A stretch of 64,000 bases of DNA. It comes from Myxococcota bacterium. Its GTDB lineage: Bacteria > Myxococcota_A > UBA9160 > UBA6930. The position numbers were made by a program, and so were the translations under genes. The stretch's first letter is position 1, and each line of letters begins with the position of its first letter. Of this stretch, positions 1-64,000 are shown piece after piece. The DNA lies in NCBI GenBank assembly GCA_965223415.1, contig OZ245002.1:4800001-4864000 (forward strand), written 5' to 3'. Under the pieces are notes generated by a model. The model had not been told where the DNA came from and made no database searches. It saw only the letters and a list, made by a program, of their open reading frames with translations.

Positions 1-1
1 C

Positions 2-1207
2 GAGGATGCCACCGAGGCTCCGGTGGCCAAGCTCCTGCAGTCCCTGTTCGAGGACGCGACCCGCACCGGGGCCTCGGACATCCACATCGAGCCGGACGAG
101 GCGGCCCTGCGCGTCCGCCAGCGGATCGACGGGGTGCTGCGGGAGCAGGTGGTCGCGGGGCCCCGCATCGCGGCGGCAGTGGTCCTTCGCCTCAAGCTGA
201 TGAGCGGCCTCGACATCTCCGAGAAGCGCCTGCCCCAGGACGGCCGCTTCAACATCAAGGTGAGCGGACGCACCGTCGACGTCCGCCTCTCCACCATGCC
301 CATCCAACACGGCGAGTCGGTGGTGATGCGGCTGCTCGACCAGAGCGAGGAGCAGCTCAAGATCGAGCACCTGGGCATGCCGAAGCGCGTGCGCGCGAAG
401 TTCCGCGCGGCCCTGGCCCGGCCCCACGGGCTCATCATCGTGACCGGCCCGACCGGCAGCGGCAAGACGACGACCCTCTACGCGGCGCTCCGGGAGGTGA
501 ACCAGGCAAGCAAGAAGATCATCACCGTCGAGGACCCGGTCGAGTACCAGCTGCCGCGGATCAACCAAGTGCAGGTCAACCCCAAGATCGACCTCACCTT
601 CGCCAGCGTGCTGCGCGCGGCCCTGCGGCAGGACCCGGACATCGTGATGATCGGCGAGATGCGCGACCAGGAGACGGCCGAGATCGCCCTGCGCGCGGCC
701 ATGACCGGCCACCTGGTACTCTCCACCCTCCACACGAACGACGCGCCCTCCGCCGCCATGCGCCTGGCCGACATGGGGGCCGAGGGATACCTGGTGGCCT
801 CGGCCCTGCAGTGCGTGATGGCCCAGCGTCTGGTCCGCCGGGTGTGCAAGCGCTGCGGCGCCAAGGCCCGGCCCGAGGGAAACGAGCGGGCCTGGCTCGA
901 GGCGGCCGTGGGAGAGCGGGCGGAGGGGCTCGAGTTCGCCCGGGGCGCCGGCTGCACCCAGTGCAACGGGACCGGCTACCGGGGCCGCATCGGCGCCTAC
1001 GAGCTGCTCAGCATGACGGATCCCCTCGCCGACGCCCTGCGCCAGGCCGACCCCAGCGCCTACGTGCGAACGGCCCGCGAGGATCCGGAGTTCCGCTCCC
1101 TGGTCGCCTGCGCGATGGACTACGCCCGCGCGGGCCTCACGAGCCTGGAGGAGGTGATCCGCCTCGCGACCGAGGCGGAGCCCGACCTCTCCGGCGACGA
1201 CGACTAG
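2..1207 (+). CDS. mshE: MSHA/type IV pilus assembly ATPase (GspE/PilB family), 5'-truncated by window edge
   Basis: ASDIHIEP, Walker A GPTGSGKT, RQDPD, TGHLVLSTLH, tetracysteine motif; frame open to the window start; followed by msh-like genes. Confidence 0.9.
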   Translation, partial: EDATEAPVAKLLQSLFEDATRTGASDIHIEPDEAALRVRQRIDGVLREQVVAGPRIAAAVVLRLKLMSGLDISEKRLPQDGRFNIKVSGRTVDVRLSTMPIQHGESVVMRLLDQSEEQLKIEHLGMPKRVRAKFRAALARPHGLIIVTGPTGSGKTTTLYAALREVNQASKKIITVEDPVEYQLPRINQVQVNPKIDLTFASVLRAALRQDPDIVMIGEMRDQETAEIALRAAMTGHLVLSTLHTNDAPSAAMRLADMGAEGYLVASALQCVMAQRLVRRVCKRCGAKARPEGNERAWLEAAVGERAEGLEFARGAGCTQCNGTGYRGRIGAYELLSMTDPLADALRQADPSAYVRTAREDPEFRSLVACAMDYARAGLTSLEEVIRLATEAEPDLSGDDD

Positions 1208-1208
1208 C

Positions 1209-2432
1209 ATGGCGCTCTTCGCCTACACGGCGCGGGGTCGGGACGGAGCCCTGATCGAGGCACAGATCGACGCCCTCTCCAGCGCCGACGCGGCCGCGCA
1301 GGTCAGGGAGTCCGGCGCGATTCCCGTTCGGATCCAGCAGGCCGAAGAGCGCGCCGCCGCCACCGGACAGGGCGGAATCCGCCTGCGGCGCCGACGGGTC
1401 ACCCAGGAGGACCTGATCTTCTTCTGCCGCCAGATGCACCGGCTCGCCCGCGCGGGCGTGCCGATCGTCCGGTCGATCACCGGCCTGGCCGAGTCGACCC
1501 GCAATCCGGCCTTCCGGGAGATCCTCCTCGACATGCTCGAGGGCCTGCGTTCGGGGCGCGAGCTCTCGGACACGCTGGTCCAGCACCCCGGGATCTTCCC
1601 GCGGCTCTTCGTGAGCGTCGTCCAGATCGGCGAGAACACCGGGCAGCTCGACGACGCCTTCCAGCAGATGGGGCGCTACCTGGAGGACGACCGCGAGAAC
1701 CGGCGTCGGGTGAAGACGGCGCTGCGCTACCCGATGATCGTGATCTCGGCGATCGTCGGCGCGCTGGTGGTGGTCAACATGTGGGTGATCCCCGCCTTCG
1801 CCCGCGCCTTCGGCGAGCTGGGCGCGGAGCTGCCCTGGGCCACCCGGCTGATCATGACCACCAGCAGCTGGACGGTCGCCTACTGGCCCTACGGCCTGAC
1901 CCTGCTGGCAGGACTCGGGCTCCTGACCCGGGCTTTCATCCGCACCGACGAAGGCCGTCTCGCCTGGGACCGGGCCAAGCTCCGTATCCCGCTGGTCGGC
2001 TACATCCAGTACCGCGCGATCCTGGCCCGGTTCGCCCGGGCCTTCGCGGTCACCTCCCGCGCCGGCGTGCCGATGCTCGAAACCCTCCGCATCACCGCCG
2101 GTGCCCTGGACAACGCCTTCCTCTCCGAGCGCATCCGGGGACTGGGCCAGAGCATCGAGCACGGTGAGACGCTCACCCGGGCCGCCGCCGCCTCGGACGT
2201 CTTCGACCCGCTGGTGCTCCAGATGATGGCGGTGGGGGAGGAGACCGGGATGCTCACGGACATGTTCGTCGAGATCGCGGAGACCTACGAAGGCGAGGTG
2301 GAGTACGAGCTCAAGCGGCTGGCCGAGTCGATCGAGCCGATCCTGATCGTGGGCGTGGGCGGCATCGTGTTGCTCATGGCCCTGGGCATCTACCTCCCGA
2401 TGTGGGACCTGGCCGGGGCGGCCCTCGGCTGA
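1209..2432 (+). CDS. mshG: Type IV pilus inner-membrane platform protein (GspF/PilC family)
   Basis: Two GE(N/E)TGxL motifs, ALRYP, C-terminal IYLPMWDL typical of MshG. Confidence 0.9.
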   Translation: MALFAYTARGRDGALIEAQIDALSSADAAAQVRESGAIPVRIQQAEERAAATGQGGIRLRRRRVTQEDLIFFCRQMHRLARAGVPIVRSITGLAESTRNPAFREILLDMLEGLRSGRELSDTLVQHPGIFPRLFVSVVQIGENTGQLDDAFQQMGRYLEDDRENRRRVKTALRYPMIVISAIVGALVVVNMWVIPAFARAFGELGAELPWATRLIMTTSSWTVAYWPYGLTLLAGLGLLTRAFIRTDEGRLAWDRAKLRIPLVGYIQYRAILARFARAFAVTSRAGVPMLETLRITAGALDNAFLSERIRGLGQSIEHGETLTRAAAASDVFDPLVLQMMAVGEETGMLTDMFVEIAETYEGEVEYELKRLAESIEPILIVGVGGIVLLMALGIYLPMWDLAGAALG

Positions 2433-2473
2433 GCGGGGTGCGCCAGACGGCGGCTCCTGGCTGGCTCCGCAGC

Positions 2474-2501
2474 TCAAGTGCAGCCTGGGGCCGGCCGATG
2501 A
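2474..2501 (+). promoter_or_regulatory. Sigma-28 (FliA/WhiG)-like promoter upstream of the major pilin
   Basis: TCAAG-N15-GCCGATGA in the intergenic region. Confidence 0.6.
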
Positions 2502-2560
2502 TTCGCGTGTCCCTGGAAGCCTCCAGCGGCACGCGAAAACCCACCAGGGGGAACATTGCC

Positions 2561-3025
2561 ATGAAGCATCCGGCGAACACCCGACGCGGCTCCGGCTTCA
2601 CGCTGATCGAGCTCGTCGTGGTCATCGCGATCCTCGGGCTGCTGGCCGCTATTGCCCTGCCCAAGTTCGTCGACCTCACGGCCAACGCCCGGACCGCCGC
2701 GTTCGACGGCGTTCGCGGCGGCTTCGCTTCGGGCGTCCAGCTCGCCCACGCCCAGTGGCTCGCCACGGGAACGGCCCCGGCCACCATCACGATGGGCGGC
2801 TCCGTCATCAACATGAACGCCGCAGGCTGGCCCACCGTCGACGCCGCCAACGCCACCCAGGACTCGGCCGCGGAGCTCTACGCGCTGCTCATGACCGGGC
2901 CGATGCCGACCGGCTGGGCGGGCACCGAGGCGCCGGCGGCGGGTGCGGGGACGGCCACCTTCACCCTCGCAGGCGCCGGAGGCGGTGCCTTCACCTACGA
3001 CGCCACGACCGGCGTCGTCAACTAG
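2561..3025 (+). CDS. mshA: Type IV pilin, MshA/MshB-like major pilin
   Basis: GFTLIELVVVIAILGLLAAIALPKF prepilin motif; RBS-like AGGGGG upstream; has its own promoter. Confidence 0.8.
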   Translation: MKHPANTRRGSGFTLIELVVVIAILGLLAAIALPKFVDLTANARTAAFDGVRGGFASGVQLAHAQWLATGTAPATITMGGSVINMNAAGWPTVDAANATQDSAAELYALLMTGPMPTGWAGTEAPAAGAGTATFTLAGAGGGAFTYDATTGVVN

Positions 3026-3036
3026 CCGACCGCGCG

Positions 3037-3519
3037 GTGGGGCTGCTTCCGCCCCAGCGCTCCGCGGGCTTCACGCTCACCGAGCTGGTCCTCGTCGTGA
3101 TGGTGCTGGGCCTGCTCGCCGGCGTGGCGGCACCGCGCTTCTTCGAGCGCAGCACCTTCGACGAACGCATCGCGCGCGACCAGCTGGCGGCTGCCCTTCG
3201 CCACGGCCAGAAGCTGGCCCTGTCGAGCCACTGTGAGGTGCGGGTGCAGACGACCGCGTCGAGCTTTCGCCTGGACCAGCGCACCGCCTGCACCAGCGGC
3301 GCCTTCGGCCAGCCCGTCTTCCATCCGGCGACCGGCCAGGCGGGCTACACGGGAGCCATGCCGCCCGGCGTGGCCTTGGCCAGCTCGGTCAACCCGCTTC
3401 ACTTCGACGCCCTGGGCCGCGCCACCGATGCGGGCGGTGCGGTCTCGGATGCCACGCTCCGCGTGGGCGGGCGCGTCGTCCAGGTGGTGGGGGCCACGGG
3501 ACTTGTCCGCTCGCCCTGA
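3037..3519 (+). CDS. mshC: Minor pilin, MshC/FimT-like
   Basis: GFTLTELVLV prepilin motif; FDALGR and C-terminal TGLV; GTG start inferred. Confidence 0.75.
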   Translation: MGLLPPQRSAGFTLTELVLVVMVLGLLAGVAAPRFFERSTFDERIARDQLAAALRHGQKLALSSHCEVRVQTTASSFRLDQRTACTSGAFGQPVFHPATGQAGYTGAMPPGVALASSVNPLHFDALGRATDAGGAVSDATLRVGGRVVQVVGATGLVRSP

Positions 3520-4000
3520 CCGCCACCGCCGCCGCCGGGGCGTCACGCTGGTCGAGCTGGTCGTCTCCATCTCGATCATCGCCGTCGCGCTCGTCGGCAC
3601 GTTGCAGGTCGTGCGGGTGACCGGGGGCGCCAGCGCCGACCCGATGATCCGACAGCAGGCCGCCGCGATCGCGGAGGCCCATCTCGCCGAGATCCTGCTG
3701 AAGGGGTTCCACGACCCGGATCTCGGCGCCGGGGGAGGGGTCTGTCCGGCCGCCGAAGGGGGCGGGCGGGCCGTCTGGGACAACGTGTGCGACTACGAAG
3801 GCCTCGACGACGCCGGCGCCCGCGACCAGCAGGGGCTCGCGATCCCGGGCCTCGGCGGCTACCGGGTGCGCGTGAGCGTCGACACCACCGCGACCCTGGG
3901 CGGCCTGGTGGGACCCGGGGACGTGGTCCGGGTCGACGTGCGCGTGAATTTCGACACCTCCGTCGACTTCGTCGTCAGTGGCTATCGGACCCGGACGTGA
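3503..4000 (+). CDS. mshD: Minor pilin, MshD-like
   Basis: GVTLVELVV motif, SADPMIRQQA..IAEAHLAEI, DNVCDY, SGYRT; TTG start inferred. Confidence 0.8.
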   Translation: MSARPDRHRRRRGVTLVELVVSISIIAVALVGTLQVVRVTGGASADPMIRQQAAAIAEAHLAEILLKGFHDPDLGAGGGVCPAAEGGGRAVWDNVCDYEGLDDAGARDQQGLAIPGLGGYRVRVSVDTTATLGGLVGPGDVVRVDVRVNFDTSVDFVVSGYRTRT

Positions 4001-4144
4001 GGGTCGCTCCCCGATGGTGGGAACTGGACGTGACGGTCGCTCCTCGATGGTGGGAACTGGACGTGACGGTCGCTCCTCGATGGTGGGAACTGGACGCGAC
4101 GCTCGCTCCCCGATGGTGGGAACTGAACCTGACGGTCGCTCCCC
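3993..4144 (+). repeat. 33-bp tandem repeat, about 4.6 copies
   Basis: Unit GGACGTGACGGTCGCTCCTCGATGGTGGGAACT starting at 3993, 4026, 4059, 4092 and 4125 (partial). Confidence 0.95.
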
Positions 4145-5049
4145 GGCCGTCCGATGCGACGGTGACGCCGGCCCGCCGGCGCCGGGCCGGATTCACCCTG
4201 GTGGAGCTGATCGTGACCCTCACGATCAGCGCACTCCTGGCGGGCCTGCTGATGACGGCGATCCAGGCCCCGCTGCTCGCCTACGAGGACGTGGCCCGTC
4301 GGAGCCGTTTGGTCGACGGAGCCGAGAACGCGGCGCGCCACATCGAGCGGGAGGTGCGCTCGGCCTTGCCGAACAGCCTCCGGCTCGCCGCCGGCGGCCG
4401 GACCCTCGAGCTGATCCCGACGGCCGACGGAGCGCGCTACCGGCGCCAGCCCGGCGTGAACCCGAGCACCGCCGACCATACGGCCGCCAGCGACGTGCTC
4501 GACTTCACCGGGGACGCCTCCTGGAACGTGCTCGGGAGGCTCCGGAACCTGGGCTTCGGCTACGGCGTGGCGCTCCCGGCGGGCCGTCGGATCGCCATCT
4601 ATCCCACCAGCACCTCCGTCTACACCGAGGCCGCGGCGGATGCGTCGCCGGCCGCCGTCACGCCCTCCACCACCACGATCACCGTCCTCGACGACGGGGA
4701 CGAGGACCAGCTGACGCTCTCGGCTCCCTTCGACTTCGCTCTCGAATCGCCGGACCAGCGCCTCTACGTGATCGAGGCGCCGGTCACCTACCGCTGCGAC
4801 CTCGGTGCCGGAACGCTCACCCGCTACGACGGCTACGGCTTCCATGCCGCCCAGCCCGACGCCCCGGCGGCGGCCCCGCTCGCGAGCGGCACCCGCGCCC
4901 TCGTGGTCGAGGGTCTGACGGCGTGCACCTTCACCTACGTGGCGGGCACGGCGAGCCGCGACGGCCTCCTCACCGTCGCGCTCGGCGTGAGCGAAGCGGC
5001 GGAGACCGTGAGCCTGCTCCATCAGGTCCACGTGGAGAACGCGCCGTGA
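3997..5049 (+). CDS. mshO: Minor pilin, MshO-like
   Basis: GFTLVELIV motif, REVRSALPNSLR, C-terminal LLHQVHVENAP; GTG start overlaps the mshD stop (GTGA); an alternative start lies at about 4162. Confidence 0.8.
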   Translation: MRVAPRWWELDVTVAPRWWELDVTVAPRWWELDATLAPRWWELNLTVAPRPSDATVTPARRRRAGFTLVELIVTLTISALLAGLLMTAIQAPLLAYEDVARRSRLVDGAENAARHIEREVRSALPNSLRLAAGGRTLELIPTADGARYRRQPGVNPSTADHTAASDVLDFTGDASWNVLGRLRNLGFGYGVALPAGRRIAIYPTSTSVYTEAAADASPAAVTPSTTTITVLDDGDEDQLTLSAPFDFALESPDQRLYVIEAPVTYRCDLGAGTLTRYDGYGFHAAQPDAPAAAPLASGTRALVVEGLTACTFTYVAGTASRDGLLTVALGVSEAAETVSLLHQVHVENAP

Positions 5050-5459
5050 AGGGGCGGCGGAGGCGAGAGGCGGGCTTCGGCCTGGTCATGGCGATCTTCG
5101 TCCTGCTCGTCCTGGCCGCCGTCGGCCTCGCCCTGGTCGATCTCGGCGCCGTCCAGCGGCGCACGTCCAGTCTCTCGCTCCAGGCCCTGCGCGCGGGGCA
5201 GGCGGCCCGCAGCGGCCTGCAATGGGGCGCCCAGCGGGCGCTCGCCACCGGCACCTGCCCGCCGACCACCACCCTGGCCCTGAGCGAGGGCGGGCTCCAG
5301 GGCTTCACCGCCCGGGTCACCTGCAGCGCGACGGTCCACGTCGAAGCCGCGACCACGTCGACCATCTTCGAGCTGGATGCGGTGGGCGAGTACGGCGCCT
5401 TCGGCAACCCCGACTACGTCCGACGACGCGTCCGCGCGAGCATCCACCAGGGGAGCTAG
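5046..5459 (+). CDS. mshP: MshP-like pilin-related protein
   Basis: GFGLVMAIFVLLVLA, QAARSGLQWG, PDYVRR; GTGA overlap with mshO. Confidence 0.8.
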   Translation: MKGRRRREAGFGLVMAIFVLLVLAAVGLALVDLGAVQRRTSSLSLQALRAGQAARSGLQWGAQRALATGTCPPTTTLALSEGGLQGFTARVTCSATVHVEAATTSTIFELDAVGEYGAFGNPDYVRRRVRASIHQGS

Positions 5460-6247
5460 GAGCCGGGCACGTCTTCCGCCGGCTTTCGCGCCACGCAGAG
5501 GAGGCAATCGCGGAAAGAGGGCACCAGCTTGCAGACGGCCAGGTAGGCGAACATCGCCAGGTCGCCCGGGCCCTGGAGGCGGAGGCCGGGCGCGTAGCCC
5601 TCGGGCGTGCGGTGGAAGCGGTTGGCGACGTTGTCGAAGCGGAAGCTCGCGATCTCGAAGCCCGACCACTGGAGGACGCTCTGCAACCCGGCCCGGGTGT
5701 ACTCGTGGACGTGGTCGATGTACGGATAGCTGCTGTCGAAGAAGCGCCGCGTGTTCATCGGATGTCGCCCGAACAGGAGCGCCAGTCGCTTGCGGAGATT
5801 GGCGTAGTTCGGCGTCTCCACCATCACCAGGCCGCCCGGCTGGAGCACACGCCGCACCTCCGAGAGCAGGTGGCGGGGGCTCCCGTGCAGGTGCTCGATC
5901 ATGTCGAGCAGGGTGACGAGGGCGAACTGGCCGTCCGGGTAGGGCAGGGGTTCGACCAGCGTGTCGCAGTGGGTCGTGGGAACGCCGTGGGCCTCGAGCC
6001 AGGCCCGGTTGTTCGTGTGGAGGTCGGCGCTGGCGACGTCGAAGCCGAGCCGCGCCATCGCCGAGGGGAACACGCCGATGCCCGAGCCCACGTCGAGGAC
6101 GCGACCGCCCGCGGGAACCCACACGAGGGCGTCCTCGAGGTTCAAGCGGTGCTTGACGAAGTTGCGCGCAAAGCTGTCCCCGCGCAGGGCTTCCGGAAGC
6201 TCCGAGCCAACCCAATCCAGCGCGGCGTCGATGTCGGCGTCGGGCAT
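5456..6247 (-). CDS. Class I SAM-dependent methyltransferase
   Basis: VLDVGSGIG, LPYPDGQF, IEHL, RVLQPGG, TPN motifs. Confidence 0.85.
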   Translation of the reverse strand: MPDADIDAALDWVGSELPEALRGDSFARNFVKHRLNLEDALVWVPAGGRVLDVGSGIGVFPSAMARLGFDVASADLHTNNRAWLEAHGVPTTHCDTLVEPLPYPDGQFALVTLLDMIEHLHGSPRHLLSEVRRVLQPGGLVMVETPNYANLRKRLALLFGRHPMNTRRFFDSSYPYIDHVHEYTRAGLQSVLQWSGFEIASFRFDNVANRFHRTPEGYAPGLRLQGPGDLAMFAYLAVCKLVPSFRDCLLCVARKPAEDVPGS

Positions 6248-6290
6248 CGGCCGAGCATAGGCTACGGCGCGCCCGCGGCGGCGCGCGGGC

Positions 6291-9200
6291 TCAGTAGGCG
6301 TCGCGGACGTAGATCGTGCGCCCCTCGCCGGCGAAGATGCCGAAGGTCGCCCGGCCCGAGGGGCTCTCGAGCCAGCCGCCGTCGCCGTCCCAGTCGCCGA
6401 AGAGCCAGGGAAGGTCGGCGCCGGTCGCGGTGGTGAGGTCGAAGAGCAGGTCCACGTGTCCGGTCTGCCCGGCTCCGGGAGCGGAGAGGGCGAGGCCGGC
6501 GTCCCCGGCGAAGAGCGGATCGTTCGCGATCGAGGGCGTGGTGGGGAGGCTCGGGGGCTGGGGCGCGAGCCCCAGCCAGGCGGTCGAGGCGGGGCTGCAG
6601 ACGTCGGCGGCATGGGCCACGAAGGCGCTTCCGTTCCACAGCTCGGCGCGCAGCGGGACGCCCAGGGCCGCGAGCTCGGAGCCATGGGCGTTGGCGAGGG
6701 CCATGCGCCCGAAGCGCTGCTCCTTGCCGGTGTCGAAGGCGATCCCCAGGCCCGGTGTCGCCTGGCCGAAGCGCACCGGGTTGGCCGCAGCAGCGACGCC
6801 GTCCTGGTCCTGGAGGTCGAAGCGCAGCTCGATCTCCGCGTCGAAGGCCGGGATCGGCGCGCTGCGCACGAAGCCCAGATCGGGCCCGCCCGTGAAGGAC
6901 AGCCGGCCGATGCCGGCGCCCAGGGGCGTCACGCTCGGCGGGTTCGGTGCGGCGGCCGTGAGCGAACCGGTGGCCGAGAGGAAGGCCAGGCCCGTCTGGC
7001 TCGCCCCGTCGAGGCGGAACCAGCTGCCGGTGTAGTTCTCGGTCGTCGTGCCCTGGGCATTGCGTGCGGTGGCCGTCACCTCGGGCTCCTGGCCGGCGGC
7101 GAAGGAAACGGGCTGGCCCACGTAGCCGAAGCCCCCTGCGGGGCAGGCCGTCGCGAAGCTCGGCGTGTTCAACGCGACGTCGAAGTGGTCCGGGGTGAAG
7201 CGGCCGACGGTCCCGGATTCGCTTCCCGTGACGTCTCCGGTCCCGAGGTAGCTCCCGTCGGCCAGGCTCGCCTGGAGGCGGATCGCGCCGACCTCGTCCC
7301 AGCCGAAGGTGGTGCCTCGGAAGGTGCCCGCCGGCGAGATCCCGGCGAAGGCCGTCGCGTTCAGGATCGCGCCGGTTCCCGTGGTGCCGTTGCGCCCACC
7401 GCCCGGAGCCACGAGGGTCGAGGCGTGCAGGCGAAGCCTCTCCGGGCTGGCCTCGCGGCCGAAGCTCGGCGTCAGGCTGCCCTCGGCGTCGAGCACGCGA
7501 AGCTCCACCTCGAACGGGCTTCCCGCCGCCACGAAGACGCTGCCCGTCGGAATCGGGACCGCGGGGTTCGGGCTCCCGTCCGGCCGGCGCACCGCGGTGA
7601 TCTCCAGCTCGTCGGGCCGGACGACGAACGCATTCGTGGACCCGGTGATGCCGCCAGCGGGCTCGGTCACGCTCTCGTCCTTGAGCCCGATCTGGATCCG
7701 TCCCACATCCTTGTACTTCGCCGACACCACGGCTTGCCCGTTGCCGAAGGTGACCGCGTGGGGAAGGGCGGCGGCCTCGCTGGCGGCGATCGGCACGCCG
7801 CCGACGGTCGGGACGAGGGCGCCCGTCGTCGGGTCGAGATGGCTGCCCCAGAAGGCGAGGGGCCGGCTCCCGGTGTAGGACTCGATCACGCCGCAGGTGG
7901 GGTCGTTCGGGGTCTGGCCGTAGGCCGTGAGATGGAGGGAGAAGGGGCTTCCGGCGGTCTGACTGGGAATCGGATCGGCGACCACGGCCGGCGGCGGATT
8001 CGTGAGCGCGCTCGCCGTCACGACGATGCCGCTCGGCGCCCACGCGAGGCTGCCCTCCGCGTCGTCGTCCCGAACGGTCGGAGTCGCCGTCTCGAAGGCA
8101 TCCACGTCCACCGGCGTGCCGCCCTCCAGGTAGGTGAGCGTGAAGCTCGCCATGCCGTCGTCTGCGTCGGTGAAGGTGTAGGTCGCGATGCCGTCGTTCG
8201 GCGTGGCGTCGGCGAAGCCGCCCTGGTTCGATGCGGCCGCCGCCCACGTGCCCTTTCCGGTCTGGGTGTCGAGGGTGATGGCTCCCGTGTAGTCGTCGAC
8301 GGCGAGGCCCCCGGTGTCCAGGGCGGTGACCGTGATCCTCTCGCCCAGGCAGTAGACGCCGTGGCCGTCGTGACCGATGGCGAAGTGGTCCACGCGCGCG
8401 GCCCGGAGAGCCTCGTAAGCCCCGATGTCGAAGGCGCCGCCCAGCGGCCGCGGGTTGCCTTCGAGGTCCTCGGACGTCGTGGCACTGGCGTCGGTGCCCG
8501 CATCGATTGCGGGCGAGCTCGCCAGGAGGTGGAAGTCGCCGGCGGCGACGAATGACGGATTCGTGAAGACCTCCCCGGTGCCGGCGGAGGTGCCCGAGAA
8601 GTGCCCGCCGCGATTGGCCCAGAGGACGTTGTACGCGTGGGTGACGGCACTGCCCGAGCCGGTCCGCCGGATGCCGTGGCCACGGCTTCCGCTCACGATC
8701 GAGTTCGTCAGGAATGCGCTCGCGCGATCCACCAGCAGCCCGTCGCTGCCGTTGTCGGCGAGGACGACGTGCCACAAGTTCGCGCGACTTCCGCGGACGA
8801 CGCGGGCGCCGCTCGCCTTGCTGCCCGCGACGATGCTGTTCACGAGGGAGGCCTGCGCGTTCAGCGTGACGTAGACACCGTGGCCCCCGCTCGCCAGGAG
8901 GCGACTCCGATAGATCCGGCCGGTCGCGGCCGAGTCGACCTGGACCGCCTCGTCGCCGCTGCGCTCCACCTGTCCCCCGGTCAGGGAGAACACGGCGCCG
9001 CCCGTGACCTCGATGCCATCGCCGCGGTTGTCGGCGAGCGTGGCTCCGAAGACCCTCACGTCGCCGGCGCCCGAGACACGAATGCCATCCTCGCCGCTGC
9101 GATCGATCTGGAGGTCCACGGCGTCCATGGTGGACCGCAGCACCTCCAGTCCCTGGCGCCCGCTCCCGTGGATCGAGGTCTGCCGGATCGATCCCTTGGC

Positions 9201-10187
9201 CACTCTGGAGAGGGAGACGCCCTCCCAGCGACTGGAGGACACCTTCGTGTCCCGGACGTCCAGGGTCGCATCGGAGACCTGGACCCCCGTCTCGGCGCTG
9301 TCGGAGACGCTCGTACCCGAGACCGTGAGCGAGCCCGACGTGCCGAGCTGGATGCCCTCGGCTCCGTTTCCTTCGAAGCTGGAGTCGGCCACCGTCACGG
9401 CGCCACGGAAGCACTCGAGGCCGTCCTCGCCGCTGTCGCGGATCGTCGCGTTCGCGACCCGGAGGCTGGCGTTCTCGCAGCGGATGCCTTCGGAGCGATT
9501 GTCGTGGATCGTGGCGCCGTCGATGGTCAGGGTGACGTCCCGGCCGAAGACACCGTCGTTTCGGGCGTTCGAGACGACCGTCGCGCCGGAGACGGTCACC
9601 GTGCCCGCGCCGGTCGCCTCGAGACCGTTGGATCTCGAGCGGTCGATCGTGCAGGAGGTCAGCGTCGCGTCGGTGCGATCGAGATCGATGCCGTCGTCGC
9701 CGTTCGACACCGCCGAGATCTGGTCGAGCACGAGCCCGTCGGCGTCGTCCGCATCGATCGCGTCCCCGCCCCCGGTGATGCGGAAGCCGCGCAGCAGGTG
9801 GTACCGGTGGGCGAGGGACACGACGTCCGAGCCCCCGCGGTGGATCCTCACGGTGCCGGCATCGCCGGTCTTTGCGCCGTCCCTGTCGGCGATCAGCGCG
9901 ATCGCAGCGGCCGCGGTTCCGTGGCGGCGGGAGCGGACCGCCTCGTTGTAGTTCCCGGCACCGACCCATGTCGTGTCGCCAGCCGCCATCGTGTCGAGGG
10001 CGTGCTGGATCGTCCGCCACGCCGTACCGGCGGAGGTTCCGGCGTTGCCGTCGTTGCCCGAGCGGCGCACGTAGTAGTCCGTGGCGGCGCCGGGAAAGGG
10101 CGCCAGCAGGGCGATGACGAGAACGATTCCGAAGCGAGGGGGCAGGGCAGCTTTCTCCGATGGAAGCCCGAGCGGACGGGTTCCCAC
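6291..10187 (-). CDS. mshQ: MshQ-like adhesin: N-terminal right-handed beta-helix plus C-terminal DUF6701-like region
   Basis: Signal peptide, YYVRRSGNDGNAGT, many S/N-xx-DGI beta-helix repeats, SPAIDAG..DIGAYE, GRFTPDHF, RFGRMAL.NAHGSE, terminal GRATFGIFAG..IYVRDAY; exact start uncertain. Confidence 0.75.
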   Translation of the reverse strand: MGTRPLGLPSEKAALPPRFGIVLVIALLAPFPGAATDYYVRRSGNDGNAGTSAGTAWRTIQHALDTMAAGDTTWVGAGNYNEAVRSRRHGTAAAAIALIADRDGAKTGDAGTVRIHRGGSDVVSLAHRYHLLRGFRITGGGDAIDADDADGLVLDQISAVSNGDDGIDLDRTDATLTSCTIDRSRSNGLEATGAGTVTVSGATVVSNARNDGVFGRDVTLTIDGATIHDNRSEGIRCENASLRVANATIRDSGEDGLECFRGAVTVADSSFEGNGAEGIQLGTSGSLTVSGTSVSDSAETGVQVSDATLDVRDTKVSSSRWEGVSLSRVAKGSIRQTSIHGSGRQGLEVLRSTMDAVDLQIDRSGEDGIRVSGAGDVRVFGATLADNRGDGIEVTGGAVFSLTGGQVERSGDEAVQVDSAATGRIYRSRLLASGGHGVYVTLNAQASLVNSIVAGSKASGARVVRGSRANLWHVVLADNGSDGLLVDRASAFLTNSIVSGSRGHGIRRTGSGSAVTHAYNVLWANRGGHFSGTSAGTGEVFTNPSFVAAGDFHLLASSPAIDAGTDASATTSEDLEGNPRPLGGAFDIGAYEALRAARVDHFAIGHDGHGVYCLGERITVTALDTGGLAVDDYTGAITLDTQTGKGTWAAAASNQGGFADATPNDGIATYTFTDADDGMASFTLTYLEGGTPVDVDAFETATPTVRDDDAEGSLAWAPSGIVVTASALTNPPPAVVADPIPSQTAGSPFSLHLTAYGQTPNDPTCGVIESYTGSRPLAFWGSHLDPTTGALVPTVGGVPIAASEAAALPHAVTFGNGQAVVSAKYKDVGRIQIGLKDESVTEPAGGITGSTNAFVVRPDELEITAVRRPDGSPNPAVPIPTGSVFVAAGSPFEVELRVLDAEGSLTPSFGREASPERLRLHASTLVAPGGGRNGTTGTGAILNATAFAGISPAGTFRGTTFGWDEVGAIRLQASLADGSYLGTGDVTGSESGTVGRFTPDHFDVALNTPSFATACPAGGFGYVGQPVSFAAGQEPEVTATARNAQGTTTENYTGSWFRLDGASQTGLAFLSATGSLTAAAPNPPSVTPLGAGIGRLSFTGGPDLGFVRSAPIPAFDAEIELRFDLQDQDGVAAAANPVRFGQATPGLGIAFDTGKEQRFGRMALANAHGSELAALGVPLRAELWNGSAFVAHAADVCSPASTAWLGLAPQPPSLPTTPSIANDPLFAGDAGLALSAPGAGQTGHVDLLFDLTTATGADLPWLFGDWDGDGGWLESPSGRATFGIFAGEGRTIYVRDAY

Positions 10188-10310
10188 CGGGCTGTATCGA
10201 TCGACCCACGCGTGAGCTGGAGCCCGGCCCCTGAGGGAGCTCTGGTCGGGGATCTCCCGGAGTCCTGCTCCGGCGAAGGCCCGGGCCGGCGCGCGCTACC
10301 GTGGCCGGCC

Positions 10311-11345
10311 ATGGCGGATGCGTTCCACCGCTCCTACGCCGACCAGGCCCGGCACTACTTCTTCGAGCGTCCCCACGAGGCGATCCTCGCCGAGCCCCTC
10401 GCCACGCCGGCAGCATGGCGCGGCGACGAGCTGGGAGAAGAGGATTGGCGGATCCGTCTCACCCCGGGACAGGTCGCCGAGCTGGAGCGAGCACTCGAGG
10501 GCGCACTGGCTCGCGGGCTTCCCCAGGAGACCCTCCGCCCGGCGGACTTCCCCCTTCCGTCCCTGGCCCGGGAGATCGCGAGCTGGCGGCAAGTGCTCGG
10601 GGCGGGGCGGGGCTTCCTGGCGATCTCCGGGCTGCCGATCGCGGGGCTCCGGGACGAGGAGGCGGGACTGCTCTTCTGGGGGCTCGGCCTCCACCTCGGC
10701 TGGCCCGGGGCCCAGAACGCCGAGGGTGACCTGCTGGGCCACGTGGTCGACACAGGCGAGGATGCCGCCGACCCCTTCGTGCGTCGCTACCGCACCTCCG
10801 GCGACATCGCATTCCACTGCGACGCCGCCGATGTGGTGGGCCTCTTGTGCCTCCGCGCGGCCCAGCGCGGCGGCGCCAGCCGCATCGCCAGCTCGGTCAC
10901 GGTCTACAACGAGCTGCTCCAGCGGCGCCCGGACCTGGTCCGGCGGCTCTACGAGCCCTTCGCCCTCGACATCCGCAACGAGAACCGCCCGGGCCAGCAG
11001 GGCTGGATCCCGGTCACGCCCTGTCGCCATGCGGCGGGCCACCTGCGCACCTTCTACCACAGCGACTACTTCCGCTCGGCGCCCCGGCACCCGGAGGTGG
11101 CCGAGCTGAGCGACGACGACAGGGCGCTCCTCGACCTCTACGAGGAGATCGCCCACATGCCCGGCGTCCACCTCGATATGGAGCTGCTGCCCGGCGACGT
11201 CCAGCTGATCTCGAACCACACCGTGGTCCACGCGCGCACCGCCTACGAGGACGAGGCCGGGGCGGAGCGCGGCCGCCACCTGCTCCGGCTCTGGCTTTCC
11301 CTGGAGGCTCCGGCGGACGGCCCGGAACCTTCATCCAGCACCTGA
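10311..11345 (+). CDS. TauD/TfdA-family Fe(II)/2-oxoglutarate dioxygenase
   Basis: FHCD (HxD), NHTVVHART, RHLLRLWL. Confidence 0.85.
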   Translation: MADAFHRSYADQARHYFFERPHEAILAEPLATPAAWRGDELGEEDWRIRLTPGQVAELERALEGALARGLPQETLRPADFPLPSLAREIASWRQVLGAGRGFLAISGLPIAGLRDEEAGLLFWGLGLHLGWPGAQNAEGDLLGHVVDTGEDAADPFVRRYRTSGDIAFHCDAADVVGLLCLRAAQRGGASRIASSVTVYNELLQRRPDLVRRLYEPFALDIRNENRPGQQGWIPVTPCRHAAGHLRTFYHSDYFRSAPRHPEVAELSDDDRALLDLYEEIAHMPGVHLDMELLPGDVQLISNHTVVHARTAYEDEAGAERGRHLLRLWLSLEAPADGPEPSSST

Positions 11346-11473
11346 GCTTCCGGGGGCCAGGTTCGGGAAGGGCTGGGGAAGTCAGCCACGGGCTCTGGGC
11401 GAAGCGGGCCGGTCCGATCGCGGCCTCCTCGTTCGTCGTTGGGTCGAACCCCAGCCCAGCGAAGGAGAGATCC

Positions 11474-11797
11474 ATGGCCAAGTTCCTGCTCGTCTACCAC
11501 GGTGGCGGCGAGATGCCCGAAGACGAAGAGGCCCGCCAGAAGGAGATGGCCGCCTGGAGCGCCTGGTTCGGCGAGCTCGGCGCCGCGGTCGTCGACGGCG
11601 GCAACCCGATCGGGCCCTCGAAGACCCTCGCCTCGGACGGCTCCGCCGGGGAGGGCGGCGGCTCCAACCCGGCGACGGGCTATAGCCTCATCGACGCCGG
11701 AAGCCTCGACGAGGCGGTCCAGAAGGCGAAGGGCTGCCCGATCCTTGCCGGCGGCGGCAGCGTGGAGGTGTGCTCGACGATCGACGTCGGACCGTAG
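11474..11797 (+). CDS. YciI/DGPF-like small protein
   Basis: MAKFLLVY, GYSLIDA.SLDEA...AKGCP..GGSVEV; RBS AAGGAG. Confidence 0.75.
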   Translation: MAKFLLVYHGGGEMPEDEEARQKEMAAWSAWFGELGAAVVDGGNPIGPSKTLASDGSAGEGGGSNPATGYSLIDAGSLDEAVQKAKGCPILAGGGSVEVCSTIDVGP

Positions 11798-11911
11798 GAG
11801 GCCCCCGGTCCCGCCGGCGATCGCGCCCGCGGGGATCGCCCCTCCCGCCGGGCGAGGCCGGTCGAGAATGCGAGTCCCGCCGCGCCGGGGCATTGGTAGG
11901 ATGCGGTGCCC

Positions 11912-12445
11912 ATGCATCCGGGATTCCGCTGCCTCTTCGTCGCCGTCCTCGGGCTCGCCCCTGCCGTCGTCCCGGTCGCCGCCGCCGCGGACCCGCTGGA
12001 GGTCGAGTGGCGGGGCCCGGCGGAGGCGGTCCAGGGATTCGTGATCGAGCGCCGCCCGGCGGGGGAAGTCCGCTGGTCGCCGATCGCCCGGCTGGGTCCC
12101 GAGGCGACCCGGTTCCTCGACGAGGTAGCCGGAGACGGCGACGCGTTGTGCTACCGGGTCCGGGCCATCCTCTACGACGGGAGCTGGGCGCCGTCCCTCG
12201 AGCAGTGCGGACCCACCGAGCCCGAGCTGGCCGGGGACGCCGAGCCGATCGCCGTGCCCATGCGACCGGACGTCGCCGCGCCACCACCCGCCCTCGAAGA
12301 GCCGACCGCGCCGAAGCCCGCCGGCCCGGCCCGGGACGCGGACGCGGCACCGCCGAAGGTCTCGGATCGCTTCCGTCCGGAGCCCCCGACGACGTTGGGT
12401 ACGCAGCGGGAGGCGGCCACGACCGATCCGGACGCGGCCCCGTGA
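11912..12445 (+). CDS. Secreted protein with FN3-like domain and Pro-rich tail
   Basis: Signal peptide, W..GFVIERR, YRVRA; coupled to the next gene by a GTGA overlap. Confidence 0.55.
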   Translation: MHPGFRCLFVAVLGLAPAVVPVAAAADPLEVEWRGPAEAVQGFVIERRPAGEVRWSPIARLGPEATRFLDEVAGDGDALCYRVRAILYDGSWAPSLEQCGPTEPELAGDAEPIAVPMRPDVAAPPPALEEPTAPKPAGPARDADAAPPKVSDRFRPEPPTTLGTQREAATTDPDAAP

Positions 12446-12936
12446 TCCGGCTCCTGGCTGCGAGCCTCCTCGTGCTCCTGACGGCCGCCGCGTGCGCGAC
12501 CCAGGGCGAGAACGAGCGCCTGGTCGAGGCGCTGGCGCGCGGGGACGTCCATGCCATCGTGACCGTGCGCGGCGTGGTCGCCCTCGTCCCGGACGTCCTG
12601 TTCGAGTTCGACAGCCATGGACTCAGCGCCGACGCCGAGCGTCGCGTCGCGTCGATGGCCGCCGTGATCCTCGAGTTCGGGACCGTCCGCCCGATCCAGG
12701 TCGAGGGCCACACGGATTCGGTCGGCGACTCCGCCTACAACCTCGAGCTCTCCTTCCGGCGCGCCGAGCGCGTCGCCCGGGCGCTGGTCGAAGCGGGCAT
12801 CGATCCGCTGCGCGTGACGTCTCTCGGCCTCGGCGAGACCCGACCCGTGGCGCCGGACCAGGTCGAGGACGGACGCGACAACCCGGCGGGGCGGAGGCTG
12901 AACCGGCGGGTCGAGGTCGTGATCGAGAATCGTTAG
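12442..12936 (+). CDS. OmpA-family peptidoglycan-binding lipoprotein
   Basis: Lipobox AAAC, DVLFEFD, VEGHTDS, NLELSFRRA, NRRVEV. Confidence 0.85.
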   Translation: MIRLLAASLLVLLTAAACATQGENERLVEALARGDVHAIVTVRGVVALVPDVLFEFDSHGLSADAERRVASMAAVILEFGTVRPIQVEGHTDSVGDSAYNLELSFRRAERVARALVEAGIDPLRVTSLGLGETRPVAPDQVEDGRDNPAGRRLNRRVEVVIENR

Positions 12937-12940
12937 ATCG

Positions 12941-15034
12941 TCATCGGGCGTCGTCGGCCAGCGGGGGCTCCGCAGGCGTCCCGCCCGCGGTGACGGCCGG
13001 GACGAGCTGGAAGAGCAGACGACGGCTGCTCGAATCGAGGGGGAGGGCCCGCTCCGCGATCTCGCCGCCCTCGAACTCCAGCCGGAACGTGTGCAGCCCC
13101 CGAGCCAGACGGGCGTCGGTGATGGGCGTCATGCCGAGCAGGCGACCGTCGGCAACGACCCGTGCCGGCGGTTCGGCGTCGATGGTGACCTGCAGCAGGC
13201 CCGGCGGCGCCACGCGCAGGATCTCGGGTCCGCGGGGCGCCGCGCCAGGCGTGGGAGCCGGAGCCGGCAGCACCGCTGCGGATCGTCGGGGCTCCGCGCG
13301 AAGCGGCCGCTCCCGCGGCGGGCCCACCCGGACCACCTCGGGGCGGCGACCGGGATCGAGGACGACGATCGGGGCCGGCTCGGCGTCCGCGTCCTCCTCG
13401 GTCTCCAGCGAAGGCGCCCCGGTCGGCGCGGCCTCGGGCAGGGCGCCAGCCACGCCGCGAGGAGGGCTCCCGGCCAGGGCAGCACTCCCTTCGAGGGGGG
13501 CGGCTTCGGGCGGCGTTGGGGGCAATTCGCCGGAAACGGGCGAGCGCGGAGCGGCGGCGACGTCGCGGAGAGGGGCTTGCGGCTGGGCAGGGGCCAGGGC
13601 GCGGCGCCCCCCCGCGCCCCTCGCATCCAGCGGCTCCGAAGCGGGACCGGCCGGCGCCGGGTCGAACGGCTCCGAAGCGGGACCGACCGGCGCGGGGTCG
13701 AACGGCTCCGAAGCGGGACCGGCCGGCGCCGGACCAAACGCGCCCGGATTGGCCGCGACCGGAGGAACCGCGTCGGGGGGCGTCGGGCTCGTCGTCGCTT
13801 CATCGTCCGCAGCCATCCGGTGCGGGAGCGGAGCCGCCGCCACGTCCGGGGCCGTCCCGTCCGGGAGCGGAGCCGCCGCCACGTCCGGGGCCGTCCCGTC
13901 CGGGAGCGGAGCCGCCGCCACGTCTGCGGCCGGCGGCCCTGCGACCTCGATGGCGCCCGGGGCGTCACCCCCCGCATCCCCCAGGAGCTGCGTGAGCCCC
14001 CACAGGAGCGCGAGCACGCCGGCCGCAACGGCGGCGGCGAGCCACCCACGCTGCGCGGCAGGCCCCCGCCGCACCGTGACCGGCGGCTCCGCGGGAGGGC
14101 TCGGCTCGTCGTCTGCAGCCACGGGTGCGGCCGGTTCGGAGCCCGACCGGGCCAGCGGCGACGGCGCCGGGGGGGAGGGCGCCCGCGAGAGAGGGGCGGC
14201 CACGACTTCATCCCGCGGCCCTTGCTGCGGCGGCGTCCCCTCGTGCGGGCGGAGGGACGCCTGCGGCGAAGCCCCGTCCTGCGGCGGAGGGGACGGCTCG
14301 GCCGGGGGGGCGGATGCTCGCATGGGGGAAGGCGGCTCGGCCGGAGGGGCGGCCTCTTGCGGAGGGGGGGGTGAAACCGGGGTCGCCTCTTGCGCAGCGG
14401 ACGATGAAACCGGGGTCGCCTCTTGCGGAGGCGCCTTCGCCACCGGCGGCGCCGGATCCCGTGCAGTCCCCGATGCAGGACGGGGCGGCGGGGGCGCCGC
14501 CGCCCGGCCGGCCTTGGCGAGCTGGGCCATCGTGACCACGCCCGACGACCCGGAGCGCGACGGGCGACGGGACGAGCTGCTCGGGGGTGCGAGGAAGAGA
14601 CGCACCAGCTTGGTCAACGCGGGTCGCGGACCGATCGCGCCCACGTCGATCCGCGCGGCGAAGGGCTCGAGGGCGCGGATCGCCTCCGTCTCGGCCCGCG
14701 CGGCCGCGACCAGGTGCAATCGGCCTTCCTGGAGGCGAAGGGCAGCCGCGAGCCGCTGGGCCGTCTCGAGCGAGAGCCGCTCCGCATCGCGCAACAGGAG
14801 CAGGAGCGGCGGGCCCGCCGAGGGCGCGGCGGCCAATGCCAGGGCGGCCGTCGGGTCGGTGCCCGGGGCCTTCAGGTCCAGGGCCCACAACACCGCCAGG
14901 GCCAGCTCGGCCAGCGAGCCATCCGCTGCATCCACGAGCACCACCCGAAACGCCGAGGCGGCCTCCGTCGCAAACGGCTGCAATGCCTCCCTCGCATCGG
15001 GGCCGACGAGGAGCGCGGGGAGGGGATGGCTCAC
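12941..15034 (-). CDS. Membrane protein: degenerate ExeA-like N-domain, Pro/Ala linker, TM helix, C-terminal PEGA-like domain
   Basis: IDAEPPARVVADGRLLGMTP..GLHTFRL (PEGA-like); TM WLAAAVAAGVLALLW; GTG start inferred because upstream ATGs lie inside the inserted element. Confidence 0.6.
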   Translation of the reverse strand: MSHPLPALLVGPDAREALQPFATEAASAFRVVLVDAADGSLAELALAVLWALDLKAPGTDPTAALALAAAPSAGPPLLLLLRDAERLSLETAQRLAAALRLQEGRLHLVAAARAETEAIRALEPFAARIDVGAIGPRPALTKLVRLFLAPPSSSSRRPSRSGSSGVVTMAQLAKAGRAAAPPPPRPASGTARDPAPPVAKAPPQEATPVSSSAAQEATPVSPPPPQEAAPPAEPPSPMRASAPPAEPSPPPQDGASPQASLRPHEGTPPQQGPRDEVVAAPLSRAPSPPAPSPLARSGSEPAAPVAADDEPSPPAEPPVTVRRGPAAQRGWLAAAVAAGVLALLWGLTQLLGDAGGDAPGAIEVAGPPAADVAAAPLPDGTAPDVAAAPLPDGTAPDVAAAPLPHRMAADDEATTSPTPPDAVPPVAANPGAFGPAPAGPASEPFDPAPVGPASEPFDPAPAGPASEPLDARGAGGRRALAPAQPQAPLRDVAAAPRSPVSGELPPTPPEAAPLEGSAALAGSPPRGVAGALPEAAPTGAPSLETEEDADAEPAPIVVLDPGRRPEVVRVGPPRERPLRAEPRRSAAVLPAPAPTPGAAPRGPEILRVAPPGLLQVTIDAEPPARVVADGRLLGMTPITDARLARGLHTFRLEFEGGEIAERALPLDSSSRRLLFQLVPAVTAGGTPAEPPLADDAR
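13631..13732. repeat. In-frame 36-bp tandem repeat, about 3 copies (FDPAPAGPASEP)
   Basis: Units at 13631, 13667, 13703. Confidence 0.85.
13823..13924. repeat. In-frame 39-bp tandem repeat, about 2.6 copies (DVAAAPLPDGTAP)
   Basis: Units at 13823, 13862, 13901. Confidence 0.85.
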
Positions 15035-15111
15035 TGCGCAGGTTGTAGCGGGCCCGGGCCCCCTGTCGCGATCATCTCTACTACTGGTAGTGTCCTGCCC
15101 CGTGGGGGTAG

Positions 15112-15384
15112 TCATCTCGGGGCCATAATCGCCGCCCGGACGGCATCCTGGGCCGACTCGACCGGCGGCTCGTGCAGTACCGCCGTCACCTCCCCGTCCA
15201 CCTCCCAGGCGTAGCACCTGGGCGCCGTCGGGTGGCCCAGCAGCTCGAACACGAGCACCTCGCCCTCCCAGACGGTCTCGCCTTGGAAGGTCTCCACGAC
15301 GGGCTCCCGGCGCTCAAGGCGGCTCTTGGCGCCGTGGGTGGCCCGAATAGCCTGCTCGATCTGCGGGATCGGCAGCTCGTTCAT
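15112..15384 (-). CDS. Hypothetical passenger protein (90 aa)
   Basis: Globular ORF with E.FQGETVWEGEV..F..GHP...CYAW; stop lies just inside the left IR. Confidence 0.7.
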   Translation of the reverse strand: MNELPIPQIEQAIRATHGAKSRLERREPVVETFQGETVWEGEVLVFELLGHPTAPRCYAWEVDGEVTAVLHEPPVESAQDAVRAAIMAPR

Positions 15385-15386
15385 TC

Positions 15387-16193
15387 CTATTCGGGCCGGG
15401 GCGAGCGCTCTGCGATTGCAGCACGCACATCGATGCCGCCCTCGCCCTCGTACATGAGGTCGAAGATGTTGGCGGCCGTCTGGAGCCACTTGGCGCGTTC
15501 GGGAATCGGCCACTCGCTATCCGGCTCGGGCAGGGATCCGAGCAGACCCTGGATGAACGGATGCAAGCCGTCGGAACCATCGCCTCCGCCATGGTTCGGG
15601 TTCTCGTCAACCTCGTTCACCGGGGGATCATTCTGCGGGGTCGTCACTCCGGGGCGCACCAGCCGATTGCGTCCGTGCTCGAAGAACCCGGCCCGCTCCG
15701 CGGAGCGCTCCAGAACCTGGCGAGCCCGGCTCTTCTGCTTGTCCGCAACGCCCAGGCCTTGCATGTCGCGTTCGAGGGCAGCCGCCGGCGGAACGACGCC
15801 CCCGCTGTACTTGTCGTACACCTCGCGGTAGAGGGGCACCGAGAGGAACGCATCGACGAGCGCCGCTCGCGCCTGACTCGGGTCCATGGCTCGGCGCCCG
15901 AGGTCAGAGAGGCGGTGCATCCCGGACCCACTGCCACCCTCGATGAGGCGGAAGTGGCGCGCCGACGCGACCTGGGTGCGATACGCGCTGCTCTTCGGGC
16001 TCTGGTTCGTCCAGGGCGCGAGCTGGTCGTCGGAGCACTCTCCGCTCCCGACGTTCGAGTGGATCGCCTCGGCCATCTGAATCGCCGAGGCCAGATCGCT
16101 GTAGGGGAACGCGATCGTGGACCGCTGGCGCCCCCCGCCGTCTTCCTTCGCCGTCGCCGCATCCGCGACCGACGGGATCGAGTCTCCGCTCAT
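15387..16193 (-). CDS. Hypothetical passenger protein, probable winged-helix N-domain
   Basis: FPYSDL...SARHFRLIE...LSDLGR; C-terminal LHPFIQGLL.SLP...WLQTAANIFDLMY; RBS GGAGG. Confidence 0.7.
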   Translation of the reverse strand: MSGDSIPSVADAATAKEDGGGRQRSTIAFPYSDLASAIQMAEAIHSNVGSGECSDDQLAPWTNQSPKSSAYRTQVASARHFRLIEGGSGSGMHRLSDLGRRAMDPSQARAALVDAFLSVPLYREVYDKYSGGVVPPAAALERDMQGLGVADKQKSRARQVLERSAERAGFFEHGRNRLVRPGVTTPQNDPPVNEVDENPNHGGGDGSDGLHPFIQGLLGSLPEPDSEWPIPERAKWLQTAANIFDLMYEGEGGIDVRAAIAERSPRPE

Positions 16194-16480
16194 GCGAACC
16201 TCCCTTGCCGCAAGAGTGAATCGCGGCGTCCACGAATCTAGCAGACAAAGCGTGCTTGTCTCGCAGTCCGCAGTCGAAATGGTTGACAATCGCGGATTGC
16301 GACGCTCTACTTGTCTGACGCCCGTCCAGCATGCGGAGGAAAGCGGTGAGGAGGGTCTAGAGCGCCGGTGGCTGGAGTGGTCCACCCCGAACGGCGCGAA
16401 CACAAGTAACACCGCCCGGTATCCCGTCCTAGCTGGCCAGCCTTCGGGGATACCGGGCGGGAGGACCTGCCCGCCCCAGT

Positions 16481-16551
16481 GGGGCACGCAGGTTTGCCGG
16501 CAGAGGTCTTTACAGCCGTCTCCGTCGGGTTCGACTCCCGAGTGCTCCACC
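16481..16551 (+). ncRNA. tRNA-like structured RNA (Ala-type acceptor stem, no canonical anticodon arm)
   Basis: Acceptor GGGGCAC/GTGCTCC with G3:U70, discriminator A then CC; T-arm TCGGG-TTCGACT-CCCGA. Confidence 0.55.
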
Positions 16552-16568
16552 CGGGGCCTGGGCTCAGC

Positions 16569-16760
16569 TTAGCCAAGGTCCGCCCGTTCCAGCAGTACGG
16601 CCCTCGCCCAAGGTGAGAAGGCCATATCGGCCTTCTTGGCCGCCTTCTGGAGCTTCGCCCGGTCCGAAGCCCGCAGACGGATCGTGACTACTACGTCTTG
16701 GTCCTGCCCCTTCGGGAGCTTCGGTCTGCCCCTCGGGCGCTTCCTCGTTCTCGCCGCCAT
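16569..16760 (-). CDS. Small DNA-binding protein (AT-hook-like RPRGRPK plus ribbon-helix-helix-like region)
   Basis: VVTIRL...RAKLQKAA....FSPWARAVL; divergent from the transposase. Confidence 0.65.
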   Translation of the reverse strand: MAARTRKRPRGRPKLPKGQDQDVVVTIRLRASDRAKLQKAAKKADMAFSPWARAVLLERADLG

Positions 16761-16808
16761 GCGATTTCTTGTACCACATCAAATGAATATCTGCACTACG
16801 AAAAATCC

Positions 16809-16837
16809 TTGATTGCCCTTGATATTTGTAGTACATT
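16809..16837 (+). promoter_or_regulatory. Sigma-70-type promoter of the IS1-family transposase (probably leaderless)
   Basis: TTGATT-N17-TACATT, 6 nt before ATG 16844, in an AT-rich divergent spacer. Confidence 0.6.
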
Positions 16838-19168
16838 AAATCCATGGCGCGGCTCACCACGGACAAGAAGGCCACCATCCTCGGCGCCTTGGTCGAGGGC
16901 TCCTCGATCCGCTCGACCGAGCGCATGACCGGCGTCCACCGCGACACCATCTGCAAGCTCGTGGTGGAGACGGGCCGGAAGGCTGAACGGATCATGGCCG
17001 ACGAGATCCGCCACGTGCAGCCCCAGAGCCTCCAGCTGGACGAGATCTGGTGTTTCGTGGGGAAGAAGAAGGCCAACCTCAAGAAGACCGATGACCCGCG
17101 CACCACGGGCGACGCCTGGTGCTGGGTGGCCCTCGATCCCGATTCCAAGCTCGTCCCCCACCACCTGGTCGCGAAGCGCGAGGCTCGCGACGCCGTGCGG
17201 TTCACCCGCGAGCTGGCCCAGCGCGTCGAAGGCCGCATCCAGATCAACACTGACAAGCTCGGGGCCTACCGGCAGGCTGTCTTCGCGGCATGGGGCAGGG
17301 ACGTGGACTACGGCCGGATCGTAAAGCGGTTCTCAGGGGAGCCTCTGGACTCCGGTAGGTACTCGCCGCCGAAGGTGGTCGCGGTGGACCGGAGATCGTC
17401 TACGGAAACCCCGATCCAACCACGATCTGCACCTCCCATGTCGAGCGGAACAACCTCACGATGCGGATGGGGATGCGACGCTTTACGCGGCTGACCAACG
17501 GGTTTTCCAAGAAGGTCGAGAACCTCCGGGCCGCGGTGGCGCTTCACTTCTGCCACTACAACTTCATCCGCCGGCACGCCACCATCAAGACGACCCCGGC
17601 CCTGGCGGCAGGGGTCACGGACCACCGCTGGACCCTGGCCTCGGTGGACACCCAAAACCGGCCATAGAAGGACGTCTGAAAAGCGGCCATAGGGGCTGAC
17701 GCCCAGGACGTTGACGACGGCGAGGGACCTGCGATCCCCCGCCGCCATGGCGAACCTTCTGGGCAACGAGAAACGCGAGCAGATTCTGGCACTTGGCCGC
17801 CTCGGCTGGTCGCTTCGGCGGATCGAGGAGGCGACGGGCGTGCGCCGGGAGACGGCGAGCCGTTACCTCCGGGCCGCGGGGATCGCGGTGCGATCTCCTG
17901 GTCGCTGGGGGCACGGGGCCCCAAACCCGGCCATAGAGGCGTCCACCGACTCGAAGGCCCCGGCAAAAGCGGCCAAAGAGGCGTCCACCGATCCGGCCTG
18001 GCCGCCGATGCCGGGCCGGAGCCCCCAGGCCAGCGCCTGCGAGCCCTACCGCGAGTGGATCGAGGCGGGCGTGCGCCAGGGCCGGACGGCGATGGCGATC
18101 TGGCAGGACCTAGTCGATGACCACGGCTTCGCCTTCAGCTATGCGAGTGTGAAGCGCTTCGTGGCGAAGCAGCGAGCCGCGGCGCCGCGCGAGGCGCACC
18201 CGGTGATCGAGACGGCACCGGGAGAAGAGGGCCAGGTCGACTACGGCGACGGGCCGATGGTGCGGCATCCCGGGTCGGGGAAGTACCGGCGCACGAGGCT
18301 GTTCGTCTTCACCCTGGGCTACAGCCGCAAGTGCGTTCGGCTGCTCGTGTGGAAGTCGAGCAGCCAGGTCTGGTCGGAGCTGCACGAGAAGGCCTTCCGC
18401 CGGCTGGGCGGTGCACCGCGCACCGTCGTCCTCGACAACCTCAAGGAGGGCGTTCTCAAGCCCGACGTCTACGACCCCGCGCTCAACCCCCTCTACCGCG
18501 ATGTGCTCGCCCACTACGGCGTGACGGCGCTTCCGTGCCGGGTGCGCCACCCCGATCGCAAGGGGAAGGTCGAGTCCGGGGTGCGCCACGCGCAGCAGAA
18601 GGTCCGCGGGATGCGCTTCGAGTCGCTCGAGCAGGCCCAGGCCTACCTCGACCGCTGGGAGCGCCGATGGGCCGACACCCGCATCCACGGCACGACCAAG
18701 CGCCAGGTGGCGGCGATGTACGAAGAGGAGAAGCCGCACCTGCTCGGGCTTCCCATCGAGCCCTTCCGCTACTACCAGCACGGCGAGCGCACGGTGCACC
18801 TCGACGGGGCCATCGAGGTGGAGGGGGCCTACTACCACGCGCCGCCGGGCTGGCTGGGGCGGCGGGTGGCCGTCCAATGGGACGGGCTGCGGGTGCGGAT
18901 GCTCGATCTGCAGACGGGGGAGCTGCTGCGCGAGCACGTCCGCCAGAGGCGGGGGCGCCGCAGGATGCGGGAGGAGGACCGCCCGAAGCGGACGCCGGCC
19001 ACGACCCTCCAGCTGCTCGCGCGGGCCCGGCGCGCCGGCGTCCACGTGGGCGAGGTGTGTGAGGCGATCCATCGCCTGGACGGCGTGTCGCAGGACGTGA
19101 TATTCGAGGGCTAAGAGGACACGTAGATTTGCGCACCTCCTGTTGAGCCGCTGCGCGGCACGTTCCCC

Positions 19169-20455
19169 GTGAGGGAGGGGGGCGTGGGGCAGCGGCGACT
19201 GAGGCAGGAGGAAGTGATGACGATCGAAGTGCTGCACGAGCGGGGGTGCTCGAACCGGGAGATCGCCCGCCAGCTGGGGATCCGGGAGAGCGCGGTGCGC
19301 TACCGGCTGAAGCGGCTGGCGGAGGGGGCGCGAGACGGCCGGAGCGGGAAGCCCTTCCTGGCCGAGGCGGTCCACGAGGTGATCGCGGAGTGGCTGGAGG
19401 CGAGCTCGGGAGGCCGTGGCGTGAACCTGCAGGAGCTTCACGAGTTCCTGGTGGAGGAGCACGGGTACACGGGGAGCTCCAAGAGCGTGCAGCGGTACGT
19501 GCGGGCCCGGTTCCCGAGACCGAAGGTGCGGAGCCGGCGTCGGGTGGAGACACCGCCCGGGGCGCAGGGTCAGGTGGACTGGGGCGAGTTTCCGGGCGTG
19601 CGGATCGGGGGCCAGGAGGTGGACCTGCATGCCTTCCACCTGGTGCTCTCGCACTCGCGGCGAGAAGCGGTGGTGTGGTCGGAGCGGGCGGACACGCTGG
19701 CGTGGCTGGACGTGCACAACCGGGCCTTCGAGCGGCTGGGCGGGGTGCCGGCGGTGCTGCGGGTCGACAACGTGAAGACAGCGGTGGCGAAGGGGGCGGG
19801 GCCATGGGGGACGGTGAACCCGGCTTACGCGAGCTATGCCGGGGCCCTTCGCTTCCACGTGGACGCCACCCGTCCCCGCCAGCCGCAGGAGAAGGGGAAG
19901 GTGGAGCGTCGGATCCTGGGGCACCGGCGGGGCTTCGATCCGCGTCGGCGGGAGCACGAGAGCCTGGAGTCGCTGCAAGCGTGGACGGACGGCCAGGTGG
20001 CGCGCTCGAGCCACCGGCGGCAGTGCCCGGCGACGGGCACGACGGTCTTCCAGGCGTGGGAGGCGGAGAAGCCCCATCTCGGGGCCCTGCCCGAGCGGCT
20101 TCCCGAGCCCTTCGACCTGGCCGTGATGCGACGTGTCGGGCGCGACGCCACGGTGCGCTTCGAGGGGCGTACCTACAGCGTCCCCTTCCGCTTCGTCGAG
20201 CAGAGCGTCGAGGTGCGCGGCTGCGCCCGGCAGGTGCAGGTCTGGGCCGAGGGCTCGGTGGTGGCCGCGCACCCGCGCCACACGCGAAGCCGCCTGCTGC
20301 TGGACCCGAGCCACTACGAGGGGCCGAGCACGGAGGGGGTGGAGGCGCCCGTACCGCTCGGGCGCATGGGTCGACGCCTCCAGGAGCTGTGGGCGATGGA
20401 GCCGGAGCAGCGGCCGATCGACCTCTATGCCGATCTGGCGGAGGTGGCGCGATGA
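19169..20455 (+). CDS. istA: IS21 transposase IstA
   Basis: HTH, ETPPGAQGQVDWG, VDNVK, KGKVER; start could be slightly downstream. Confidence 0.9.
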   Translation: MREGGVGQRRLRQEEVMTIEVLHERGCSNREIARQLGIRESAVRYRLKRLAEGARDGRSGKPFLAEAVHEVIAEWLEASSGGRGVNLQELHEFLVEEHGYTGSSKSVQRYVRARFPRPKVRSRRRVETPPGAQGQVDWGEFPGVRIGGQEVDLHAFHLVLSHSRREAVVWSERADTLAWLDVHNRAFERLGGVPAVLRVDNVKTAVAKGAGPWGTVNPAYASYAGALRFHVDATRPRQPQEKGKVERRILGHRRGFDPRRREHESLESLQAWTDGQVARSSHRRQCPATGTTVFQAWEAEKPHLGALPERLPEPFDLAVMRRVGRDATVRFEGRTYSVPFRFVEQSVEVRGCARQVQVWAEGSVVAAHPRHTRSRLLLDPSHYEGPSTEGVEAPVPLGRMGRRLQELWAMEPEQRPIDLYADLAEVAR

Positions 20456-21252
20456 CGGCGGGAAACCCGGTGCCCAAGAAGGGCGGCAAGGTGGATCTCG
20501 ACCCGACCCGCGAGCGGCTCGTGCGCCTCGGCCTCCATCACGCGGCCGAGCACATCGGCGAGGAGCTGGCCCGAGCGACCAAGGACGACCTCGTGCCCCA
20601 CCGCTTCCTCGACCTGCTGCTCGAGGCCGAGCTGCAGCACCGCGAGGAGCGGAGGATGAAGACCTCGCTCCGTCTCTCGGGCCTTCCCACGGGGCAGACC
20701 CTCGGCAACTTCGACTTCGCCTTCCAGCCGAGTGTGGAGCGGAGCCGGATCGAGACGCTGGGCACCTGCGCGTGGATCCGGGCCAAGGAGAGTCTGCTGA
20801 TCCAGGGTCCGCCGGGAGTGGGCAAGACCCACCTGGCGGTGGCCCTGGGGGTGCGGGCCGTGGAGAACGGCTTCTCCGTGGCCTTCCATCGCCTCGAGGA
20901 CCTGCTGGCGGCCCTCAAGCGCGACGCCGAGATCAGCCCGCAACGGCTGCGGCGGCGCAAGCACATGAACGTGGCGCTCCTCGTCATCGACGAGGTCGGC
21001 TTCGAGCCCATGACGCGCCAGGAGGCGAGCCTCTTCTTCCGGCTCGTCTCCTACCGCTATGGGAGGGGCTCGATCCTGATCACCACGAACAAGGGCATCG
21101 CCGACTGGCCCGAGGTGCTGGCGGGCGACGAGGTGCTGGCCACCGCCATCCTCGATCGCCTCCTCCACCACAGCCAGGTGCTCAACATCTCGGGGCGGAG
21201 CTACCGGCTCCGCGAGCTCGAGCAGGCCGCGGGGCAAAGCGCCCAGCGTTGA
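20452..21252 (+). CDS. istB: IS21 helper AAA+ ATPase IstB
   Basis: FDFAFQP, GPPGVGKTHLA, LVIDEVG, AILDRLLHH, GRSYR; ATGA overlap with istA. Confidence 0.92.
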   Translation: MTAGNPVPKKGGKVDLDPTRERLVRLGLHHAAEHIGEELARATKDDLVPHRFLDLLLEAELQHREERRMKTSLRLSGLPTGQTLGNFDFAFQPSVERSRIETLGTCAWIRAKESLLIQGPPGVGKTHLAVALGVRAVENGFSVAFHRLEDLLAALKRDAEISPQRLRRRKHMNVALLVIDEVGFEPMTRQEASLFFRLVSYRYGRGSILITTNKGIADWPEVLAGDEVLATAILDRLLHHSQVLNISGRSYRLRELEQAAGQSAQR

Positions 21253-21629
21253 GGCCCCAGAGGGCGGCCTGACGGCCGTGCTCTCCTTCGGAGAGCGGAA
21301 GAGAAGAAGGAAGAACCGAACATCAACCCAGGGGGGTGCGCAAAACTAGCCGTCCTCTTAGCGCGCAAGAGATGACGTCCCTCGACACGGCGAGCCCGGG
21401 GTGCGTCGCATCCTGGGCGTGCTCTCCCTGTGCAAGCGCCACGGCATCCCTCGCGTCGACGATGCCTGCGCCACCGCCCTGGCCCTCGAGCTGCCCACCT
21501 ACGCGTTCGTCAAGCGCTACCTGGAGCGTCAGCCCGAGCTGCCGCTCTCGCTCAAGCAGGTGGACCCGCTCATCCGCCAGCTCACCCACTACCGCGATCT
21601 CATCGATCGCCGCACCGAGGAGACCTCTC

Positions 21630-22391
21630 GTGAATCTGACTGAACTCGATCCCGCACTGCGCAAGCTCCGGCTCTCGGGCATGGCCGAGCATCTGGAGAT
21701 GCGGCTCCTCGAAGCCCAGAAGGGCGAGTGGGCGGCCATCGACCTGCTCTCGGCGCTCGTCCAGGACGAGCTCGAGCGCCGGCAGGACCGACTGCTGGCC
21801 CGGCGCATCAAGCAGGCCCGCTTCCGCGACGCCAACCGGACCCTCAACGGCTTCGACTTCCGCTTCAATACGAAGATCGATCGCGCCCTGGTCTTCGAGC
21901 TCGCCACGGGCCGCTTCCTCGAGCAAGCCGAGGACGCTGTCTTCCTCGGCCCGCCGGGCACGGGCAAGAGCCATCTCGCCCAGGCGATCGGCCTCGCCGT
22001 CATCCACCAGGGCCATCGCGTCGCCTACCGCGAGGTCCACGTCCTCCTCGAGGAACTCGCTGATGCGACCCTCGACGGCACCCGCAAGGAGTACCTGGCC
22101 GAGATGGCGAGCGTGCCGCTGCTCATCCTTGACGACCTCGGCATGCGCAAGCTCCCCACCACGGCCGCCGAGGACCTGCTCGAGCTCATCATGCGCCGCT
22201 ACGAGCGCACCAGCACCCTCGTCACCTCGAACCGACCCGTCGACGACTGGGGCCGGCTCCTCGGCGACACGGCAGCCGTCACCGCCATGCTCGACCGCCT
22301 CCTCCACCACGGCCACCTGCTCAAGTGCGGACCCCGCAGCTGGCGCACCAAGAAGACCACGGCCTTGCCGAAGGAGGCTCCGGCGCGGTAG
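21630..22391 (+). CDS. istB: IS21 helper AAA+ ATPase IstB (outer element)
   Basis: LRLSGM, FDFRFN, GPPGTGKSHLA, LILDDLG, AMLDRLLHH. Confidence 0.9.
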   Translation: MNLTELDPALRKLRLSGMAEHLEMRLLEAQKGEWAAIDLLSALVQDELERRQDRLLARRIKQARFRDANRTLNGFDFRFNTKIDRALVFELATGRFLEQAEDAVFLGPPGTGKSHLAQAIGLAVIHQGHRVAYREVHVLLEELADATLDGTRKEYLAEMASVPLLILDDLGMRKLPTTAAEDLLELIMRRYERTSTLVTSNRPVDDWGRLLGDTAAVTAMLDRLLHHGHLLKCGPRSWRTKKTTALPKEAPAR

Positions 22392-22498
22392 AACCCCTCT
22401 GTCCTGGGCGCGGCCCTTTGGCCGCCTTTGAGACGTCCACCTTTGGCCGGTTTTCAGACGTCCACCGAGGCCCTGGAGGAGCTGGTAGAGGCGCCGTA

Positions 22499-22846
22499 CT
22501 AGCTCGCGAGCTGGCGGACTGATTCGTCCCAAGCACGCACCTTCTCCTTGGCGATCGGGCCGAGGTTCCGCGCGAGCATCGACATGATGGCGCTTAGGTG
22601 GGGCTTGGCGGCTTCGAAGAGCTCTTCTCCCGTGATTCCCCCCGGAATCAGGGCATCAGATACGGCCTGCTGGACGAACGACGGCATGTCGAGAATGTCG
22701 ATGCCAACGATGCGATCTAGGTCCTCAGAGACCAAGATTGTCATGTCCTCCAGCGGTACCGCTACCGTCTGGCCGCGCAGGTACTCTGAGATGGATACCT
22801 GGACCACGTCCGTATCAGGGCAGTAGATCAGCCTGATTTCGTCCAT
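22499..22846 (-). CDS. Putative antitoxin, DUF2283-like
   Basis: Acidic protein; Y.PDTDVV...IVGIDILD pattern; overlaps the end of the upstream gene. Confidence 0.5.
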   Translation of the reverse strand: MDEIRLIYCPDTDVVQVSISEYLRGQTVAVPLEDMTILVSEDLDRIVGIDILDMPSFVQQAVSDALIPGGITGEELFEAAKPHLSAIMSMLARNLGPIAKEKVRAWDESVRQLAS

Positions 22847-23172
22847 ACGACGTTCATCCTTCCTGCGGGGGGAATGGCCTTGTCGTAGGCGGTGACCAGC
22901 TCCCACCAGCGGGGCGGGTCGGCGTTCTTGGGACGCGGTTTTGCCGACACCATATGGGCGCGGTCCTCAGAGAATACCTTGTAGTAGTTCAAAGAGCCGT
23001 GGGCCACGTTCTCGCAGATGAAGCTGGGATCCTCGATGGTCTCCCGCATCCAAGACTGATCGGCCTCCTCATGCCTCTCCTTGATGTGGATATCCCACGT
23101 CCTCTGCCTGAATTTGACGGTGCGTCCCTGGGGATCGTTCACCTCGAAGATGAGAGGGTTTCTGACGGCCAT
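22828..23172 (-). CDS. Putative BECR-fold RNase toxin (PBECR2/DUF4258-like)
   Basis: DPQGRTV...W..HI.ERH...ETIEDP..I...YY...LVTAY pattern. Confidence 0.5.
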   Translation of the reverse strand: MAVRNPLIFEVNDPQGRTVKFRQRTWDIHIKERHEEADQSWMRETIEDPSFICENVAHGSLNYYKVFSEDRAHMVSAKPRPKNADPPRWWELVTAYDKAIPPAGRMNVVWTKSG

Positions 23173-23243
23173 CCCCGGGGGATATCAGCACCGGCGGACC
23201 AGCCAGTCAAGTCATTCCCTCCGGGGTAGGACACCACCCTACT

Positions 23244-23271
23244 ACTTTACATAATCTATCTTATCGGACAT
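23244..23271 (-). other. dif-like XerCD recombination site
   Basis: Minus strand ATGTCCGATAA-GATAGA-TTATGTAAAGT: 11-6-11 layout with the conserved TTATGT(A/T)AA XerD arm; KOPS polarity flips here. Confidence 0.85.
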
Positions 23272-23348
23272 TGAATTCGAGGGACCCGAGGCACGCGAGA
23301 CACGGGACGCTTGGGACGGACCGGGCCATGCGGCCCGGGCGCCGAGCG

Positions 23349-24110
23349 CTAGCCCTGCGGCCCAGCCGTTCGGCGGCGCAGCTGCAGCTCCTCGAGCTGC
23401 GCCTCCACGTGGGTCGGAACCCTGCCGGCCGGCGGGTCGGCGGCGTCGAGCTGCTCGGCGATCGCTAGGGCCTGGTCCTCGTCCCCGAGCCGGAGAAAGC
23501 AGCGGGCGGCGCTGGCCAGGGCCAGGTAGCGCGCGGGAAAGTCGGCGTTGGCGCCGGCCTCGGCATAGGCCGCGGCGGCGCCGGCGAAGTCGTCCTGCTG
23601 CTCGAGGCCCCCGGCCAGCCGGAGGCGCGCGAGGCTCTCCAGGGTGGTGCCGGAGGGGGCGGCCTCCGCGGCCGCGCGCCAGCTCTCGACGGCGGCGTCC
23701 AGGTCGCCGGTCTCGGCCTGCAGCACGCCGGCCTGGATGCGGCCGCCCACCGCCGCGCGGGTGCCGCCGTGTTCGTCGGCGGCCGCCAGGAGCTTGTCGG
23801 CGTACTCCTGTCGGACGCGGCGGCCGATCTCCGGATTGGCCGGATCCACCACGTCCAGATCCCCGAGGCCAGCCCCCATGGCCAGGAGGTAGTCGCCGTA
23901 GACCGACGCCACCTGCTCGGAGCCGGCCTGCTCGCTGCGAAGCGACAAGGTCTGGGTGATGCCCACGACCGCGGCCACGCCGAGGATGGTCCCGAGCAGG
24001 CCCAGGACGATCTGCGGGTTGCTGGAGACCCAGTCGGCGAGGCCGTCGAAGAGGCCCTCGATCTCCTGGAGGGTCTCGGTCGCTTGTTTCGAATCGGGGC
24101 GCTTGGCCAC
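23349..24110 (-). CDS. YfgM-like TPR membrane protein
   Basis: N-terminal TM, LARLRLA TPR motif; next to der; RBS GGAGG. Confidence 0.7.
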   Translation of the reverse strand: MAKRPDSKQATETLQEIEGLFDGLADWVSSNPQIVLGLLGTILGVAAVVGITQTLSLRSEQAGSEQVASVYGDYLLAMGAGLGDLDVVDPANPEIGRRVRQEYADKLLAAADEHGGTRAAVGGRIQAGVLQAETGDLDAAVESWRAAAEAAPSGTTLESLARLRLAGGLEQQDDFAGAAAAYAEAGANADFPARYLALASAARCFLRLGDEDQALAIAEQLDAADPPAGRVPTHVEAQLEELQLRRRTAGPQG

Positions 24111-24168
24111 GGAATCCTCCGCAGGAGCCGGGATGGCGCCGGAGTGTATCGGCTGAGCCGGGGTGCCT

Positions 24169-25533
24169 CTAGGAGGGCGAGGCGCCCTCCCCGCTCCGCT
24201 TCCGCAGGCGCAGGCGTACCGGGACGCCGGCGAGATCGAAGCGCTCGCGGAGCTGGTTCACGAGGAAGCGGCGGTAGGAGGGCAGCACGGCCCGCGGATC
24301 CGTGCAGAAGAGGACCAGCGTGGGCGGATGGGTCGCCACCTGGGTGGCGTAGAAGAACTTGATCGGCCGGCGTCGGGTGCCCCGCTGGGCCATGGCCGGC
24401 TCGTGCTTGCGAACGCAGTCCTGCAGCCAGCGGTTGAGCTCCGCCGTGGGGATCTCGGTGGCCGCGGCGCGCCCCAGGCGCACGATCAGTCGCGGCAGGC
24501 GGCGCAGGCCCTTGCCGGTCTTCGCCGACAGCCGGGTGATGGGCACGTCGCGCAGCGGAGCGAGACGCCGGGACAGCTCGTCCTCGAGCCGGCGCCGGGT
24601 GTCCTCGTGGTCCTCGCCCTCGACCAGGTCCCACTTGTTCACGACCAACGCGGCGGCGGTGCCCCGCTCCCGGACCAGCGAGAGGACCCGGAAGTCCTGA
24701 TCGGTGAAGCCCTCCCCCGCATCGGCCAGCACCAACGCCACGTCGGCCCGCTCGATGGCGCGCAGGCTCATGAGCGCACTGCCCCGCTCCACGTGCTCTC
24801 GGCGGCGCGCCGCCCGGCGGATGCCGGCGGTGTCGACAAAGGTCATCGGGCCGGCCTCGGTCTGGATGCGCATGTCGATGGCGTCCCGGGTGGTGCCGGG
24901 GACTTCCGAGACGACCACCCGCTCCTCGCCGAGCAGGCGGTTGAGCAGCGAGCTCTTTCCCACGTTCGGGCGCCCCACCAGCGCGACTCGGAGCTCGTCG
25001 GCAGGCGCGGGCGCGGGCTCGCTCTCGGCCGGCGACAGCATCGCCACCAGCTCCTCGAGAGCATCCCACGCGCCGGTGCCGTGCTCGGCCGAGACCGCAC
25101 GGACCGGCTCGAGCCCGAGGGCGTGGAACTCGGCCTGGCGCGGCGTGTGGCCGGGGGCGTCGATCTTGTTCACCGCGACCAGGAGCGGTCGGTCGCTCCG
25201 CCGGAGGACCCGGGCGAGCTCCTCCTCCTGGGGCAGGAGCCCCGCCTGGCCGTCCACCACCCAGAGGATGGCGTCGGCGCCGTCCAAGGCCGAACGGGCC
25301 TGCTCCTGGACCGCGCTCTCGATCTCGCTGCCCGGCTCCGGATCGAGGCCGGCCGTGTCCACGAGCAGCACCCTGCGGGGACCCACCTCGACCTCTTCGG
25401 CGATGCGGTCGCGGGTGAGCCCGGGCGTGTCCTCGACGAGCACCCTGCGGTGGCCCGCGTAGCGGTTGAAGAGCGTGGACTTGCCCACGTTCGGGCGACC
25501 GACGATGGCCACGATCGGAAGGGGACGGGACAA
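24169..25533 (-). CDS. der: Ribosome biogenesis GTPase Der (EngA)
   Basis: Two GRPNVGKS G-domains, DTAG, NKID/NKWD, KH-like C-terminus. Confidence 0.97.
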   Translation of the reverse strand: MSRPLPIVAIVGRPNVGKSTLFNRYAGHRRVLVEDTPGLTRDRIAEEVEVGPRRVLLVDTAGLDPEPGSEIESAVQEQARSALDGADAILWVVDGQAGLLPQEEELARVLRRSDRPLLVAVNKIDAPGHTPRQAEFHALGLEPVRAVSAEHGTGAWDALEELVAMLSPAESEPAPAPADELRVALVGRPNVGKSSLLNRLLGEERVVVSEVPGTTRDAIDMRIQTEAGPMTFVDTAGIRRAARRREHVERGSALMSLRAIERADVALVLADAGEGFTDQDFRVLSLVRERGTAAALVVNKWDLVEGEDHEDTRRRLEDELSRRLAPLRDVPITRLSAKTGKGLRRLPRLIVRLGRAAATEIPTAELNRWLQDCVRKHEPAMAQRGTRRRPIKFFYATQVATHPPTLVLFCTDPRAVLPSYRRFLVNQLRERFDLAGVPVRLRLRKRSGEGASPS

Positions 25534-25765
25534 GCGCGCAACCTACCGCGGCACCCCCCGGCCGCAACTTGGCGCCGCAAACGCCCGGCAGAGGAAGAGC
25601 TTTCTTGACAAGGGCGCGCCAGCGCCCGTAGGCTCCCCAGCGGGGTACCATGGGGTGCACCCCGGAGATGTGTCGGCCGGAGGGGCCCGCCGAGCAGCGG
25701 GGCCGGTGGCCTTCGACGGGAACGGACGAAGCGCGCGCAGGGATGCGCATTCTGGGGGAAACGCG

Positions 25766-26212
25766 GTGAAACTCTCTTCCTGGACCCGGCGACTCGCGAT
25801 GCTCGCACTCGCCATGACCTTTGTGCTCGGTGCGGCGGGCAAGGCCTCGGCCGACGCCTACACGCTCAAGCGCTCCATCGAGAACATGACCCAGTGGCCG
25901 CTGGATCTGGCGCTCTCCCCGATCGTCGCGGGGCAGACGATCCGGAACAACATGGAATCGATCGGGGACTCGCCCGGCGTGCGCATGTTCTACCCGGTGC
26001 CCGGCTACTTCTGGAACGTCTTCGTCCAGGGCAGCACCAGCGTGCTCCGCGGGATCACCGGCGTGATCGAGCTGCCCATCGGCCTGGCGATCCTGCCCCT
26101 GGACGCGGAGTTCGATCCGATCTTCGACCCGGCCGACGAGCAGGACGCGCTGGTGGACTACGAAACCGACTTCTTCTGGGTGAAGTTCGGGATCACCTAC
26201 ACCAGCAACTAG
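25766..26212 (+). CDS. Exported hypothetical protein
   Basis: Signal peptide ..KASA-D; GC3-rich codon use; GTG start inferred. Confidence 0.65.
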   Translation: MKLSSWTRRLAMLALAMTFVLGAAGKASADAYTLKRSIENMTQWPLDLALSPIVAGQTIRNNMESIGDSPGVRMFYPVPGYFWNVFVQGSTSVLRGITGVIELPIGLAILPLDAEFDPIFDPADEQDALVDYETDFFWVKFGITYTSN

Positions 26213-26225
26213 GCGCCGAAGCCCT

Positions 26226-27224
26226 TCAGGACGCCCGAAGGGAGCCCCGGCTCTCTTCGGGCGTCTCGCGTTGGGGCGACGGCTCGCCCTCCTCCAGCCA
26301 CGCGGCGACGCTGCGCTCGATCGCCGCTCGCTCGTCCGGATGGAACCATCGGGCTCCGGCCACGCCGCGCATCCACGTGCGCTGGCGCCGTGCGAGCTGG
26401 CGCGTGTCGTGCTGCATCGCGGCCAGCACGTGGGCCAGGATCTCGCGGCCCTCGATCACCGGCTGCATGTGGCGGTAGCCGATGGCGCGCATCGAGGACA
26501 GCTCGGGGCCGTAGCCGCGCTCGCGGAGCGACCGCACCTCCTGCAGCAGGCCACCCGCGATCATCTCCTCGCAGCGCCGATCGATGCGCGCCACGAGCTC
26601 GTCGCGGCCGGGGTCGATGACCAGGTACAGGGCACGCTCCCGGTGCACCGGTCCCGCCCTCCGGACGGCGGACGCCGGCCGGCCGCTCGCCTGGGTGAGC
26701 TCGATGGCGCGGATCAGGCGCACCTGGTCGTTGGGGTGCAGTCGGCCCGCGCTCTCCGGATCGAGCTCCGCCAGACGCCGGTGGAGCGCCGTCGCGTCGC
26801 CCGCGTCCCGGGCGGCCCGATCGAAGGCCTCGAGCTCGGCCCGCAGCTCCGGATCCCGCGGCACCGAAGCCGGGAGCCCCTCGAGGAACGCCCGCACGTA
26901 GAGACCGGTCCCGCCGACCAGGAAGATCGGCCGGCCCCGTGCGCGGATGCGAGCGGCGGCCTCCCGGGCGTCCGCTTCGAAACGGGCCGCGTGGTACTGC
27001 ACCTCGGGCGTCACCACGTCGATGACATGATGGGGGACCCGCGCCCTCTCCTCGGCGCTCGGCTTCGCCGTGCCGACGTCCATGAAGCGGTAGACCTGCT
27101 GGGAATCCGCGTTCACGATCTCGCCGCCGAAGCGCAGCGCCAGCTCGATGGCGAGCGCGGTCTTGCCTGCGGCCGTGGGCCCGGCCACGACGACGAGATC
27201 GGGGAGGTTCGGCCGCGTCCGCAC
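26226..27224 (-). CDS. miaA: tRNA dimethylallyltransferase
   Basis: GPTAAGKT, DSQQVY..MDVGTAKP, VGGTGLY, AIGY, ARRQRTW. Confidence 0.95.
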   Translation of the reverse strand: MRTRPNLPDLVVVAGPTAAGKTALAIELALRFGGEIVNADSQQVYRFMDVGTAKPSAEERARVPHHVIDVVTPEVQYHAARFEADAREAAARIRARGRPIFLVGGTGLYVRAFLEGLPASVPRDPELRAELEAFDRAARDAGDATALHRRLAELDPESAGRLHPNDQVRLIRAIELTQASGRPASAVRRAGPVHRERALYLVIDPGRDELVARIDRRCEEMIAGGLLQEVRSLRERGYGPELSSMRAIGYRHMQPVIEGREILAHVLAAMQHDTRQLARRQRTWMRGVAGARWFHPDERAAIERSVAAWLEEGEPSPQRETPEESRGSLRAS

Positions 27225-27271
27225 GGCGCAGACGGTAGGCGTCGGACGCGCGCGCCGCGAGCGCGGCGCCC

Positions 27272-29188
27272 CTAACGTCGGCCGAAGCGACGCTCGATCT
27301 CGGCGATCGAGAGCGGCGTGGCGACCGGGCGTCCGTGGGGACAGGTCGGGGCCCACGGGATGGCGTCGAGGGCGTCGAGGAGCGCCCGCTGCTCGCCCTC
27401 CGGGAGCACATCGCCGGCCCGCCGCGCGGAGTGACAGGCGAGGGTGGCGAACAGGTGGTCGGCCGCATCGAGCACCCGCGTGCCGGGCTCGAGGGCCGTT
27501 CCTACCCGGTCGGCCTCTCGCAGCTCGTCGGCGAGCCCGCGCAGGAGGCCCAGGGGATCGCGGTCGGCGAGCAGCGCCGGAACCGCCCGGACCACCAGCG
27601 CGCTCTCGCCGAAGGCCTCCACCTCGAAGCCGAGAGCGAGGGTGAGCTCGGTGTGGGCGGCCACGACGGCGGCGGCCCCGGCCTCCATCTCCACCGTGGC
27701 CGGCACCAGCAGGGCCTGCCGCTCGACACCGCCCTCGAGCCAGGAGGCCCGCAGGTGCTCGTAGAGGACGCGTTCGTGGGCGGCATGCTGGTCGATCAGC
27801 AGGAGCCCCTCCTTGTCCTCGGCGAGCAGGTAGGTGCCAAGGAGCTGGCCGACCAGCCGCACGTCGGAGAAGCGAACCGGGCGCGTGTCGGCGACCGTCT
27901 CGTCGCCCGTCGAGGGCGGGGGCGAGGCGAAGAGCCAGTCGCCCGGCCCCGCGGCTACCCCGGGCAGCGTGCTCCCGGACGCCGGACGTCCGCCGTCGCG
28001 GATCGGACTTCTCGTCCCGGGCGACGGCTTCCACGGCGGCGACGAGACGCCCTCCCCTACGGTCGTCGCGCCGTCCGCGCGGTCCTCGGCGGCGAGCCAG
28101 CTGCGGCCCTCGATGGCGTCGCGCACGGTGCGGCGGATCAGCTGGTGCACCGCCTGGGGGTCGGAGAAGCGAACCTCCCACTTGGCGGGGTGGACGTTCA
28201 CGTCCACCAGCTCTGGGCCCACCTCCAGGAAGAGGATCGCGCTGGGGAACCGGCCGCGAGGCAGGATATCCCGATACACCTGGAGCAGGGCGTGGCGCAG
28301 CAGGCGATCGCGCACGGGGCGATCGTTCACGAACAGGTGGATCCCGGCGCCGGTCGCCCGGTGGTGCTCCGGCCCTGAGACCAGCGCGCGGAGGGCGAGG
28401 TCTCCGTGATCCCGCTCCGCGGCCACCAAGCCGGCGGCGACCTCTTCGCCGAGCACGGCGGCCGCGCGATCGAGGCGGTCCTCGCAGGCGGGCCAGGCCA
28501 GGGCCGGCCGATCGTCGCGCTGGACGTCGAAGTGGATGGCCGGGAGCGCGAGGGCGGCGCGGGCCAGCCAGTCGCTGATGTGTCCCCACTCGGTGGAGGC
28601 GCGCTTCAGGAACTTGCGGCGGGCCGGAACGCCCTCGAACAGGTCCGCGACCTCGACCCGGGTGCCCTCGGACCCGCCGGCGGCCCGCTCCTCCACCAGG
28701 ACGCCCCGCTCGACGCGGAGCTCACAGCCCTCTTCCGCTCCCCGGGCCCGGGTGCGCAGCCGGAGGCGCGAGACGGAGGCGATCGCCGGCAGCGCCTCGC
28801 CGCGGAACCCGAAGCTCCGGACGCCCTGGAGGTCGCCGAGCTCTCGCAGCTTGCTGGTGGCGTGGCGCTCGAGGGCGAGTCGGGCGTCTGCCCGGGTCAT
28901 GCCGCGGCCGTCGTCGGTGACGGCGACGAGCCGGGCTCCGCCGTCGCGGATCTCGACCCGGATGCGCCGTGCTCCCGCGTCGACCGCGTTCTCGACCAGC
29001 TCCTTCACCACCGAGGCCGGGCGCTCGACGACCTCGCCTGCGGCGATCTGGTCCACCAGGGCGCTGGGCAGCCGCTGGACAGGGGCCGACCTCCCGGGCG
29101 ACGTCCCCTGGCGACCCGAATGCGAGGCGTCTGCGGAAGTCCCCTCCTCCGCTAGCCTCGGAGAGGGCTTCTGGGGCCCCTGAGACAC
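27272..29188 (-). CDS. mutL: DNA mismatch repair protein MutL
   Basis: QIAAGEVVERPASVVKELVEN, GFRGEAL, VNVHPAK, DQHAAHER, CPHGRP; start uncertain. Confidence 0.96.
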   Translation of the reverse strand: MSQGPQKPSPRLAEEGTSADASHSGRQGTSPGRSAPVQRLPSALVDQIAAGEVVERPASVVKELVENAVDAGARRIRVEIRDGGARLVAVTDDGRGMTRADARLALERHATSKLRELGDLQGVRSFGFRGEALPAIASVSRLRLRTRARGAEEGCELRVERGVLVEERAAGGSEGTRVEVADLFEGVPARRKFLKRASTEWGHISDWLARAALALPAIHFDVQRDDRPALAWPACEDRLDRAAAVLGEEVAAGLVAAERDHGDLALRALVSGPEHHRATGAGIHLFVNDRPVRDRLLRHALLQVYRDILPRGRFPSAILFLEVGPELVDVNVHPAKWEVRFSDPQAVHQLIRRTVRDAIEGRSWLAAEDRADGATTVGEGVSSPPWKPSPGTRSPIRDGGRPASGSTLPGVAAGPGDWLFASPPPSTGDETVADTRPVRFSDVRLVGQLLGTYLLAEDKEGLLLIDQHAAHERVLYEHLRASWLEGGVERQALLVPATVEMEAGAAAVVAAHTELTLALGFEVEAFGESALVVRAVPALLADRDPLGLLRGLADELREADRVGTALEPGTRVLDAADHLFATLACHSARRAGDVLPEGEQRALLDALDAIPWAPTCPHGRPVATPLSIAEIERRFGRR

Positions 29189-29376
29189 GCTCGTCCCCCC
29201 GGAGAGCGAGTGTGCCTGGGGGGTCCTCCCCCGTCAACTCGCAAATTGGTTGACAATCCTCTCGGTTTTCCAATAGTTTTGCCGTCCGTGGGAGGGGTGG
29301 CCAGATGACCAGTATGACGACCCGGATCCATGGGGCGGACACCGACCGCACCGGGACGAGGGGTGAAGACCAGGCG

Positions 29377-30309
29377 ATGCAGTCGGAGCCTGCAGGGCGA
29401 AGGCGCGAGGATCGGATCGTGGGCGCCAGCGAGGCCACGCGGCGACTCATCGCCCAGGCGACGGCGGCCGCGCGCAGCGACCTGCCGGTGTGGCTCGTCG
29501 GCCCTCCCGGCTCGGACATGGAGCTGGTCGCCCGGGCCATCCACAGCTGGGGCCCGCGCGGCTCCCGGGAGCTGGAGGTGTTGGTGTGCAGCGCCATCCC
29601 GGAGGCCCTCCAGGGTCGCGAGCTGTTCGGCTGCGGGGCCGGCGTGTATCCGGCCGTCCCCGGCGAGTATGCCGGCGCTCTCGAGCGCGGTGCCGGGAGC
29701 AGCCTGCTCCTGCTCGACATCGAGGCCCTGCGCAGCGAAGTGCTCCAGAGCCTCCTGCGCGCCGTCTCGGGCCGCAGCTTCCGCCGCGAAGGGGATGCCA
29801 CCGACCGGCCGCTGAGCGCGCGCATGATCGCAGCGGGCAACGGCACCGTGGCGGCACCGGCCGGCGACGGGGCGGGCCACGAGATCCGCATCCCCGCCCT
29901 TTCCGAGCGGCGCGAGGACATTCTGCCCCTGGCCGCCCACTACCTGCGTGCCTTCTCCGAGGAGGCGGGCGTGACCCCGGTAGGCTTCACCGCCGACGCC
30001 CGGGCGTGCCTGGAGACCGAGCTCTTCCCCGGCGACGTGGCGGAGCTGCGCGAGCGGGTCCGCCAGGCCATCGCCCTGTCGGCCGGTGGCGCCCTTTCCG
30101 CCGAGGCGCTGATGCTCGCGAAGGACGCGGAGGAAGTGCCCTCCTTCAAGGAAGCCAAGCGCGCCTTCGAGACCCGCTACGTGGTGGGCCTGCTGCGCCG
30201 CTGCCGCGGCAACATCAGCCGGGCGGCGCGCCTGGCCAAGAAGGACCGCAAGGACTTCTACGACGTGATCCGTCGCACCGGCGTCGACCCCTCGGAGTTC
30301 CGCCCCTAG
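29377..30309 (+). CDS. Degenerate sigma-54 activator-like AAA+ domain with Fis-type HTH
   Basis: LPVWLVG...ELVARAIH, ELFG, IPALSERREDI, FPGDVAEL, GNISRAARLA; GAFTGA and Walker motifs altered; alternative start 29305. Confidence 0.75.
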   Translation: MQSEPAGRRREDRIVGASEATRRLIAQATAAARSDLPVWLVGPPGSDMELVARAIHSWGPRGSRELEVLVCSAIPEALQGRELFGCGAGVYPAVPGEYAGALERGAGSSLLLLDIEALRSEVLQSLLRAVSGRSFRREGDATDRPLSARMIAAGNGTVAAPAGDGAGHEIRIPALSERREDILPLAAHYLRAFSEEAGVTPVGFTADARACLETELFPGDVAELRERVRQAIALSAGGALSAEALMLAKDAEEVPSFKEAKRAFETRYVVGLLRRCRGNISRAARLAKKDRKDFYDVIRRTGVDPSEFRP

Positions 30310-30311
30310 AA

Positions 30312-30392
30312 AACGCAAGAGTGGGGACGTTCCTTGCATCTTGCGTTCTCTCGAAGAACGCAAGATGCAAGGAACGTCCCCACTCTTGCGTT
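30312..30392. repeat. Perfect palindrome, 38-bp arms with 5-nt loop, between convergent genes
   Basis: AACGCAAGAGTGGGGACGTTCCTTGCATCTTGCGTTCT-CTCGA-exact reverse complement. Confidence 0.95.
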
Positions 30393-30413
30393 CGCGATCT
30401 TGGGTTCTTGGCG

Positions 30414-31781
30414 TCAGACGGTCCACTCGGGCGGGGCGGCGGCTTCGATGGTGGCGCGCTCGTCCTCGTAGCCCTCCCGGCCGATGAGGGCGAAGGCGGC
30501 GACTTTGCCGTCCTCGACGCCGGGCTGGTCGTAGGCGTTCACGCCGTAGAGGGCGGCCTGGTAGGCGGTCTGGGTCTCGAACGCGACGAGGAGCTGGCCG
30601 AGTCCGGACGGCGCGATCTCCGGCAGGCGCCAGGCGAGCGAGGGACGCCCGGCCCGCGCGAGGGCCACGGCCGTGCCGCGCTGCTCGGCCCGCAGCAGCG
30701 CACCCAGCTCGACGCCGTCGAGGTAGCCGGCGGGACCGTCGCCGGGGATCCGCAGCCCACGGCGATCGGAGTCGGTGCTCACGAAGCACACCAGCTTGTC
30801 CGGCGGCCCTGCGACGAAGAGCTGCACCTGGGAGTGCTGGTCCGTGGTCCCCCTCGCCGGAAGCGGCGTCGGGCCGACCCCGCGCCGCCCCTTCCGCTTG
30901 CCCAGGCTCTCGCCGCAGAGCTGCACGTACCAGCGGGCGAGCGGCTCGAGCGCATCGGCGTAGGGCATCATCACCTGCACGGGCTTGCCCTTGCGCTCCG
31001 CCATCAGGAAGGACACGGCCGCCGCCACGGCCGCCGGGTTCTCGGCGAGAGCCGCCTTGGAGAGCCTCCGCGCCATGCGCCGTCCGCCGGCCACGAGTCC
31101 CTCCACGTCCACCCCGGCCACCGCCGGCGTGAACAGACCGCTGCTGGTGAGGGCCGAGAAGCGCCCGCCGACCTCGTCCGGGAAGGGCAGGATGGGCATG
31201 CCCGCCTCTCGGGCCACGCGCTCGAGCGCGCCCCGACCGGTCGTCGCCACGCAATGCCGCTGCCAGCCGGCACCTACGCGCCGTTCGAGAGCCGCCCGCA
31301 CGATCTGGAAGCCCGCCGCGGTCTCCACCGTGCTGCCGGATTTCGACACCACGTGCACGAGGGCCTTGCGCAGGTCCACCCACTCGAGCAGCGCCCCCAG
31401 GCTCTCCGGGTCGACGTTGTCGACGAAGTGCAGCCGCGGCCCGCCGCGACGCTTCCTGGGCAGCAGGTTGTGCTGCGGGTGGGCAAGCGCGCGCGCGATC
31501 GCCTCGGCGCCGAGGGACGACCCGCCGATTCCGATGTGGATCAGGTCCTCGAAGCCCCGCCGGCGCTGACGTGCCGCCTCGCGGACGATGCCCTGCAGGA
31601 GCGCTCGCCGTCCGAGGACGCGCAGGAACCCGGAGGGCGCCTCTCTTCCAAGGAGCTCCGGCACGACGGGCGCGAGCCTCGGAAGGACCCGTGTGACCTC
31701 GCCACGGGACACGCCGTGGGCGCGCTCGAGCGGCGGGGCCAGCGCACCGCCGACCTCGAGACGAATGTCCTCTCTGCTCAT
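30414..31781 (-). CDS. pgi: Glucose-6-phosphate isomerase
   Basis: GIGGSSLG, SKSGSTVET, VGGRFS, DQHSQ, YDQPGVE.GK. Confidence 0.93.
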   Translation of the reverse strand: MSREDIRLEVGGALAPPLERAHGVSRGEVTRVLPRLAPVVPELLGREAPSGFLRVLGRRALLQGIVREAARQRRRGFEDLIHIGIGGSSLGAEAIARALAHPQHNLLPRKRRGGPRLHFVDNVDPESLGALLEWVDLRKALVHVVSKSGSTVETAAGFQIVRAALERRVGAGWQRHCVATTGRGALERVAREAGMPILPFPDEVGGRFSALTSSGLFTPAVAGVDVEGLVAGGRRMARRLSKAALAENPAAVAAAVSFLMAERKGKPVQVMMPYADALEPLARWYVQLCGESLGKRKGRRGVGPTPLPARGTTDQHSQVQLFVAGPPDKLVCFVSTDSDRRGLRIPGDGPAGYLDGVELGALLRAEQRGTAVALARAGRPSLAWRLPEIAPSGLGQLLVAFETQTAYQAALYGVNAYDQPGVEDGKVAAFALIGREGYEDERATIEAAAPPEWTV

Positions 31782-31811
31782 GCTCCCCCCGCCTCGTGTA
31801 GCATGCCCGCC

Positions 31812-32615
31812 ATGCTGCGGGTGGGCGTCCTCCAGATGCGCTCCACCGACGACCTCGCGGGCAACCTCGCCGCCGCCGAGGCGCTGGTGGACGAGGCGGC
31901 GCGCGGCGGCGCATCCTGGATCGCGTTGCCGGAAAACTTCGCTTATCTGCGGCGGGAAGGCACGCCGTTCCCCTGCGCCCAGGGCGTGGACGGCGAGATC
32001 CTCGGAGCCGCGGCCGACTGGGCACGTCGCCACGGCGTGTGGCTCCTCGCCGGGACCTTCCCCGAGGCGGCCGGGGGGGAGCGCGTGTTCAACACGAGCG
32101 TGCTGCTCTCGCCCGAAGGCACGCGGGTGGCGGTCTACCGCAAGATCCACCTCTTCGACGTGGACCTGTCCGACCAGGGCGGCGACCCGTACCAGGAGTC
32201 CGCCACGATCGCCGCTGGCGACGAGCCGGTCCTCGCCCAGACCCCGTTCGGCCCGGTCGGCCTCTCGGTCTGCTACGACCTGCGCTTCCCGGAGCTCTAC
32301 CGCCGCTATACCGCGGAAGGCGCCCGCTTCCTCACGGTGCCCTCCGCCTTCGCCCGGGAGACCGGCAAGGATCACTGGGAGGTGCTGCTGCGGGCCCGGG
32401 CGGTCGAGAACCAGTGCTTCGTGCTGGCGCCCGCCCAATGGGGCGCTCACGGTCCCGAGCGCTCGAGTTACGGGCGGGCGATGGTCGTGGACCCCTGGGG
32501 CCTGGTGCTGGCTCGCGCGCCGGATCGGCCCTGCGTCCTTCTGGCCGATTGCGACCTCGAGGCCCAGGACCGCATCCGCAAGGCCCTGCCCTGCCTCCGG
32601 CACCGGCGCCTCTGA
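31812..32615 (+). CDS. Carbon-nitrogen hydrolase (Nit1/YbeM-like)
   Basis: LPENF, YRKIHLFD, CYDLRFPE, RARAVENQ, DPWG. Confidence 0.9.
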   Translation: MLRVGVLQMRSTDDLAGNLAAAEALVDEAARGGASWIALPENFAYLRREGTPFPCAQGVDGEILGAAADWARRHGVWLLAGTFPEAAGGERVFNTSVLLSPEGTRVAVYRKIHLFDVDLSDQGGDPYQESATIAAGDEPVLAQTPFGPVGLSVCYDLRFPELYRRYTAEGARFLTVPSAFARETGKDHWEVLLRARAVENQCFVLAPAQWGAHGPERSSYGRAMVVDPWGLVLARAPDRPCVLLADCDLEAQDRIRKALPCLRHRRL

Positions 32616-32621
32616 GGCCTC

Positions 32622-32649
32622 TCAAGCGGGCCCGCTGGCGATCCGATGA
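32622..32649 (+). promoter_or_regulatory. Sigma-28-like promoter
   Basis: TCAAG-N15-TCCGATGA upstream of the FHA gene and wza. Confidence 0.5.
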
Positions 32650-32680
32650 CTCCCAGGGCCCGCGTGGCCGGGGGGGATGT

Positions 32681-33004
32681 GTGTCTTCGAGACCGCACGC
32701 CAAGCTGCAGATCCTGAACGGTGGGTTCGAGGGGATGACCTACGAGCTGGCCGACGAGGAGACGCTGATCGGTCGCAACCCGACGACCGACATCACGCTG
32801 CTCGACGAGGGAATCAGCCGCGAGCACGCCCTCGTGGTCTACGACGGGGAGACCTGCGAGTTCTCCATCGAGGATCTCCAGTCCACGAACGGCACCAAGG
32901 TGAACGGCAAGGGCGTCCGCTCCGCGCCGCTCGCGGACGGCGACGAGGTGACCATCGGCCACACCGTCTTCCGCTTCGAGCTCGCGGGATCCGATGCCGG
33001 TTAG
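32681..33004 (+). CDS. Stand-alone FHA domain protein
   Basis: IGR, ISREHA, DLQSTNGTKVNG. Confidence 0.88.
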   Translation: MSSRPHAKLQILNGGFEGMTYELADEETLIGRNPTTDITLLDEGISREHALVVYDGETCEFSIEDLQSTNGTKVNGKGVRSAPLADGDEVTIGHTVFRFELAGSDAG

Positions 33005-33053
33005 CCCTGCCCCGAGCCGAGGGGTATACCCCCACCCAGGAACGGAGGGTCCC

Positions 33054-33752
33054 ATGGTTTCGCTCGACACCCGGTCGTGGCTGCTCGTCACCCTGCTCGC
33101 CCTCGGGCTCGCTCCCGGGCTGGCCGGCTGCGCCTCCACCGCCGGTCCGCCGCCCACCGCCGAGGCCGGGAGGCCGTACCGCATCGGCCCCCCGGATCAG
33201 CTCGTGATCACGATCCTTCCGGCGCCGGAGATCCAACGCCAGGTCACGGTCCGGCCGGACGGCATGATCTCCATCGACCTGGTCGGCGACATCCCGGCCG
33301 CGGGACGGACCCCGGACGAGGTCGCCCACGACATCGAGCAGCGCATCGGCCGCTTCAAGCGCGACGCGGTGGTGACCGTCGCCCTCACCCAGTCCCTGAG
33401 CACCGAGATCACGGTCCTCGGCGAGGTGGGCCGCCCGTCGACCTTCCCGCTCTCTCGGGAGACCCGCCTGGTGGAGGCCCTGGGCACCGTGGGGGGTCCG
33501 CGTCCCTACGCGAACAAGGACGCCATCCGCATCATCCGCTTCGTGGACGGACAGACGAAGATCTTCCAGTGCGATCTCGCCGCCATCGAGAAGGGCGACC
33601 TCTCGACCAACTACCTGCTCCAGGGCGGCGACGTCATCGTCGTGCCGCCGACGTTCATCGCCCGGGTGGGCTATGCGCTGCAGAGCCTGCTCTTTCCCTT
33701 CCAGCAGGTCTTCGGCGCGACACGGAACGTCACCGGCGGCGGGGTGCTCTGA
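33054..33752 (+). CDS. wza: Polysaccharide export lipoprotein (OPX/Wza-like)
   Basis: Lipobox LAGC, YRIGPPD, VRPDGMIS, VLGEVGRP, LQGGDVIVVP. Confidence 0.85.
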   Translation: MVSLDTRSWLLVTLLALGLAPGLAGCASTAGPPPTAEAGRPYRIGPPDQLVITILPAPEIQRQVTVRPDGMISIDLVGDIPAAGRTPDEVAHDIEQRIGRFKRDAVVTVALTQSLSTEITVLGEVGRPSTFPLSRETRLVEALGTVGGPRPYANKDAIRIIRFVDGQTKIFQCDLAAIEKGDLSTNYLLQGGDVIVVPPTFIARVGYALQSLLFPFQQVFGATRNVTGGGVL

Positions 33753-33756
33753 TCGC

Positions 33757-35172
33757 CTAGCGACCCGTGCCCCGCAGCACGGCGGGGATCGTGCGAAGCA
33801 GGATTCGCACGTCGTTGCCGAGCGACCAGGTGTCGATGTACTCGAGGTCCATCCGCACCCACTCGTCGAACTTGCTCACGTCGTTGCGTCCGCCGACCTG
33901 CCAGGAGCAGGTGAGCCCGGGGCGCATGGAGAGGCGCCGGCGCTCGAAGGTCTCGTACTGGGCCACCTCGTGGGGAAGCGGCGGGCGCGGCCCGACGAGG
34001 CTCATGTCGCCCTTCAGCACGTTCCAGAGCTGGGGCAGCTCGTCGATGCTGTAGCGGCGCAGGAAGCGACCCACCCGCGTGACGCGCGGATCGTCCTGGA
34101 GCTTGAACACGGGCCCGTCCATCTCGTTCAGGTGGGCCAGGCTCTCCTGCTGCTGCTCGGCGTCGTCGCACATGGTGCGGAGCTTCAGCAGCGAGAACTG
34201 CCGCCCGTTGAGCCCGCTGCGCAGCTGCCGGAAGAGGATCGGGCCCGAAGAGGTGGCGCGGATGACGAGCCCCGCCGCGCCGATCACCGGCGCCGTCGCC
34301 AGGAGCAGGAAGCCGGCTCCGGCGAAATCGAGAGCGCGCTTGACGAGCAGGCGGCTCGCGCTGTGGTGCACCGGAGCGAAGCGCAGGGACGCGAGGGAGC
34401 CGAAACGGGTCACCTCGGGCGGCGGCAGATAGTCGCCGAAGATGTCCGCCAGCAGGGTGAAGGGAATGCCGGCGCTCCCGCAGGCGGCGACCACCGGCAG
34501 GAGCTCCGTCAGCATGGAGCGCGGACAGGCGATGATCACGTCGTCGATCACCTGGTCCCGGAGCAGCTGGGGCATGTCGATCAGCTTGTGGCAGCGGTCC
34601 GCCGGGATGTCCGCGTCGACCGGCGGGTCCTCGTCGTCGATGAAGCCGACGATGCGCAGGCCCCACTCCGGGTGGGTCCGCACCAGCTCCTGCACGGCGG
34701 CGGCCCGGGGCCCGGAGCCGACGATCAGCACGTGGCGGGTGTTGCGTCCCAGGCGCCGCAGGCCCCGAAGGGTGCCGAGGATGGCCAGACGCTCGGCGGC
34801 CAGCAGGCCGAACTGGACGAGGCCGAACAGCAACGGGAAGCGGGGCCCGACCGGCGCCTTCAAGGCGAAGGCGGTCGCGGTGAGCAGCAGCGTGGCGATG
34901 GTGCCGGCCACCACCAGCCGTGTCAGCACCTTGTCCAGGGGCATCATCCGCTGGGACTCGTAGAGCCCCAGCTGCTGCAGCGTCAGGGGCCAGGCGAGGC
35001 AGGCCACGAGGGCCGTGACCAGCAGCCGGCCCGTGATCACCCACTCGGCCCCGGCATTGAGGCCGCTCACCGTGGGGAAGGCGAAGAAGAAGCCCAGCAG
35101 GATCGCCGCGGAGAGGGCGACGTCCAGGGTGACGAGGAGAGTGTGGAGTCGCCCGCCCTGGTTCTTCAGCAC
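33757..35172 (-). CDS. Priming polyprenyl-phosphate sugar transferase (WcaJ/CpsE family)
   Basis: KRALD, KLRTM, DPRVTRVG..LRRYSIDELPQLWNVLKGDMSLVGPRP; RBS GAGGAG. Confidence 0.92.
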   Translation of the reverse strand: MLKNQGGRLHTLLVTLDVALSAAILLGFFFAFPTVSGLNAGAEWVITGRLLVTALVACLAWPLTLQQLGLYESQRMMPLDKVLTRLVVAGTIATLLLTATAFALKAPVGPRFPLLFGLVQFGLLAAERLAILGTLRGLRRLGRNTRHVLIVGSGPRAAAVQELVRTHPEWGLRIVGFIDDEDPPVDADIPADRCHKLIDMPQLLRDQVIDDVIIACPRSMLTELLPVVAACGSAGIPFTLLADIFGDYLPPPEVTRFGSLASLRFAPVHHSASRLLVKRALDFAGAGFLLLATAPVIGAAGLVIRATSSGPILFRQLRSGLNGRQFSLLKLRTMCDDAEQQQESLAHLNEMDGPVFKLQDDPRVTRVGRFLRRYSIDELPQLWNVLKGDMSLVGPRPPLPHEVAQYETFERRRLSMRPGLTCSWQVGGRNDVSKFDEWVRMDLEYIDTWSLGNDVRILLRTIPAVLRGTGR

Positions 35173-35632
35173 TGCCACTCCTCTCGCCCGGCGCACGGCC
35201 GCAGAGAGCGACTGCTACCGATAGATGAGTGGCCTCGAAGCCCCCCCTGGTGTCCCGGGAAAAGGGACCCGGTGTTCCACTTCATGGACGGCACACCCCG
35301 CGGGGAACTGGGGCGCGGCGGAACAGCTACGGCGGCGGCGGGTTCCCTCCGGGAACCCAACGAACTCGGCATCGCGATCCTTCGAGAGCGTGAGGACTCG
35401 CCTGTGCGAGACCCAGCGGCCACCTGGACCTTCGATGAATACACGATTTCCCGGAACGATTCGAGAAAAACCCTAACCCGGCGAGGGGAATCCCCACCTC
35501 TTGCTGTTTTTCGCAGAGCCCCCAAGCTCACCTGGCAATCCAGGCGCGCGGAGGGGAACCTTCACTCCTCCCAGAGTCACGCCGAAGAGACCGAAGTCTT
35601 CCTCCACCGCCGGGAACCGAGGCACCCGCTGC

Positions 35633-36484
35633 ATGTACGAGTCGTTCTTCGGACTCCGCGAGCCGGCATTTTCGCTGGCTCCGGATCCGCGTTTCCTGTG
35701 GCCGTCGGACACCCATGACGAGGGCCTCGCGGCGTTGGTGTACGGGATCACCCGCCGCAAGGGCTTCCTGCTCATCACCGGCGAGGTCGGCACGGGGAAG
35801 ACGACGCTCCTGCGAGCGGCCCTCGACCGGATTCCCGCGGACACCGAGGTGGCCCTGATCCTGAACACCGCCGGGCTGCGCCCGGTGGACCTGCTCAAGC
35901 TGATCGCCACGGAGTTCCGGCTGCCGGGGCCCTTCGACGGCAAGGTGGACTACGTCATTGCCCTGAACCGCTTCCTCATGCAGCAGCTCGAGAGCGGAAC
36001 AAACACCGTTCTGATCATCGACGAGGCCCAGAACCTCGATTCCGAGCTGCTCGAAGAGGTGCGCCTGCTCTCGAACCTGGAGACGGACACGGAGAAGCTG
36101 CTGCAGATCGTCCTCACCGGGCAGCCCGAGCTTCGCCAGAAGCTCGCGGCCCCGAACCTGCGCCAGCTGCGCCAGCGGGTGGCGATCGAGCACCACATCC
36201 AGCCCCTCTCCTCCGACGAGGTGGCGCGCTACCTGGCCCACCGCCTCGAGGTGGCGGGCGGCCGCTCCGAAGAGGTCTTCGAGCCCGGTACCGACGCGGC
36301 TTTCTACGCCTTCTCCGGGGGCTGCCCCCGTCTGATCAGCCTGCTCGCCGATCGGGTACTCCTCGCCGCCTTTTCCAAGCAGGTGAAGCCGGTGCCGGCC
36401 GCCCTGGTCGAGCGCAAGGCGAAGGAGATGGCCGAGGCGCGCCTCCACGACGCTCCGGCCCTCGGCGGGGGCGAGCATGGGTGA
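35633..36484 (+). CDS. ExeA-like AAA ATPase of PEP-CTERM/EPS loci
   Basis: MYESFFGL..PAFSLAPDP, GEVGTGKT, IIDEAQNL, LTGQPEL, GCPRLI. Confidence 0.9.
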   Translation: MYESFFGLREPAFSLAPDPRFLWPSDTHDEGLAALVYGITRRKGFLLITGEVGTGKTTLLRAALDRIPADTEVALILNTAGLRPVDLLKLIATEFRLPGPFDGKVDYVIALNRFLMQQLESGTNTVLIIDEAQNLDSELLEEVRLLSNLETDTEKLLQIVLTGQPELRQKLAAPNLRQLRQRVAIEHHIQPLSSDEVARYLAHRLEVAGGRSEEVFEPGTDAAFYAFSGGCPRLISLLADRVLLAAFSKQVKPVPAALVERKAKEMAEARLHDAPALGGGEHG

Positions 36485-37367
36485 AATCTCGGAAGCCCTG
36501 CGCCGTGCCAAGGGCCAGGAAGCGGAGACGGAGCCCGCGGAGCCGACGCCCGCCGAGCACGTCTACCGCGAGGCCCTGGCCCAGGCGCCGGTGGAGGCCC
36601 CGGCCGAGTCCGGTCCGCCGGTCGAGATCCCGACCGCACCGCCGGACCACGGCCACGGGCGCATCGTCCTGCTCGAGCCGAAGGGGCCGGTGGCGGAGCA
36701 CTATCGCCACTTCGCGATCCGTCTGAACCGCGCCCTCAAGCGGGCCGAGGCCCGCTCGGTGCTGATCACGAGCGCGTCCCGGGCCGAGGGCAAGACCACC
36801 ACCTCCTGCAACCTGGCCCTGGCCCTCTCATCCATCGCCGGCGGGCGCCAGATCGCCTTCGTCGAGCTGGACATCCGCCGCCCGTCCGCATCGGACGAGC
36901 TGGGGGTCACGCCGCGGGTGGGGATCGAGCAGGTCCTCGCCGGCGACGCGCGCCTTGCCGAAGCGCGGGTCACGACGACGCTTCCGGACCTGGACCTCTA
37001 CCTGGCCAGCCAGCCCCGGGAGGACGCGCTCGCGCTGCACTCCGGGCCGCACCTTCCCCCGACCCTCCGCGAGCTCGGCCGACAGTACGACCTGGTCGTG
37101 ATCGACTCGCCGCCGGTGCTCCCGGTGCCCGACGTCCCGCTGATCCTGCAGCACGCGGACGCCGCCCTGCTCGTCGCCCGAGCGGGCATCTCGCGCAAGC
37201 ACGCCTTCCGCGACATGCTGGACGTGCTGGGCACCGAGAAGCTGATCGGCGTTTTCCTGAACCAGTCGGGCACGCCGCGCCACAGTCGCTACTACGGCTA
37301 CTACAGCTACGAGTCCTCCGCCGCCGCCGGCCCGGAGGACGCCGCCGAGAAGGAGCCGGCTTCGTGA
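36477..37367 (+). CDS. CpsD/CapB-type protein tyrosine kinase
   Basis: ITSASRAEGKTT, DIRRP, IDSPP, C-terminal tyrosine cluster YYGYYSY. Confidence 0.88.
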   Translation: MGEISEALRRAKGQEAETEPAEPTPAEHVYREALAQAPVEAPAESGPPVEIPTAPPDHGHGRIVLLEPKGPVAEHYRHFAIRLNRALKRAEARSVLITSASRAEGKTTTSCNLALALSSIAGGRQIAFVELDIRRPSASDELGVTPRVGIEQVLAGDARLAEARVTTTLPDLDLYLASQPREDALALHSGPHLPPTLRELGRQYDLVVIDSPPVLPVPDVPLILQHADAALLVARAGISRKHAFRDMLDVLGTEKLIGVFLNQSGTPRHSRYYGYYSYESSAAAGPEDAAEKEPAS

Positions 37368-38749
37368 GCGAAGAGGATCTCGAGGGAGGCGGACTCCCGG
37401 ATTTCCTGCGCGACCCGACGGGCACCCTTCGCCGCCGCTGGCGGTGGATGGCGTTGGTCCTCGCGACCGGGCTCCTGGCCACCGGCGCGCTGGTGATCTC
37501 GATACCGGTCCAGTACCTGGCGACCGCATCGATCCTGGTGAGCGGGCAGTCGATCCCGGAGGACTTCATCCGCCCGATCGTGGAGGAATCGTCCTTCGAG
37601 CGGATGAACGAGCTGATCAGCGAGATGACCTCGCGGGAGCGCCTGCTCACCCTCGAGAAGGACCACGATCTCTACCCGGCCCTGCGCGGAACGGTCTCGC
37701 CGAACGAGCTGGTGGCCATGGTGCGCTCGAGCATCGAGGTGGGCACCGAGCGGGGCCTCGGCCGCCGGCAGCGCGGCGAGACCTCGAGCATCTACACCGT
37801 CTCGTTCCGGCACACCCAGTCCTCGGCGGCGGCGGCCGTGGCCAACGACCTGGCGGGGGACTTCGAGGCGGTGAGCGTGCGCATTCGCGGCGAGAAGGCC
37901 CGCCTCACCACCCAGTTCCTGCGTGACCAGCTCGTCGAGAAGGAAGCCGAGCTCCAGGCCCAGGAGCGCAAGATCACGCGCTTCAAGGAGCAGTACCGGG
38001 GCGAGCTTCCCAGCGAGCTGCAGTCGAACCTGGCCAAGCTCGAGCGGCTCGCGGCAGAGCGCCAGTCGATCAACGGCGCCATCGCCGAGGCCGAGACCCG
38101 GCTCGCGATGATGTCGGCGACCGGATCCCCCGAGAACCCGAACTCACCTCTCGCCCGCCTCACCTCGCTCAAGAGCCAGCTCGCCGAGCAGACCGCCGTC
38201 TACACCGACGAGCATCCGAACGTGCTCTCCCTGCGCCGCCAGATCGCGACCCTCGAGAAGGAGATCGCCGCGGGGGCCGGCGCCACCGCCGACCCGACCC
38301 GCGCCATCCTGCTTCGCTCGTCGGAGCGCAGCCTCAGCGACCTGCGCGCGCGCCTCGGCGAGATCGCCGTGGAGATCGCCGACCGGGAGGCCCGGGTGGC
38401 CCGCACGCCGAAGCGGGAAGAGGAGCTCAGCGCCCTCGACGACCGGGCCTCGGTGCTCCGCCAGGAGTACCTGGGCTTCCTCCAGAAGGTGGAGGCAGCG
38501 GAGCTGGCCGGGAAGCTCGAGACCGCCCAGCAGGGTGAGCAGATCGAGATCCTGAGCCCGGCCCTGCCGCCGAGCGAGCCCGAGGCCACGCGGCTCAAGT
38601 ACCTGCTGGCCGGTCTGGTCGGCAGCCTCGGCCTGGCCGCTGCCCTGGGCCTGGCCCTCGAGCTGCTCGATCCGGTGCTCGTGTCGGGGGAGCAGATCGA
38701 GGAGCAGTTCGGTCTGCCCGTGCTGGGCTCGGTCCCGCGCATCTCGTAG
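37364..38749 (+). CDS. Polysaccharide co-polymerase / chain-length determinant
   Basis: Two TMs flanking a coiled coil, YTDEHP, PVLGSVP. Confidence 0.85.
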   Translation: MSEEDLEGGGLPDFLRDPTGTLRRRWRWMALVLATGLLATGALVISIPVQYLATASILVSGQSIPEDFIRPIVEESSFERMNELISEMTSRERLLTLEKDHDLYPALRGTVSPNELVAMVRSSIEVGTERGLGRRQRGETSSIYTVSFRHTQSSAAAAVANDLAGDFEAVSVRIRGEKARLTTQFLRDQLVEKEAELQAQERKITRFKEQYRGELPSELQSNLAKLERLAAERQSINGAIAEAETRLAMMSATGSPENPNSPLARLTSLKSQLAEQTAVYTDEHPNVLSLRRQIATLEKEIAAGAGATADPTRAILLRSSERSLSDLRARLGEIAVEIADREARVARTPKREEELSALDDRASVLRQEYLGFLQKVEAAELAGKLETAQQGEQIEILSPALPPSEPEATRLKYLLAGLVGSLGLAAALGLALELLDPVLVSGEQIEEQFGLPVLGSVPRIS

Positions 38750-38757
38750 GAGCATCC

Positions 38758-39501
38758 GTGACGGCCCTGTGGCTCGGCCTGCTCGTGGCCTTCGCCCTCT
38801 CCCCGAGCCTGGCGGAGACCGCCCGCCACCTCGGCGAGGAGCCGTGGAAGAGCTCGGCGCTGGTGGTGCCCCTGCTGCTGGTCGCACTCGCGCGGGTGGA
38901 GCGGCAGCCGGGCGCTCCGCTGCGGCGGGGCGCCCTCGCCTGGATCGCCCTCGCCGTCGCCTGGGAGCTGTTCGCGGCGGGCAGCGGCGTGCTCCGCTGG
39001 TCCCGCCTGTCCCTCGGCCTGGCCGGCTACGGCTGGCTGCGCGCCACCTCCCTCACGCGGCCCGCCTCTGCCGCCCTGGCGTTCCTGGCGGTGCCGATCC
39101 CGAGCTTCGCGAGCCTGCTCACCAGCCCCTTCCTCGAGCACACCTGGGCGCGACTGGCCTCCCAGGTCCTGCCGGGCGTCGGGCCGTACCGGTTTCCGGT
39201 AGACCTGCACCACGGCGACGGCGGCGTTCATCTCACCGTGCTCGGCACGGCCCTCGGGCTCTACGCCGGCCTCCGCTTCGGCCAGCCGCCCCTTCGCCGC
39301 CTGGGCCTCGCCGGGGTCGGCGCCCTCGGCCTGGTGCTCCTCCAGCCCCTGGCCGTCACCCTGGCGGGCGGGATCGGTCAGATGGTCGGCGCCGAGGGGG
39401 GACGGCGCTTCCTCGACTTCGCCCTGCCCTGGGCCGCCGGCGCGGCGGTACTCCTCTCGGTGGAGCGGCGGGCGCCCGGGCCGGCGGAGGCTGCGGCCTG
39501 A
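38758..39501 (+). CDS. Exosortase (EpsH)-like multi-TM protein lacking the catalytic Cys
   Basis: Sits directly before epsI; EPWKSSALVVP and FLAVPIP echo exosortase motifs; no Cys in the protein. Confidence 0.55.
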   Translation: MTALWLGLLVAFALSPSLAETARHLGEEPWKSSALVVPLLLVALARVERQPGAPLRRGALAWIALAVAWELFAAGSGVLRWSRLSLGLAGYGWLRATSLTRPASAALAFLAVPIPSFASLLTSPFLEHTWARLASQVLPGVGPYRFPVDLHHGDGGVHLTVLGTALGLYAGLRFGQPPLRRLGLAGVGALGLVLLQPLAVTLAGGIGQMVGAEGGRRFLDFALPWAAGAAVLLSVERRAPGPAEAAA

Positions 39502-40166
39502 TGGGCGAGCGGATCCTGATGGGCATCCTGGGCCTGGGCCTGGCCCTTGCCGGGGCCTTCGCCTGGTGGCTCACCCTGCGCACACCGCTGGTGCCAGAGC
39601 CCGCATCCCTGGACGCGTTGCCCTTCCAGATCGGCCGCTACCGCGGCGAGCCGATCCCCGTCGAAGACACGGTGGAGTCGATGCTGAACGCCACCCACAA
39701 CGTGCAGCGCGCCTACCTGCACCCGCTGGGCGACGTGATCTGGCTCTACCTCGGCTACTACGGCACGGCCCGCGGCGGAACGCCCGAGCACACGCCGCGC
39801 GCCTGCTACACCGCCCACGGCTGGGAGATCGCGAGCGAGTCCACCATCGTCCGCGATCCGGTCTCGGCGCTCTCGGCCAACGAGTACCTGGTCGAGCTGG
39901 AGGGCCAGCAGCGGCTCGTCGTCTTCTGGTACCAGTCGTTCCGAGCGGCGGACCTGCTCTCGACCTTCGACCTGCGCGTCGACCACATCCGGGGCCAGCT
40001 CGGCACGGGCCGCGGGGACGGCGCCCTCGTGCGGCTCTCGACCCCGATCCGCGAGGGGGACCGGGAGGCGGCGCGAAGCCGGTTGCTCTCCTTCGCCGCC
40101 GAGATCTCCCCGCAGATCAGGCGGCACTGGCCCGCGGAACGGCCCGCCGCTCCCCCGGGCTCATGA
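39501..40166 (+). CDS. epsI: EpsI-family exosortase-associated protein
   Basis: LYLGYY, HTPRACY..HGW, FWYQ, DGALVRLS. Confidence 0.85.
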   Translation: MGERILMGILGLGLALAGAFAWWLTLRTPLVPEPASLDALPFQIGRYRGEPIPVEDTVESMLNATHNVQRAYLHPLGDVIWLYLGYYGTARGGTPEHTPRACYTAHGWEIASESTIVRDPVSALSANEYLVELEGQQRLVVFWYQSFRAADLLSTFDLRVDHIRGQLGTGRGDGALVRLSTPIREGDREAARSRLLSFAAEISPQIRRHWPAERPAAPPGS

Positions 40167-42004
40167 TCCAGCTCAAGCTCGAGCTCGCCCTGGCGACCGG
40201 GGCGCTGCTGGTGGGCCTGGCTCTCTCCGGGCCGCGGGGTGCGTGGACGGAGCTCGCGGGCCTGGCCCGGGCGACCGCGCTCCGGGAGCGGGCGCTCTTC
40301 GCCGGAGCGCTCGTGGTCTTCGCGGCCATGGCGCTCCTCGCGCACGGCGCCGAGGGCGCGCTCCGCCACCTGGCCAGCGCCATCGCCAGCACCCTCGCCT
40401 TCGCCGGGCTCTGGCTCGCGGCCCTGCGCCTGCCCGAGGGTGCCCGTCTGGTGCGCGGCGTGGTCGAAGCGCCGTGCTGGATCCCCGCCCTGGTCGCGGC
40501 GGTCCTCGCCCTGCTCGCCCAGCAGCTCGTGCTGGGCGACGTGCCCCACGTGAGCGACGAGGTCGCCTATCAATTCCAGGCCCGCGCCTACGCCCAGGGA
40601 CGGCTCGGCTTCGACCCACCCGCCCACTTGCGCTTCTTCGAGTTCATCCACACGACGATCGACGGCGGCGTCTGGCACGGCATCATGAACCCGGGCTGGC
40701 CGCTGCTCCTCGCCCCGGGGTTCGCCCTCGGCGTCCCGTGGCTGGTGGGCCCCGTGCTTGCGGGGGCGGCGCTTCCGCTCCTCCACGGCTTCCTGCGCCG
40801 GGCGGGAGCCGGGCGGCCGGTGGCGGGCCTCGCCATCTGGTCCCTCGCCCTCTCGCCCTTCGCCGCCTTCATGGCCGGGACCTACATGGCCCACACGGCG
40901 GGCCTCTTCCTGCTCTCCGCGTTCCTCTGGGGCTGGATCCGCGTGTGGCGCGAAGCGGAGTGGGCCGGTGCCGCCGTCGCAGGCCTGGCCCTGGCGCTCG
41001 GCCTGGCGGTCCGGCCGGTCGACGCGGCGGCCGCCGCCCTGCCCTTCGGTCTGGCCCTGGCGCTCCGCGCCCTGCGACGGCCCCGCTGGCTTCCGACCCT
41101 GCTGGCCATCGGTCTCCTCGGCTCCACCGGCGCCCTCGGCACCTTCGCCTACAACCGGGCGCTCACCGGCGATCCCTTGGTGTTTCCGCAGACCCGCTAC
41201 TTCGAGCAGCGCTTCCCGGGCCAGGGCTTCGGCCTGGGCTTCGGACCGCAGATGGGCAGCAAGGTGCACGGCCCCGAGTGGCCCGGCTACTCGCCGAGCG
41301 ACGCGCCACGGGTCACGAGCCATCGTCTCGTGCAGTGGCTGCGGGACGTCTGGGGCCTGCCCTGGCTCACCGCCGTGCTGATCGGCTGGGCGCTCCTGCG
41401 CCGGGGCGATCCGTTGCCGCTCCAGCTGCTGCCGGCGGCCGCCCTGGCGCTGCTGGCGATCTACCTGGCGCACTTCTACCACGGCATCGCCTTCGGCTCG
41501 CGCCATTACTTCCTGGCGCTGCCCGCCGCCGCCCTGATGCTAGGCGCGGCCCTCGCCCAGGGCCTCTTCTCCGACGCTGCCAGCCGCCGCCGCGCCGGTG
41601 CCGCGGCCGTCGCCCTCGCCGCTCATGGGATCTTCTTCGCGACGCCTCCCCTCGTGCTGGAGTACGGCGACGGCTACCGCATGGCGTCCTCTTCCCTTCG
41701 CGAGGCCGTGGAGGACGCGGAGCTCGAGGATGCGCTCGTGTTCGTGGCCGGTGACCACTGGGGCTGGAAGTCCGGCTTCCCCCTGAACGAGCACCCGATC
41801 GGCCGGGGGACCGTGGTCTACGCCCAGGACCTCGGCGACGAGAACGCGATCCTGCGGGCGGCCTACCCGGACCGCAGCGCCTGGCGAGCGACGCGCCGCG
41901 GCGACGACAGCGTCGTGCTGGAGCCCCTCGCTCCCCGGCTGAACCCGTCTCGGCGCCCGTGCGTGAAATGCTCCCGGCTCGCGAACGCCGACCCCCGGCC
42001 TTAG
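40163..42004 (+). CDS. GT-C (ArnT/PMT-like) membrane glycosyltransferase
   Basis: Multi-TM; DEVAYQFQA, PGWPLLLA, YMAH, VRPVD, GSRHY. Confidence 0.7.
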   Translation: MIQLKLELALATGALLVGLALSGPRGAWTELAGLARATALRERALFAGALVVFAAMALLAHGAEGALRHLASAIASTLAFAGLWLAALRLPEGARLVRGVVEAPCWIPALVAAVLALLAQQLVLGDVPHVSDEVAYQFQARAYAQGRLGFDPPAHLRFFEFIHTTIDGGVWHGIMNPGWPLLLAPGFALGVPWLVGPVLAGAALPLLHGFLRRAGAGRPVAGLAIWSLALSPFAAFMAGTYMAHTAGLFLLSAFLWGWIRVWREAEWAGAAVAGLALALGLAVRPVDAAAAALPFGLALALRALRRPRWLPTLLAIGLLGSTGALGTFAYNRALTGDPLVFPQTRYFEQRFPGQGFGLGFGPQMGSKVHGPEWPGYSPSDAPRVTSHRLVQWLRDVWGLPWLTAVLIGWALLRRGDPLPLQLLPAAALALLAIYLAHFYHGIAFGSRHYFLALPAAALMLGAALAQGLFSDAASRRRAGAAAVALAAHGIFFATPPLVLEYGDGYRMASSSLREAVEDAELEDALVFVAGDHWGWKSGFPLNEHPIGRGTVVYAQDLGDENAILRAAYPDRSAWRATRRGDDSVVLEPLAPRLNPSRRPCVKCSRLANADPRP

Positions 42005-42206
42005 GGCCGAAGCCCGCTTCTCTCGATCGACCAGATCGAGCCGCCGCGACGTCGATGCCGGGGCCGCCCGATCTGCACCCGACCGCCGGGATCCCGAGCG
42101 CCTGGGGCGACGAGGAGCAAGAGCTTTAGGCGACGCGATGTGGGAACCGGCGCGCGGCCCGGCGGCTCGCTCCCGCGCTTCGGTGACGCCGCAGCCCCTT
42201 CGATCG

Positions 42207-43067
42207 TCACAGCCGGTCGTAGGCGGACAGGACCTGCAGGGCCTCGAGGGTCCGGATCGCGCGCCACTCCGCCACGGCCGTCGTCCCGGGCGCGGGCCAG
42301 TCGATCGGCCATCCGCCGTCCGGCTGCTGGTCCGCGGCCAGACGGTCCAGGAAGGCCTCGATGACGGCATCGCGGAAGAACGGTCGGACGGGATGCGCGG
42401 GCGCGGGCGCGAAGTGGAGGGGCGTGTGAACGTCCGGTGAGCCGGATTCTGCGGCGGGATCGACGGGCACCACGCGGCCGTCCCCGAGCGCTTCTCCCAG
42501 CGCATCGAGGAGAGGACGGGCGCGCGCCTGATCGGGCTCGTGGAGGAGGAAGTCCAATGCGGCGTGGGCTTGGTACTGGCTCGCGGGCAGCTCGCCGAGG
42601 GCCTGCTCCCAGCACCAGGCGGCGGCCCGGAGAACCCAGGGATGCTCTGGCAGACACCTCCTCAGGAGGCCGACGAGGCGCCCCGTCGGGTTCAGGTCCG
42701 GCTGGGGGACCGGCCGCCACCAGGGCGCCCGGGGGTAGCCCTCGACCGACGGCAGACAGAACGGCAGGCCCCCTTCCGGCGTGGCGACGGAGCCAAGCCA
42801 ATCGGCGCAGGGGCGCGCCCGCTCGTCGTCGAGGCTCCCGACCTCGTCCAGCACCGCGAGGCCCCAACGCGTGGCCTCGGGCTGGGAGTGCGGCGTCCGG
42901 CAATCCGGCTCCAGGGCCTGCCCGAAGCCGCCGTCCGGGTTCCGAAACGCCGCGAGGGCCCGCTCGACCGCCTCGGCGGATCCGCCGCCGAACCCGTGCT
43001 CGAAGATCCTCCGCTCGAGGACGCGTGCGTGGGTCCACAGGAAGTCGTGCGCTCGTTCGAGGTCCAT
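42207..43067 (-). CDS. Hypothetical protein with prenyltransferase-like alpha-barrel repeats
   Basis: FRNPDGGFGQALEPD, QQPDGGW. Confidence 0.7.
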   Translation of the reverse strand: MDLERAHDFLWTHARVLERRIFEHGFGGGSAEAVERALAAFRNPDGGFGQALEPDCRTPHSQPEATRWGLAVLDEVGSLDDERARPCADWLGSVATPEGGLPFCLPSVEGYPRAPWWRPVPQPDLNPTGRLVGLLRRCLPEHPWVLRAAAWCWEQALGELPASQYQAHAALDFLLHEPDQARARPLLDALGEALGDGRVVPVDPAAESGSPDVHTPLHFAPAPAHPVRPFFRDAVIEAFLDRLAADQQPDGGWPIDWPAPGTTAVAEWRAIRTLEALQVLSAYDRL

Positions 43068-43071
43068 GCCT

Positions 43072-43860
43072 TCACCTCGCCGCGGGTGGGGTCTCGGAGA
43101 GCAGGTCCAGGGTGTGACCGAGCAGCTCGACGCCGCCCGGCTCCCCGTGGCCGGGGACGACGACCCGGGCGCGTCCGTAGCGCCGCTGCAGGGCGCGAAT
43201 CGACGCGGGCCAGGACGAGAGGTCCGCGTCGCGAAGGTTCCCGACCGAGGTGCTCGCCGCCGCGCGGACCATGCAGCTCCCCGCGAGCACAGCGGGCTCC
43301 TCGAGGTGGACGACGGCGTTGTCCACGGTGTGGCCGGGCCCCGGGAAGAACAGCTCGCCGGGCACGCCGAGGGCGTCGAGCCGGAACCCCGAGTCCACGG
43401 CCCGCGCGACGGGGGGCCAGCCGTTCTCGACCGCGATCGCGCCGGTCGCTTGGAGCGCGATGGTCTCGATGCCCCGGGCGTGCACCTCCCGGATCCCGCC
43501 GAGGCGATCGTCGTGGGCGTGGGTGACGACGAGCGCGGACACGGGACCGACGTCCCGCTCGACCCAGTCGAGGACCGCCGCCGTCTGCTCGTCGTCCCAC
43601 GCGGTATCGATCACCAGCGCCCCGCCGCCTGCCGCTCGCGCGACGATCCCGTTCGAGGGGAAGGGCCCCGTGGCCGGGTACCAGCGGAAGGACACGTGGC
43701 GCCACACGCCGGGAGCGACGGGCTGGACGTAGACGTCGTCCCGGAGCGCGGTCGCCCCGCCCGGAACCGGAGGCGCCGAGGTGCAGCCGGGAACGGCCAG
43801 ACCGACCAGACTGACCAGACCGAACGCAAGGATGGAGGCGCCGATGCCGATCGCACGCAA
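43072..43860 (-). CDS. Subclass B1-like metallo-beta-lactamase lipoprotein
   Basis: Lipobox VPGC; SNG, IDTAW, THAHDDRLGG, GPGHTVDN, GSCM, GNL.DA, PGHG. Confidence 0.8.
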   Translation of the reverse strand: MRAIGIGASILAFGLVSLVGLAVPGCTSAPPVPGGATALRDDVYVQPVAPGVWRHVSFRWYPATGPFPSNGIVARAAGGGALVIDTAWDDEQTAAVLDWVERDVGPVSALVVTHAHDDRLGGIREVHARGIETIALQATGAIAVENGWPPVARAVDSGFRLDALGVPGELFFPGPGHTVDNAVVHLEEPAVLAGSCMVRAAASTSVGNLRDADLSSWPASIRALQRRYGRARVVVPGHGEPGGVELLGHTLDLLSETPPAAR

Positions 43861-43947
43861 GCGGGCCAGGGTAGCGGGCCGTCCGCGGTGGGCTCGGCGC
43901 CGGACCGGCTCGCGGCGGGCCTGGCGACAGGCGCCGTCAGCAGCGGC

Positions 43948-45393
43948 CTAGGACCCCAGGCCCAGCCGCCGGGCGATGATCAGCTTCAGCATGCGCAGGG
44001 CCGTGCGCGTCAGGTGGGGCAGGCTCTTGGAATGCTTCGATTCGCCGCCGATGCGCGGGAAGTAGCTCACGGGAATCTCGATCACCCGCTTCCGGGCCCG
44101 CAGCACCTCGATCATCATCTCGGGTGAGAACTCGGGGCCCACGCCGGTCATGCGGTCCCGCACCTGGAGCCAGACGTCCTTCCAGATGCCCCGGTAGGTG
44201 CAGCCGACGTCGGTGTAGCGGGCGCCGCGGCTCCACCAGAGCACCTCCACCAGCTTGCCGACGATCAGGTTCGCCAGGCGCACCATGCCGATCATGTTGG
44301 TGCCCTGCTCGGTCATCTCCCGGGTGGTGCGCGTGCCGATCACCATGTCCGAGTCCTTCAGGTACTCGAGGAACTTGCCCACGTCCTTGGCGCGGAAGGA
44401 GTGGTCCGCTTCGACCACGAGGACGATGTCGCCATCGGCGTGGTCGAGGCCCCAGGCGATCGTGTCGCCGTAGCCCTGGCGCTGCACCACCTCGACCCGG
44501 GCGCCGGCCTCCGCCGCCTGGGCGACGGTGGCGTCCGGCGAGGAGTTGTCGACCACCAGCACTTCGTCGACGAGGGGGCTGGCCTTGAAGTCCCGTACCA
44601 CCGAGGCGATCGACTCCTCCTCCTTGAAGGTCGGGATCACGACGCTCACCCGGGCGTCCTGGAAGGCCATGCTGCGCGCGAAGTAGTTGCCGTTGTTGTA
44701 GTCCTCGACCGAGTTCACGTTGAGGTAGTGGCCTTCGAGCTGGAAGGCGTGGACCGGGGCGCCAGCCCGGGCCGCGCTCCCGACCACGTCCATCAGCTCC
44801 ACCTGCCCGGAGCGGGGGGAGGGCGCAGCGGCGCGAATGCGGTCGAAGATCTCGGGCGTGAAGAGGTAGCTGCCGCAGCCGAGCCAGGAGGTCGGCGGCC
44901 GCTGGGGCTTCTCCTCCAGGTCGACGATCCGGTCGCCCTGGATGCGCACGCTGTAGTTCTTCTGGATGAGCCGCTTGTCCGAGCAGTGGCGGACGGCACA
45001 CACCGCCAGGTAGTCGCCCTCGGGCTCCCGCAGCTCGGCGTGGTTCGAGCCCAGGTAGAGCTCGTCCGCCAGCATCATCACGAAGGGCTTCTCCAGGTGC
45101 GGCTCGGCGAGGAGCATGCCGTTGGCGAGGCCGATCTTGGGCTCGGGGCAGTCGACCCAGATGAGGCGCAGGCCGAGCTGGGCGCCGTCGCCCAGGCGCT
45201 CGCGGATCTGGTCGCCCAGGTGGCCGGTGATGATCACCGCCTCCTCGATGCCCATCTCGTCGCGGAGGATCTCGAGGTTGCGCTGGATCAGCGGCTTGCC
45301 CGCGACCTCGAGCAGCGGCTTCGGGATCCAGCGCGTCTTCGGGTAGGCGCGCATGCCTTCGCCGGCCGCCGGGATGAGGGCAGTGCGGATCAT
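43948..45393 (-). CDS. Nucleotidyltransferase-GT2 fusion
   Basis: IPAAGEGMR..PKPLL..AGKP NTP-transferase N-domain; VSVVIPT, GYG, EAD, TDVGCTYR GT2 C-domain. Confidence 0.82.
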   Translation of the reverse strand: MIRTALIPAAGEGMRAYPKTRWIPKPLLEVAGKPLIQRNLEILRDEMGIEEAVIITGHLGDQIRERLGDGAQLGLRLIWVDCPEPKIGLANGMLLAEPHLEKPFVMMLADELYLGSNHAELREPEGDYLAVCAVRHCSDKRLIQKNYSVRIQGDRIVDLEEKPQRPPTSWLGCGSYLFTPEIFDRIRAAAPSPRSGQVELMDVVGSAARAGAPVHAFQLEGHYLNVNSVEDYNNGNYFARSMAFQDARVSVVIPTFKEEESIASVVRDFKASPLVDEVLVVDNSSPDATVAQAAEAGARVEVVQRQGYGDTIAWGLDHADGDIVLVVEADHSFRAKDVGKFLEYLKDSDMVIGTRTTREMTEQGTNMIGMVRLANLIVGKLVEVLWWSRGARYTDVGCTYRGIWKDVWLQVRDRMTGVGPEFSPEMMIEVLRARKRVIEIPVSYFPRIGGESKHSKSLPHLTRTALRMLKLIIARRLGLGS

Positions 45394-45403
45394 GGTGTTG
45401 GGC

Positions 45404-45431
45404 TCATCGGCGCCACGACCCGGAGAGCTTA
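45404..45431 (-). promoter_or_regulatory. Sigma-28-like promoter
   Basis: Minus strand TAAGC-N15-GCCGATGA, 10 nt before ATG 45393. Confidence 0.55.
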
Positions 45432-45495
45432 CCCGGTCCGCATCGGCCGGGCGGACGCGGCCCCGGGCGCCGGCCGGCGAGGCTCCTACACTCGA

Positions 45496-45675
45496 CGCCC
45501 GAGCCCGTCACCGATGCCCGCCGCCCGGGGGGCGCCCGAGCCCGTCACCGATGCCCGCCGCCTGGGGGGGCGCCCGAGCCCGTCACCGATGCCCGCCGCC
45601 TGGGGGGGCGCCCGAGCCCGTCACCGATGCCCGCCGTCCGGGAGGCGTACGAGCCCGTCACCGATGCCCGCCGCC
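45496..45675 (+). repeat. 37/38-bp tandem repeat, about 4.8 copies, with variable poly-G
   Basis: Core CGAGCCCGTCACCGATGCCCGCCG; units at 45496, 45533, 45571, 45609, 45646. Confidence 0.95.
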
Positions 45676-45686
45676 GAACGTCCTTC

Positions 45687-47540
45687 GTGAGCCCGCCGCC
45701 CCGAGAGCGCAGCCCCGCGTGGGCGTTGGCCCTGGCCGCCCTGTGGCCGGCCGCCTGGATCGGCGTCGGCGACGTGTGGGGACACGGCCGCGCACTCCCA
45801 GCCGGCGATGCGGCCCTCGCCGTCGCGCTCTGGTCGGGCTTCGCGCTGCCCGCGGCGCTCGTGGCCGGGCTCGTGGGTCGGGCGCTCGGCAGCGGCGTTC
45901 GCGGACAGGCCTTCGCGGCACGGCTGGTCGGCGTGGGCTGGGCCGCCGCGGCAGTGCTCGCCCTCGCCCGGGGCTGGCTCACACCCGCCGGTGCGGTCCC
46001 CCTCGCGCTCCTCGGCGTGCTGGTGGGCGGTGCGGCGCGCATGGCGCGCCTCGCGCCGCTCCTGGCCGGGGGCCTGCTGGCGGCGCCGGTCCTCGCCGCC
46101 TTCGCCGGCGGCGCCGCCACGCGCGCTCCCGCGCCGGACGTCGGCGCACCGCAGCCCGAGCCGCGCCACGTCGTGCTGATCGTGCTGGATACCCAGCGCG
46201 CCGATCACCTGGGCGCCTACGGCCATCCCGGTGGGATCTCACCGGCCTTCGACGCCGCGGCCGCCGACGCGCGGCTCTACCGGAGCTGCTTCGCGCCGGC
46301 GTCCTGGACCGTGCCGTCCCATGCCTCGCTCTTCACCGGGCTCTACCCGCGGAGCCACGGAACCCACTTCGATCAGCACCGCTGGCTCGACGACCGCTTC
46401 GAGACCCTGGCCGAGGGCCTCACCGCCGCCGGCTACCGCACCCTCGGCCTCGCGGCGAACCACCACGTGGCGCTCGCGAACCTCGCCCAGGGCTTCGCCC
46501 GCTACGAAAGCCTGGGCATGCCGCGGGGCCTGCGGCTGCGCCAGCCGCTGCAGCTTCTGGGCGGGCCCGCTCGCTGGATCGACGAAGGCGCCAGCGAGGC
46601 GGCGGAACGGGTCGAGGCCATTCTCGGAAAGGACCCTCAAGTCTCCGTCCCGACGTTCCTTTTCGTGAACCTGCTGGAGCCCCACTGGCGCTACCTGCCG
46701 CCCGCTGCCGAGCGCCGCCGCGGCCTGCCTGCCGGCCTCGACGCCTGGACGGCGACGCGCCTCGTCTCGGGCTTCTTCGGGCCGTTGGCCTTCGCCCGGG
46801 GCGGGGCCGTCCCGCAGGAGACCGCAGCCGTGCGCGCCTTCTACGCGGCGGAGGTCCGCTACCAGGATGCGCAGCTGGCGAGGCTTCTCGAGGTGATCGA
46901 CCGGCGGCTCGGGCGCGAGCGCACCCTCCTCGTCATCACCTCGGACCACGGCGAGAACCTGGGCGAGGCCGGGCGCTGGGATCACGTGTTCGCCGTGAAC
47001 GATCACCTGATCCACGTTCCCATGCTGGTCCGGGCGCCGGGGGCCGTGGCGCCCGGAGTCGAGAGTGGCCTGTGCCAGCTCCTCGACGTTCCGGCGACGG
47101 TCGCCGCCTGGACCGGCACGGGCCTCGAGACCGGGGCAGGCCACAGCCTCCTCGACGAGGCCTACCCGGGCCGCGAGGCGGTCTTCGCCGAAGGAGACCC
47201 CTTCTACGGCCACCTCGAGCGCATGTCCGTCCACACCGGCCTGGAGCGGGACGTGGCCGGATTCACCGCCCGCCTGGTCGCCGCACGGGACGAGCGCTTC
47301 AAGCTCGTCGTCTCGTCCCGCACCGGAGAGGCCCTCTACGATCTCACCGTGGATCCGGACGAGGAGACCGATGTGGCCACCGCGTTCCCGGAGCAGGTCG
47401 CCCGACTCCGGGAGGCCCTGGCGGCCTGGCGGAAGGACCAGCCGATCTACCGCAGGGAGGCAGCCGGCGAGGCAGCCGGCGCCGGCATGAGCGATGCGGA
47501 GCGGGAGCTCCTGGAAACCCTGGGCTACGTGGAGCCCTGA
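45687..47540 (+). CDS. Membrane-anchored sulfatase / alkaline-phosphatase superfamily protein
   Basis: N-terminal TMs; IVLDTQRADHL, SWTVPSHASLFTG, EPHW, TSDHGE, LYDL..DPDE, LETLGY; alternative start ATG 45627. Confidence 0.82.
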   Translation: MSPPPRERSPAWALALAALWPAAWIGVGDVWGHGRALPAGDAALAVALWSGFALPAALVAGLVGRALGSGVRGQAFAARLVGVGWAAAAVLALARGWLTPAGAVPLALLGVLVGGAARMARLAPLLAGGLLAAPVLAAFAGGAATRAPAPDVGAPQPEPRHVVLIVLDTQRADHLGAYGHPGGISPAFDAAAADARLYRSCFAPASWTVPSHASLFTGLYPRSHGTHFDQHRWLDDRFETLAEGLTAAGYRTLGLAANHHVALANLAQGFARYESLGMPRGLRLRQPLQLLGGPARWIDEGASEAAERVEAILGKDPQVSVPTFLFVNLLEPHWRYLPPAAERRRGLPAGLDAWTATRLVSGFFGPLAFARGGAVPQETAAVRAFYAAEVRYQDAQLARLLEVIDRRLGRERTLLVITSDHGENLGEAGRWDHVFAVNDHLIHVPMLVRAPGAVAPGVESGLCQLLDVPATVAAWTGTGLETGAGHSLLDEAYPGREAVFAEGDPFYGHLERMSVHTGLERDVAGFTARLVAARDERFKLVVSSRTGEALYDLTVDPDEETDVATAFPEQVARLREALAAWRKDQPIYRREAAGEAAGAGMSDAERELLETLGYVEP

Positions 47541-47549
47541 GCGCCGCCC

Positions 47550-47577
47550 TCAGCTCGGGCCGTCGGACGGCCGATGA
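47550..47577 (+). promoter_or_regulatory. Sigma-28-like promoter
   Basis: TCAGC-N15-GCCGATGA upstream of the SGNH-carbamoyltransferase operon. Confidence 0.5.
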
Positions 47578-47623
47578 CACCGACACCCGGGCCGGGGACA
47601 CCCACCCCTCACCGACACGCAGC

Positions 47624-48661
47624 ATGGGTCGAAACCTCTTCGAACATCACCCGATCCTGGGCTACCGCTTCGTGCCCGGTCTTCGGGCACGGGTCCGCCA
47701 CGAGGGCGGCGGCTACCTGGTGCGCTGCAACCGGGCGGGCTTCCGTTGCGATCACGAGACGACCCGGGAGCGGCGGCGGGGCCAGCGACGCGTGCTGCTG
47801 TTCGGCGATTCCTTCACCGCCGGCGAGGGCGTCTCCAACCGCTTCCGCTTCGGCGACCTGCTGGAGCGCCGGGTGCCCGACCTCCAGGTGCTGAACTTCG
47901 GCCTGCCCGGCTCGGGCACGGACCAGCAGTACCTGGCCTTCCGGGAGTTCGCGCGGGATCTCGAGGCGGACGCGCTGCTCCTGTGTCCGATGGTCGAGAA
48001 CGTGCGCCGCAACCTGGACACCCACCGGCTGACCCAGAGCGCCAGTGACGGCCACCTGGTGCTTCGCGCGAAGCCGTACTTCGCCTTCGAGGAGGGAACG
48101 CTGCGGCTCCACCACCAGCCCGTGCCGAAGCAGGTCGTGCCGGAGGCCGAGCTCGACGCCGGCGCGCGAATCTCGAACTGGACGCGCGAGCCGGAGGAGC
48201 CCTCCGAGGCCCGAGCACGCTGGCGGGCCCTCGGCGCCCGGCTCGACGGCTGGCTGCCGGGCGTGCGCGGCCTCTCGCGGAGGCTCCGCGGCGTGCGCTG
48301 GCCCCTCGACTACGAAGATCCGGCGAGCCCTGGCTGGCGGCTGATGGCAGCCATCCTCGAGCGCTGGGTCGGCGAGGCCCAGGCACCCGTGCTGCTGGCG
48401 CCGCTCCCGACCAGCGACCACGTGGCGGGAGACCTGGTCGCCGACGGCATTCGCGCGCGCTTCGGTGAGCTGGCCGCCGCGACCGGCGCCACCTTCGTCG
48501 ACGTGCTGCCGGCCCTGCGCGCCGAGTCCCGCCCGGTGCTGCGGCGCTTCCGCTTCCCGGAGGACGACCATCCGACCCGGCTCGGTCACGGCCTGCTGGC
48601 GGCGGCCCTGACCGATCCCGTAGCGGCGGCGCTCGCGCCCGCCCGCGGAGCGGCGGCATGA
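47624..48661 (+). CDS. SGNH/GDSL-family hydrolase or acyltransferase
   Basis: FGDSFTAG, NFGLPGSG, DDHPT..GH. Confidence 0.8.
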   Translation: MGRNLFEHHPILGYRFVPGLRARVRHEGGGYLVRCNRAGFRCDHETTRERRRGQRRVLLFGDSFTAGEGVSNRFRFGDLLERRVPDLQVLNFGLPGSGTDQQYLAFREFARDLEADALLLCPMVENVRRNLDTHRLTQSASDGHLVLRAKPYFAFEEGTLRLHHQPVPKQVVPEAELDAGARISNWTREPEEPSEARARWRALGARLDGWLPGVRGLSRRLRGVRWPLDYEDPASPGWRLMAAILERWVGEAQAPVLLAPLPTSDHVAGDLVADGIRARFGELAAATGATFVDVLPALRAESRPVLRRFRFPEDDHPTRLGHGLLAAALTDPVAAALAPARGAAA

Positions 48662-50502
48662 GCCAGGGCCCGCTCTACGTCCTGGGCGTCTCCGCCTTCT
48701 ATCACGACGCCGCCGCCGCCCTGGTCTGCGACGGCCAGGTGGTGGCGGCGGCCCAGGAGGAGCGCTTCACGCGCAAGAAGCACGACCCGCGCTTCCCGGT
48801 GAACGCCATCAACGCCTGTCTCGAGACGGCGGAGATCGAAGCGGAGGCGCTCGCGGCGGCGGTCTTCTACGAGAGCCCGCTGCTCTCCCTCGATCGCATC
48901 CTGCGCACGGCCGCCGGCGCCGGCGAGGCCGCCCTCTCCGCGTGGGTCGAAGGCCTGCCCGGCTGGCTCAGGACGAAGCTCCACTTCGAGGGGCTCCTGC
49001 ACGAGGAGCTTGGCCTGGCGGTGCCAGTGCTCTACAGCGAGCACCACGTCTCCCACGCGGCGAGCGCCTTCTACCCCTCGCCCTACGAAGACGCGGCGAT
49101 CCTCTCGATCGACGGCGTCGGGGAGTGGGCCACCACGACCCTCGCCGAGGGCGACGCCACGGGGCTGCGGCTCCACGAGGAGATCCGCTTCCCCCACTCG
49201 CTGGGCCTGCTGTACAGCGCCTTCACCCAGTACTGCGGCTTCCGGGTCAACTCTGGTGAGTACAAGCTGATGGGCCTGGCGCCCTACGGCGAGCCGGTCT
49301 ACGCGGACCGCATCCGGGACGAGCTGATCGATCTCCGGCCCGACGGCTCCTATGCGCTCTCTATGGATCACTTCGCCTACGTCGAGGGCGAGACCATGAC
49401 GAACGAGCGCTTCCACGCGCTCTTCGGCGGGCCGCCCCGCGAGCGAGAATCGCGAATTCGCAAGAAAGACGCGGATTTGGCGGCCTCCATTCAAGTTGTG
49501 ACCGAAGAAGCCGTGCTGCGCATGGCCCGCCACCTGCGGGAGCTCACTGGCCGGAGCCGGCTGGTGATGGCTGGCGGCGTGGCGCTCAACTGCGTGGCCA
49601 ACGGCAAGCTCCTGCGGGAGGGCGTCTTCGACGAGCTGTGGATCCAGCCCGCCGCCGGCGACGCGGGCGGCGCCCTGGGCGCCGCCTACGTGGGGAGCCA
49701 CGTCTACTTCGAGGTGCCGCGGGTGGACGCGCCGGCCCCGGGCCGCGACCGCCAGCGCGGGAGCTACCTGGGCCCGCGCTACAGCAACGACGAGGTGCGC
49801 TCCTTCCTCGACCTCCACGACCTGCCCTACGAGCTGGTGAGCCACGAGGAGCGGTCCGAGCGCACGGCCGCGGCCCTCGCCGAAGGCCAGGTGGTCGGGT
49901 ACATGGTCGGCCCCGCCGAGTTCGGGCCGCGGGCCCTCGGAGCCCGTTCCATCCTCGGCGACCCCCGCAACGCGGACACCCAGTCCGTGATGAACCTGAA
50001 GATCAAGTTCCGGGAGTCGTTCCGGCCCTTCGCGCCCTCGGTGCTGCCCGAGGCCTGCGGCGAGCTGTTCGAGCTCGACGCCGAGAGCCCGTACATGCTC
50101 CTGGTGGCGCCGGTGCGCGAGGAGATCCGGCTCCCCCAGGAGGACGCAGCGGACGGCGACGGCGAGGACCTGATCGCCCAGGTGAACCGCCCCCGCAGCA
50201 GCATCCCGGCGGTGACCCACGTGGACTACAGCGCGCGGATCCAGACCGTCGACGGCGTGGACAAGCCGGACTATCACGCCGTGATCCGCGCGTTCCAGGG
50301 GCTCACCGGGGTCGGCTGCGTGGTGAACACCTCCTTCAACGTGCGAGGCGAACCGATGGTGCTCTCTCCCCGGGACGCCTACACCTGCTTCATGCGTACG
50401 GACATGGACCTGCTGGTGATCGAGAACTTCCTGCTGCGCAAGAGCGAACAGCCGAAATTCGAGGACCGCGCGGACTGGCAGGAGGAGTACGAGCTTGACT
50501 GA
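48658..50502 (+). CDS. Carbamoyltransferase (NodU/CmcH family)
   Basis: HDAAAAL, QEERFTRKKH, HHVSHAAS, GEYKLMGLAPYG, GGVALNC, FRPFAP, NTSFN. Confidence 0.92.
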   Translation: MSQGPLYVLGVSAFYHDAAAALVCDGQVVAAAQEERFTRKKHDPRFPVNAINACLETAEIEAEALAAAVFYESPLLSLDRILRTAAGAGEAALSAWVEGLPGWLRTKLHFEGLLHEELGLAVPVLYSEHHVSHAASAFYPSPYEDAAILSIDGVGEWATTTLAEGDATGLRLHEEIRFPHSLGLLYSAFTQYCGFRVNSGEYKLMGLAPYGEPVYADRIRDELIDLRPDGSYALSMDHFAYVEGETMTNERFHALFGGPPRERESRIRKKDADLAASIQVVTEEAVLRMARHLRELTGRSRLVMAGGVALNCVANGKLLREGVFDELWIQPAAGDAGGALGAAYVGSHVYFEVPRVDAPAPGRDRQRGSYLGPRYSNDEVRSFLDLHDLPYELVSHEERSERTAAALAEGQVVGYMVGPAEFGPRALGARSILGDPRNADTQSVMNLKIKFRESFRPFAPSVLPEACGELFELDAESPYMLLVAPVREEIRLPQEDAADGDGEDLIAQVNRPRSSIPAVTHVDYSARIQTVDGVDKPDYHAVIRAFQGLTGVGCVVNTSFNVRGEPMVLSPRDAYTCFMRTDMDLLVIENFLLRKSEQPKFEDRADWQEEYELD

Positions 50503-50854
50503 CTCGAAGCAGAGGCTCGCCGAGGTCGAGGGCATCGACCCGAAGCAGCGGGACGCCCTCGTCGACTTCTTCCGGCAGCGGGTGGTCGCGCTGGGGAGCG
50601 ACGTGGCGGAGCATCCGCGGCCGCCGGCCGGCGCCGACGACTCGTACTACCACTCCCGAGGCGGCGAGCGGCCGCGGGCCACGTCGATGGAGATCGACCT
50701 CGGCAGCCGCCGCAGCATCGCCCGCGCCCTCGACGGCCACTGGCGGGGCACGCCGCTCGAGGGCCTCGGCAGGGGGCTCCTGCGGCTCGCGCGCCTCTTC
50801 CCGCGTCGCGCGGAGAAGGCCGATGTCTCCTCCGACGTCTACGAAATGTTCTAG
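50495..50854 (+). CDS. Hypothetical protein
   Basis: Overlaps the previous stop, RBS GGAGGAG, fills the operon gap. Confidence 0.55.
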   Translation: MTDSKQRLAEVEGIDPKQRDALVDFFRQRVVALGSDVAEHPRPPAGADDSYYHSRGGERPRATSMEIDLGSRRSIARALDGHWRGTPLEGLGRGLLRLARLFPRRAEKADVSSDVYEMF

Positions 50855-50866
50855 CCGCGGGCGTCC

Positions 50867-52444
50867 GTGAGCTCGCGAACCCAGGACGCGCTGGCCTGTG
50901 GCCTGCTCACCGGCCTCTGGTGGCTGCCGGCCCTGGCCATCGGAATCGCCGGCGAGTTTCCGATCAGCGACGACTGGTCCTACGCCCACACCGTGCAGGT
51001 GCTGCTCGAGACGGGCCGCTTCGAGCGCCCCGCCTGGACGTGGGCGCCCAGCCTGACGAACGTGGCCCTGGGCACCGTGTTCGCCTGGCCCGGCGGCTTC
51101 TCCTACGCGGCGCTGCGGGCGAGCACGCTGTTCGCCGGCTGGCTCGGCGTGCTCGCGACCTACGGCCTCGCCCGGCGCACCGGAGCCGCTGCCGCCGGTG
51201 CGGCCCTCGCCGGCGCATGCCTCGCCGTGAACCCGATCTGCGTGAACCTCGCCTACACCTTCATGACGGACGTGGCCTTCGCCGCGCTCACCACCGGCAG
51301 CCTGCTGGCGATGGCGATCGCGCTGGGCGGCGGCCCGGCCCGGGCGTGGATCGGAGCGGGCGCCCTGGCCCTGGCGGCGGTGCTCTCCCGCCAGCCGGCG
51401 GTCATGCTGCCGGCCGCGGCGGCCGGCGCGCTGCTGCTCCGCCACCGCCACCGGCCCGCCGTCTGGATCGTCACCGGCGCCCTCGCCCTGCTGGGCCTGG
51501 GCGTCTACACGGCGCTCCCGTACCTGTACGGCAGCGGCGACGGCGGCCGGCACATGCGCATCGGCTGGTTCGTGCGCAACACCGTGCTCGCGCCCCACGC
51601 GCCCTACCACGTGGCCCGGGGCCTGCTCACCGCCGCGTCGGTGCTGGGCCTGTCGCTGCTCCCCGTGGCGGTGGCCCTCCGTCTGGATCGACGGGCCTGG
51701 CTCGGCGGCGGCCTCCTGGCGATGGCCCTCGCGGCGGTGGCGTGGATGCTCGGCCTCTCCGCCCCCTTCCACCTGGACGTCCTGCGGGCCGATCTCGGCC
51801 TGGGCGCCATGACCCTGCCGAGCCCGCCGGACGCCCCGGGATGGGCGGGGCCACTCTGGTGGGGGCTCGATGCTCTCGGCTGTGCGGTCATGGGAGCGCT
51901 CGCCTTTCAGGCGGCACTCGCCGGGGGCCGCTTCGCCGGGCGGCCGGACCTCTGGGCCCTGGCCGCGTTCCCGGCCCTGTGCTTGGCCGTGCTCCTCTTC
52001 CAGCATCCCTTCTTCGATCGCTGGGTGCTGGCCTTCGTCCCGCCGCTGGCCGCGATCGCGCTCCACGCCGCGCCCGCCGAGCTGCGGTGCGGGCCGGCGC
52101 TGGCCGGGGTCGCGCTCCTCGCCCTGTGGAGCTGGCTCGGCACCGCCGACGCGATGGACCACCACCGCGCCCGTTGGGAGCTGCTCGCCGAGCTCCAGGC
52201 CACCGGTGTCACGCCGGATCGCGTCGACGGCGGCTTCGAGTTCAACGGCCTCTACAACTTCGCCAAGGACGACCGGGACTGGTCCCGCTTCAAGCCGAAG
52301 CCCGGCTCCCGCTGGGTCGTCGACGACGAGTTCGTCGTGAGCCACGCCCCCACCCTCCCCGGCTACCAGCCCATCGCCGAGCGCAGCTACCCCCGGCGCC
52401 TTCCGCCCGGCAGCCGGACGATCCGCGTCCACCAGCGCCGCTGA
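50867..52444 (+). CDS. GT-C (ArnT/PMT-like) membrane glycosyltransferase
   Basis: FPISDDWSY, TFMTDV, FDRW, DGGFEFNG; multi-TM. Confidence 0.72.
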   Translation: MSSRTQDALACGLLTGLWWLPALAIGIAGEFPISDDWSYAHTVQVLLETGRFERPAWTWAPSLTNVALGTVFAWPGGFSYAALRASTLFAGWLGVLATYGLARRTGAAAAGAALAGACLAVNPICVNLAYTFMTDVAFAALTTGSLLAMAIALGGGPARAWIGAGALALAAVLSRQPAVMLPAAAAGALLLRHRHRPAVWIVTGALALLGLGVYTALPYLYGSGDGGRHMRIGWFVRNTVLAPHAPYHVARGLLTAASVLGLSLLPVAVALRLDRRAWLGGGLLAMALAAVAWMLGLSAPFHLDVLRADLGLGAMTLPSPPDAPGWAGPLWWGLDALGCAVMGALAFQAALAGGRFAGRPDLWALAAFPALCLAVLLFQHPFFDRWVLAFVPPLAAIALHAAPAELRCGPALAGVALLALWSWLGTADAMDHHRARWELLAELQATGVTPDRVDGGFEFNGLYNFAKDDRDWSRFKPKPGSRWVVDDEFVVSHAPTLPGYQPIAERSYPRRLPPGSRTIRVHQRR

Positions 52445-52469
52445 CCCAGCCGTGAGGACACGGCTGCCT

Positions 52470-53501
52470 CTACGGGCGACGGGCGAGCCGGAAGCCCGCG
52501 GCGGCTCCGATCGCCGTGAAGCCCAGGGCGGCCAGGGCAAGGAGCGTCCGGCGGGTCGGGCCGCCGAGTGCCCGTTCGAGCTTCTGGCCGATGCTGAGCT
52601 CTTCCGGAGCGAAGACCTTGCGGAAGCGGTCCGGGGCCTGCTTGCCCGTGGCGAGGGCGGCGGCGGTGCGGATGCGCAGGTCGACCCTGTCGCCGGCGAT
52701 GTCGACCACGACGAAGTTCTCGTGCTGGTAGTTCATGATCCGCGTCGACTCGAAGTTGCGGATCGTGCGGATGTGGGAGAAGCCCTCGACGGCGGACTGG
52801 ACGTAGTCGATGCCGTCGCGCTCGGTGTGGGAGAACTTGAGCGGGCCGAAATCGCCCGCGAAGACGGCGCGCACCGGATGGCCGGCGAGAACGGGGTGCA
52901 CCTCCCGCCACCAGGACGCGTCGGCCTCCCACCACAGCACGTGGTGGACGAAGGCGAACACGTGCCGGGCGTCGTCGTGCTCGGCCAGGGTGTCCCGGAT
53001 CCACTGCAGCTGGGCCGGGGGCAGGCCCTCCGTGCGCACCCAGTTGCGGGGAGAGGGCGTCGGGATCACGTCGTCGTAGTGGGTCGAGTCGAGCAGGAGG
53101 AAGAGGACGTCCCCCCGGCGGAGCGCCGCAGGCCGGGTGCCGTAGCGCTCCTGGAAGACGGCGGCGGTGGTCGGGTCGTTGATGTCGTGGTTGCCGGGCA
53201 CCATGTGAAGCGGCGCGCCGATCGGCGCGAGGGCCGTCTCCAGCGCCTGCCAGTCCCTCACGATGACCTCTCGATCGACCCGCTCGGCGTGGTAGTCCGC
53301 CCAGATCTGGTCGCCCGTGAGGAAGACCAGGTCCGGAGCCTCGGCGGCGACGTCGGCCGCGATCTCCCGGATCCACGGGTTCATCTCCCCGTTCTCGTTG
53401 CCGCGCAGGTGGCCCACGACCGCGAAGCGCAGCGAATCCTCCTGGGCCGGAAGCGACTGGGGCCACAGCAGGGCGAGGAGGAGCGGGATCAGCGCCTTCA
53501 C
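52470..53501 (-). CDS. Secreted calcineurin-like metallophosphoesterase with C-terminal TM anchor
   Basis: Signal peptide, FLTGD, PGNHD, FVHH; C-terminal hydrophobic segment then RLARRP. Confidence 0.78.
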   Translation of the reverse strand: MKALIPLLLALLWPQSLPAQEDSLRFAVVGHLRGNENGEMNPWIREIAADVAAEAPDLVFLTGDQIWADYHAERVDREVIVRDWQALETALAPIGAPLHMVPGNHDINDPTTAAVFQERYGTRPAALRRGDVLFLLLDSTHYDDVIPTPSPRNWVRTEGLPPAQLQWIRDTLAEHDDARHVFAFVHHVLWWEADASWWREVHPVLAGHPVRAVFAGDFGPLKFSHTERDGIDYVQSAVEGFSHIRTIRNFESTRIMNYQHENFVVVDIAGDRVDLRIRTAAALATGKQAPDRFRKVFAPEELSIGQKLERALGGPTRRTLLALAALGFTAIGAAAGFRLARRP

Positions 53502-56476
53502 TCGTTCCCCTCGCGAAGGTAGAGCCCGTGGATGCGAAGCTCCGCCGGGCCCGTGCGCTGCTCCTCTCCCTCGGCGCGGAGCACGAGCTCGGAGAGGCCC
53601 TCGTCGGGAAGGCGCACGGCCGCGAGCCGCCGCTCGCCGCGCTCCGCCGTGGGCGGCAGCTCGAGCTCACCGGCGCCCGCCGGCCCGCGCCAGCGGAGCC
53701 CCGCCTGAGCGATGCCACGCGTCGCATACTCGACCACCAGGGTCGCGCCGCCCCGCGCCTCGGACCAGGCCCGGCGCACCTCCGCCGGCCCGCGCCGGGG
53801 CTGGAGGACGAGGTCGCCGTCGCGCTTGGCCAGCCGCGCCCGGTCGCCGCGCAGGGCCCAGCCGTCCCAGGCCTCGTGGAAGTCGTCGTCGAAGCGCAGC
53901 TCGGCCCCGGGTGCGCCGGCGATCCAGGGCGGCGGGGCCGGCAGCTCCTCCCGCGTGCGGGTGGAGGCCTCGTCCGCCTCGTAGTCCAGCTCGTTCCCCG
54001 CCAGGGCCGGACCGATCCATTTCGCTTGCCCGCCGCCGCCGTAGCGCCAGTTCTTCACCTTCTGGTTCAAGCCGACGCGGTTGCCCTGCACCTGGTTGCC
54101 GACCAGCCAGGGCCGCGAGCGGTCCTTCACCTCGAGCCCGGTGACGCACCCGCGGATCGCGTTGTCCTCGATCCAGGGCTCGCTGGCTTCGCCGATCGAG
54201 ATGCCCTTGTCCCCCGAGCCCGTGATGTGGTTGCCGACGATCCGCGGGTCGGAGGTCATCAGGTCGATGGCGTCGTTGCCGGCGGCCTCGAAGCGGTTCC
54301 GGGCGATCACGCCCGTGCTGTAGTCGTAGTCCACTGCATCGGCGTTGGTGCGCCGGAAATGGCTGCCTTCGATGTCGACCTCGGCGTGGACGGCGTTGAA
54401 CGCGTCGTCGGAGCGGAGGTTGTCCTCGAAGGCGCACGCCGAGAAGCGCACGTCCCGGGCCCAGTGGACGTCGACCATGCCCTTGAACTCCACCGCGTCC
54501 AGTTCGGCACCGCCGCCCCTCGCGAAGGTCACGTGGGCGAAGCGGCTGCCGCTGGCCGCGGGTCCCAGCAGGGCCACGGCCCCCCAGGGCCGCGCGGGAT
54601 CCAGGGCCTCGATGCGGATCGGTGCCTCGGCGGTGCCCTCGGCGAGGACGCGCCCCCGCGAGAAGATCGAGACGTCCGGAGCCAGGCGCAGGACCGTGCC
54701 CGGGGCGATGGTGAGGCTGCCGCCCGCTTCGATCCGGATCGTCTCGTGGATCTCCTGCTCTCCGGCCAGACGAAGGGCGCGGGGCTCGGGCTCCGGGAAC
54801 GCCCAGGCGTGGAAGCCGACCGTCGCAGCGGGAGTCGCCGGCGGAAGGAGCGAGGCGGAGATCGGCGAACCCGTGAGGGCGTTCTGGAACACGGGACGCC
54901 CGGGGCCCTCGACGAAGAAGCGGTAGTCGGCCGGCGCCGCCTCGATGCGCCAGGCGGTGGTGTCGGCGGCCGGAAGCAGCCGCAGCGGGAGCGAGACGAG
55001 GGGGTCCGCGTCGTCGAGACGCCCGTTGCGATTGCGGTCGGCGCGAAGCTTCGTCCTGGCGTCGGCCCCTTCCAGCGCCGCGAAGGACACCGCGGCGCGC
55101 CCGCTGACGCGCACGTCCAGCAGGCCGTCGTCTCCGGCCCCCACGGCCACCCGCGCGTCGTCCACCCAGGCCGCGAGCGTCGCGGCATTGGCCTCGAGGC
55201 GCGCCCGCACCTCCGCCGGCGGGGCGAGGTCCGGCACCGTCCCGGAGCGCAGGGCCTCGTAGGCCAGGGGGCCCGCGAAGCGCTCCTCCGCGCGCTCCAG
55301 CCGGGCCGCCACGCCGTCCAGCAGGGTGCCGTCCGAGCGCCTCCGCGCGATCTCGTCCATCACCGCATCGAGGAGCCGCGGGTCCCGCAGGAGCGAGGTG
55401 AAGCCCGTGTTCAGCGGATGCTGGGGCTCCGCATCGAGGGACAGCAGGCGGATGTCCCACACGATCGGGTGCACCCGGCCGCTCGATGGATCCTCGTACC
55501 AGAACTGGTTGTGGAGGTTCGTCATGTGGTACGGGTCGCCGGCCACGAGCAGGAACGCGAGGAGCCGCGCGATCTCCTCCCGGTCGAGGATCTGCCAGGC
55601 CCGGTCCAGCTCCGCCGGGGTGCCCGCCGCCACGGCCGTGAGGAGCCGCTCCAGCCCGGAGGCCGCGGGACGGGTCGGCCGCTCGTTCTTCGCGACCCGG
55701 TCCCAGACCGCCGGGTTGCGCCACAGGTTGCGCTGTACGCCGCGGAAGCTCTCGCCCCGCTCGGCGGTGTCGCCCCGGAACACGTCGCCGGGCATGCGCC
55801 GGAGGCGGCGGAGCAGCGATTCGTCGATCACCTCGGTGGCCCGGAAGAGCCCGTAGAAGCGGTCGTTCACGAAGACCGGCGCCAGGAAGGTCTCCGGCGC
55901 GAGCAGCCCGTAGTGCCCCGCCAGGCCGTTCACCGCCACCTGCTCCACCGGCGTCTTCACCGAGTAGACCAGCCGGCGACGGCCCTTGTAGAGGCGCTTG
56001 CGCGGCGTCTTCAGCGTGAAGGACTTCTTCGGCGTCAGCCAGTGCACGCCGGTGTCCCCGCGCTTGCGCAGCTTGACCGGATGCAGCTCGCGCCCGCGCA
56101 CCACCGACGCCTCGACCCACTCGCCGGACAGGGCGAGCGGTGCGTCCTGCCAGGTGTTCCACACGTCCCGGTCCACGTGCAGTCTCAGCCAACGCGGGTC
56201 GGGGGATTCCGCGTCGAGCCGCAGGCGGAGCGCGAGCGCCTCCGGAAGGTGCGCGAGGGTGGCGATGCGGGCGTCGGCCAACCGGCCCAGGCTCTCGGTG
56301 CGCGTCCACCAGTCCTGGAAGCTCCGGGCGTCGAGGTACCGGGCGACGGGCGTGCCGACCAGGAACGTGAGCACGAGCCAGAGCGGCAGGGAGAGCACGA
56401 AGGCGTCCCATAGCCGGAAGCTCCTCCAGCGCAGCCGGCGCGCGCCGAAGAAACGGGCGCGGTCCCGCGCGATCAC
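53498..56476 (-). CDS. CotH-like kinase fused to a right-handed beta-helix region
   Basis: KLRKRGD..HW...KKSF, YGLF..E.ID, HNQFWY.DP..G..HPIVWD; SDDAFN, DAVDYD, GDKGISIGE repeats. Confidence 0.75.
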   Translation of the reverse strand: MIARDRARFFGARRLRWRSFRLWDAFVLSLPLWLVLTFLVGTPVARYLDARSFQDWWTRTESLGRLADARIATLAHLPEALALRLRLDAESPDPRWLRLHVDRDVWNTWQDAPLALSGEWVEASVVRGRELHPVKLRKRGDTGVHWLTPKKSFTLKTPRKRLYKGRRRLVYSVKTPVEQVAVNGLAGHYGLLAPETFLAPVFVNDRFYGLFRATEVIDESLLRRLRRMPGDVFRGDTAERGESFRGVQRNLWRNPAVWDRVAKNERPTRPAASGLERLLTAVAAGTPAELDRAWQILDREEIARLLAFLLVAGDPYHMTNLHNQFWYEDPSSGRVHPIVWDIRLLSLDAEPQHPLNTGFTSLLRDPRLLDAVMDEIARRRSDGTLLDGVAARLERAEERFAGPLAYEALRSGTVPDLAPPAEVRARLEANAATLAAWVDDARVAVGAGDDGLLDVRVSGRAAVSFAALEGADARTKLRADRNRNGRLDDADPLVSLPLRLLPAADTTAWRIEAAPADYRFFVEGPGRPVFQNALTGSPISASLLPPATPAATVGFHAWAFPEPEPRALRLAGEQEIHETIRIEAGGSLTIAPGTVLRLAPDVSIFSRGRVLAEGTAEAPIRIEALDPARPWGAVALLGPAASGSRFAHVTFARGGGAELDAVEFKGMVDVHWARDVRFSACAFEDNLRSDDAFNAVHAEVDIEGSHFRRTNADAVDYDYSTGVIARNRFEAAGNDAIDLMTSDPRIVGNHITGSGDKGISIGEASEPWIEDNAIRGCVTGLEVKDRSRPWLVGNQVQGNRVGLNQKVKNWRYGGGGQAKWIGPALAGNELDYEADEASTRTREELPAPPPWIAGAPGAELRFDDDFHEAWDGWALRGDRARLAKRDGDLVLQPRRGPAEVRRAWSEARGGATLVVEYATRGIAQAGLRWRGPAGAGELELPPTAERGERRLAAVRLPDEGLSELVLRAEGEEQRTGPAELRIHGLYLREGNE

Positions 56477-57372
56477 GTCGGGTCTCCCGCAAAGGCGTCG
56501 GCGGGCGGCTCCTGCACCCGGGTGCGAGCCTCCAAGCGGGCCAGTCGGTCCCAGTCCGTGAGGTTGCGGCAGGCGCGGCGCACCGTGTCCCACAGCGTGG
56601 CATCCACCGGCTTGAACACGCGCAGGGTCGCCCGCTCTCGCCCGTCCGGGTCGACCCGCCGCTCCAGGGTCTCCAGGGGCGCGGCGGCGGCGAGCTCCCC
56701 CGAGCCCGGATCGAGCAGGAAGGTGTGGGGCGCGCCGTCCGCCTGCACCCATACGTCTTGGGGCTCGCCTCCGCGGACGAGCTGCACCATGCCCCACGCG
56801 TCGAGGTAGCGCTCGTAGGCCGCGACGGCGCCGGCCGCATCACCCCGGTCCGCGTGGTCCTGCACCACGCGGCGAACCGTGGGCAGGTGATTCGGATGGA
56901 TCGCGAGCACCCGCGCCCAGGCCTCGCGGGCCTCCTCCAGCTCGCCGAGCTCCGCCGCCACCTCGCCGTGCAGGGCGTGGAAGGCGAAGTTGCGCGGCTC
57001 GAAGGCGGTGAGCCGGCGGAGGGTCGCGAGGGTGCGCCCCTTCCGCCCCTTCGCCCGGTGAACCCGAGCCATGGCCTCGAGCACCCGAGCGCGCTGGCTG
57101 GCGAGGCCGTGCTTGATGTGGCGGGCCGGGAGCCGGCGATCGAGCCGGAGGAGCATGGCTTCCGCCGCCTCCAGGTCGCCCTCCCCGAGCCGCGTCACCG
57201 CCGCATCCACCCGCAGGGCCCAGGCCGCCTCGGCCCGGTAGCTGACTTTCTTGGCCTGGACCGACACCCAGCCACGCACCCCCGGGACCAGCCAGAGCGC
57301 CAGGGCGCCGGCCACGGCGGCCAGGTACGCCACGGCCAGGGTGCGTTCGTGGCGCCGGAGCCCGCGAAGCAT
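56473..57372 (-). CDS. Membrane-anchored TPR protein
   Basis: N-terminal TM, EPRNF/HPNH TPR motifs; coupled to both neighbours. Confidence 0.7.
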   Translation of the reverse strand: MLRGLRRHERTLAVAYLAAVAGALALWLVPGVRGWVSVQAKKVSYRAEAAWALRVDAAVTRLGEGDLEAAEAMLLRLDRRLPARHIKHGLASQRARVLEAMARVHRAKGRKGRTLATLRRLTAFEPRNFAFHALHGEVAAELGELEEAREAWARVLAIHPNHLPTVRRVVQDHADRGDAAGAVAAYERYLDAWGMVQLVRGGEPQDVWVQADGAPHTFLLDPGSGELAAAAPLETLERRVDPDGRERATLRVFKPVDATLWDTVRRACRNLTDWDRLARLEARTRVQEPPADAFAGDPT

Positions 57373-58067
57373 CAGACGTTGACGCTCTCCTGTCCGACGA
57401 GCAGCACGACCTTCTGGTTGCCGTTGATCGCGCGGATGCCGTTCAGGAGCTCCGTCTGGTCCGCGTCGTCCTTGAGGCGGATCGAGTAGACCAGCTCGAG
57501 GAGTGCGCCACCGCGGATGGTCTCGACGCTCACCAGCGAGTGATCGCGCAGGTGGGCGTAGAAGACCTCGTCGAAGATGCGATGGTGGTCGAGGTTCTCG
57601 GGCAGGTGGACCTTGAGCAGCACCTCCGAGCCGCTGGCGGAGCCGACGTCGAAGCGGTGGAGCACGTAGATCATCGCGCATACGGCCACCGTGAAGATCA
57701 GCGCGGCCTGGAAGAAGCCGGTGCCGGTCGCCATGCCGATGGCCATGGTGATGAAGATGAAGGCAACGTCCCGCGACTCCTTCACCGCGTTGCGGAAGCG
57801 GATGATCGAGAGCGCGCCCACGAGGGCGAAGGCCCGGGCGATGTTCGAGCCGATGATGAGCATGATGATCGACACGGTCACGCTCATCAGGATCATGGTG
57901 TGCACGAACGCCGTGGAGTAGGAGAGCCCGCGGTGGGTCTCCCGGTAGAAGTAGGCGACGACCAGGCTCAGGAAGAAGGCCAGGCCCAGGGCCAGCAGGA
58001 TCTCCCAGGCCGTGAAGCCCGCGTCCACACCGGGTCCGCGTAGCGCCTCGTTGATCCACTCGTCCAT
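57372..58067 (-). CDS. DUF4956-family membrane protein
   Basis: IGSNIARAFALVGALSIIRFRNAVKE.RD..FIF..MAIGM. Confidence 0.88.
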   Translation of the reverse strand: MDEWINEALRGPGVDAGFTAWEILLALGLAFFLSLVVAYFYRETHRGLSYSTAFVHTMILMSVTVSIIMLIIGSNIARAFALVGALSIIRFRNAVKESRDVAFIFITMAIGMATGTGFFQAALIFTVAVCAMIYVLHRFDVGSASGSEVLLKVHLPENLDHHRIFDEVFYAHLRDHSLVSVETIRGGALLELVYSIRLKDDADQTELLNGIRAINGNQKVVLLVGQESVNV

Positions 58068-58145
58068 CGGTCGGCATTCCCTCCCCGTGCCGGCGCGGCG
58101 GCGGCCGGCGGGCGTCGGCCCGGGTGAAGACCCGGAGGCGGCGGC

Positions 58146-58871
58146 TCAGGTGAGCTCGCCGCCAAAGTACTCCTTATCGACCGCCGTGCAGTACTTCGAC
58201 ATGCGAATCATCTGCAGATCGAAGTCGGCGATGAGGCGACAGAGCCACAGCGGCACCGTGTGGTTGTACTTCACCTCGAGGATCGCCTGGTCCGGCGCGA
58301 TCAGGGCCTTGGCCGGCTCGGCCTTGTGCCGCAGGGTGAGATCCTTCGGGTGGAATTGCACCCGGGTGTCGAACGTGATGCGCAGGTCCGACTCGTTGGC
58401 GGCGAAGTAGGCCTGGCGCTGGTAGGAGGTTCCCATGGCGGGTCGAAGATCGTAGTGGCGCCACAGGAAGAGGATCTCCTGGAGCACGCGGTCGTCGGCG
58501 TCGGACAGCTCGCCCTCGGGCAGGGAGCCTTCGAAGAAGACCTCGAGCACCCGCTCCAGGGGCCAGCGGATCCGCCGCTTCTGGAGCGTGCGGTCGATCC
58601 GCTGCTTGATCTCGATCCAGACCTGGTCGCTCTCGCCATAGCGCCGGAAGCGCACCTTCCGACGGAACTTCAGGCCCTCGATCTTCTCCCAGAAGCAGGC
58701 CCACTCGGGCGAATCGGCGTAGATCGAGTAGATCGGGTAGCCGCCGCCCTGCCCGTTGTTCGGATCCGGGACGACGTAGCTGCCGAGGGCGTCGACGAAG
58801 CGACCGATCGTCGCGTGGGGCACGACGTACTTCAGCTCGAGCCGGTTGAAGTCCTTGATCTCTCTGGCCAC
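58146..58871 (-). CDS. VTC-domain (polyphosphate polymerase-like, CYTH fold) protein
   Basis: RLELKY, SIY.D, RRKVRFRRY, EIK, RITFD, ILEVK, SKY. Confidence 0.88.
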   Translation of the reverse strand: MAREIKDFNRLELKYVVPHATIGRFVDALGSYVVPDPNNGQGGGYPIYSIYADSPEWACFWEKIEGLKFRRKVRFRRYGESDQVWIEIKQRIDRTLQKRRIRWPLERVLEVFFEGSLPEGELSDADDRVLQEILFLWRHYDLRPAMGTSYQRQAYFAANESDLRITFDTRVQFHPKDLTLRHKAEPAKALIAPDQAILEVKYNHTVPLWLCRLIADFDLQMIRMSKYCTAVDKEYFGGELT

Positions 58872-58948
58872 GGTCCCTCGCTCGCCCTGGGCATCGGCAG
58901 GCCCGACGGGCGAATGAAGGTAGCGACAGGGCCGGTACCCTCCGGCCT

Positions 58949-60571
58949 GTGAGCTCCGGGGACGCGAAGCGGGCGCGAGCACGGGATGCGGTCCTCGCCG
59001 CGGGCCTCGCGCTTGCGGCCTTCGCGGCGTTCGCGACCGGGTGGCACGAGGGCCTCTACGGAGGCGTCGCCGAGGTGGGCGCGAAGCGGGTCCTGGCAGG
59101 GGACCTACCGTACCGGGACTTCTGGACGATCTACGCGCCGGGGCAGTTCTACCTCCTGGCCGGGCTCTTCCGCCTGCTCGGGCCCTTCTGGTGGGTGAGC
59201 GTCGCGGCGGCCAGCGTCCTCGCCGCCGCCGGTGTCGCCGCGGTGTACGCCGCCGGCCGCTGCGCGGGAGCCGGGCGCGGGCCCGCGCTCGCGGCGGGCC
59301 TCGTCGTGGCGGCGGCGGTGGCCGCCACGCCCTTCGCCCGTTCCTGCGGCAGCTACCCGCCAGCCCTGCCGCTCGTGGTCGGGGCCTGGGCGCTGGCGAT
59401 CCGCGGCGGGCGGCGGGCGCTCCTGGGCGCAGGGGCCTGCCTGGGGCTGGCGGCGCTCTTCAAGCACGACGTCGCCGGCTACGCGGCGGTCGGCATCGCG
59501 GTCTTCGGCACGCTCCGACGACAGGCCGAGGGCGCGCCGCTCCGGGACGGCCTGCGCGCGCCCCTGCCCGTCGCCGGCGGCGCCCTGGCGATGTTCGCGC
59601 CGCCGATGGCCCTGCTCGCCGTCCACGCGGGCCCGGACCTGGTGCAGGATCTCGTCCGCTTCCCCCTCGGCGATTTCTCCGCCTCCCGGCCCGAGCGCTT
59701 CCCGCTCTGGCCCGCGAGCCTGGCCAAGCCGGACGTGCCGATCGTCCTCCGGGCGGTGGATGTCGGCAACAGCCTGGGATTCTGGCTGCCATGGCTGGCA
59801 TGGCTCCCGGTCGCCTGGGCCGCCGCCCGCCGGCCGGCCCGGTGCCCGCTGGCCCTGGGTCTCTTCGCGAGCTTCCTGCTGCACATGCTGGCCGCTCGCG
59901 TGCAGATCAACACCCACGCGATCTCCTGGACCGTCTATCCCGCCCTGGCCCTCGCCGCCCTGTGGCGCCGGGAAGCGCCCCTCCCCTGGCGGGGCGCCGG
60001 GCTCGCGCTGGCGGTGGCTCTGCTGGCGAGCCACGCGGTCGGGCCGGCCGTGCGCGGGCTGACGGATCCGCGCCCGCGGATCGCCCATCCGCTGCCCGCC
60101 GCCGGGGGCCTGCGTGTGCCGGAGCCCCACACCGCCCACCTCGCCCAGCTCGCCGGCTGGGTCGAGCGCACCGTGCCGCCGGACGCGCGGATCTTCGCCG
60201 GTGCCGCGCGCCACGACTCCCTGCTCAACAGCCCGATCCGGCTCTACTTCCTACTCGAGCGCCAGCCAGCCGTCCGCTACCAGGAGCTCCACCCGGCGGT
60301 CGCGGACACCGCTCTGGTGCAGCGCGAGATGATCGCCGACCTGCAAGCGAGCCAGGCGCCCCTGGTCGTCCTGCGCAGCACCGTCTCCGACGCCCACCTC
60401 GACGCCTGGCTCGCCCAGCTGCGCCAGCACGTTCCGGAGGCGGGCGCGACCCTGCTGGATGCCTATCTCGCCTGTGCCTACGAGGAGAAGGAGCGGCTGG
60501 GGCCGTTCCGCGTGCGGGTGCGCCGCGCCGGCGACCGCAGCGGATGCGTCCCGGCGTCACCGGCTCGTTAG
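58949..60571 (+). CDS. Multi-TM protein, probable GT-C glycosyltransferase
   Basis: GDLPYRDFWTIYAPG, LFKHD; multi-TM with soluble C-domain. Confidence 0.65.
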   Translation: MSSGDAKRARARDAVLAAGLALAAFAAFATGWHEGLYGGVAEVGAKRVLAGDLPYRDFWTIYAPGQFYLLAGLFRLLGPFWWVSVAAASVLAAAGVAAVYAAGRCAGAGRGPALAAGLVVAAAVAATPFARSCGSYPPALPLVVGAWALAIRGGRRALLGAGACLGLAALFKHDVAGYAAVGIAVFGTLRRQAEGAPLRDGLRAPLPVAGGALAMFAPPMALLAVHAGPDLVQDLVRFPLGDFSASRPERFPLWPASLAKPDVPIVLRAVDVGNSLGFWLPWLAWLPVAWAAARRPARCPLALGLFASFLLHMLAARVQINTHAISWTVYPALALAALWRREAPLPWRGAGLALAVALLASHAVGPAVRGLTDPRPRIAHPLPAAGGLRVPEPHTAHLAQLAGWVERTVPPDARIFAGAARHDSLLNSPIRLYFLLERQPAVRYQELHPAVADTALVQREMIADLQASQAPLVVLRSTVSDAHLDAWLAQLRQHVPEAGATLLDAYLACAYEEKERLGPFRVRVRRAGDRSGCVPASPAR

Positions 60572-60587
60572 GCGCGGAACGCGCCGC

Positions 60588-61556
60588 TCAGCGGACGCCG
60601 CCGCCGCGGAGGAAGCCGCCCAGGCGCGCTTTCTGCCAGCGGCGCAGCTCGCGGCGGAAGCGCTCGTCCTCGTAGCGGGGATCGCCGCGCAGGGCGGCCC
60701 AGAGGTAGCCCAGCACGATCAGCAGGCCGCCGATCACGTAGGGACGCTCGCGCATGCGAAAGGCGCCGGAGGCGAGCACGTAGAGCGGCGACGAGCCCAT
60801 GAACCACTGGCCCCGGCCCCAGCGGAGACGCCCCCGGTAGATGCTGCGGTCGGACGCGCCCATCGCGCGCAGCTCGGTGATGCGCAGGTTCGGATCGTCG
60901 ATGCTGCGGGTGCGCCAGCCCTCGAGCCGCGCCCGGTGGAAGTCGATGCCGTCCCACATCACCTCCCGCACGAAGCCGCCGATCGCCTCGAAGGCGCGCC
61001 GCCGGTACACCTTGAACTGGCCCGCCACCATCTCGTCGACCATGAAGTTCTCGACGAGGGTGCCGTCGGCGGCCAGGTAGACCTTGCCGCTCGCGGCCGC
61101 GAGCTCCGGGTCGGTCTCGAAGTACTGCATGAGGGTCTCGAGGTAGGTCGGCGGAAACTCGAGATCGACGTCGACCTTGGCGAGGAAGTCGTAGTCGACG
61201 TCGGCCGATCGAAGGCCCTCGTCGAAGGCCTCGATCACCCCGCCGCCCAGGCGCCGGAAGCCCCGGTCCTCACGGCGGATCACGCGGATCCAGTCGTGGC
61301 GCTTGGCCGCCTCCGCGGCGATCTGGGCCGTGCGATCGGTGGACCCGTCGTCGACGATGATCCAGCGCCGCGGGCGCCGGGTCTGGGCGACCATCGCGTC
61401 GATGGTGCGCTCGAGGGTCACCTCTTCGTCCCGGGCCGGAGACACCGCGACGAGCGCAAGGACATCGGCCTCCGATCGCTCCACCTGGGTCGGCTCTCCT
61501 GTCGTCTCAGGCCCGGTCACCGAGCCGGAATGGCTGGCGGCCTGCCCCCTGCTCAT
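60588..61556 (-). CDS. Glycosyltransferase family 2
   Basis: SPARDEE, IVDDGSTD, KVDVD, WDGID; true start may be downstream. Confidence 0.85.
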   Translation of the reverse strand: MSRGQAASHSGSVTGPETTGEPTQVERSEADVLALVAVSPARDEEVTLERTIDAMVAQTRRPRRWIIVDDGSTDRTAQIAAEAAKRHDWIRVIRREDRGFRRLGGGVIEAFDEGLRSADVDYDFLAKVDVDLEFPPTYLETLMQYFETDPELAAASGKVYLAADGTLVENFMVDEMVAGQFKVYRRRAFEAIGGFVREVMWDGIDFHRARLEGWRTRSIDDPNLRITELRAMGASDRSIYRGRLRWGRGQWFMGSSPLYVLASGAFRMRERPYVIGGLLIVLGYLWAALRGDPRYEDERFRRELRRWQKARLGGFLRGGGVR

Positions 61557-61734
61557 CGAGGCAGCATTCGCCGGGCTTGAGGCCTGACCGGCGGGAGTGC
61601 GAGTGTGCCGAATTCGCATCGATTCGTCGTGGCCTGACGGCCACGGGATTTTCCCCTCGATCACCTGGGGTGGATCGTCGTGGCCTTCGAACCGTACGTG
61701 GCCCCGTCCTGCCTCCGGGCTCCCGGCCCGCCCC

Positions 61735-62736
61735 TCAACGGGCCGGCCCCTTGTACTCCAGGAGCGCGGGGGCCCCGCCCATGAGCCGGCGCAGGAAGAA
61801 GCGAAGCGCCCCCGAGGCCTCGGCCGGCTTGCCGAGCATCAGGAACGCCGCATGGAGCCGGGCGTCCGCCGCCCCGTGCCCGGCGCCCCGGAGCCCGCGG
61901 GCCGTGCGCAGCCCCTGCAGGCCGAAGGCCGCCAGCCCGACGGCCAGGGACAGGGCCCCGGTCCACGGAGCGGCTGCGAGGCTCGCCAGCGGCAGCGCGG
62001 CGCCCCAGAAGAGGGCCGACCGCAGCCGGGCGGCCATGAAGCCCTCTCTGCTGGCCCGGTGTCGCCACCAGCCCTCGGCGGCGGCATGGCCCCCGCGCCG
62101 CACCCGCTGCCACCAGCTCCCGAAGGCGTGGATGTCCGCGTCGTGGAGGGTCATCTCCGCAGCCAGCCGCTGGATGCGTCCGCCCTCCCGCCGCAGGCGC
62201 AGGCACAGCTCCGGCTCCTCCCCCGCCACGATCTCGTCGCGGTATCCACCGACCCGGGCCAGGGCCGCGATCCGCATCATCGCGTCGCCGCCGCAGCTCT
62301 CGGCCGCGCCCACCGGCGTGTCCCACTCGAGGTCGCACAGCCGGTTGAAGACCGAGGCCTCCGGGGCGCGCTCTCTCCGGCGCCCACACACGACCACGCT
62401 CTGCGGATCGTCCTCCAGCGCCCGCCGCCCCCGCTCGATCCAGCCTTCGACCACCTCACAGTCGCCGTCGACGAACTGCACCCACTCCGCCTCCGGGGCG
62501 AGGGTGCGCACCCGGGCAAGGCCCTCGTTGCGCGCGCGGGCGGCGGAGAAGGGGCGCGCGGGGTCCAGCTCCACCACGTCGCTGGCGAAGGCCCGGGCCC
62601 GCTGGGCGCTGCCGTCGCGGGAGCCGGAATCGACGTAGACGATCGGCTCGCAGCGCCCGGCGAGCGAGCGGAGGCAGCGCACGAGGCGTTCTCCCTCGTT
62701 GCGCCCGATCACGACCGCCGCCGGCTCCGCACTCAC
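61735..62736 (-). CDS. Glycosyltransferase family 2
   Basis: VVIGRNEG, YVDSGSRDGS, FVDGDC, GEEPELC. Confidence 0.88.
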   Translation of the reverse strand: MSAEPAAVVIGRNEGERLVRCLRSLAGRCEPIVYVDSGSRDGSAQRARAFASDVVELDPARPFSAARARNEGLARVRTLAPEAEWVQFVDGDCEVVEGWIERGRRALEDDPQSVVVCGRRRERAPEASVFNRLCDLEWDTPVGAAESCGGDAMMRIAALARVGGYRDEIVAGEEPELCLRLRREGGRIQRLAAEMTLHDADIHAFGSWWQRVRRGGHAAAEGWWRHRASREGFMAARLRSALFWGAALPLASLAAAPWTGALSLAVGLAAFGLQGLRTARGLRGAGHGAADARLHAAFLMLGKPAEASGALRFFLRRLMGGAPALLEYKGPAR

Positions 62737-62791
62737 CGTGGAAACCTACTGATCGCGCCGCGACCCGCCCGGGAAGCGGGGGGAAGCGCTT

Positions 62792-63799
62792 CTAGGCGCG
62801 CCGGCGGCGGACGGCGGCGACGAGCCCGGCCAGGCCCAGCACGAGCAGCCCGGGCTCCGGCACCTGGAACACGTAGATCGCGCCGTCACCGCGATCGGTG
62901 ACGATCAGCTGCGAGCCGTCGGGCGTGAAGTCGAGGCCCGAGAACTCCGTGCAGCAATCGATGAACGAGAAGCCCGAGAACATCACGCTCACGTTGCCGG
63001 TGCTCGGATCGATGCGCAGCACCTGGTCGCTGGTCTTGTCGATCACCACCAGATCCCCCGTGACCGGATCGACGGTGATCGCGGCCACCCGGCCCAGGGG
63101 CACCGACGTGGCGAGCTGCACGGGCGTACCGGCCGCGGTGAGCTGCCAGATCGCGTTGGCGTCCACGTCGGCGATCCAGATGTCCGTGGCAGAGACGGCC
63201 ACGTCGACGGGCTGCACCAGGGGCGGCGTTCCGTTGGGATCCGTGTAGATCTGGAACTCGCCCTGGGCCGTGCCGAAGTTCCAGCCCCACAGCTCGTCGG
63301 GACCGAGGGAGCCTTCGTCGACCACGATCGACTGGCCCGGCAGCAGGTGGGCGCCGGTGTAGTTGGAGGGCGCGAAGGCCAGCGAGACCGGGTCGTCGTC
63401 GCCCGAATGGAAGCCGTCGACCCAGACCGTCGAGCCGGGCGTACCGAGCACGTGGCGATGGATGGCGCCGACGCCCGGCGTGGCGAAGAAGACGCTCCCG
63501 GTGGCCGGATCCACCACCACCCCAACGGCCCGCTCACCGGTCGCGACCCGGGTGGAGGTGCCGTCGGCGTTGATGCGGTAGAGACCGCCGTCGATGGCGG
63601 CGCTCGTGGTCACCGAGGCGTAGAGCAGGCCGTCGACCGGGTTGTATCGGGCCGAGTTCGCGTTGGCGAGAGACACGGTCCGGACCAGGCTCCACCCGCT
63701 CTCGTGGATCATCGGAGCGGCGTGCGCCGGTGCGGCGCCCAGCAGGGCCAGGAAGGCCAGGAAGCCAAGGGCGCGAGTCAGGTCGTGGATGCGTGACAT
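62792..63799 (-). CDS. PEP-CTERM-sorted beta-propeller surface protein
   Basis: Signal peptide, NHL-like repeats, C-terminal VPEP-TM-RRRRA; RBS GGAGG. Confidence 0.88.
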   Translation of the reverse strand: MSRIHDLTRALGFLAFLALLGAAPAHAAPMIHESGWSLVRTVSLANANSARYNPVDGLLYASVTTSAAIDGGLYRINADGTSTRVATGERAVGVVVDPATGSVFFATPGVGAIHRHVLGTPGSTVWVDGFHSGDDDPVSLAFAPSNYTGAHLLPGQSIVVDEGSLGPDELWGWNFGTAQGEFQIYTDPNGTPPLVQPVDVAVSATDIWIADVDANAIWQLTAAGTPVQLATSVPLGRVAAITVDPVTGDLVVIDKTSDQVLRIDPSTGNVSVMFSGFSFIDCCTEFSGLDFTPDGSQLIVTDRGDGAIYVFQVPEPGLLVLGLAGLVAAVRRRRA

Positions 63800-63937
63800 G
63801 GATCCTCCGCTCCGGCCGGCACCCATGCCGGCAGGCCCCTGAGCCCCTCGCTCCAGTAGGTGGCCACGGGGCCACAAACGTGTCGCGGGAACCGCCCGGT
63901 TCGGCACAAGACGATCCCCGAGGGGGCGAAGTAGGGC

Positions 63938-64000
63938 TCAGCTCAGGGAGGGCGGCCCGTGGCGTCCCCGCAGGGCCTTCGTCAGGCCCGAGAGGGCGAA
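63938..64000 (-). CDS. Possible 3' end of a gene entering from beyond the window
   Basis: Short open frame FALSGLTKALRGRHGPPSLS*. Confidence 0.25.
   Translation of the reverse strand, partial: FALSGLTKALRGRHGPPSLS

Follow-up and report, generated by a model that had tools for sequence, protein, structure and literature searches.

An IS1-family transposon relic beside chromosomal dif, and a clade of related elements that appears to aim at this site

Tn7, in its attTn7 pathway, uses the dedicated targeting proteins TnsC and TnsD and inserts in a fixed orientation. IMEX, among them the CTX and TLC phages, enter dif through XerCD-mediated site-specific recombination, which leaves a dif-like site at each junction. 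In IS1 proper, of the E. coli type, programmed -1 frameshifting links two overlapping reading frames. The IS1 family (ISfinder) is characterized by inverted repeats that begin GGnnnTG and by target duplications of 8-9 bp, and it includes single-ORF members with passenger genes. No dif target specificity described for the IS1 family was found in literature searches. The ISAjo2/ISAba32 subgroup of the IS1202 family consists of DDE-type insertion sequences that lie 5 bp from an Xer-binding arm and leave the site intact, as described by Harmer, Pong and Hall 2023 (PMC10132070) and Siguier, Rousseau, Cornet and Chandler 2022 (bioRxiv 10.1101/2022.12.17.520857). According to these accounts, the subgroup targets plasmid dif-like sites and chromosomal dif, several insertions per site are possible, the elements are proposed either to contact an Xer protein or to recognise the architecture of the site, and a safe-haven role is discussed (PMC10132070; bioRxiv 10.1101/2022.12.17.520857).

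Here we describe an IS1-family element that lies next to dif in a window of 64,000 nucleotides (the whole stretch of DNA that was analysed), together with related elements at the same place in other genomes, which we refer to as the dif clade. By analogy, the closest known parallel to the homing of this clade is the IS1202 family. As the subgroup is portrayed in the two papers, both are DDE-type, end 5 bp from an Xer arm, leave dif intact, can insert repeatedly and have no Tn7-type targeting proteins. The IS1202 transposase, however, is unrelated (large and TnsB-like, 441-457 aa, as opposed to a 273-aa IS1-type protein); the subgroup inserts on the XerC side, whereas the dif clade is found on the XerD side only; and its duplication is 5 bp and wholly outside the arm, whereas that of the dif clade is 8 bp with 3 bp within the arm. 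The same sources give a fixed orientation (both orientations in the dif clade), ends of the type TGT...ACA (GG...TG), a size of 1.5 kb without passengers (3.3-4.2 kb with passengers) and hosts that are mainly Acinetobacter plasmids (chromosomes of a G+C-rich order). Membership of the IS1202 family was rejected; of duplication length, insertion position and orientation, only the 5-bp end-to-arm distance is held in common.

The dif clade resembles Tn7 in its site-specific insertion beside a conserved chromosomal feature that stays unharmed and offers a safe harbour, but its orientation is free, and neither Tn7-type nor other recognisable DNA-targeting families matched the passenger ORFs from five elements. 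Both IMEX and the dif clade exploit dif and the terminus region; the latter, however, has inverted repeats, a DDE transposase, an 8-bp duplication and a single dif. With other single-ORF IS1 members it shares a PF03400 DDE transposase of about 273 aa, GG...TG ends and an 8-bp duplication, whereas dif homing was seen in the clade and the sister elements examined are not at dif.

The element beside dif in the window

The window contains a 28-mer at 23244..23271 (minus strand) that reads on that strand as an 11-bp XerC arm ATGTCCGATAA, the 6-bp centre GATAGA and an 11-bp XerD arm TTATGTAAAGT, the arms being assigned by likeness to sites in the dif table of PMC10132070. Judged by this sequence likeness, the 28-mer is the chromosomal dif, with the XerD arm facing the element. 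It is unique in the 5.83-Mb genome, where nothing else fits the generic pattern ATAA-N6-TTATGTNAANT even with 1 mismatch allowed, and it lies at the cumulative GC-skew maximum. The site is kept with 0-5 mismatches in 18 related genomes, and of the 193 genomes compared from the same order, 96 contain dif under a strict pattern; its XerC-side flank is syntenic in six of the ten relatives compared. An XerD-like gene (328 bits, cut-off 329.6) and an XerC-like gene (251 bits) are both present in the genome. The distance from dnaA to dif is 1.99 Mb one way and 3.84 Mb the other, so in this assembly dif is off the point diametrically opposite the origin.

An exact 8-bp repeat, CTACTACT, stands at 15078..15085, distal from dif, and again at 23239..23246, where its final 3 nt coincide with the outer tip of the XerD arm (AGT, the last three of the 28-mer); the 28-mer stays whole and the element ends 5 bases outside dif. 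Between the duplications lie the left terminal inverted repeat (15086..15107, plus strand, GGTAGTGTCCTGCCCCGTGGGG) and the right, dif-adjacent one (23217..23238, minus strand, read inward GGTGGTGTCCTACCCCGGAGGG), which match at 18 of 22 positions. Their 17-bp cores, GGTAGTGTCCTGCCCCG at 15086-15102 and GGTGGTGTCCTACCCCG as the reverse complement of 23222-23238, are identical at 15 of 17. Both ends open with GGT(A/G)GTG, and the left repeat has the end type GG..TG....CCCC...GGG, which is common to other dif-associated elements. The imperfect 17-bp repeats, the 8-bp duplication and the 3-bp overlap with the XerD arm reported in an earlier sequence-only reading of this DNA were all found. In transposase type, GGnnnTG ends and 8-bp duplication, the element has the traits of the IS1 family. 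The surrounding region is 71% G+C, and dif and its surroundings are AT-rich.

The transposase gene is in three pieces, all on the plus strand. Its first 185 codons run from 16844 to 17398 (best homologues 72% identical, 273 aa, PF03400); three-frame translation placed a continuation in the -1 frame (EIVYGNPDP...TDHRWTL) at 17392..17638, where it is cut by an IS21-family element; and the last 8 codons and stop (EELVEAPY, stop) are displaced to 22477..22500, and this tail agrees with the C-terminal sequence of P0008 and other homologues. PF03400 was found in most of 120 homologues among the matches listed (47-72% identity; named "IS1 family transposase" in the source). The 185-aa fragment scored 55 bits against NF033558 (E 7.9e-15; cut-off 100), below the cut-off, as a fragment would be expected to score. 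The 1-base frame break near 17392 falls within the catalytic domain; none of the homologues, all of which are single ORFs, has it, and we therefore read it as a mutation. Programmed -1 frameshifting as in E. coli-type IS1 was rejected for this gene, given that each homologue is encoded in one frame of about 273 aa. With the frameshift and the last 8 codons separated by IS21, the window transposase is, from its sequence, dead; the central IS1-like transposase of the sequence-only reading is there, as an IS1-family gene from 16844, but only as a dead copy.

IS21-family element A spans 17639-22470, flanked by a 6-bp duplication CCCTGG at 17633-17638 and 22471-22476, with about 9 more copies in the genome. 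Its left part (17639..19085, plus strand) contains an IstA-type transposase gene (rve and Mu-transpos_C_2 domains) and its right part (21388..22470, plus strand) an IstB-type ATPase gene (IstB_IS21, E 1.8e-61). Inside A lies element B (19086..21387, plus strand; istA and istB; rve, Mu-transpos_C_2 and IstB_IS21, E 1.4e-71), with ends TGTCGC...CTCGACA, a duplication of 5-6 bp, 18 other full-length genome copies at 100% identity and one interrupted copy at 99.9%. These two nested elements make up 4.8 kb of the 8.15-kb element, which is 3315 bp without them. Thus an IS1-type element with passengers is present as had been claimed, but the supposed 8.2-kb cargo transposon is really a 3.3-kb one swollen by nested insertions. 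After landing, the copy decayed through the transposase frame break, IS21 insertion into the gene and insertion of the second IS21 into the first.

Divergent from the transposase gene is a conserved small gene of 89 aa (15112..15381, minus strand), with homologues in all seven transposase-carrying dif-associated elements and at 16 sister loci; from this distribution we regard it as the second fixed gene of the dif-associated lineage. An AF2 model of the protein had a pLDDT of 93.4; Pfam and NCBIfam searches gave no family match and a structure search no informative fold match. Three further ORFs with coding-like GC3, all on the minus strand, are predicted passenger genes: one at 15387..16190, which occupies the variable slot that separates the small gene from the transposase gene, and two at 22499..22846 (115 aa) and 22828..23172 (114 aa). 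Family searches with the three gave no match. The start of the first may be as far up as 16550.

Related elements and their positions in other genomes

IS1-type homologous elements were 1-6 kb long, with a fixed small second gene and a variable passenger slot. Ends of the GGnnnTG type were found at 58 of 80 homologous genome loci and in all dif-associated elements, and 8-bp duplications in the window, at 58 of the 80 loci from genomes and at 35 of 80 from metagenomes. In a transposase tree, the seven dif-associated proteins (7/7) and the 24 closest metagenome proteins formed a clade (SH-aLRT 100, branch length 0.42) that leaves out all 78 other homologues and has its own end signature. The dif-associated transposases are 46-72% identical and fall into several sub-lineages with differing end types; their elements are 3.3-4.2 kb, with passenger genes that differ between elements.

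Beyond the clade, homologues with defined ends were away from dif in 57 of 58 cases on genome contigs and 34 of 35 on metagenome contigs. Insertion unconnected with dif, which the sequence-only reading had named as evidence against itself, therefore does occur outside the clade, but within it only two elements lie off dif: a complete one in G050 (duplication GGGGAGCC) and a rearranged one in G009 with both ends, no duplication and no dif beside it. Three clade copies end at contig breaks (G004:C117, G112:C7, G112:C57), so their position is not assignable. Target sites of sister elements ranged from 20% to 80% A+T, and in 18 of 90 sites of sister lineages GTCAA stood 7 bp from the duplication, a preference suggesting that this IS1-type family is able to read target sequence.

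Of the 193 genomes of the order, 11, each from a different genus, have an IS1-type end (GGYRNTGKC) outside the XerD arm, which corresponds to 11 of 98 strict dif sites. The spacing was exactly 5 nt in 11/11 (0-14 nt allowed). On the equally AT-rich XerC side, IS1-type ends were found in 0/193 genomes (0-18 nt gap allowed), and there was no insertion inside dif among the cases found. A reversed-pattern control for dif + 5 nt + GGNNNTG gave 0 matches, compared to 11 real ones, and base composition led us to expect about 0.03 chance matches among the 98 sites. Two cases with a variant dif, G004 (which shares its genus with the window) and G016, and the metagenome element L129 occupy the same position. 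Among 401 genomes sampled across the phylum, hits were confined to the window's own order, which means that the behaviour may be narrow or that dif sites of other orders may escape the general pattern; the sample consists mostly of fragmented metagenome bins, and related genomes are non-independent samples.

Exact 8-bp duplications flank the window element, both elements of G012 (E1 and E2) and those of G113, G120, G023 and L129. In G070 a 22-bp end-to-end remnant is flanked by a duplication of the same dif type, bringing the total to seven complete elements and one remnant. Such flanks point to transposition and not to Xer recombination. Each duplication at dif begins with the last 3 nt of dif, followed by 5 nt that differ between genomes and are often G+C-rich (e.g. 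ATGGC, GTAGC). G012 carries a tandem of two different elements, ordered dif, E1, E2, along which the 8-mer AATATTAG occurs three times, and in G062 two elements abut across an 8-mer identical to the dif-side duplication. The search for empty sites that the sequence-only reading had suggested turned up empty dif in several relatives, including G003 and G005 of the window's genus, and G036 has one empty and one occupied dif on two contigs with 5 nt in common. Four elements point towards dif and three away. Solo dif-side ends, the second end not being found, occur in G014, G052, G036 and G016; the G064 element lies partly on one contig and partly on another, and its far flank lacks the second copy of the 8-mer that would be expected. 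The targeted XerD arms vary at several positions (TTATGTCAAAT, TTATGTAAAGT, TTATGACAAGT, TTATGTCAATT, TTATGTCAAGT), and CCGATAAG...ATTATG.(A/C)AA.T is constant at all targeted dif sites.

Insertion next to dif and how the site may be chosen

We are highly confident that the window holds the relic of targeted transposition next to dif by an IS1-family clade that inserts at a fixed place. Copies at the same spot in about a dozen related genomes indicate that these elements appear to aim at dif on purpose. A dif/XerD-directed DDE transposon had been proposed from the window alone, along with a comparison of homologues, their ends, duplications and distances to the dif arms. That comparison revealed a fixed XerD-side position in one clade, and the 5-nt spacing (11/11), the XerC side (0/193), the genome-specific duplications and the double hit support the proposal. 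As read from the junctions, targeting is to the XerD side at one spacing, with any 5 outer bases and either orientation of the element. The staggered cut deduced from the sequence is 8 bp, of which 3 bp form the outer end of the XerD arm and 5 bp lie outside it. Because the cut overlaps the arm, gap repair restores a complete dif on one side, with the element end 5 bp beyond; since dif survives, the same spot is open to further hits, which accounts for tandem arrays.

We infer, as somewhat the likelier route, that dif with Xer recombinase bound to it captures the transposition complex, which would either touch XerD itself or respond to a distortion of the DNA where the XerD footprint ends on the outside. 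Alternatively, the transposase or another element protein could read the dif DNA itself, above all the XerD arm, without an Xer protein, so that the recognition step would be the sole difference. The parts of dif that are constant at all targeted sites could act as a recognition sequence, and sister lineages do have a sequence preference of their own (GTCAA, 18/90 sites). However, the spacing of GTCAA is incompatible with the geometry at dif, the targeted XerD arms differ at several positions, and elements lie in both orientations (4 towards, 3 away), whereas an asymmetric complex that reads DNA would be expected rather to impose one orientation, as in published descriptions of the IS1202 family. 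We consider direct reading a serious competitor, though probably not the answer.

A single ancient insertion at dif in the ancestor of the order, inherited vertically and lost in most lines, would explain why every case found lies within one order. We think this very unlikely: duplications are exact in each genome (8/8), yet their outer 5 bases differ between genomes, and in the window's genus the two occupied genomes differ (AGTAGTAG versus AGTAGGAA ) while two others are empty. Several sub-lineages with transposases 46-72% identical and differing end types, a tandem of two different elements at one site and differing passenger genes also argue against a common origin of the insertions.

IS1 prefers AT-rich targets, and in this G+C-rich genome the dif neighbourhood, dif included, is AT-rich. 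The element might on these grounds have landed by chance in the one AT-rich patch that a 71% G+C region offers, the alternative that the sequence-only reading had offered. This is contradicted by the spacing, which is 5 nt in 11/11 and never 0-4 or 6-14, and by the lack of ends on the equally AT-rich XerC side and inside dif; moreover, the outer 5 bases are often G+C-rich and sister sites range from 20% to 80% A+T, and we give chance next to no weight. Many mobile elements use Xer recombination, as published accounts describe, but it is scarcely credible that this element brought its own dif-like site or was integrated by XerCD like an IMEX, with dif travelling along (IMEX membership being rejected for it), because the genome has one dif-like site only, the far junction is the 8-bp duplication alone with no second dif, the element has IS1-type inverted repeats and a DDE transposase and encodes no recombinase, and element-free relatives have the same dif in the same gene neighbourhood.

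The benefit of homing may be a safe harbour, as dif would offer one conserved, gene-free site per chromosome. A bolder reading, which we put forward tentatively and at rather less than even confidence, is that the whole IS1-family clade uses dif-bound XerD as a landing beacon with no Tn7-like adaptor, the 273-aa transposase docking there and cutting at the outer edge of the footprint; the conserved 89-aa partner protein may help. If this is true, homing to Xer sites would have been invented a second time, independently, by a DDE transposase, and the dif clade would be the mirror image of the IS1202 family, acting on the XerD side and with no orientation rule.

An IS1-type element abutting a dif-like site

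The window lies on a single 5.83-Mb contig (bases 4,800,001-4,864,000; ~71% G+C). The terminal inverted repeats proposed in the sequence-only reading are present, with a left repeat starting at 15086 (GGTAGTGTCCTGCCCCG) and a partner ending at 23238 (GGTGGTGTCCTACCCCG, read inwards) that are identical at 15/17 positions, or at 18/22 on extension. The perfect 8-bp duplication was also confirmed as an exact 8-mer, CTACTACT, flanking both ends (15078-15085 and 23239-23246). A dif-like 28-mer occupies 23244-23271 and reads ATGTCCGATAA-GATAGA-TTATGTAAAGT on the minus strand. We assigned its XerC and XerD arms by likeness to dif sites tabulated in PMC10132070, where the table gives the XerD arm as TTATGTTAAAT. 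By this assignment the outermost 3 nt of the XerD arm lie within the right duplication and no part of the 28-mer is missing, which agrees with the earlier suggestion that the overlap leaves dif whole.

The insert, 8,153 bp long, had been described as an 8.2-kb cargo transposon. It does contain an IS1-type transposase and passenger genes, but most of its interior is not cargo and consists of two IS21-family elements nested inside the IS1 transposase gene. The outer element (17639-22470, ends CCTCGGTGGACA..., 6-bp duplication CCCTGG) has ~9 other copies in the genome and is itself split by the inner element (19086-21387), of which the genome has 18 more full-length copies at 100% identity and one interrupted copy at 99.9%. 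The further copies of both are nearly all 99-100% identical, so both elements have been active in recent times.

Subtraction of the two IS21-family elements leaves a 3,315-bp IS1-type element that is single-copy in the genome. Between its two end repeats it carries a small gene (15112-15381, minus strand), a passenger gene (15387 to ~16190, minus), the transposase gene (from 16844, plus) and two small passenger genes (22499-22846 and 22828-23172, both minus); the passenger genes matched no family in Pfam or NCBIfam. The transposase gene has a frame break near 17392 and the IS21 insertion cuts off its last 8 codons, whereas relatives encode single ORFs of ~273 aa with PF03400. Judged by its reading frame, the window transposase gene is dead and this copy is a relic. 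Directly left of the element is a long ORF (12941 to ~15040, minus), rich in repeats and in Ala and Pro and with a PEGA domain at the C-terminus of its product; its start is near the insertion point.

The 28-mer as the probable chromosomal dif

The 28-mer is unique in the genome and is the sole match, allowing ≤1 mismatch, to the generic pattern ATAA-N6-TTATGTNAANT. Another 18 genomes, related at the level of genus, family or order, contain it with 0-5 mismatches, and a strict dif form, CCGATAAGATNNATTATGTNAANT, was found in 96 of 193 genomes of the order, once in each except for two genomes with two. The gene neighbourhood on the XerC side is common to the window and 6 of the 10 relatives compared, and the cumulative GC skew, which is weak, reaches its global maximum at the 28-mer. 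The genome encodes a XerD-like recombinase (328 bits, model cut-off 329.6) and a XerC-like recombinase (251 bits). The position of dnaA (2.83 Mb) relative to dif (4.82 Mb of 5.83 Mb) fits poorly, giving unequal origin-dif arms of 1.99 and 3.84 Mb, and the cumulative skew contains a segment of reversed trend between ~5.75 Mb and 2.1 Mb. The unequal arms and reversed segment suggest either large rearrangements or inversions in this IS-rich genome or an assembly problem. From the sequence features taken together we infer that the 28-mer is the chromosomal dif and is presumably active.

Two observations concern the surroundings of dif. The xerD-like gene lies on the same contig as dif at distances of 79, 104, 50, 75 and 42 kb in the window's own genome and in the related genomes G012, G030, G031 and G182, respectively. 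In G002, a genome from the window's genus (locus L108, G002:C97), ~2 kb separates dif from the conserved XerC-side gene, compared with ~100 bp in the window, and the XerC side of dif may there contain another insertion.

A site-specific lineage at the XerD side of dif

We searched the 193 genomes for elements in the same position. The pattern "dif + 5 nt + GGNNNTG" occurred in 11 genomes from 11 genera and its reversed-pattern control in none of the 193; by our own base-composition arithmetic, ~0.03 chance end-motif matches would be expected at a fixed offset among 98 sites. These counts come mostly from fragmented bins, and the related genomes are non-independent samples. With gaps of 0-14 nt allowed, each of the 11 matches again had a gap of 5, and a mirrored search on the XerC side (gap 0-18 nt) returned nothing in the 193 genomes. 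Two further cases, at dif variants missed by the strict pattern, were G004, from the window's own genus (duplication AGTAGGAA), and G016, which is one of four genomes with a solo dif-side end (with G014, G052 and G036). Among 401 genomes sampled across the phylum, matches were confined to the window's own order, with a general dif pattern that may overlook dif sites of other types.

Exact 8-bp duplications flank complete elements at dif in the window (dif-strand sequence AGTAGTAG), G113 (AATCATTT), G120 (AATAGAAT), G023 (AATGGATT), the metagenome locus L129 and, twice, G012. In G012, ATTAG comes directly after dif, and beyond it stand two different IS1-type elements in tandem, 3,374 and 4,220 bp long; the three copies of the 8-mer AATATTAG show that both insertions used one target. 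G062 has a second tandem junction at which the 8-mer equals its dif-side duplication. G070 (locus L124, G070:C2) retains just beyond dif a 22-bp remnant of two abutting ends, GGCACTGGCAC|GTGCCAGTGCC, between the two copies of the 8-bp duplication AGTTGAAG; this footprint is either an element cut down to its two tips or a minimal derivative. In every case at dif, the duplication opens with the final three bases of the XerD arm, followed by five bases that are free to vary, which indicates that the cut positions are fixed relative to dif rather than by local sequence, and that gap repair restores dif. Four elements have their transposase gene directed towards dif, and three have it directed away. 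In G036, dif and its next 5 nt are identical on two contigs (loci L260 and L128; G036:C35 and G036:C70), one with an empty dif that continues into host sequence and the other with dif leading into an element end and a small-gene scrap, the far end of this occupant not being found in 25.6 kb. The pair points to a sampled population with two alleles or to a mixed bin. The elements arrive through DDE-type transposition whose 8-bp stagger has one fixed place on the XerD side of dif, with dif kept, the site reused and no rule of orientation.

A transposase profile search was positive in 13 of the 193 genomes, with one to three copies each, and some of these copies depart from the pattern. G050 carries a complete clade-type element (duplication GGGGAGCC) with no dif nearby, G009 has both ends without a duplication or dif, and the G123 copy has sister-type ends and lies away from dif. 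Three copies run into contig breaks, and the G064 element is split across two contigs, its far flank differing from the expected 8-mer.

The elements at dif belong to one branch of IS1-type transposases. In a tree of 109 transposases, from which G004 and L129 were left out and in which the window is represented by a 185-residue N-terminal part, the 7 proteins from elements at dif grouped with the 24 closest proteins from metagenomes in one clade (SH-aLRT 100, branch length 0.42) that leaves out all 78 homologues from loci away from dif. Clade members have the end signature GG..TG....CCCC...GGG, compared with ...TTTGA in sister groups. Of 80 loci on named genome contigs, whose proteins are 46-59% identical to the reference, 58 had GGT...-type ends and an 8-bp duplication, in elements 1.1-6.0 kb long; none of these loci had a dif-like site at the right spacing, with one poor 2-mismatch match within 100 bp. 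Of 80 metagenome loci, 35 had both ends and 34 of these lay away from dif; this census returned mostly sister lineages, and L129, the element adjoining dif, was its sole member with the clade end type and both ends.

Besides the transposase gene, a second gene, divergent from it and encoding a ~90-aa protein, was present in 7/7 dif-associated elements with a transposase. Its presence in 16 sister loci as well led us to drop it as the foremost candidate for a targeting factor, yet the small protein may still contribute to targeting; the dif-clade versions are without a 6-8-residue insert. Searches gave no meaningful Pfam match (best E 0.037, 1/23 members), nothing in NCBIfam and nothing by Foldseek against PDB at E ≤0.001, and the top match in a wide structural search was to periplasmic TraM/DotI fragments (Z 5.5), within the tool's range of common arrangements. 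Other genes vary between elements: G113 and G023 carry genes for a Gp49-like, an HTH_3 and a DUF3467 protein, and of the two G012 elements E2 encodes an SDH/ClpP-like protease and E1 a DUF5343 protein. The clade transposases have seven specific residues, which explain nothing by themselves, and no clade-specific indel.

Recognition of dif and comparison with known systems

The bolder proposal of the sequence-only reading, dif/XerD-directed DDE transposition, is supported by the constant 5-nt gap, the lack of XerC-side insertions and the exact duplications; its other proposal, insertion into an AT-rich patch, is rejected. As to how dif is found, we lean towards capture of the transposition complex by Xer-bound dif, which would proceed through contact with XerD or via DNA distortion at the edge of the XerD footprint. 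We favour capture because the targeted arms vary in sequence, because several sub-lineages with different end types have the same target, and because the lack of orientation bias suits a symmetric, structure-sensing complex over an asymmetric reader. That the XerD-arm sequence is itself read directly is a serious, if less likely, rival. When the transposase alignment (A2) was folded against the XerD alignment (A4), the score was 0.00 (mark 0.32), which weighs neither for nor against their binding. Likeness of the element ends to dif was discarded as a mechanism, with only the short word TGTCC in common in some end types.

The sister lineages have their own target preference. At 90 distinct sites of sister elements (L001-L080 and L129-L208, ...TTTG-type ends), 18 arms have GTCAA at a distance of exactly 7 bp from the 8-bp duplication and 4 have it at 8 bp, against a total of only 5 for all other spacings from 0 to 25, and it is this peak that shows the preference. 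TTGACA-like words resemble promoter -35 boxes. A link between this preference and dif was rejected: the GTCAA of the XerD arm does not have the matching spacing, and some targeted arms read GTAAA or GACAA instead. Two elements of the sister type, L055 and L071, from different alphaproteobacterial bins, occupy equivalent sites; their duplications, CGCGCTTG and CGGTCTTG, both precede ...AGAACATA.CATGAACTATGTTC, a GAAC-N7-GAAC-like word of the kind that we take to be alphaproteobacterial SOS boxes.

The IS1 family is usually treated as loose in target choice; our results show that it contains a strictly site-specific branch. In the literature searched, which was that outside subscription journals, we found no paper linking the family with dif, and the only published insertion sequences homing to Xer sites found there were the IS1202 subgroup ISAjo2/ISAba32. 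IS1202-family transposases, studied mostly on Acinetobacter plasmids, home to Xer sites by an unknown mechanism (PMC10132070; bioRxiv 10.1101/2022.12.17.520857). The IS1202 subgroup resembles the dif-clade elements in the 5-bp gap between element end and Xer arm, in leaving the site intact, in repeated insertions at one site, and in an unknown mechanism without Tn7-type helpers. By the same accounts its transposase is large, TnsB-like and unrelated to the much smaller IS1-type protein; it uses the XerC rather than the XerD side, makes a 5-bp rather than an 8-bp duplication and inserts in a fixed orientation rather than both; its sites are mainly on Acinetobacter plasmids, and it is described without passenger genes, whereas dif-clade elements carry them.

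Xer-site-homing transposition was thus known before in the IS1202 family, and the dif clade represents the same behaviour with an unrelated, smaller transposase. The pair offers a natural comparison, with opposite arms, different cut geometry and no orientation bias in the dif clade, for asking which feature of the Xer-dif complex attracts transposition. In genome annotation, the order dif, 5 nt, GG...TG offers a simple rule for spotting elements that abut dif. The terminus can gather passenger genes in tandem, including toxin-antitoxin-like and protease genes, while dif is kept.

Follow-up and report, generated by a model that had tools for sequence, protein, structure and literature searches.

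We analysed a 64,000-nt stretch of a Myxococcota genome (the window) and found that it holds a transposon bounded by imperfect terminal inverted repeats and a perfect direct repeat of the target site, CTACTACT; the features and their coordinates are collected in Table 1. These ends bear out an earlier proposal, made in a preliminary description of the locus, that the structured RNA encoded here is borne on a transposon. The left inverted-repeat motif also flanks ORFx in another genome (G004), and a similar inverted repeat, GGTGCTGTCC, bounds the unit at a related locus (L035; related loci carry L numbers). Between the ends lie the genes ORFx and c0, the RNA gene, a ribbon-helix-helix (RHH) gene, the transposase gene c1, a nested IS21-family element and two cargo ORFs.

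For c0, we found no match in Pfam, NCBIfam, PHROGs or PADLOC. Its AF2 model (pLDDT 79) has winged-helix domains as its closest folds, with weak E-values, and a Foldseek comparison with the PDB gave no match at E <= 0.001. As modelled, c0 is probably a regulator of the divergent promoter region. ORFx had no Pfam match. Homologues of the RHH protein occupy the same position at L210, L260 and L261, and at these loci and in the window the RHH gene, on the opposite strand, separates the RNA from c1. Hence, the RNA is not part of the c1 mRNA there.

The c1 copy of the window is damaged, with a frameshift of 1 nt close to 17417 and with its 3' part truncated by the IS21 insertion at 17654. A programmed frameshift was considered for this copy and dropped in favour of a 1-nt indel, because c1 is a single ORF in intact relatives and no slippery site is present. 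Intact relatives occur, for example, at L026 and L028 (Nitrobacter winogradskyi or Bradyrhizobium, which are non-pathogenic bacteria of soil). The relationship to IS1 is distant: the NCBIfam model transpos_IS1 scored 54.5 bits against a cut-off of 100, the Pfam model DDE_Tnp_IS1 matched relatives at 25-43 bits (cut-off 24.1), and the window copy matched only DDE_Tnp_IS240, at 23.3 bits, under the cut-off of that model. In a plasmid collection we found only transposase fragments, which are annotated as IS1 family transposase.

Table 1. Features of the transposon and of its RNA gene (positions in the window)
Feature	Position	Strand	Remarks
Left target-site duplication, 8 bp, CTACTACT	15078-15085		identical to 23239-23246
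Left terminal inverted repeat, 17 nt, GGTAGTGTCCTGCCCCG	15086-15102	+	15/17 complementary to 23222-23238
ORFx, 90 aa	15112-15384	-	downstream of c0; homologues at 62-84% identity in L250/L259, L210, L261, L069
c0, 268 aa	15387-16193	-	tandem winged-helix fold; 693 homologues
TTGACA, -35-like box of the RNA leader	16283-16288	+	GGTTGACAA common to window and L033
Leader hairpin 1 (GCGCCG...CGGCGC)	16362-16397	+	strongly conserved relative to L210
Leader hairpin 2, perfect 14-bp stem	16412-16460	+	16412-16425 (CCGCCCGGTATCCC) with 16447-16460 (GGGATACCGGGCGG)
Possible competing 7-bp stem	16455-16461 with 16470-16476	+	GGGCGGG with CCCGCCC
tRNA-like RNA, subtype b, 72 nt	16481-16552	+	base-by-base check, MFE fold, alignment, model R2 (85 bits)
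Acceptor stem, 7 bp	16481-16487 with 16542-16548	+	GGGGCAC with GTGCTCC; G3.U70
Mini D hairpin, 3 bp	16488-16497	+	GCA-GGUU-UGC; conserved
Anticodon-type arm	16498-16524	+	long; 7-nt loop in MFE fold
Anticodon-type loop	16508-16514	+	CUUUACA; UAC at 16511-16513
T arm	16525-16541	+	TCGGG-TTCGACT-CCCGA; canonical
3' end of tRNA-like	16549-16552	+	A73 at 16549; CCC at 16550-16552
RHH gene, 63 aa	16569-16760	-	convergent with RNA; weak NikA-like/DUF6290 matches
c1, distant IS1-family DDE transposase	16844-17646	+	pseudogene in window
Nested IS21-family element (two IstA-like, IstB)	17654-22454	+	41-nt inverted repeats 17654-17694 / 22414-22454, 85% complementary
Two overlapping cargo ORFs, 135 and 114 aa	22499-23172	-	
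Right terminal inverted repeat	23222-23238	-	reverse complement GGTGGTGTCCTACCCCG
Right target-site duplication, 8 bp, CTACTACT	23239-23246		perfect direct repeat with left copy

The 375-bp gap between c0 and the RHH gene (16194-16568) had been described as free of any convincing gene, and this view held: we found no conserved gene in it, and the 387-aa minus-strand ORF is an upstream extension of the 268-aa c0 protein, whose homologues all begin at the Met equivalent to 16193. The sequence motifs reported for the gap, namely the TTGACA box, the 14-bp and 7-bp stems, and the acceptor and T-arm sequences, were all confirmed base by base. A scan of 16100-16950 with the sigma-70 consensus returned no full promoter. 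Equivalents of the first leader hairpin (GCCCCGG...CCGGGGC) are present at loci of a sister family, subtype a, and nearly all relatives have a GC-rich hairpin 5' of the tRNA-like RNA. The second hairpin shows a compensatory change at L210, from U-A to C-G, and the competing 7-bp stem is kept there only in part. Between the window and L210, the leader and the tRNA-like RNA are more conserved than the flanking intergenic DNA, with the RNA at roughly 90%.

The tRNA-like RNA joins an alanine-type acceptor stem to a canonical T arm, with only 35 nt between the 5' strand of the acceptor stem and the T arm. The D region had been described as stemless; it is indeed reduced, but it does form a conserved hairpin of 3 bp and 4 nt, which abuts the acceptor stem without linker bases. 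The claim that the RNA lacks a proper anticodon loop was not supported, since there is an anticodon-type arm, with a long and irregular stem, whose UAC triplet matches GUA codons kept in the genes of the element. In the canonical register, the MFE loop CUUUACA has U33, the anticodon UUA and C at position 37; hence, UAC lies one base 3' of that register. Standard detectors miss this copy: ARAGORN found no tRNA gene and no tmRNA in the window, and the Rfam search of the window gave no match above a gathering cut-off. The best Rfam match of the RNA was tRNA-Sec (19.7 bits, E = 0.25), and for the canonical tRNA model (RF00005) we used a threshold of at least 29 bits. The folding energy of the RNA was not significant relative to shuffles (z = -0.53 and z = -1.06).

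We built a covariance model (R2) from 16 subtype-b relatives and found that it scores the window copy at 85 bits in the 5.8-Mb genome, where the next matches, at 30-33 bits, are to the tRNA-Ala genes of the host. In the alignment of the 16 sequences (A5), 99.0% of helix cells pair versus 81.9% in shuffles, and the covariation score is 0.434 versus 0.115, a value reached by 0 of 500 shuffles; pairing falls to 29-55% when the 3' partners are slid. The supported helices are the acceptor stem, the mini D hairpin, the outer anticodon stem and the T stem, with double changes at seven pairs. Covariation spans phyla and includes acceptor pairs 5-7 and the T stem. The adjoining alanine identity set is conserved: G3.U70 and A73 each occur in 15 of the 16 sequences, G1-C72, G2-C71 and G4-C69 are invariant or nearly so, and six more members from outside the model also have G3.U70. 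Hence, the proposal that the gene encodes a structured RNA folded like a tRNA is upheld by the model, the pairing and the covariation, and so is that of a full set of AlaRS identity elements (G1-C72, G2-C71, G3.U70, G4-C69, A73), conserved over relatives while adjoining pairs covary. Judged by its conservation, the tRNA-like RNA of the window is a real gene of a conserved family.

These data bear directly on whether the RNA could be a remnant, either of a tRNA-Ala gene decayed to a pseudogene or of the attachment site at which an island integrated. Attachment sites commonly are the 3' ends of tRNA and tmRNA genes, two tmRNA 3' remnants lie elsewhere in the same genome, and standard tRNA finders pass over the window copy. 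Yet no acceptor strand or helix is broken, the helices covary across phyla, the sequence is unlike the host tmRNA and tRNA-Ala genes, and the closest relatives of the window RNA are found in other organisms, at the same position in the same kind of element. We therefore regard decay or a leftover site as highly improbable. An attachment-site remnant of the host tmRNA, taken as a specific case, was rejected because the sequences differ.

To the same degree improbable is a miniature, alanylated tmRNA-like molecule that would act with SmpB in ribosome rescue; a mini tmRNA without an mRNA domain had first been suggested. The alanine identity set and the reduced D region are common to this RNA and the tRNA-like domain of tmRNA, and one relative (L135) matches the Rfam tmRNA model end to end at 29.1 bits, a score below the 47-bit gathering cut-off. 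However, the RNA has no mRNA-like domain, tag reading frame, pseudoknots or H2 helix; a true anticodon-type arm takes the place in which SmpB would sit; ARAGORN reported no tmRNA; the Rfam search of the window, run to E <= 10, matched no tmRNA; and the host genome carries a normal tmRNA elsewhere.

The family is widespread. When 100 of the 118 metagenome stretches were scored, 19 of them reached at least 63 bits and the next at most 30 bits, and 4 of 151 genomes of the host phylum had a match. A search of 61 genomes for DNA-level relatives matched three others, all by chance in coding DNA, and a scan of 2.9 million viral contigs for the pattern gave no match. Loop size in subtype b varies from 6 to 9 nt, and loop triplets across the family are UAC or other non-alanine triplets. 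Subtype b also adjoins IS1595 transposases and unrelated genes. At two other subtype-b loci the neighbours are an NYN-domain protein (L193) and a Gp49/HigB-like protein (L135).

The latter two neighbours are relevant to a further proposal, that the RNA acts towards a tRNA-targeting nuclease, of the element or of host defence, as decoy, antidote or substitute. In the window, the 114-aa cargo ORF (22828-23172, minus strand) weakly resembles PBECR2 nucleases, a group of Barnase/EndoU/colicin E5-D/RelE-like type, with E = 0.016. This match, at 15.9 bits, is under the Pfam cut-off of 27.1 bits, and the ORF was found at none of the other loci searched, where ORFx and the RHH gene were found; the loci examined have no nuclease gene that regularly accompanies the RNA. 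A role of this kind, initially put forward as a toxin decoy, is improbable.

Subtype a has a fuller cloverleaf, which covaries, and carries UAC in all 26 sequences. It scores 34-48 bits with the Rfam tRNA model, above threshold. It lies upstream of c1, in the same place as subtype b, at 23 of 75 loci seeded with c0, and it accompanies c1 also where c0 is absent. Of the 26 sequences, 20 have U33 in the anticodon arm, 22 have a purine at position 37, and only one has a complete canonical 5-bp anticodon stem.

We compared these loops with the codons of the element and found that its genes retain GUA at fixed positions: as a cluster in the transposase of the relatives and, in the window clade, at one transposase site and several sites in the RHH gene. 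Among 20 c1 genes accompanied by a UAC tRNA-like RNA, GTA makes up 12/14, 19/20, 19/19, 19/19 and 15/16 of the Val codons at alignment columns 167, 184, 185, 187 and 192, respectively. At 13 other conserved Val columns of the same genes, GTA accounts for 0 of 200 Val codons. By comparison, 25 c1 genes without the RNA have GTA at 14 of 188 Val codons at conserved columns, with no cluster. Over whole genes, GTA is used for about 124 of 500 Val codons with the RNA and about 50 of 573 without it, a count that places L072 in the RNA group and leaves out L018, a duplicate of L017. The column analysis likewise left out L018, together with L116, L117 and L123 (GC3 0.28-0.40), L196 and L210 (subtype b), and c1 sequences that gave no single alignment of 240 aa or more (L021, L025, L056, L112, L124 and fragments). 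L118 (genome G305) belongs to the RNA-free rows of the codon counts and of the tree, and none of the claims rests on it.

Several observations frame this association. Two loci nested in the RNA-bearing clade, L102 and L103, have neither the RNA nor the GTA cluster, and the adjoining gene c0, used as an internal control, has no fixed GTA column. A quick tree shows only three changes of the RNA label; the independent evolutionary events behind the association are few. Synonymous sites adjoining the fixed columns vary freely, and this freedom of neighbouring third positions led us to reject an overlapping gene on the other strand as the reason for the fixed codons. In the window clade, the sole GTA of c1 falls at the same Ile-Val-Lys site in five of five sequences (17321-17323 in the window), and GTA makes up 7 of 14 Val codons of the RHH gene over four sequences (3 of 4 in the window, none at L210). 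In long host ORFs, GTA is 1.9% of Val codons. The host genome encodes a tRNA-Val(UAC), so dependence on the RNA of the element cannot be absolute. For the loop triplets UAG, UAU and UAA, matches with codons of neighbouring ORFs were anecdotal, with counts too small for use.

The codon data also weigh on two explanations in which the RNA decodes nothing. The first, raised earlier as a processing signal, holds that the RNA serves only as RNase P/RNase Z punctuation, which would separate the transposase mRNA from a leader or a preceding cistron and release a functionless RNA. At subtype-a loci and at L182, L196 and L104 the RNA is co-oriented between an upstream gene or leader and c1 with conserved hairpins on both of its sides, and every member has an intact minihelix of acceptor stem and T arm. 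However, at the window, L210, L260 and L261 the RNA, convergent with the RHH gene, lies outside the c1 mRNA and is conserved all the same. RNase P is not known to require G3.U70, a D hairpin or a fixed UAC, each of which is conserved here, and the GTA cluster is left unexplained. Hence, processing alone fits poorly, and we consider it quite unlikely.

The second makes the RNA a riboregulator, in trans or in cis, or a protein cofactor, which would bind the transposase, c0 or the RHH protein, or act as an antisense to the RHH 3' end, with its tRNA shape serving stability or processing. The stop codon of the RHH gene is 17 nt from the 3' end of the RNA, on the opposite strand, and hairpin 2 with a T-rich run could terminate the RHH transcript, whose 3' UTR would therefore be antisense to the RNA. 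Irregular anticodon stems and variable loops suit a ribosomal decoder poorly, and the conservation of the leader and tRNA-like RNA above flanking DNA, like the occurrence of subtype b beside IS1595 transposases and unrelated genes, is in keeping with such a role. This idea nevertheless leaves unexplained both the invariant G3.U70 and the column-specific GTA, which is restricted to Val codons and to loci encoding UAC; moreover, a 3-nt match is meaningful on the ribosome only. A purely regulatory RNA is thus unlikely.

The reading that we favour, and to which we give about an even chance, is that the feature is the gene for a non-canonical, probably alanine-accepting tRNA of an IS1-family transposon that reads the rare GUA codons of the element. 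The rare GUA codons that relatives keep in the transposase, matching UAC in the loop, suggest that the element supplies a tRNA of its own as a means of control over the proteins it encodes. The transcript would consist of a structured leader of roughly 190 nt, with the -35 box and two hairpins, followed by the tRNA-like RNA, which tRNA-processing enzymes would excise and to which CCA would be added. AlaRS is predicted to charge the product with alanine because the RNA carries the complete alanine identity set. UAC in the anticodon-type loop would then pair with GUA, a Val codon very rare in the GC-rich host, and a private GUA reader would tie synthesis of the transposition proteins to the level or charging of the RNA; alanine charging may also alter the residue inserted at GUA codons. 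A role in trans would fit the layout, in which the RNA is convergent with the RHH gene, apart from the c1 promoter, and still conserved.

Some results argue against a decoder. Alanine charging would place Ala where Val is conserved, a tension within the proposal. UAC is off the canonical register, loop sizes vary, and the canonical anticodon stem of subtype a is rarely complete. In addition, standard tRNA detectors miss the window copy, the transposase of the window is broken, and the RHH gene at L210 has no GTA. A tentative variant, to which we attach a low probability, is that the element runs a small code deviation of its own at the GUA codons kept in its transposase and regulator genes. 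This would consist of Val-to-Ala recoding, or of a frameshift or stall induced by the displaced or enlarged loop, and would serve as a switch between active and inactive transposase.

As far as our literature searches reached, no paper deals with a tRNA-like RNA in IS elements, and a tRNA-like gene inside an IS1-like element is previously undescribed. The RNA represents a widespread family that is not annotated, whose miniaturised tRNAs combine non-alanine loops with a conserved set of alanine identity elements, and it bears on natural mistranslation, on tRNA annotation, since standard tools miss it, and on minimal tRNA architecture. Weak promoters, antisense RNAs, frameshifting or methylation normally keep transposase output in check. 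If the decoder reading is true, a self-encoded tRNA matched to retained transposase codons would be a new kind of transposase control, and a natural case in which a mobile element takes along some of the translation machinery for the few genes that it carries.

Among known RNAs, the closest in acceptor identity is tRNA-Ala, which has in common with the family the first four acceptor pairs and the discriminator recognised by AlaRS, and whose host genes are the next-best matches of the family model; the tRNA-like RNA differs in its reduced D arm, long irregular anticodon stem and non-alanine loop triplets, and the window copy scores below every tRNA threshold. The tRNA-like domain of tmRNA (RF00023) is similar in its alanine-type acceptor stem, canonical T arm and reduced D region. 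In contrast to tmRNA, the RNA described here has an anticodon-type arm, is devoid of an mRNA-like domain, tag frame and pseudoknots, and lies on a transposon rather than at an ssrA locus.

With respect to codon use, a parallel is bldA of Streptomyces, a tRNA-Leu(UAA) on which translation of particular genes that keep the rare TTA codon depends. Both cases involve a rare A-ending codon retained in particular genes of a GC-rich genome, whereas in the present case one transposon carries both the tRNA and its proposed target genes, and the tRNA is non-canonical, has alanine identity and would read GUA. Phages and other mobile elements carry tRNA genes for codon-usage compensation, and as in those cases the carried tRNA matches codons of the element's own genes; here, however, there is a single non-canonical tRNA, on a 3.4-kb IS-like transposon, with site-specific codon retention. 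In the IS1 family, transposase is controlled at translation by the programmed frameshift that yields InsAB'. The element studied here has an IS1-related DDE transposase whose output also appears to be set at translation, but its intact relatives have a single ORF, and control is proposed to act through a self-encoded tRNA and rare codons instead of a slippery site. Finally, tRNA-ProX of Streptomycetaceae is reported to be a natural dual-identity mistranslating tRNA with proline identity and a dedicated chromosomal ProRSx (PMC10404621). In both cases the acceptor identity of a bacterial tRNA gene stands for one amino acid and its anticodon for another, and the present RNA differs in having alanine identity, no dedicated synthetase nearby and a location on IS-like elements.

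The preliminary description had placed a -35-like box, a 14-bp stem, a competing 7-bp stem and an acceptor/T-arm string in a gap lacking a convincing gene, and this account of the sequence proved exact on re-reading (see the table). The gap measures 375 bp (16194-16568) and holds no conserved gene; the long minus-strand ORF across it is merely an upstream extension of the 268-aa c0 protein, since 22 of 22 aligned c0 homologues begin at Met 16193. The acceptor stem of the tRNA-like RNA has seven pairs, including G3.U70, and A73 follows directly. On the window, ARAGORN found 0 genes, Rfam gave 0 matches at gathering score, and the top match of a relaxed Rfam search was tRNA-Sec (19.7 bits, E = 0.25). 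The folding energy of the locus was no better than that of shuffled sequence (z = -0.53 and -1.06). From detectors and folding energy alone, the element could still be a chance match or a decayed tRNA. The ARAGORN/Rfam check yielded no tRNA or tmRNA call; covariation was found among relatives.

Features of the RNA locus and of the transposon around it
Feature	Position	Remarks
-35-like box	16283-16288	TTGACA; base-by-base reading
Perfect 14-bp stem	16412-16425 / 16447-16460	
Candidate competing 7-bp stem	16455-16461 / 16470-16476	
tRNA-like RNA (+)	16481-16552	GGGGCAC ... TCGGG-TTCGACT-CCCGA-GTGCTCC-A-CCC
Inverted repeats, 17 nt	15086-15102 and 23222-23238	15/17 bases complementary
Perfect 8-bp direct repeat CTACTACT	15078-15085 and 23239-23246	outside the inverted repeats
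Single GTA of window c1	17321-17323	
IS21-family element, 4.8 kb	17654-22454	41-nt IRs; inserted in 3' end of c1
IstA-like genes of the IS21-family element	17711-19114 and 19169-20455	
IstB gene of the IS21-family element	21336-22391	

We fetched 75 loci around c0 homologues and sought the odd tRNA with ARAGORN and a covariance model (R1). It is present in 23 of the 75 as subtype a, always about 300 nt upstream of c0 and divergent from it, which is the layout of the window. The subtype-a cloverleaf covaries (89% of cells paired vs 70% in shuffles; 16 pairs with double changes), scores 34-48 bits with the Rfam tRNA model, and its anticodon loop contains UAC in 26/26 sequences. The window copy and that of L033 are set apart from subtype a; GGGG.. 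/ ..CUCC-A is common to the two, as is the motif GCAGGUUUGCCGG. Metagenome contigs scanned with a pattern gave 118 stretches, mostly chance matches; among the first 100, a second model (R2) scored 19 at at least 63 bits and the next-best at 30 bits or less. No member of the RNA family was found in the viral contigs scanned.

In the 16-sequence alignment of this subtype b (A5), 99.0% of helix cells are paired, and the covariation score is 0.434 vs 0.115 in shuffles, a value reached by 0 of 500 shuffles. Sliding the 3' partners lowers pairing to 29-55%. In subtype b, the acceptor stem (7 bp) is joined with no linker bases to a 3-bp/4-nt mini D hairpin (GCA-GGUU-UGC); then come a long anticodon-type arm starting CGG/CCG and a 5-bp T stem with the loop UUCGANU. 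The earlier statement that the RNA lacks a proper D stem and anticodon loop thus needs amending: a D element is present, reduced to a 3-bp mini hairpin, and so is an anticodon-type arm. G1-C72, G2-C71 and G4-C69 are invariant or nearly so, G3.U70 and A73 each occur in 15/16 sequences, and covariation is seen in pairs 5-7 and in the T stem; G3.U70 also occurs in six further subtype-b members outside the R2 model set. R2 scores the window copy, the sole copy in the source genome, at 85 bits; the runners-up are tRNA-Ala genes of the host (30-33 bits). Of 151 genomes sampled from the host phylum, 4 have a copy. The rival that the RNA is a pseudogene, an ordinary decayed tRNA without covariation or conservation in relatives, is the opposite of the pairing and covariation in A5. 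Together with the conserved identity set and the 85-bit score, these show that the element is no decayed tRNA; it is intact and evolves under selection.

More subtype-b members (L112, L211, L218, L224, L227, L232) have loop triplets that include UGG, UCC and UGC, the last being the true alanine anticodon. The family thus joins one alanine-type acceptor stem to several 'anticodons'. Tandem pairs occur in L104:1186-1335 and L165:24-164, where a subtype-b-like copy is directly followed by a cloverleaf one; the loop of the second L165 copy, UUUGUAA, contains the reverse complement of UUACAA, the loop typical of subtype a. An Ala-type acceptor stem also occurs in a tRNA-like sequence at L036:2923-2995 (R2, 48.6 bits), which is placed downstream of c0 instead of upstream and has a terminator-like hairpin before it.

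Between the -35 box and the tRNA-like RNA, the window resembles L210 far more closely than it does in flanking intergenic DNA, and the 14-bp hairpin has a compensatory U-A to C-G change between the two. Subtype-a leaders share this plan: promoter-like TTGAC box, short AGGAG-containing stretch, hairpin 1, purine-rich linker, hairpin 2 and tRNA-like RNA, with additional conserved hairpins between the RNA and the c1 start codon; a GC-rich hairpin lies upstream of almost every subtype-b copy. Hence, given its conservation in L210, the same plan in subtype a and the subtype-b hairpin, the 14-bp stem belongs to the unit, but the competing 7-bp stem is kept only partly. The AGGAG-containing stretch upstream of hairpin 1 (window 16345-16360; leaders of L022, L026 and L039) is conserved. 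Some loci have it as a mini-ORF of 4-5 codons (M-T-T-V-stop, V-R-R-V-stop), others as a longer ORF; it may encode a leader peptide or act as a decoy for ribosome binding.

On the same strand, downstream of the RNA, is c1, a probable distant IS1-family DDE transposase (54-59 bits vs NCBIfam transpos_IS1, under the cut-off of 100; relatives 25-43 bits vs Pfam DDE_Tnp_IS1). It occurs in 27 of 50 clustered loci and, by a c1-seeded search, in 44 of 301 genomes. Of the 30 c1-seeded loci fetched, L101, L104, L112 and L124 have subtype a upstream of c1, three of them without c0; since this position is kept even where c0 is absent, it is the transposase that the RNA accompanies. Subtype b lies upstream of c1 (L182, L196, L210 and genome G004), upstream of IS1595-type transposases (L138, L164) and also next to unrelated genes.

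The unit in the window is bounded by 17-nt inverted repeats and a perfect 8-bp direct repeat, so the RNA was rightly called transposon-borne. The order is ORFx (90 aa) and c0, both minus-strand, the leader and RNA, a ribbon-helix-helix gene (RHH) convergent with the RNA, c1 and two small cargo ORFs; RNA-RHH-c1 recurs in L210, G455 (L260) and G497 (L261). Because c1 has a 1-nt frameshift near 17417 and is interrupted by the IS21-family element, this copy is immobile, with RNA, RHH, c0 and ORFx intact. G004, of the same genus, has a P63C-domain gene in the place of c0 (L250:463-1470) and retains ORFx, the tRNA-like RNA and c1. On its ORFx side, the G004 element abuts host DNA homologous to the window's c1-side flank, so both elements appear to have used the same site in opposite orientation.

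The 114-aa cargo ORF (22828-23172, minus strand) matches PBECR2 (Barnase/EndoU/colicin E5-D/RelE-like nuclease) at a score below threshold and overlaps a 135-aa ORF; the two may be a toxin-immunity pair. Elsewhere, two partial tmRNA 3'-end copies, at G000:C1:4185957-4186023 and 4191579-4191646 (L007:1520-1570), are located downstream of the genuine ssrA at distances of 7 and 12.5 kb and have the look of attachment sites left behind by islands that had integrated at ssrA.

There are 693 homologues of the c0 protein, which has no assigned family. Its AF2 model is a tandem winged helix (pLDDT 79) with no significant match in the PDB, and short motifs are repeated in the divergent promoter region; from model and motifs, we infer that c0 may be a regulator. 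In nine loci (L022, L025, L028, L031, L034, L037, L052, L056, L061), one from Acidobacteriaceae, recA lies about 500-1500 nt downstream of c0, which suggests a preferred insertion site close to recA or a functional link. Just downstream of a c0 homologue, L047:3352-3405 matches Rfam's DUF3800-VI RNA motif (RF02915; 51.4 bits vs cut-off 35).

We counted codon columns in 20 c1 genes with a UAC tRNA-like RNA upstream and found five Val columns that hold GTA: 167 (12/14 Val codons), 184 (19/20), 185 (19/19), 187 (19/19) and 192 (15/16), with the motif RYSPxx-GTA-GTA-gcN-GTA at the cluster. At the 13 other conserved Val columns of these genes, GTA is 0/200. Nearby codons are free to vary at their synonymous positions; hence, neither an overlapping antisense gene nor simple lack of divergence fixes GTA. 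The 25 c1 homologues without the RNA have GTA in 14/188 Val codons at conserved columns. Overall GTA/Val in c1 is 124/488 with vs 56/602 without the RNA at similar GC3 (corrected, about 124/500 vs 50/573); the set without RNA includes one row (L118) from unpublished genome G305, on which no conclusion hangs. L102 and L103, nested in the RNA-bearing clade of a quick tree, have no RNA and have gtc/gtg at the cluster sites; L196, with a subtype-b RNA (loop GUUACAG), has the cluster. The control gene c0 has no fixed GTA column and an equal GTA share with and without RNA. The cluster is absent from the window's clade, where the sole GTA of c1 lies at the same Ile-Val-Lys site in 5/5 sequences beside an Ile codon that varies. 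RHH has GTA in 7/14 Val codons over four sequences (3/4 in the window); the host background is 1.9% of Val codons (935 long ORFs).

This codon match has few independent evolutionary contrasts behind it in the quick tree. Because a three-base match has no meaning off the ribosome, the RNA would, on the simplest reading, serve as a tRNA at the GUA codons preserved in the element's own genes, a proposal we consider evenly balanced. UAC in the window loop, CUUUACA, is one base out of canonical register, in which the loop would read UUA followed by C37; subtype b varies in loop size, and subtype a has irregular anticodon stems. Since the host has its own tRNA-Val(UAC), dependence on the element's RNA for GUA would be at most quantitative. 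From the alanine identity set one would expect Ala instead of Val at the sites where Val is conserved. Rival readings make the RNA a riboregulator or cofactor, a nuclease decoy or a bare processing signal; the last is weakened in the window's clade, where RHH on the opposite strand parts the RNA from c1, yet the RNA is conserved.

Alanine identity is common to tRNA-Ala, tmRNA and the window RNA. In comparison with canonical tRNA, the window RNA has no detector score and its D and anticodon arms are non-canonical; in comparison with tmRNA, it has no mRNA-like domain and scores under the cut-off. On these grounds the mini tmRNA first proposed fails as a tmRNA; a tmRNA-like rescue RNA is a further rival. 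The RNA would work as a tRNA does and has the alanine identity set, yet belongs to neither class. A literature search found no description of a tRNA-like gene within IS elements, nor of codon-gated transposases; what would be new is the use proposed here for a non-canonical tRNA carried by such an element. Among known systems, both bldA/TTA control and phage-carried tRNA genes resemble the proposed GUA/UAC pairing in their logic. If alanylated, this RNA would also be like the tRNA-ProX genes, presented in PMC10404621 as natural dual-identity tRNAs.
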